The notes below the pieces were generated by a model that did no database searches, was not told the DNA's origin, and saw nothing but the letters and a program-made list of their open reading frames with translations. Shown here piece after piece: positions 1 through 12,346 of a stretch of 12,346 bases of DNA (position 1 is its first letter; each line of letters begins with the position of its first letter). Location: NCBI GenBank assembly GCA_964247135.1, contig CAXTTL010000144.1:1-12346 (forward strand). The letters are read 5' to 3'. Made by a program: the position numbers and the translations under genes. Source of the DNA: an uncultured Deinococcales bacterium. GTDB lineage: Bacteria; Deinococcota; Deinococci; Deinococcales; JAAFIG01.

Positions 1-66
1 GGGCAAGGTGGGAGTATTTCATCTTCAAAAAGTTTACCGCTTTGAGTCCTCAAGAACATCCGTAAG

Positions 67-1512
67 CTATTGCCCCTGTCCCAAGGAAAATCCTGGTTCC
101 CCATCGAATGTGCACAAATTTTCGGTTTTGATGAAGTCAAGACCCTCGAGGGCGACCCTGCCCAGCAAATGCACGATGTCTTCATGCGAGATCGCCAAAC
201 CTTCAGGGACGCTAAAACGCCCACGCCAGTGATCGGTGCGAAACGTTTCGGGGAAACCGCCGGGCCAGACTTTGACCCCTCGGTTGGTAATCATGGTCAG
301 CTTCAGATGATCGAGGTTACAACGCTGCAACTGCACTGCCAAATCCTCGGGGGTTTGACCGCGCCAATTGACAAAAACATCCACGCCCACCGTTTCTTTG
401 CGGGCGGGCAATTTACGCTCGAGCTTGACAGGCGCTTGATGATCTGGATTGATAGCAGCGAAGTGTGTTACGGGCAAGTGTTGCGGCTCGAGTCCAAGGT
501 TTTGGATAATCGCATCGGCGAATTCTTGGGTGCCGACTTTTTGGGCACTCGAACCTGGTTCAAAAATATCAGCGGTGTGGGTTCCCTGCTCAAGGGTTAA
601 AAGCCAAGCGTTTTTGATTTTCGCGGCGACTTCGGGTTGACCAATATGCACCAGCATCAAAACGGCGGCATTGAGTAAACCGCTCGGATTGGCAATGTTC
701 TGCCCAGCGATATCGGGGGCGCTGCCGTGAACGGCTTCAAACATGGCGACGCTATCGCCAATGTTGGCGCTGCCCGCCAAACCGACGCTGCCTGTCACCT
801 CGGCGGCAATGTCTGAAAGAATATCGCCGTACAAGTTTGGTGCGAGGATCACATCAAAACGGTCTGGATTTTCGGCAAGCCGCGCCGCACCGATGTCCAC
901 AATCATGTGATCTTTGCCGATCTCTGGGTACTCGGCTCCCAATTCGTCAAAAACCTTGTGAAACAAACCGTCGGTCAGTTTCATGATGTTGTCTTTGGTC
1001 ACGCAGGTCACATGTTTGCGACCGTGCCGACGGGCGTACTCGAAGGCGTAACGCACGATTCGTTCTGTGCCTGGTCTCGAGATCAGCTTCAGGCATTGCA
1101 CGACCTCATCGGTTTGACGGTGTTCGATGCCCGCGTACAAATCCTCTTCGTTTTCGCGCACGATCACCAGATCAATCTTTTTATGCTTGGTCGCCACAAA
1201 CGGCGCGAAACTCTGGCATGGACGAACATTCGAGTACAAACCAAGGGTTTTGCGAATCGTCACGTTCAAGCTTTTAAAACCACCACCTTGAGGCGTGGTG
1301 ATTGGGCTTTTGAGAAAAACTTTGGTGCGCCTTAAACTTGCCCAACTGCTCGGTTCGATGCCGCTCGAGTGTCCAAGTTCGTAAATGTCTTTGCCAATGG
1401 CAATTTCCTCAAATTGCAATTCTGCGCCCGCCGCCTCGAGGATGCGCAGGGTCGCCTTCATGATTTCGGGTCCGATACCATCGCCGTGAGCTACCGTAAT
1501 GGGAGTTTTCAT
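67..1512 (-). CDS. icd: NADP-dependent isocitrate dehydrogenase (Thermus/Rickettsia-type, with C-terminal extension)
   Basis: 481 aa. Isocitrate/isopropylmalate dehydrogenase motifs GDGIGPEI, KSPITTPQGGGFKSLNVTIRK, RENEED, NLYGDILSD and EAVHGSAPDIAG, plus a C-terminal ITNRGVKVWP...FSLGQG extension. GAGG lies 3 nt before the ATG. Confidence 0.95.
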   Translation of the reverse strand: MKTPITVAHGDGIGPEIMKATLRILEAAGAELQFEEIAIGKDIYELGHSSGIEPSSWASLRRTKVFLKSPITTPQGGGFKSLNVTIRKTLGLYSNVRPCQSFAPFVATKHKKIDLVIVRENEEDLYAGIEHRQTDEVVQCLKLISRPGTERIVRYAFEYARRHGRKHVTCVTKDNIMKLTDGLFHKVFDELGAEYPEIGKDHMIVDIGAARLAENPDRFDVILAPNLYGDILSDIAAEVTGSVGLAGSANIGDSVAMFEAVHGSAPDIAGQNIANPSGLLNAAVLMLVHIGQPEVAAKIKNAWLLTLEQGTHTADIFEPGSSAQKVGTQEFADAIIQNLGLEPQHLPVTHFAAINPDHQAPVKLERKLPARKETVGVDVFVNWRGQTPEDLAVQLQRCNLDHLKLTMITNRGVKVWPGGFPETFRTDHWRGRFSVPEGLAISHEDIVHLLGRVALEGLDFIKTENLCTFDGEPGFSLGQGQ

Positions 1513-1665
1513 TGCCTCGAGAATAACGATTTCAATGTGTGGTAAATCCTATTTTAGTCCTGTTTTTTTTGGGTAACTTTTGAGGCAACCTGGGAGGGTC
1601 TTGCTGTTGTGACAGACCAAATTGGTATTTCGGCATGAACTTTTGGCGCATCTCGAGCTTCAAGG

Positions 1666-1671
1666 TAGACT
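1666..1671 (+). promoter_or_regulatory. -10 box (TAGACT) of a probable leaderless carbonic anhydrase transcript
   Basis: ggTAGACT-ctacggc-GTG; TANNNT 7 nt upstream of the start codon. Confidence 0.65.
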
Positions 1672-1678
1672 CTACGGC

Positions 1679-2218
1679 GTGCCTGAAATTATTGCCGTAA
1701 CCAAAACCGCTGACATCCTCGAACAATACCGCGACACTCCCGTCGGGCATTTACTCGAGTATCACAATTTAAACCGCACTTTTGACCGTTTTGAAAAAGC
1801 CGAATTGCTGGTCGGGATGTGCATGGACAACCGCAAGCAATTGCGCCTGCCCGACAATTTTGCCTACGTGCTGCGAACAAGCGGCGCGAACATGCGTCAC
1901 AACGAATTTCGGGTTTCGTTTGCCATTGGCGTCGGCGGTGTCAGCCACATTGCCTTGGTCGCCCACACCAACTGCGGCATGGTGAAACTGTCTGGGAAAT
2001 ACAATGCCTTTGTGCGCGGCATGATCGACGTGGCGGGCTGGGACGAGCAACGCGCCAAGGATTATTTCTTTCAGTACGCGCCCTTTTTCGAGATCGAGGA
2101 TGAGGTCGAATTCGTGCTGCTCGAGTCACAACGCTTGAGGGATCGTTACCCGAAAGTCAACGTCGTACCACTTTTATACAAAGTCGAGGACGGTTTGCTG
2201 TATCAAATCACACCTTGA
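1679..2218 (+). CDS. Beta-class carbonic anhydrase-like protein
   Basis: Zn-ligand motifs CMDNR and HTNCG. Start moved from the track's 1622 to the in-frame GTG at 1679, which lies 7 nt after a TAGACT -10 box (179 aa). Confidence 0.85.
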   Translation: MPEIIAVTKTADILEQYRDTPVGHLLEYHNLNRTFDRFEKAELLVGMCMDNRKQLRLPDNFAYVLRTSGANMRHNEFRVSFAIGVGGVSHIALVAHTNCGMVKLSGKYNAFVRGMIDVAGWDEQRAKDYFFQYAPFFEIEDEVEFVLLESQRLRDRYPKVNVVPLLYKVEDGLLYQITP

Positions 2219-2232
2219 AACTGCATCTTGAA

Positions 2233-2270
2233 AAACCGTCACTCGAGCCAATGGGCTTGAGTGACGGTTT
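2233..2270. terminator. Hairpin between convergent genes, probable bidirectional terminator
   Basis: Arms AAACCGTCACTCGAGCC and GGCTTGAGTGACGGTTT (17 bp, one non-Watson-Crick position) with a 4-nt loop, between the stops at 2218 and 2288. Confidence 0.75.
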
Positions 2271-2287
2271 CATTGGGCGGGTTGCGT

Positions 2288-2845
2288 CTATCCAACGCCG
2301 TCAAAAATCGGTAATTCCTGCGCGACCTGCAACTCGAGTTTGGGTTTGCCTTGGCTGAATGCCGCAATCCTGGCGCAGACTTTTGCGCCGGCACGCAGGA
2401 TCAGTCGCTCGAGCGCTTGGACGGTGCCGCCGCTGGCAACCACATCGAGCACGATCACGACCTGTTTGCCTTTAAGATTTGCGGCGCGGTTGGAATCGAG
2501 CCACAATGTTTCACCCACGCCCAGGGTCATGCTGGCGACCTCTTGAATCAGCGGATCGTTCATGTACGGACGGCGGCGCTTGCGGGCAACCTCATAAGGC
2601 AGTTTTGAAATTTGCGCCAAATCGTGGACCAGCGGAATGCTCGAGGTCTCGCAGGTGAACAAGACTTCGGCGCTCGTGGGCAGCAGCTTTTGCAATTCTA
2701 GCGCGGCGGCTTCGCACAGCTCGGTATCGCCCAAGAATTCGACCAGCGGCAAGCGGCGGTTCGATGCCAGACGAACCAGCGGCACGTCGCGGGTGACGCC
2801 ACCGATGGTCAAAGAAAACGTTTCGGGCAAAGTTGCTATGCTCAT
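2288..2845 (-). CDS. Adenine phosphoribosyltransferase homolog (APRTh-like, probably catalytically inactive type I PRTase)
   Basis: 185 aa from ATG 2845, with a GGAGG RBS at 2850-2854. PRTase fold, but the PRPP loop reads VIVLDVVASGGT (first Asp of DD lost). LPLVEFLGD, ARKRRRPYM and TLGVGETLWLD resemble Thermus thermophilus APRTh as I recall it. Confidence 0.85.
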   Translation of the reverse strand: MSIATLPETFSLTIGGVTRDVPLVRLASNRRLPLVEFLGDTELCEAAALELQKLLPTSAEVLFTCETSSIPLVHDLAQISKLPYEVARKRRRPYMNDPLIQEVASMTLGVGETLWLDSNRAANLKGKQVVIVLDVVASGGTVQALERLILRAGAKVCARIAAFSQGKPKLELQVAQELPIFDGVG

Positions 2846-2873
2846 AAAACCTCCAAAAAAAGTTGAGGGTTTC

Positions 2874-2899
2874 AGCCTACTCCCAACTCGAGGTTCTGG
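2874..2899 (-). repeat. 26-bp direct repeat, copy 1; contains the TAGGCT -10 box of the APRT-homolog gene
   Basis: AGCCTACTCCCAACTCGAGGTTCTGG; 23/26 identical to 4259-4284. Confidence 0.8.
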
Positions 2900-2997
2900 G
2901 TATGATTTTAAGGAATGTTTGTTGCCGCCCGAGCCAAAGCTGGGCTTGTCGGTCATGAATTTGGCAGGTCAGTGCTGCGACGTTCCCCTGAGCCGAC

Positions 2998-4113
2998 TCA
3001 CAACGAGACGACCACTTTCTTGGCGGATACGCCCTTTCTTTGAATCTCCAGTGCGGATTGAACGTACTCGAGACCCTTTCCAACGGTCTGAGGTTCTGGG
3101 ACGGCGAGGTAGCGGTGGTCCGCCAGAGCTTGGGGCAGGAAATCCTGGTAGACGATTTTGCCGACCTCGTTGTCCATTAAAGTGTTGGCGTTGATGAAGT
3201 TCGAGCGTATGCGCCTGATTTGGAGTTTCGCCAGCAGTGACGCCTGCAACAATCCCAACCGAAGAAGCAACAGCGGAAGCTGCAAGCTGATGCCTCGCTG
3301 AGGAAGGCTGGCAAAAGAGACGGGTGGGCTTGCCATTGAGACGAATTTGTTCCCATTGCAGGCGTGAACAATGTCTGCACAGAACGCCGCCGACCCTGCT
3401 CCGATGGCGAGTGCCCCCGCAATGGTCTTGCCTTTGTACGCCCCAATGATGTCTTTGACGACGGTTTTGCTGTGGTAATCAAAGACTTGGCTTGCGCCCA
3501 GTTTTTTGACGTACTCAAAATTTCGTGGTGAACAAGTTGTGATGACCTCGTATCCGGCAGCCACGGCAAGTTGAATCGCATTGCTGCCAACGCTGGTCGA
3601 GCCGCCCCAGACGAGCAGCGTTTTGCCCGTGGCTTTTGAGGTTGCACACGGGTACTCGAGCGCCAAATGGTCTTTCTGGAACAAGCCGCAGGCGGCGGTG
3701 GACAGTGCCAGGGGCAGGACGGCGGCATTCTCGTAGGACAGGGTACTGGGGATCGCCGCCGCCAAATGCTCGAGGACGACGCTGTACGTCTGAAAAGCCC
3801 CCTCCGCCGCAGTATTTCGCTTTTTATCGGTTCCCACGCCAAAACCCAGAACCCGGTCGGATACCTGAAAACGGGTGACGGCATTGCCGACCTCGGCGAC
3901 CTCGCCCGCAAGATCGGTGCCCAGCACGGCTGGATATTTGAGATGCGGGGCGAACAAGTTGCCGAGGTCTTGCAGTATCCAATCGAAAGGGTTGATCGCC
4001 ACGGCGTGGTTTTTGACGACGATCTCGTTTTCGCGCGGGGGCGTGTAAGGAGCGGCTTTAACCTCGAGTTTGGACTTGCTTGCGTTGAGCCAGGCGGCAG
4101 TGTTGGTTGGCAT
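2998..4113 (-). CDS. Zinc-binding alcohol dehydrogenase family (MDR) oxidoreductase, enoyl-reductase-like
   Basis: 371 aa. GroES-like N-terminus (AVAINPFDW, VLGTDLAGEV), Rossmann motif LLVWGGSTSVG and LGASQVFDY. AAGGA RBS upstream. Confidence 0.9.
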   Translation of the reverse strand: MPTNTAAWLNASKSKLEVKAAPYTPPRENEIVVKNHAVAINPFDWILQDLGNLFAPHLKYPAVLGTDLAGEVAEVGNAVTRFQVSDRVLGFGVGTDKKRNTAAEGAFQTYSVVLEHLAAAIPSTLSYENAAVLPLALSTAACGLFQKDHLALEYPCATSKATGKTLLVWGGSTSVGSNAIQLAVAAGYEVITTCSPRNFEYVKKLGASQVFDYHSKTVVKDIIGAYKGKTIAGALAIGAGSAAFCADIVHACNGNKFVSMASPPVSFASLPQRGISLQLPLLLLRLGLLQASLLAKLQIRRIRSNFINANTLMDNEVGKIVYQDFLPQALADHRYLAVPEPQTVGKGLEYVQSALEIQRKGVSAKKVVVSL

Positions 4114-4258
4114 AGGGTTTTCCTTTTATGGGGCTGAGGTGAATAGTTAAAACGAAAACGGCGAGGGCAGATCACTCGGGGGCAATCCTCGAGGTCTTCA
4201 CCTTTTTTCCAATTGCGATTGCTGCACGCACAGACCCTCCAAATACATACTGGGGTGT

Positions 4259-4284
4259 AGCCTACCCCCAACTCGGGCTTCTGG
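4259..4284 (-). repeat. 26-bp direct repeat, copy 2; contains a TAGGCT -10 box upstream of the oxidoreductase gene
   Basis: AGCCTACCCCCAACTCGGGCTTCTGG; 23/26 identical to 2874-2899. Confidence 0.8.
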
Positions 4285-4291
4285 ATCGAAC

Positions 4292-5110
4292 TCAAAAAAC
4301 GGTTTGTTGACGCTCGAGTCTCGACTGGGCTTTTGGGTCATGGGTCGGCAGGAAAATGGTGGGTCACTCGCCGGCGAAGGTAAGGATTTTGGCGTGCGTG
4401 GCGCTTTGCTGGCTGGCACTCGGACCGACACCGTCAATCCAATCCTCGAGCAAGCCGTCTTGAGAATATGCCGTGTCACCAGCCAAGAAGTAATTCAGGT
4501 CGCCGTCTTTCACGATCACGCTTTGATGAAAGTCGGTGTGCCCGGGCGTCGGCACAATCAGCACATCGCCGGCTTTGGTCAGGCGTTGATGGCGCTCGAA
4601 CGATCCAAATTTTTCAGGCTCGAGGTTGGTAAATTCGGGTTTCCAATTCCGTTGCCAACGTTGCGGCGTGTAACCGTTCAGCCGTCCGACAATCCCACTG
4701 GCTTGGGCGTACTCTCGCCGACTGGCGATGATTCTCGAGTGAGGAAAGTCTTTGATGCCGCCGTCGTGGTCAATGTGCAAATGGGTCAGCACCACCGCAC
4801 GCACATCTTTTGGGGTGATTCCCAGCCGCAGCAGTTGCGCCCCGATCTCCTCTTCGGGTTGGACGTGTATTTTGGCGGCGAGCGCATGAAACGGATGTGG
4901 AATTCCGGCGGGGCGAGCGTGCGTATCGCCCGTGTCAACCACAATCACACCCTCGGGATGCTCGATGACGTAACAGTAAATCGGAAGTTTTTGGGTCCAT
5001 GCAGGTTCGGTCAGGGTGCGCATCAACCTCGAGAAACGGGGGGTGGTCTGGGCGCGAACTTGGCTGGGTTTGATTTGAACGTATCCGGTGCTGATGGCAT
5101 GAACTTTCAT
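4292..5110 (-). pseudogene. N-acyl-homoserine-lactonase-family metallo-beta-lactamase-fold hydrolase interrupted by an in-frame TGA at 4364-4366
   Basis: Motifs VDTG, THLHIDHDG, PTPGHT and LAGD. After ...LTFAGE-TGA the same frame continues PTIFLPTHDPKAQSRLERQQTVF to a TGA at 4292-4294, carrying the family's terminal PxHD metal-ligand motif. Confidence 0.75.
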
Positions 5111-5140
5111 AGGTCATAGCCTAAAGGTAAGCTGGTGCAA
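5111..5140. promoter_or_regulatory. 30-bp divergent promoter region with two back-to-back -10 boxes
   Basis: Minus strand TAGGCT (5123-5118) lies 7 nt before ATG 5110. Plus strand TAAGCT (5128-5133) lies 7 nt before ATG 5141. Confidence 0.7.
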
Positions 5141-5806
5141 ATGGAGACTCAAATTGGAAGTAGAAAAAACCTCTCCGTCAATCGTGCTCAAGCCGCCGCC
5201 CTGCTCGAGCAAACCACGCTTTTGATCCTTGCGCCGTTCGTCAAAACCGAACGCAGCGCCTCGAGCGTGGCGGCAGAATTGGAAATGCCGCTCAACTCGT
5301 TGATGTACCAAATAAGGCGTTTGCTCGAGCTTGAACTGCTCTGCATCAGCCGCAGCGAATCTCGGGCGGGACGGGCGATCAAGTATTACCAGGCGGTTGC
5401 CAAAGTGTTTTCGATTCCGTATCAACTCACCCCAGCCGAAACGCCAGAGGTGCTGCTGATGGAGGAAACCATGCCCAGGCAAAAGCGTTTGATTCGCCAT
5501 CTGGTGCGTGCCAGCCAAGAGGTGCTCGATCAACGCGGCGAATCGGTCTGGGGGGTGCAGGTTGCCCTCGAGGCTGATCGGTTGGTGGTCCGTAACGCGG
5601 TCGGACCGGATTCGGATTGGAATTTTTTAGACCCGACCGCACCCGCCATTTTGGATTACTGGGCAGAGGACATCCAACTCGAGTTTGCAGACGCCAAAGC
5701 GATGCAAGCCGAACTGTGTCACCTGATCGAGCGCTACCGAGCCAAATCTGGGCGGCGAGGTTACATTATCCACGCGGCGATGGCACCAAACACCCTCGAG
5801 CCTTAA
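5141..5806 (+). CDS. Winged helix-turn-helix (ArsR/HTH_20-like) transcriptional regulator
   Basis: SASSVAAELEMPLNSLMYQIRRLLELELL...RAGRAIKYY is an HTH-wing pattern. Divergent from the lactonase-like gene. ATG 5141 preferred over GTG 5135 from -10 spacing. Confidence 0.75.
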   Translation: METQIGSRKNLSVNRAQAAALLEQTTLLILAPFVKTERSASSVAAELEMPLNSLMYQIRRLLELELLCISRSESRAGRAIKYYQAVAKVFSIPYQLTPAETPEVLLMEETMPRQKRLIRHLVRASQEVLDQRGESVWGVQVALEADRLVVRNAVGPDSDWNFLDPTAPAILDYWAEDIQLEFADAKAMQAELCHLIERYRAKSGRRGYIIHAAMAPNTLEP

Positions 5807-5807
5807 C

Positions 5808-6344
5808 TTATTTTTTCAGGTACAACGGCAAATGACCCAGCGAGATCACATCGTCTCGAGCGTCGCCCTCGGTGAACACGGTGAGCGTTGCCACGACCTT
5901 GCCGCCGATTTCTTCCATCAGGCTGCTGAGGCTGCGCAAGGTGCCGCCGGTGCTGACCACATCGTCGATGATTGCCACATTTTTGCCGTGAATGATGTCC
6001 ACGTCAAAACCGTCGATCACCAGCAATTGCGGTTTGCCGGTGGTGATCGAAACGACTTCGCGTATCACTGGGGTTTTCATGTACGGCTTGGCGGTTTTTC
6101 GCGCCACAATGTATGGTTTGCCGGTGATTCTCGAGATCACGTGCGCCAGCGGCACGGCTTTGACTTCGGGCGTGATCAGCACATCGACGTTGCTGGGTAG
6201 TTTTGCCGCCAGCAGTTTACCCGCCTCCTCGGTCATTTGGGTATCGCCGAGAAGATTGAACAGTGCCACGCTGACGCCAGGGGCGACTTCGATGATCGGC
6301 AAGTTACGGCTGATCGAACCAATTTGAACGCGATGGGTTTCCAC
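5808..6344 (-). CDS. apt: Adenine phosphoribosyltransferase (Thermus/Deinococcus type)
   Basis: 178 aa. Intact PRPP-binding motif [13 protein letters not shown], plus [20 protein letters not shown] and [14 protein letters not shown] start 8 nt after a TACAAT -10 box. Confidence 0.85.
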
Positions 6345-6352
6345 GGTGGTTG

Positions 6353-6358
6353 ATTGTA
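6353..6358 (-). promoter_or_regulatory. -10 box (TACAAT) of a probable leaderless apt transcript
   Basis: Minus strand ggTACAAT-caaccacc-GTG; no Shine-Dalgarno between box and start. Confidence 0.65.
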
Positions 6359-6385
6359 CCTTGTTTTGAATGAATGCCCTACAAA

Positions 6386-6427
6386 AAGCTTAAGGATTCG
6401 CACAATCCATTGCGAATCCTCGAGCTT
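6386..6427 (-). terminator. Probable intrinsic terminator of the TPR-like gene
   Basis: Perfect 10-bp stem AGGATTCGCA/TGCGAATCCT with an 8-nt loop, extendable to 17 bp with two mismatches. Followed by a T run on the minus strand, ~15 nt after the stop at 6443. Confidence 0.75.
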
Positions 6428-6442
6428 CAAAAATGCCAAAAC

Positions 6443-7162
6443 CTATTTGTTCAAATCTGCCAGATCACGTTTTGCGCGTTCCAAATCAAGTTTGTCGGCG
6501 GCGTCGCGCGGCTCGAGCTTCACGGCAATCTCGAGTTGGCTTTTGGCGGCGGCTTTGTACTTGTCGCGGTTCAAGAGCAGCAAAGCGTGGGCGTATTCGA
6601 CGCGGTGAATGATGATTTTGGGTTCGATGGCGATGGCGCGTTCAAAGAAATTGATGCTCGCACCCTCGTTCGCGCCGTACAACCAACCCACGCCTTTGGC
6701 GACAATCTCGGCGTGCCAAAGCCCATAAGACACCATGCACTCGGCGCTGCTGCGGTCGAGATCAATGCAAGTCTCGAGGGCGGATTTGACTTTGCTGCCC
6801 AAACCTTGCGAGAGCGCGGCGAGCGTGCCGCGAAGCTGCGAGAGTCGCCCCAGGGCGCGAGCCAGTTCAAAGTAAGCGTCGGCGTACTTGTTGTTGAGTT
6901 TGATGGCGTTGTTGGCGTAGGTTTCGGATGTGGCGTAAATGGCTTCCTGTTTGTTGTCGGGCTGGGTGCTGGCGTAAATGCTGTTGGCTTTGGCTGCCAG
7001 GGTTTGACCTTCCGCCGTTTGAATGTCGCTGGCAATGCCAGTCGCGCCTTTGAAATCACCTTTGGCGTACAACTTTTGGGCGTCTTGTAAGGGCGTGGCA
7101 AAGCTCGAGTTGAGCACCAACATTGCAGCAAACAGCGCGGCAGACAGCAAAATCTTTTTCAT
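6443..7162 (-). CDS. Secreted alpha-helical TPR-like protein
   Basis: 239 aa from ATG 7162 (GGAGG at 7170-7174, TAGACT at 7199-7194). Signal peptide MKKILLSAALFAAMLVLNSSFA and TPR-like units (AIKLNNKYADAYFELARALG; FERAIAIEP; LEIAVKLEP). Confidence 0.8.
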   Translation of the reverse strand: MKKILLSAALFAAMLVLNSSFATPLQDAQKLYAKGDFKGATGIASDIQTAEGQTLAAKANSIYASTQPDNKQEAIYATSETYANNAIKLNNKYADAYFELARALGRLSQLRGTLAALSQGLGSKVKSALETCIDLDRSSAECMVSYGLWHAEIVAKGVGWLYGANEGASINFFERAIAIEPKIIIHRVEYAHALLLLNRDKYKAAAKSQLEIAVKLEPRDAADKLDLERAKRDLADLNK

Positions 7163-7344
7163 AAGGTTTCCTCCAGATTTTTGGACTGAGTTCAGTCTAC
7201 GATGCTCAAGCCTCAAGTTCAACCCTGCCATTCTCGAGCTTCCTTCGTGCTCGACGTGTCAAATGCCCACATTGGGTCTTTAACTTTTCTTGAGATTTGA
7301 TTTTCTTGATTGCTCTCGAGATTGTCGTGCGACCTGGGTTTGTC

Positions 7345-7358
7345 TGCATAAAAATGCT
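7345..7358 (+). promoter_or_regulatory. ARG box (ArgR operator), probable argR autoregulation
   Basis: TGCATAAAAATGCT matches the TGnATAAAAATnCA ARG-box pattern except at the last base. It abuts a TATATT -10-like hexamer (7360-7365) just upstream of argR. Confidence 0.7.
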
Positions 7359-7376
7359 GTATATTCATTTTTACTT

Positions 7377-7835
7377 ATGCTTTCCAAAGAACAGCGTCAT
7401 AAACGAATCGAAGACATTGTGTCCAGGGAATTTGTCCAAACCCAAGCCGAACTGGTCGAACACCTCGAGCGCGACGGCGTGATGGTCACGCAGGCGACGG
7501 TCAGTCGTGACATCACCGAGATGCGCTTGGTGCGCCTGCCAATGGGCAAGGGCAGACACCGTTATGCACTCGCGCCGTTAAGCCTTGCCAGCGATGTCAT
7601 GGACGAGTTAAAAATGCGTTTTAAGCAATTTGTTCACGACGTTGACCGCGGCGAAAATATTTTGGTTTTAAAAACCACCGACGGTCACGCCATCGGTGTG
7701 GCTTACGTGCTGGATCGCCTGTTCCGCGACGACATTGTCGGCACAATTGCTGGGCAAGACACGATTTTTGTCACGGCTCGCACGGTTCTGGCGGCAACGG
7801 CGCTTTTAGAGGAATTTACCGAACTGATGATGTAA
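7377..7835 (+). CDS. argR: Arginine repressor
   Basis: 152 aa from ATG 7377. wHTH motif TQAEL...VTQATVSRD and C-terminal arginine-binding [10 protein letters not shown]. Confidence 0.95.
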
Positions 7836-7898
7836 GCAGTACATGTTCCTGATGATGTAAGCAGTACATGTTCCTGATGATGTAAGCAAGACATGTTC
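7824..7898 (+). repeat. Tandem repeat, 3 x 25 bp, overlapping the argR 3' end
   Basis: CTGATGATGTAAGCAGTACATGTTC at 7824-7848 and 7849-7873 (identical). A third copy at 7874-7898 has GT>AG. No spacers. Confidence 0.95.
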
Positions 7899-7961
7899 AT
7901 GGAATATTGAGCCTCGAGTTTACATTGATGGGTACGGGTTAGACTTTGGTACGGGGTTTTC

Positions 7962-9878
7962 ATGATGTCAGACATCACAATCACAGACACATCTGGCGTC
8001 ATGCTGGGCGGTCGTTACCTGCTGCGCGAACCCGTCGGCGAGGGCGGCATGGCGGTGGTCTGGCGAGCCTACGACACGCATTTAAAGCGCGATGTCGCTT
8101 TAAAGCTGCTTCATGAACACGTGCTGCCCGTGGACCGCGAACGTTTCGGGCGCGAGATTCGCACCCTGGCGCAAATCTCGCACCCTGGCATCATCGGCAT
8201 TTACGACCTCGGCGAGGATGCGGGTCGGGTGTTCTTCACAATGGAATTACTCACCGGAGGTTTGATCTCGAGCATCGGACCGCTCGAGGACAGCGCTGAA
8301 GACTTTGAACGCTTTTTGAGTGTCGCCTGCGAGGCGGCGGACGCGCTGGCGCACATTCATGCCAAAGGGATCGTGCACCGCGACCTGACCCCGCGCAATA
8401 TCCTTTTGGACAAAGACTTTCACCCTCGGGTCATGGATTTTGGACTGGTTTACGTCTCGGACGCCACCAGGGATTTGACCCGAACCGGTTACACGCTCGG
8501 CACACCGCAGTACATGGCTCCAGAACAAGCCAGGGGCGGCGTGGTCGAAGCCGCCAGCGACCTCTACGCCTTTGGGGCGGTGCTGTACCGCGCCGCCACC
8601 GGACGCGCCGTGTTCGAAGCCGACAACGACCAGGGCGTGCTCTACCAACACGTCTACGAAAAACCCAAAAACCTCGAGCAGGTCAATCCAGCCGTGCCGA
8701 GCGCGATCTCGAAGGCGGTCTTGCAATTTCTCGAGAAGCAATCTGGTGATCGTCCGGTTTTGGCGCGGGTCACGCTTGAAGCCGCCGCCGAACGGGTCTG
8801 GCGCGAGCATGTTCCCGCCCAATTCCGTGGCGGCACGGCGCGGACTGGGGTTCATCCTGGCGGTCCAGCTCGAGCCGATCAATTGAAACCAGCCTGGAAC
8901 GTCAACCTGCCCGGTGAAATTGCCTGGCCAATGGCGGTGACCGCCAACCGTGACCATTTTGCGGTCGGCACTCGGTCTGGGGTGCTCAGCGTGCTCGAGC
9001 TGGCGAGCGGGGCGCGTTACGCCGATTTTCCAAGCCTCGACGAGGTGACCGCCGCCGCAACGTTTGACGGCGAGTGCATCGTTTACGCGGGCTGGGACGG
9101 TCTGGTGCGCTGCGTCGAATGGCGCACCGGCGTCACGCGCTGGACCCACCGCACCCGAGCCGAAATTACCGCCGCCCCGACCAAATGGGGCGAAACCTGG
9201 TTGATCGCCTCGAGGGACGAACAGGTGCACGCCGTCAAAAACGGCAAACCCATCTGGGCGTACCGAACCGGTGCGGCGATGGCGGGATCGCCGGTCATTT
9301 GGGGCGGCGTGTGCTTTGTCTGCGACGAGGACGGTTGGCTTCACGCCATCAGCGCCAACACGGGGACGCTCGAGTGGAAGGTCGAATTGGGCAGCGTGCA
9401 CGGCACACCCGCCATTTCGCGCCACCCAAGCCAGCCCGAAGATGCCATCCTGGTCGTGCCGACCTGGCACGGCGAGGTTCACGCGCTGCACCTGTCGAGG
9501 ATTGAAGGTCGTTTGCGCCCGCAAGACGAACCGTTATGGACCTACGACCTCGAGGGTGAAATCTGGGCGTCGCCCGCCATCTGGAATGGACAGGTTTTTT
9601 TGGGGTCGTGGGCGAACAAAGTCCACGCCTTAAAACTCGAGACTGGCGACGATATCTGGGAACTCGAACTCGAGGGACGCCTGACCGCCAGCCCAATCGT
9701 CTCGAGGGGCATGTTGTACCTGGCGTCCGAGGCGGGCGAGGTGCGCGGCGTGCAAGCCAATTCGGGTCGCGTCTTGTTTGAAGATCAACTCGAGGGCGGC
9801 GTGCAATGCACCCCGATCATGACCGATGGAATGCTGATTGTGCCCTCGCTGGACGGAAAAATCCGCTGTTACCGGTAA
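7962..9878 (+). CDS. Hanks-type Ser/Thr protein kinase with C-terminal PQQ-type beta-propeller repeats (RqkA-like)
   Basis: 638 aa. Kinase motifs GEGGMAVV, VALK, HRDLTPRN, DFG and GTPQYMAPE. The C-terminal half has repeated G-x-x-x-W / SP propeller blades (DGWLHAISANTGTLEWKVEL, KVHALKLETGDDIWELEL). The start could be 7965 or 8001. Confidence 0.92.
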   Translation: MMSDITITDTSGVMLGGRYLLREPVGEGGMAVVWRAYDTHLKRDVALKLLHEHVLPVDRERFGREIRTLAQISHPGIIGIYDLGEDAGRVFFTMELLTGGLISSIGPLEDSAEDFERFLSVACEAADALAHIHAKGIVHRDLTPRNILLDKDFHPRVMDFGLVYVSDATRDLTRTGYTLGTPQYMAPEQARGGVVEAASDLYAFGAVLYRAATGRAVFEADNDQGVLYQHVYEKPKNLEQVNPAVPSAISKAVLQFLEKQSGDRPVLARVTLEAAAERVWREHVPAQFRGGTARTGVHPGGPARADQLKPAWNVNLPGEIAWPMAVTANRDHFAVGTRSGVLSVLELASGARYADFPSLDEVTAAATFDGECIVYAGWDGLVRCVEWRTGVTRWTHRTRAEITAAPTKWGETWLIASRDEQVHAVKNGKPIWAYRTGAAMAGSPVIWGGVCFVCDEDGWLHAISANTGTLEWKVELGSVHGTPAISRHPSQPEDAILVVPTWHGEVHALHLSRIEGRLRPQDEPLWTYDLEGEIWASPAIWNGQVFLGSWANKVHALKLETGDDIWELELEGRLTASPIVSRGMLYLASEAGEVRGVQANSGRVLFEDQLEGGVQCTPIMTDGMLIVPSLDGKIRCYR

Positions 9879-9915
9879 AAACTCGAGCCGCCCTATTTGC
9901 GCCTTAGGCTAAAAA

Positions 9916-10425
9916 TCATTTGGTTTTGGTAACGATGTAAAACGTGTCGCTGACACCACCAATGGTCAACGTATAACCAACCGAATCGTTGTACAGGTTG
10001 CTCGAGCTTCCCAACACCCGAATTTTATCGCCCAGTTTCACCATTTTAGGCGTCGATTGCGGACCAAAATACTCGAGGTACTGATCGTTGACATAAACGG
10101 TTGCACCATTTGAAGCCGTCAGCGGCGTCGGTTGATTGACGCCCCGCACCGTGATCGTGTTGCTCGAGACGGCAACGCTCGGGTCTGGGTTGAGGTTTAA
10201 GACAGGCGTGAAACAAAATTGGTTTGGTTCGGTGTCGGGCGTGCTCGAATTGACTGGCGCGATGGTCAGGGTTTGTTCTGTTGGACAGACTTTGGTCAGT
10301 CCAACCGGCGTTCCTGGAGCGCTGTCCACGTTTGGCGCTGGGGCGGGTTGGGTGTTGGCGCTGGGGACGCAAGCACCCAACGTCAACGCCGTTAGCATCA
10401 ACAACGCATTTTGTTTTGAAATCAT
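9916..10425 (-). CDS. Lipoprotein with a single beta-rich (Ig-like) extracellular domain
   Basis: 169 aa from ATG 10425 (GGAGG 10431-10435, TATACT 10451-10446). Lipobox LGA-C, a Pro-rich linker, then DTEPNQFCF...SNTITVRGVN...TLTIGGVSDTFYIVT. Confidence 0.8.
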   Translation of the reverse strand: MISKQNALLMLTALTLGACVPSANTQPAPAPNVDSAPGTPVGLTKVCPTEQTLTIAPVNSSTPDTEPNQFCFTPVLNLNPDPSVAVSSNTITVRGVNQPTPLTASNGATVYVNDQYLEYFGPQSTPKMVKLGDKIRVLGSSSNLYNDSVGYTLTIGGVSDTFYIVTKTK

Positions 10426-10569
10426 CATTTCCTCCTGGAATGCCAAGTATAGCCGCTTGAACCCAAAACCAGCATTGAGCCTGCATTCACAAGTGCCATT
10501 TGGCATGGTGCAAATCAAAAAAGTATGCTGTCCCGAGAAGGATTAATCCTCGAGATTTAAGGAGTTTTG

Positions 10570-11565
10570 ATGTTTGACACAATCATTGTTGGCGGTGGAC
10601 CGGCTGGACTTTCGGCGGCGTTGCATCTGGCGTTTCACAAACGCAATGTCTTGGTGATCGACCGTAAAACTGGACCACTGTTTTACACCCTGACCGAACT
10701 GTGGAACGTCCCAGGTTTTGTCGCGCAAACGGGCGTACAAATTCAAAAAACCATGAAACTCGAGGCGGAAAAGGCGGGGGCGAAAATCGTTTCTGGCAGT
10801 GTCGCTCAGGTTTCTGGGAAGGCTGGAGAATTTGTGCTCGAGACTGAAAAGGGCGGGCGTTTTGAAGCCAAGACGGTTTTGTTGGCGACCGGCGTGGCGC
10901 GGTATCATCCGCTGATTGACGGCGAGTATGAACCGTTTTTGAAGTATGCCGCCAAAGGCAACACGTTTTACTGCCCAGATTGCGAAAGTCCGGAATTGCT
11001 CGGCAAAGATATTGTCGTGATCGGCGTGGCTGGCGCAAACAGCGCCGTGTCCGAAGCCGCGCCGCTGGCGGAATTTGCCAAAAGTGTCAGGCTGCTGCTG
11101 ACGGGCGGCACCGAATTTAAACCAGAATTTGAAGCCAAACGACAAAAACTAAACCTCGAGGTGATCGAGGGTCAGATTGCCAGCGTGGACGGCAAAAAAG
11201 GCATTGTGAAAGCCGTGATTCTCGAGGATGGTACTCGGGTCGAGGCGGACGGATTCTACATTTCATCGCCCAAAGTACCGCGATCTGATTTGGCAAAACA
11301 ACTGGGTTTGCAACTTGCGCCAAAGGGTCACATCAAAACCGGTTGGCGCGGACAGGTCCAACTCGAGGGCGCAGAGGACGGCGAATTTCTGGCGGGGGTC
11401 TGGGCGGCGGGCGATGTTCAACCGCAAACCCAGCAGGTTTCAATTGCCGCAGGTTCGGGCAATATTGCTGCGGTCATGATCGATCAGTATTTGCAAAAAC
11501 TCGAGCCACGGTCATTGGGGCACCAAGCACATCCAGACCACAAAACCGAACTCCAACAACATTAA
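10570..11565 (+). CDS. Thioredoxin-reductase-like FAD-dependent pyridine nucleotide-disulfide oxidoreductase
   Basis: FAD motif IIVGGGPAGLSAA, LLATG, redox CPDC and GVWAAGD. AAGGAG RBS 5 nt before ATG 10570. Confidence 0.88.
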   Translation: MFDTIIVGGGPAGLSAALHLAFHKRNVLVIDRKTGPLFYTLTELWNVPGFVAQTGVQIQKTMKLEAEKAGAKIVSGSVAQVSGKAGEFVLETEKGGRFEAKTVLLATGVARYHPLIDGEYEPFLKYAAKGNTFYCPDCESPELLGKDIVVIGVAGANSAVSEAAPLAEFAKSVRLLLTGGTEFKPEFEAKRQKLNLEVIEGQIASVDGKKGIVKAVILEDGTRVEADGFYISSPKVPRSDLAKQLGLQLAPKGHIKTGWRGQVQLEGAEDGEFLAGVWAAGDVQPQTQQVSIAAGSGNIAAVMIDQYLQKLEPRSLGHQAHPDHKTELQQH

Positions 11566-11619
11566 AACCCAAGTTTTGCTTTTAAACCCGACCTTGATGC
11601 AGCTCAACTTAACTCGAGG

Positions 11620-11625
11620 TAGGCT
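11620..11625 (+). promoter_or_regulatory. -10 box (TAGGCT) of a probable leaderless GH16 transcript
   Basis: ggTAGGCT-aaaacc-ATG; 6 nt spacing. Confidence 0.6.
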
Positions 11626-11631
11626 AAAACC

Positions 11632-12346
11632 ATGAACAAATTGCTGCGATTTTTGAGCCTGTCGTTGCTGGTTTTGATCGTCTCGAGTTCAAGTGTTTCA
11701 AAAACTGTCGCCCAACAAGATTGGAAACTGGTCTGGAGCGATGAATTCAACGGCGTTAAAGGCTCGAGCGTCGATTCCAAAATCTGGAAGCACGACCTTG
11801 GCGGCGGCGGTTGGGGCAACAATGAACTCGAGTTTTACACCGACAAGACCCAAAACGTTTACCAGGACGGCACTGGAAATCTGGTCCTCAAAGCCATCAA
11901 ACAAACCATCAAAGACGGCTGCTGGTACGGCGATTGCGATTTCACCTCGGGAAGAATTCTGACCAAAGGCAGGCTCGAGCGTCAGTACGGTCGGTTTGAA
12001 GCCCGCATCCGCATTCCGACCGACAAGGGCATGTGGGCGGCGTTTTGGTTGCTTGGCGCGAACGTTGGCACGGCGAACTGGCCTTTGTGCGGCGAAATTG
12101 ATATCATGGAAAACAATGGGCGCGACCCCAAAACCGTGCGCGGCACCATTCACGGACCTGGCTATTCGGGTGGCAAAGGGATTGGGGCGCCTTACTCGAG
12201 CGACAAAAGTTTTAGCGCTGGTTTTCATGTGTACGCCGTCGAATGGGAACCCGAAGTGATTCGTTGGTACGTGGACGGAAACCTGTTTCAAACCCGAACG
12301 CCCAAAGATTTACCCGAGGGCGCAAAATGGGTGTATGACCACAACT
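11632..12346 (+). CDS. Secreted glycoside hydrolase family 16 (beta-1,3-glucanase/laminarinase-like), truncated by the window end
   Basis: Not in the ORF track; translated by hand: MNKLLRFLSLSLLVLIVSS...WKLVWSDEFNG...GGGWGNNELEFYT...YGRFEARI...MWAAFWLLG...WPLCGEIDIME...FHVYAVEW...WYVDG. Catalytic EIDIME motif present and no stop before 12346. Confidence 0.93.
   Translation, partial: MNKLLRFLSLSLLVLIVSSSSVSKTVAQQDWKLVWSDEFNGVKGSSVDSKIWKHDLGGGGWGNNELEFYTDKTQNVYQDGTGNLVLKAIKQTIKDGCWYGDCDFTSGRILTKGRLERQYGRFEARIRIPTDKGMWAAFWLLGANVGTANWPLCGEIDIMENNGRDPKTVRGTIHGPGYSGGKGIGAPYSSDKSFSAGFHVYAVEWEPEVIRWYVDGNLFQTRTPKDLPEGAKWVYDHN

Follow-up and report, generated by a model that had tools for sequence, protein, structure and literature searches.

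The hexamer CTCGAG is very probably a true highly iterated palindrome of an entire bacterial lineage, kept abundant by a weak, position-independent fixation bias with a 2Nes of about 2.5–3 per site. In the window, i.e. the whole stretch of 12,346 bases analysed here, the hexamer occurs 72 times (5.8 per kb), whereas 200 dinucleotide-preserving shuffles yielded a chance count of 2.34 (sd 1.47, maximum 6) and reached 72 in no case. The first-pass annotation had arrived at about 72 sites, with a somewhat higher expectation of 3–4, and had seen no comparable excess of GAGCTC or GTCGAC, both of which are absent from the window.

According to the gene calls of this analysis, from which frames and spacers were taken, 62 sites are genic (42 in frame 0, read as CTC GAG, 4 in frame 1 and 16 in frame 2) and 10 are located in spacers (Table 1). 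Sites outside the Leu-Glu frame are therefore present as described earlier, including the GH16 gene, where three of five lie in frame 2. Twelve non-coding copies had been claimed, while ten are found within 1,030 bp of non-coding DNA; the two lists differ in 1652, 2887 and 7315 as opposed to 4313, because of a different choice of start codons. That every internal spacer longer than 30 bp carries at least one site holds for ten of eleven spacers but not for the 44-bp spacer 2957–3000, which has none. The strain-specific segment is absent from the congeners G004 and G005, in which the same flanks adjoin (G004:C113 and G005:C82, from the junction sequences). The best named match of the isocitrate dehydrogenase belongs to a MAG labelled uncultured Meiothermus (70% identity), which agrees with the Deinococcota affiliation assumed in the first-pass annotation.

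Table 1. Features of the window and the CTCGAG sites they contain (f0, f1 and f2 in this table denote reading frames 0, 1 and 2).
Feature	Positions	Strand	Sites and remarks
CTCGAG array	145..12200		72 sites spanning the whole window; last site 12195-12200
Isocitrate dehydrogenase (Pfam Iso_dh)	70..1512	-	6: 145, 418, 487, 1435 (f0); 1076, 1364 (f2)
Intergenic site	1516..1521		in 109-bp spacer 1513-1621
Gene, weak carbonic-anhydrase match	1622..2215	+	3: 1652, 1754, 2120 (f0); 1652 becomes non-coding with a more downstream start codon
Intergenic site	2242..2247		in spacer 2216-2290
Phosphoribosyltransferase	2291..2956	-	4: 2333, 2408 (f0); 2640 (f2); 2887 (f1)
Strain-specific 2.9-kb segment	2882..5804		17 sites, 5.8 per kb; ADH-like, metallo-beta-lactamase-fold and HTH genes
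Zinc alcohol-dehydrogenase-like gene	3001..4113	-	4: 3067, 3655, 3769, 4063 (f0)
Two intergenic sites	4188..4318		4188, 4313; in 253-bp spacer 4114-4366
Metallo-beta-lactamase-fold gene	4367..5110	-	4: 4445, 4619 (f0); 4734, 5028 (f2)
HTH-containing gene	5135..5803	+	6: 5204, 5324, 5567, 5678, 5795 (f0); 5260 (f2)
Phosphoribosyltransferase	5811..6344	-	2: 5855 (f1); 6130 (f2)
Intergenic site	6419..6424		in spacer 6345-6445
TPR-repeat gene	6446..7231	-	4: 6512, 6530, 6773 (f0); 7104 (f2)
Intergenic site	7233..7238		in spacer 7232-7289
Arginine repressor	7290..7832	+	2: 7315 (f1); 7464 (f0); 7315 becomes non-coding with a downstream start
Intergenic site	7913..7918		in spacer 7833-7961
Ser/Thr kinase with PQQ beta-propeller	7962..9875	+	13: 8283, 8673, 8730, 8994, 9369, 9549, 9636, 9669, 9789 (f0); 8869 (f1); 8267, 9209, 9701 (f2)
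Intergenic site	9882..9887		in spacer 9876-9918
Gene without Pfam match	9919..10518	-	3: 10072 (f0); 10001, 10163 (f2)
Intergenic site	10549..10554		in spacer 10519-10566
Pyridine-nucleotide disulphide oxidoreductase	10567..11562	+	6: 10759, 10837, 11155, 11221, 11362, 11500 (f0)
Intergenic site	11613..11618		in spacer 11563-11631
GH16 glycoside hydrolase, extends past window	11632..12345	+	5: 11827, 11974 (f0); 11682, 11763, 12195 (f2)

The genome analysed (G000, 5.09 Mb), an uncultured relative of Deinococcus and Meiothermus, contains 33,925 copies of CTCGAG, one per 150 bp (O/E 24.8), making it the commonest hexamer overall. Coding and intergenic densities are practically identical (6.66 and 6.68 per kb), and the 5,440 intergenic sites compare with 164 expected, a 33-fold excess over composition. 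Synonymous shuffling, which preserves the proteins, leaves about 4,000 coding sites as opposed to the 28,517 observed, with excesses of 5.7x, 15x and 11x in frames 0, 1 and 2, respectively. Codon usage as the cause is rejected by the equal intergenic density together with the excess in all three frames. The density per gene is uniform, only 18 of 2,987 genes of at least 600 bp being free of sites. A protein-preserving null and confinement to a single contig had been named at the outset as possible refutations; the excess stays at about sevenfold under the former, and the latter is excluded by its genome- and family-wide extent. Spread, intergenic parity, the synonymous null and the conservation described below all support the earlier proposal of a genome-wide, HIP1-like process outside the cyanobacteria that creates or retains the site at the DNA level.

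The abundance of CTCGAG has reshaped the proteins of this bacterium. Leu-Glu is the most over-represented dipeptide (O/E 2.36, as compared to 1.01 for Glu-Leu), and CTCGAG encodes 77.5% of all Leu-Glu pairs, where codon use predicts about 5–11%; the Leu-Glu enrichment is due to the bias.

The preference is confined to the exact hexamer. Spaced variants CTC-N(k)-GAG with k = 1–8 occur at 0.33–1.4 of expectation, TCGA outside CTCGAG is close to expectation, and the palindrome stops at six bases without longer symmetry, the flank preference AAR|CTCGAG|YTT being weak and symmetric. There is little doubt that the bias acts alike on non-coding DNA and on all three coding frames, towards precisely this word. 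The site-pair correlation rises from 0.25 at 6–11 bp to about 1 by 66 bp and is flat further out, and the pair-correlation analysis revealed no preferred spacing, helical phasing or array beyond 66 bp. In the comparison with the congener G005, 18.6% of the G000-only sites (n=333) have a G005-only site no more than 60 bp away, the baselines being 13.1% for random positions and 9.0% for shared sites (n=1,294). Around an existing site the bias is weakened out to about 60 bp, and local density is buffered.

Relative to G005, 156 of 188 intergenic CTCGAG sites are kept (0.83; other hexamers 0.43), as are 0.70–0.82 of the sites in the coding frames (other hexamers 0.45), so that CTCGAG ranks second in conservation among 1,281 hexamers. 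Where the leucine is kept, CTC codons are retained at 0.915 inside sites (n=820) and 0.575 outside (n=992), and the values for GAG codons are 0.925 (n=800) and 0.704 (n=931). Presuming neutral evolution of codons outside sites and of intergenic hexamers, the loss-rate ratios of 0.16–0.22 translate into an S of 2.5–3.0, and an independent intergenic estimate, ln(site / transition neighbour), gives 2.6–2.8. CTCGAG sites are gained and lost by point substitution; 570 of 598 unshared sites align gap-free. Since biased conversion would produce the same retention as selection for a function of each site, the two are inseparable here.

A comparison across relatives, which the first-pass annotation had proposed, depicts the enrichment as family-wide and motif density as a graded trait over the order. 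All 19 genomes of family f1, one of them closed, carry 4.3–6.8 sites per kb, with 12,028–35,442 copies in each of the other 18. The sister genus g24 has 3.1–3.4 sites per kb; the motif is depleted in the large f3 genus g7 and not in excess in g9. The congeners G257 and G205 (2.3 Mb) differ sharply, with 28x and 1.3x, respectively, even though G205 is the closest relative of G257; a weak force fits such a patchy distribution. For HIP1, Elhai's table, in the part of that source available, lists weak or absent signals in obligate symbionts. No published report of CTCGAG iteration in this lineage was found; new here are the graded order-wide map, the G257/G205 contrast and the account of the missing GAGCTC given below.

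As to the source of the bias, we tentatively favour a step of DNA exchange or repair that recognises the sequence. Either motif-bearing DNA would be preferentially taken up or integrated, or heteroduplex mismatches would be repaired towards the motif allele; either route would constitute molecular drive, akin to uptake sequences or biased gene conversion. ComEC and DprA are encoded in all five genomes searched, which makes uptake at least possible, and the motif-poor G205 has them equally. No reader or writer protein for CTCGAG was identified, so that the proposed mechanism derives from sequence statistics. A hexamer would also be a poor discriminator in uptake, because foreign DNA contains one per ~4 kb, and if g7 and g9 are Deinococcus and Thermus, competent relatives lack the motif.

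Instead of exchange or repair drive, an orphan methyltransferase might modify CTCGAG, the sites being kept by methylation-directed mismatch repair (Elhai's ratchet) or by a methylation-dependent function. This is the published pattern of HIP1 and alternate HIPs, as far as the available text of that work extends, and had been suggested for the present DNA as well; we regard it as unlikely. In f1 an XhoI-family nuclease is found in none of 17 genomes and Vsr in none of 19, and five Pfam classes yielded no one-per-genome methyltransferase ortholog common to the family, although in MAGs 57–94% complete a gene could escape, as could an unconventional or unassembled enzyme. For the solitary N6_N4 enzyme of G000, two other f1 genomes encode close orthologs; the C5 enzyme has them in two, with no homolog in G008, and N6_Mtase matches form a patchwork. 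The closed genome G011 has no PF01555 match, and f1 has no close homolog of XhoI-adjacent methyltransferases. The D12 enzyme, present in 7 of 19 f1 genomes, is a member of a SacI-family restriction-modification pair, a restriction system that accounts for the lack of GAGCTC. CTTGAG/CTCAAG, the word one deamination away, shows no depletion (O/E 1.17, intergenic 1.71), and the site density exceeds the saturation of the repair model, as discussed below. An origin in a restriction-modification system or in a standard-class orphan methyltransferase conserved across the family is thus not supported in f1 with the queries used. The g24 genomes G147 and G189, however, carry an orphan-like gamma-class XhoI-type methyltransferase, flanked by housekeeping genes only and 50–52% identical to an enzyme adjoining an XhoI-family nuclease, which keeps the methylation route possible for part of the order.

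Comparably improbable is that each site binds an abundant chromosomal protein that organises the nucleoid or acts in segregation or replication, and that weak selection preserves the sites directly. An exact 6-bp palindrome with weak, symmetric flanks suits a dimeric DNA-binding protein, the ~60-bp exclusion zone could equal its footprint, density is locally buffered and uniform over genes, and Xu et al. argue, in the portion of their text available, for a chromosome-structure role of HIP1. Opposed to this are the lack of preferred spacing, phasing or arrays noted above and of a candidate protein. Moreover, G205 manages without the motif though nearest to the motif-rich G257, so that an essential architectural role is hard to hold.

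We consider it very unlikely that CTCGAG is a self-DNA marker, in the manner of an orientation-free Chi, by which a nuclease or defence system would spare or recombine motif-rich DNA and degrade motif-poor DNA. Some viral contigs share the host asymmetry (L232, 49 CTCGAG and 2 GAGCTC in 14.7 kb; L224, 48 and 3), but prove no enrichment because these loci were picked for site clusters. It is also the motif-rich genomes that avoid other palindromes to an extreme degree, which points to frequent exposure to restriction systems. On the other hand, RecB-family nucleases do not track the motif, with none in G011, G008 and G007 (E<=1e-5) and a strong AddAB-like pair in the motif-poor G028, and strain-specific inserts have full motif density, hence no sign of a purging of motif-poor DNA. 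A by-product of codon or dipeptide use, to which the 17,898 of 28,517 coding sites (63%) in frame as Leu-Glu and the 1–2 sites per kb yielded by CTC-GAG codon pairs alone in GC-rich relatives might point, or an assembly or binning artefact, is refuted by the spread through all family genomes including the closed one, the synonymous shuffle and the dipeptide data.

CTCGAG in this lineage parallels the unexplained cyanobacterial HIP1 in a different phylum and at higher density; for HIP1, large-scale periodicity has been reported. HIP1 has also been reported to raise natural transformation (PMC13756078, in the part of the article available). The hallmark of HIP1 is its methyltransferase link, and the accessible part of Elhai's work describes a methyltransferase for the abundant word in HIP1 and the alternate HIPs, in contrast to f1, where the queries used revealed no shared enzyme. 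In the same partial source the repair ratchet saturates at about one site per 1,000 nt, as opposed to one per 150 nt here with interference over ~60 bp only. Uptake-sequence models, in turn, predict interference at the scale of fragments, whereas that of CTCGAG spans ~60 bp.

The window holds exactly 72 CTCGAG hexamers, spanning positions 145-12200, against 2.34 (sd 1.47) expected from 200 dinucleotide-preserving shuffles, none of which reaches 72 (0/200), so that the excess reported in the first-pass annotation is borne out. The palindromes GAGCTC and GTCGAC, for which no matching excess had been noticed, are both entirely absent from the window. Within genes 42 sites lie in frame as CTC GAG, 4 in frame 1 and 16 in frame 2, confirming their occurrence outside the Leu-Glu reading. 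The spacers contribute 10 sites in 1,030 bp. Twelve non-coding sites had been claimed, and the gene calls place ten there, with the mismatch restricted to uncertain start codons; likewise, the claim of a site in every internal spacer longer than 30 bp holds for 10 of 11 such spacers, one being devoid of the motif. An Rfam search of the window gave no match.

The source genome (G000, with the window as its contig C144; 5.09 Mb in 386 contigs, 84% complete, 1.8% contaminated, no 16S gene) contains 33,925 copies of CTCGAG or one per 150 bp, which places it first in frequency among all 4,096 hexamers, with an observed/expected ratio (O/E) of 24.8 under a zero-order composition model and 35 under a first-order model. 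The next palindrome reaches an O/E of 3.7. The other 18 genomes of the same family (f1), distributed over five genera, carry 12,028-35,442 sites each, corresponding to 4.3-6.8 per kb as calculated with rounded genome sizes; one of these family members, G011, is a single 5.1-Mb contig. By comparison, a set of 80 IDH loci from many phyla has a median of 0.11 CTCGAG per kb; as a taxonomic marker, IDH lacks the resolution to place the lineage. The motif is hence not confined to this contig, all 19 family members being rich, and because the whole family is rich and the IDH loci of many phyla are poor, a contig, assembly or cloning artefact is ruled out.

Gene calls obtained with a self-trained codon model (4,393 genes, 84% coding) are consistent with those window genes that have Pfam support. 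Sites are practically as dense within as between genes of the source genome (6.66 and 6.68 per kb); 84% of them are coding, and intergenic DNA holds 5,440 where 164 are expected. Shuffling codons within each gene, which keeps the proteins as well as the already inflated codon usage, yields about 4,000 coding sites against 28,517 observed, and the excess over this synonymous null is 5.7-fold in frame 0, 15-fold in frame 1 and 11-fold in frame 2. The enrichment is thus kept under the Markov models and the codon-shuffled null alike, in each frame and between genes. Among the 2,987 genes that measure 600 bp or more, only 18 lack a site, and genes of native and of atypical codon usage have nearly equal densities. 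At the protein level Leu-Glu, with an O/E of 2.36, ranks first among all 400 dipeptides and 77.5% of these pairs (17,898/23,096) are encoded by CTCGAG, whereas Glu-Leu is at 1.01; moreover, frame-1 and frame-2 sites hold 32% of all CGA and 29% of all TCG codons. An explanation by codons or dipeptides is therefore ruled out by the synonymous shuffle, the intergenic density and the Leu-Glu/Glu-Leu asymmetry, as had been stated for Leu-Glu codon pairs on first inspection. Instead, the proteins of this genome have themselves been reshaped by the motif.

The unit is the exact hexamer. Half-sites with flexible spacing are ruled out, as CTC-N(k)-GAG with k = 1-8 occurs at 0.33-1.4 of expectation, and so is the TaqI-type core TCGA, which is near expectation outside CTCGAG, with GTCGAC and TTCGAA rare. 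The flanks show a weak symmetric preference, AAR-CTCGAG-YTT. The bias towards A at -3 and -2, which TAA or TGA can provide, accounts for the 195 genes in which a site begins 5 nt downstream of the stop codon's first base, about fourfold over background. Between genes the palindrome extends by at least 1, 2 and 3 bp in 21%, 6.2% and 2.5% of the cases, compared to 25%, 6.25% and 1.6% by chance, and because it stops at six bases the sites are not the centres of longer hairpins or terminators. One-off variants of the hexamer do not cluster in its outer positions. REP- or MITE-type repeats likewise failed as a description, given the lack of extension past the hexamer, the 84% coding location and an origin by substitution.

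Parts of two other genomes were aligned to the source genome: 350 kb from the congener G005, and 400 kb, as 20-kb samples, from the closed genome G011, which belongs to another genus. In the 229 kb aligned with the congener, intergenic identity is 84%, and 156 of 188 intergenic sites (0.83) are intact compared to 0.43 for other intergenic hexamers; for coding sites the values are 0.82, 0.70 and 0.82 by frame versus 0.45. Towards the more distant closed genome 0.27-0.43 of the sites are intact versus 0.13-0.17. CTCGAG ranks second in conservation among 1,281 hexamers, and the only comparable words are those containing ATG; hexamers of the same composition reach at most 0.48, and the transition neighbours of the motif have some of the lowest conservation values of any word (CTCAAG 0.15). 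Under the control design of Xu et al., in which a codon within the motif is set against its occurrences elsewhere, CTC is retained at 0.915 versus 0.575 and GAG at 0.925 versus 0.704 in the congener alignment. These figures correspond to loss-rate ratios of 0.16-0.22. Under weak selection the loss rate follows S/(e^S-1), where S = 2Nes is the scaled fixation bias per site, and the ratios translate to S = 2.5-3.0. The logarithm of the ratio of sites to transition neighbours in intergenic DNA, a quantity independent of the loss rates, is 2.6-2.8, and a similar magnitude is obtained for the enrichment as a whole (ln 25-33 = 3.2-3.5). From the agreement of these three measures it follows that one weak, position-independent bias accounts for both abundance and retention.

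Sites are gained and lost by substitution, as the alignment is gapless at 570 of 598 unshared sites. Templated writing of several bases at once is ruled out for intergenic DNA, where changes of three or more bases make up 12% at sites versus 17%; the coding excess of multi-base changes is due to synonymous swaps of Leu and Glu codons. The pair correlation of sites is 0.25 at 6-11 bp, approaches 1 at about 66 bp and remains level out to 1.2 kb; over that range there is neither helical nor longer phasing nor a short-range periodicity, which rules out a regular protein array or helical phasing. Furthermore, losses and gains tend to compensate each other locally, in that 18.6% of lost sites have a new site within 60 bp, compared to 13.1% of random positions and 9.0% of retained sites. 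CTCGAG is thus subject to a weak, additive fixation bias that acts at the DNA level on the exact hexamer and shows short-range interference. The genome-wide process creating or retaining the site that was originally proposed is in this respect supported by the equal coding and intergenic densities, the synonymous null and the retention of sites.

A 2.9-kb segment of the window is missing between identical flanks in the two congeners G004 and G005, and CTCGAG is found 5 and 7 bp inside its ends. These positions are attributed to chance, because in a test of 15 indels none of 26 ends lies within 10 bp of a site (7.6% expected); a role of the sites as gene-cassette junctions is thereby rejected. 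Coordinates of this segment and of further features are listed in the table. As a separate observation, the window has 13 genes but 34 open reading frames that reach 100 aa, many of the long frames running antisense to real genes (two examples are tabulated), which is unusual at 53% GC.

Coordinates of features in the window and in other contigs and genomes of the order
Sequence	Position	Strand	Feature
Window	2882-5804		2.9-kb segment encoding ADH-like, metallo-beta-lactamase-fold and HTH proteins; 17 sites, full motif density
Window	4304-5119 versus 4364-5110	+ versus -	Antisense open frames, first example
Window	8247-9524 versus 7962-9878	- versus +	Antisense open frames, second example
G000 contig C112, locus L099	1671-6167	-	1,499-aa fusion of an N6-adenine methyltransferase domain and a SNF2-type helicase
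G000 contig C320, locus L182	320-1414 and 1411-2244	- and -	Pair of D12-class adenine methyltransferase and SacI-family nuclease
G189 (genus g24), locus L335	1447-3108	-	Gamma-class methyltransferase
G147 (genus g24), locus L334	1138-2745	+	Gamma-class methyltransferase

The search for the responsible machinery covered restriction-modification (R-M). The XhoI nuclease family (PF04555) is found in 0/17 f1 genomes searched and 4/64 elsewhere in the order, and the two types of methyltransferase that adjoin these nucleases in sister families are without a close f1 homolog; an XhoI-type system is rejected on these grounds. Vsr-type repair is rejected as well, with PF03852 in 0/19 f1 genomes and the deamination neighbour CTTGAG/CTCAAG undepleted (O/E 1.17, intergenic 1.71). 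Eleven DNA-methyltransferase genes or fragments are present in the source genome. Four adjoin nucleases (MvaI/BcnI on contig C189, NotI-like on C207, Eco29kI on C178, and SacI-family); the others are two MmeI-like, one HsdM-like, one fusion with a SNF2 helicase, one partial fragment and two solitary enzymes. As candidates for an orphan methyltransferase of the family, the C189, C207 and C178 enzymes are rejected as parts of R-M pairs and the D12 enzyme because of its SacI-family partner. The solitary N6_N4 enzyme of contig C36 and the solitary C5 enzyme of C14 have close orthologs in only two other f1 genomes each, the latter being without a homolog in the f1 genome G008, and the gamma-class enzyme of G009 was discarded with the same result, the candidates being either sporadic or R-M-paired. 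Matches to N6_Mtase form a patchwork over the 19 genomes, PF01555 has no match in the closed genome, and no methyltransferase ortholog common to f1 is found in PF00145, PF01555, PF02384, PF07669 or PF02086 among MAGs of 57-94% completeness and the closed genome. Consequently, neither a restriction system nor an orphan methyltransferase of a standard class appears to be common to f1 in this set of mostly incomplete MAGs, in which specificity is unreadable from sequence; the link with orphan methyltransferases or Vsr that had been suggested is not supported within the family by these searches.

ComEC and DprA occur in 5/5 genomes searched, rich and poor alike, including the motif-poor f3 genome G205, and competence genes are dismissed as a discriminator. 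The RecB-family nuclease PF12705 gives matches in 3/6 other f1 genomes, all weak, and none in the closed genome, and strong AddAB-like pairs occur in the motif-poor genome G028; Chi/AddAB is ruled out by this phyletic mismatch and by the palindrome, which is not strand-oriented. The methyltransferase-helicase fusion on contig C112 adjoins small genes with few or no CTCGAG, a run which may represent a mobile or defence island.

The mirror word GAGCTC is entirely absent from the 5.09 Mb of the source genome and occurs at most 25 times in most f1 genomes. SacI cuts GAGCTC, and its nuclease family is present in 10/17 f1 genomes searched and in 0/64 genomes of other families of the order, and orthologs of the accompanying D12 methyltransferase are found in 7/19 f1 genomes; between congeners the nuclease is 52% and the methyltransferase 76% identical. 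Owing to this R-M pair the absence of GAGCTC is regarded as ordinary restriction avoidance. The pair is not the keeper of CTCGAG, since it is missing from the motif-rich G009 (94% complete) and restricted to 10 of the 17 family members. About 20 other GC-rich palindromes are almost absent from the source genome as well (GGGCCC 1, CGGCCG 3, AGGCCT 4, CGTACG 5, GGATCC 7, CCGCGG 11 and CAGCTG 15 copies; GGCC 380 sites, O/E 0.02), some of which are matched by the NotI-like, Eco29kI and MvaI/BcnI pairs.

Mapping 301 genomes of the order places f1 at the extreme of a gradient in CTCGAG density, and all statements drawn from the map are independent of the unpublished genome G269. The Meiothermus-like f5 genera g13, g22 and g24 and several f2 genera have 1.4-3.5 sites per kb (g24: 3.1-3.4) with CTCGAG/GAGCTC ratios up to about 120, the genus g9 has equal counts of both words, and the f3 genus g7 (100 genomes) is depleted, with 26-1,010 sites per genome of 1.9-6.7 Mb, opposite to the two rich f3 genomes G204 (3.6 per kb) and G257 (7.0 per kb). 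G205 (2.29 Mb, 5 contigs) has merely 0.3 per kb, though it is a congener of G257; by the N-terminus of AlaRS the two are mutual closest relatives, with 75% identity versus 67% to the source genome. In a 97-kb sample of G257 (GC 0.515; loci L359-L378, L203, L327) 714 sites represent a 28-fold excess, GAGCTC is absent and many GC-rich palindromes are missing, while a 405-kb sample of G205 (GC 0.501; L339-L358, L199, L324) has 127 sites, 1.3-fold, and no such avoidance. Of 85 aligned G257 sites 43 are common to the source genome at 69% DNA identity, to which the conservation of Leu-Glu pairs may have contributed as much as shared ancestry. In the genus g24 a gamma-class methyltransferase with housekeeping neighbours and no adjoining nuclease is 50-52% identical to one beside an XhoI-family nuclease; standing alone in this way it may be an orphan CTCGAG enzyme, and a link to methylation may exist in this genus. 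Among the matches listed for viral contigs in IMG/VR, L232, L224, L223, L235 and L281 show a host-like preponderance of CTCGAG over GAGCTC, for example 49 to 2 in 14.7 kb, which is a lead only as the scan favours clusters of sites.

Direct selection on the one hand and biased conversion or uptake on the other predict the same retention and are inseparable here. A drive connected with the exchange or repair of DNA is tentatively favoured, at somewhat below even chances: sequence-specific uptake, or a bias of heteroduplex repair towards CTCGAG, would fix the hexamer. This preference is based on a force that is weak, uniform and indifferent to coding, that vanishes in the small-genome relative G205 and that leaves no spacing pattern such as a structural lattice would give; in addition, HIP1, the highly iterated palindrome of cyanobacteria, is reported to promote natural transformation (PMC13756078), and the table in Elhai 2015 gives HIP1 as weak or absent in obligate symbionts, which parallels G205. 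Against an exchange or repair drive stand the poor discrimination afforded by a hexamer, the absence of a known receptor or repair enzyme and the short range of interference. That such a molecular drive is independent of methylation, writing CTCGAG about every 150 bp throughout the family in genes and spacers and doubling Leu-Glu, is possible but doubtful. An undetected methyltransferase acting through Elhai's ratchet would retain the classical connection to methylation and is rather unlikely; that model saturates near one site per kb and misfits one per 150 bp. Equally improbable, in view of the flat spacing, is that the sites are bound by an abundant chromosomal protein. A self-marker for a nuclease or defence system has very little probability.

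Searches of the openly accessible main-text literature gave no report of CTCGAG as an iterated or over-represented palindrome, Deinococcus and Meiothermus included; for Meiothermus, titles and abstracts connect the word with cloning primers only, and the main text of Elhai 2015 does not contain it. Iterated palindromes are described in PMC13756078 as a three-decade puzzle of cyanobacterial genomics. If true, the drive on CTCGAG would constitute the first dense system of the HIP type beyond cyanobacteria. Being denser, independent and common to a whole family, this second system shows iterated palindromes to be a general phenomenon. It also loosens the tie to cognate methyltransferases, on which the leading model of Elhai is based. 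Any mechanism has to reproduce a 2Nes of about 2.5-3, interference over about 60 bp, the lack of phasing and an origin by substitution. The host phylum is known for DNA repair and natural competence. The gradient over the order and the roughly 20-fold gap between congeners make phyletic profiling for the responsible gene feasible, an approach already taken for HIP1 in PMC13756078, and the on/off pair G257/G205 together with the gradient of some 300 genomes could, if the drive is real, identify the machinery of iterated palindromes. Apart from this, the density of CTCGAG provides a strong signature by which f1 genomes can be binned and DNA imported into them recognized.

Among known systems, XhoI and PaeR7I recognize the same word, but genomes with a restriction system normally avoid its site, and the nuclease family was found in none of the 17 f1 genomes searched. 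Chi words, acting with RecBCD or AddAB, are short, over-represented and under weak selection and mark self DNA for recombination; they are asymmetric and oriented with replication, in contrast to the palindrome CTCGAG, which RecB-family nucleases do not track. Very-short-patch repair by Vsr and Dcm shifts the frequencies of CCWGG and CTAG genome-wide in E. coli and resembles the present bias as a sequence-specific repair shifting a short palindrome, but Vsr was found in none of the 19 genomes, the deamination neighbour is undepleted and the effect is far larger. Uptake sequences of Pasteurellaceae (USS) and Neisseriaceae (DUS) are genome-wide, occur in all frames and in spacers, are maintained by a weak transformation-linked drive and affect peptides. 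They are 9-12 bp long, non-palindromic and present about once per kb, whereas CTCGAG measures exactly 6 bp, is palindromic, has a weak flank preference and reaches 6.7 sites per kb, and ComEC and DprA do not separate motif-rich from motif-poor genomes. Nevertheless, the weak per-site force and the additive behaviour of CTCGAG are what an uptake-sequence drive predicts; such sequences are also mentioned by Xu et al., in the introduction.

The hexamer GGCGCC of Calothrix PCC 7103, the foremost of the alternate HIPs known from single cyanobacterial strains (Elhai 2015), is likewise a palindrome that stands out from all hexamers of its genome without enrichment of neighbouring words. It is sporadic, being found in one strain and a fragment of another, with two methyltransferases able to modify it; by contrast, CTCGAG extends over the whole f1 family of 19 genomes and is graded in much of the order, with no such enzyme found. 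A close relative in kind is HIP1 (GCGATCGC). HIP1 is an octamer of cyanobacteria and CTCGAG a hexamer of a different phylum. HIP1 occurs at most once per 350 nt (Xu et al.) compared to once per 150 nt for CTCGAG, HIP1-rich genomes generally possess GATC- and CGATCG-specific methyltransferases (Elhai 2015) whereas no shared cognate was found in f1, and one-off variants of HIP1, unlike those of CTCGAG, are concentrated at the outer positions (Elhai 2015). Along the chromosome HIP1 has a large-scale periodicity of 10-90 kb (Xu et al. 2018); for CTCGAG the spacing covered extends to 1.2 kb and is aperiodic. The HIP-type character of a word-specific methyltransferase is thus wanting in f1 over the five Pfam classes searched. 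Both words, however, are short GC-rich palindromes that are grossly over-represented within and between genes (15- to 300-fold for HIP1; Xu et al. 2018), exceed their codons in conservation between genomes, spread through substitution instead of insertion (for HIP1: PMC13756078) and are lineage-wide with exceptional members lacking the word. With an outlier excess of at least about 15-fold, occurrence in all frames and in non-coding DNA, conservation and spread by substitution, CTCGAG represents the HIP1-like system outside cyanobacteria that the first-pass annotation had proposed.
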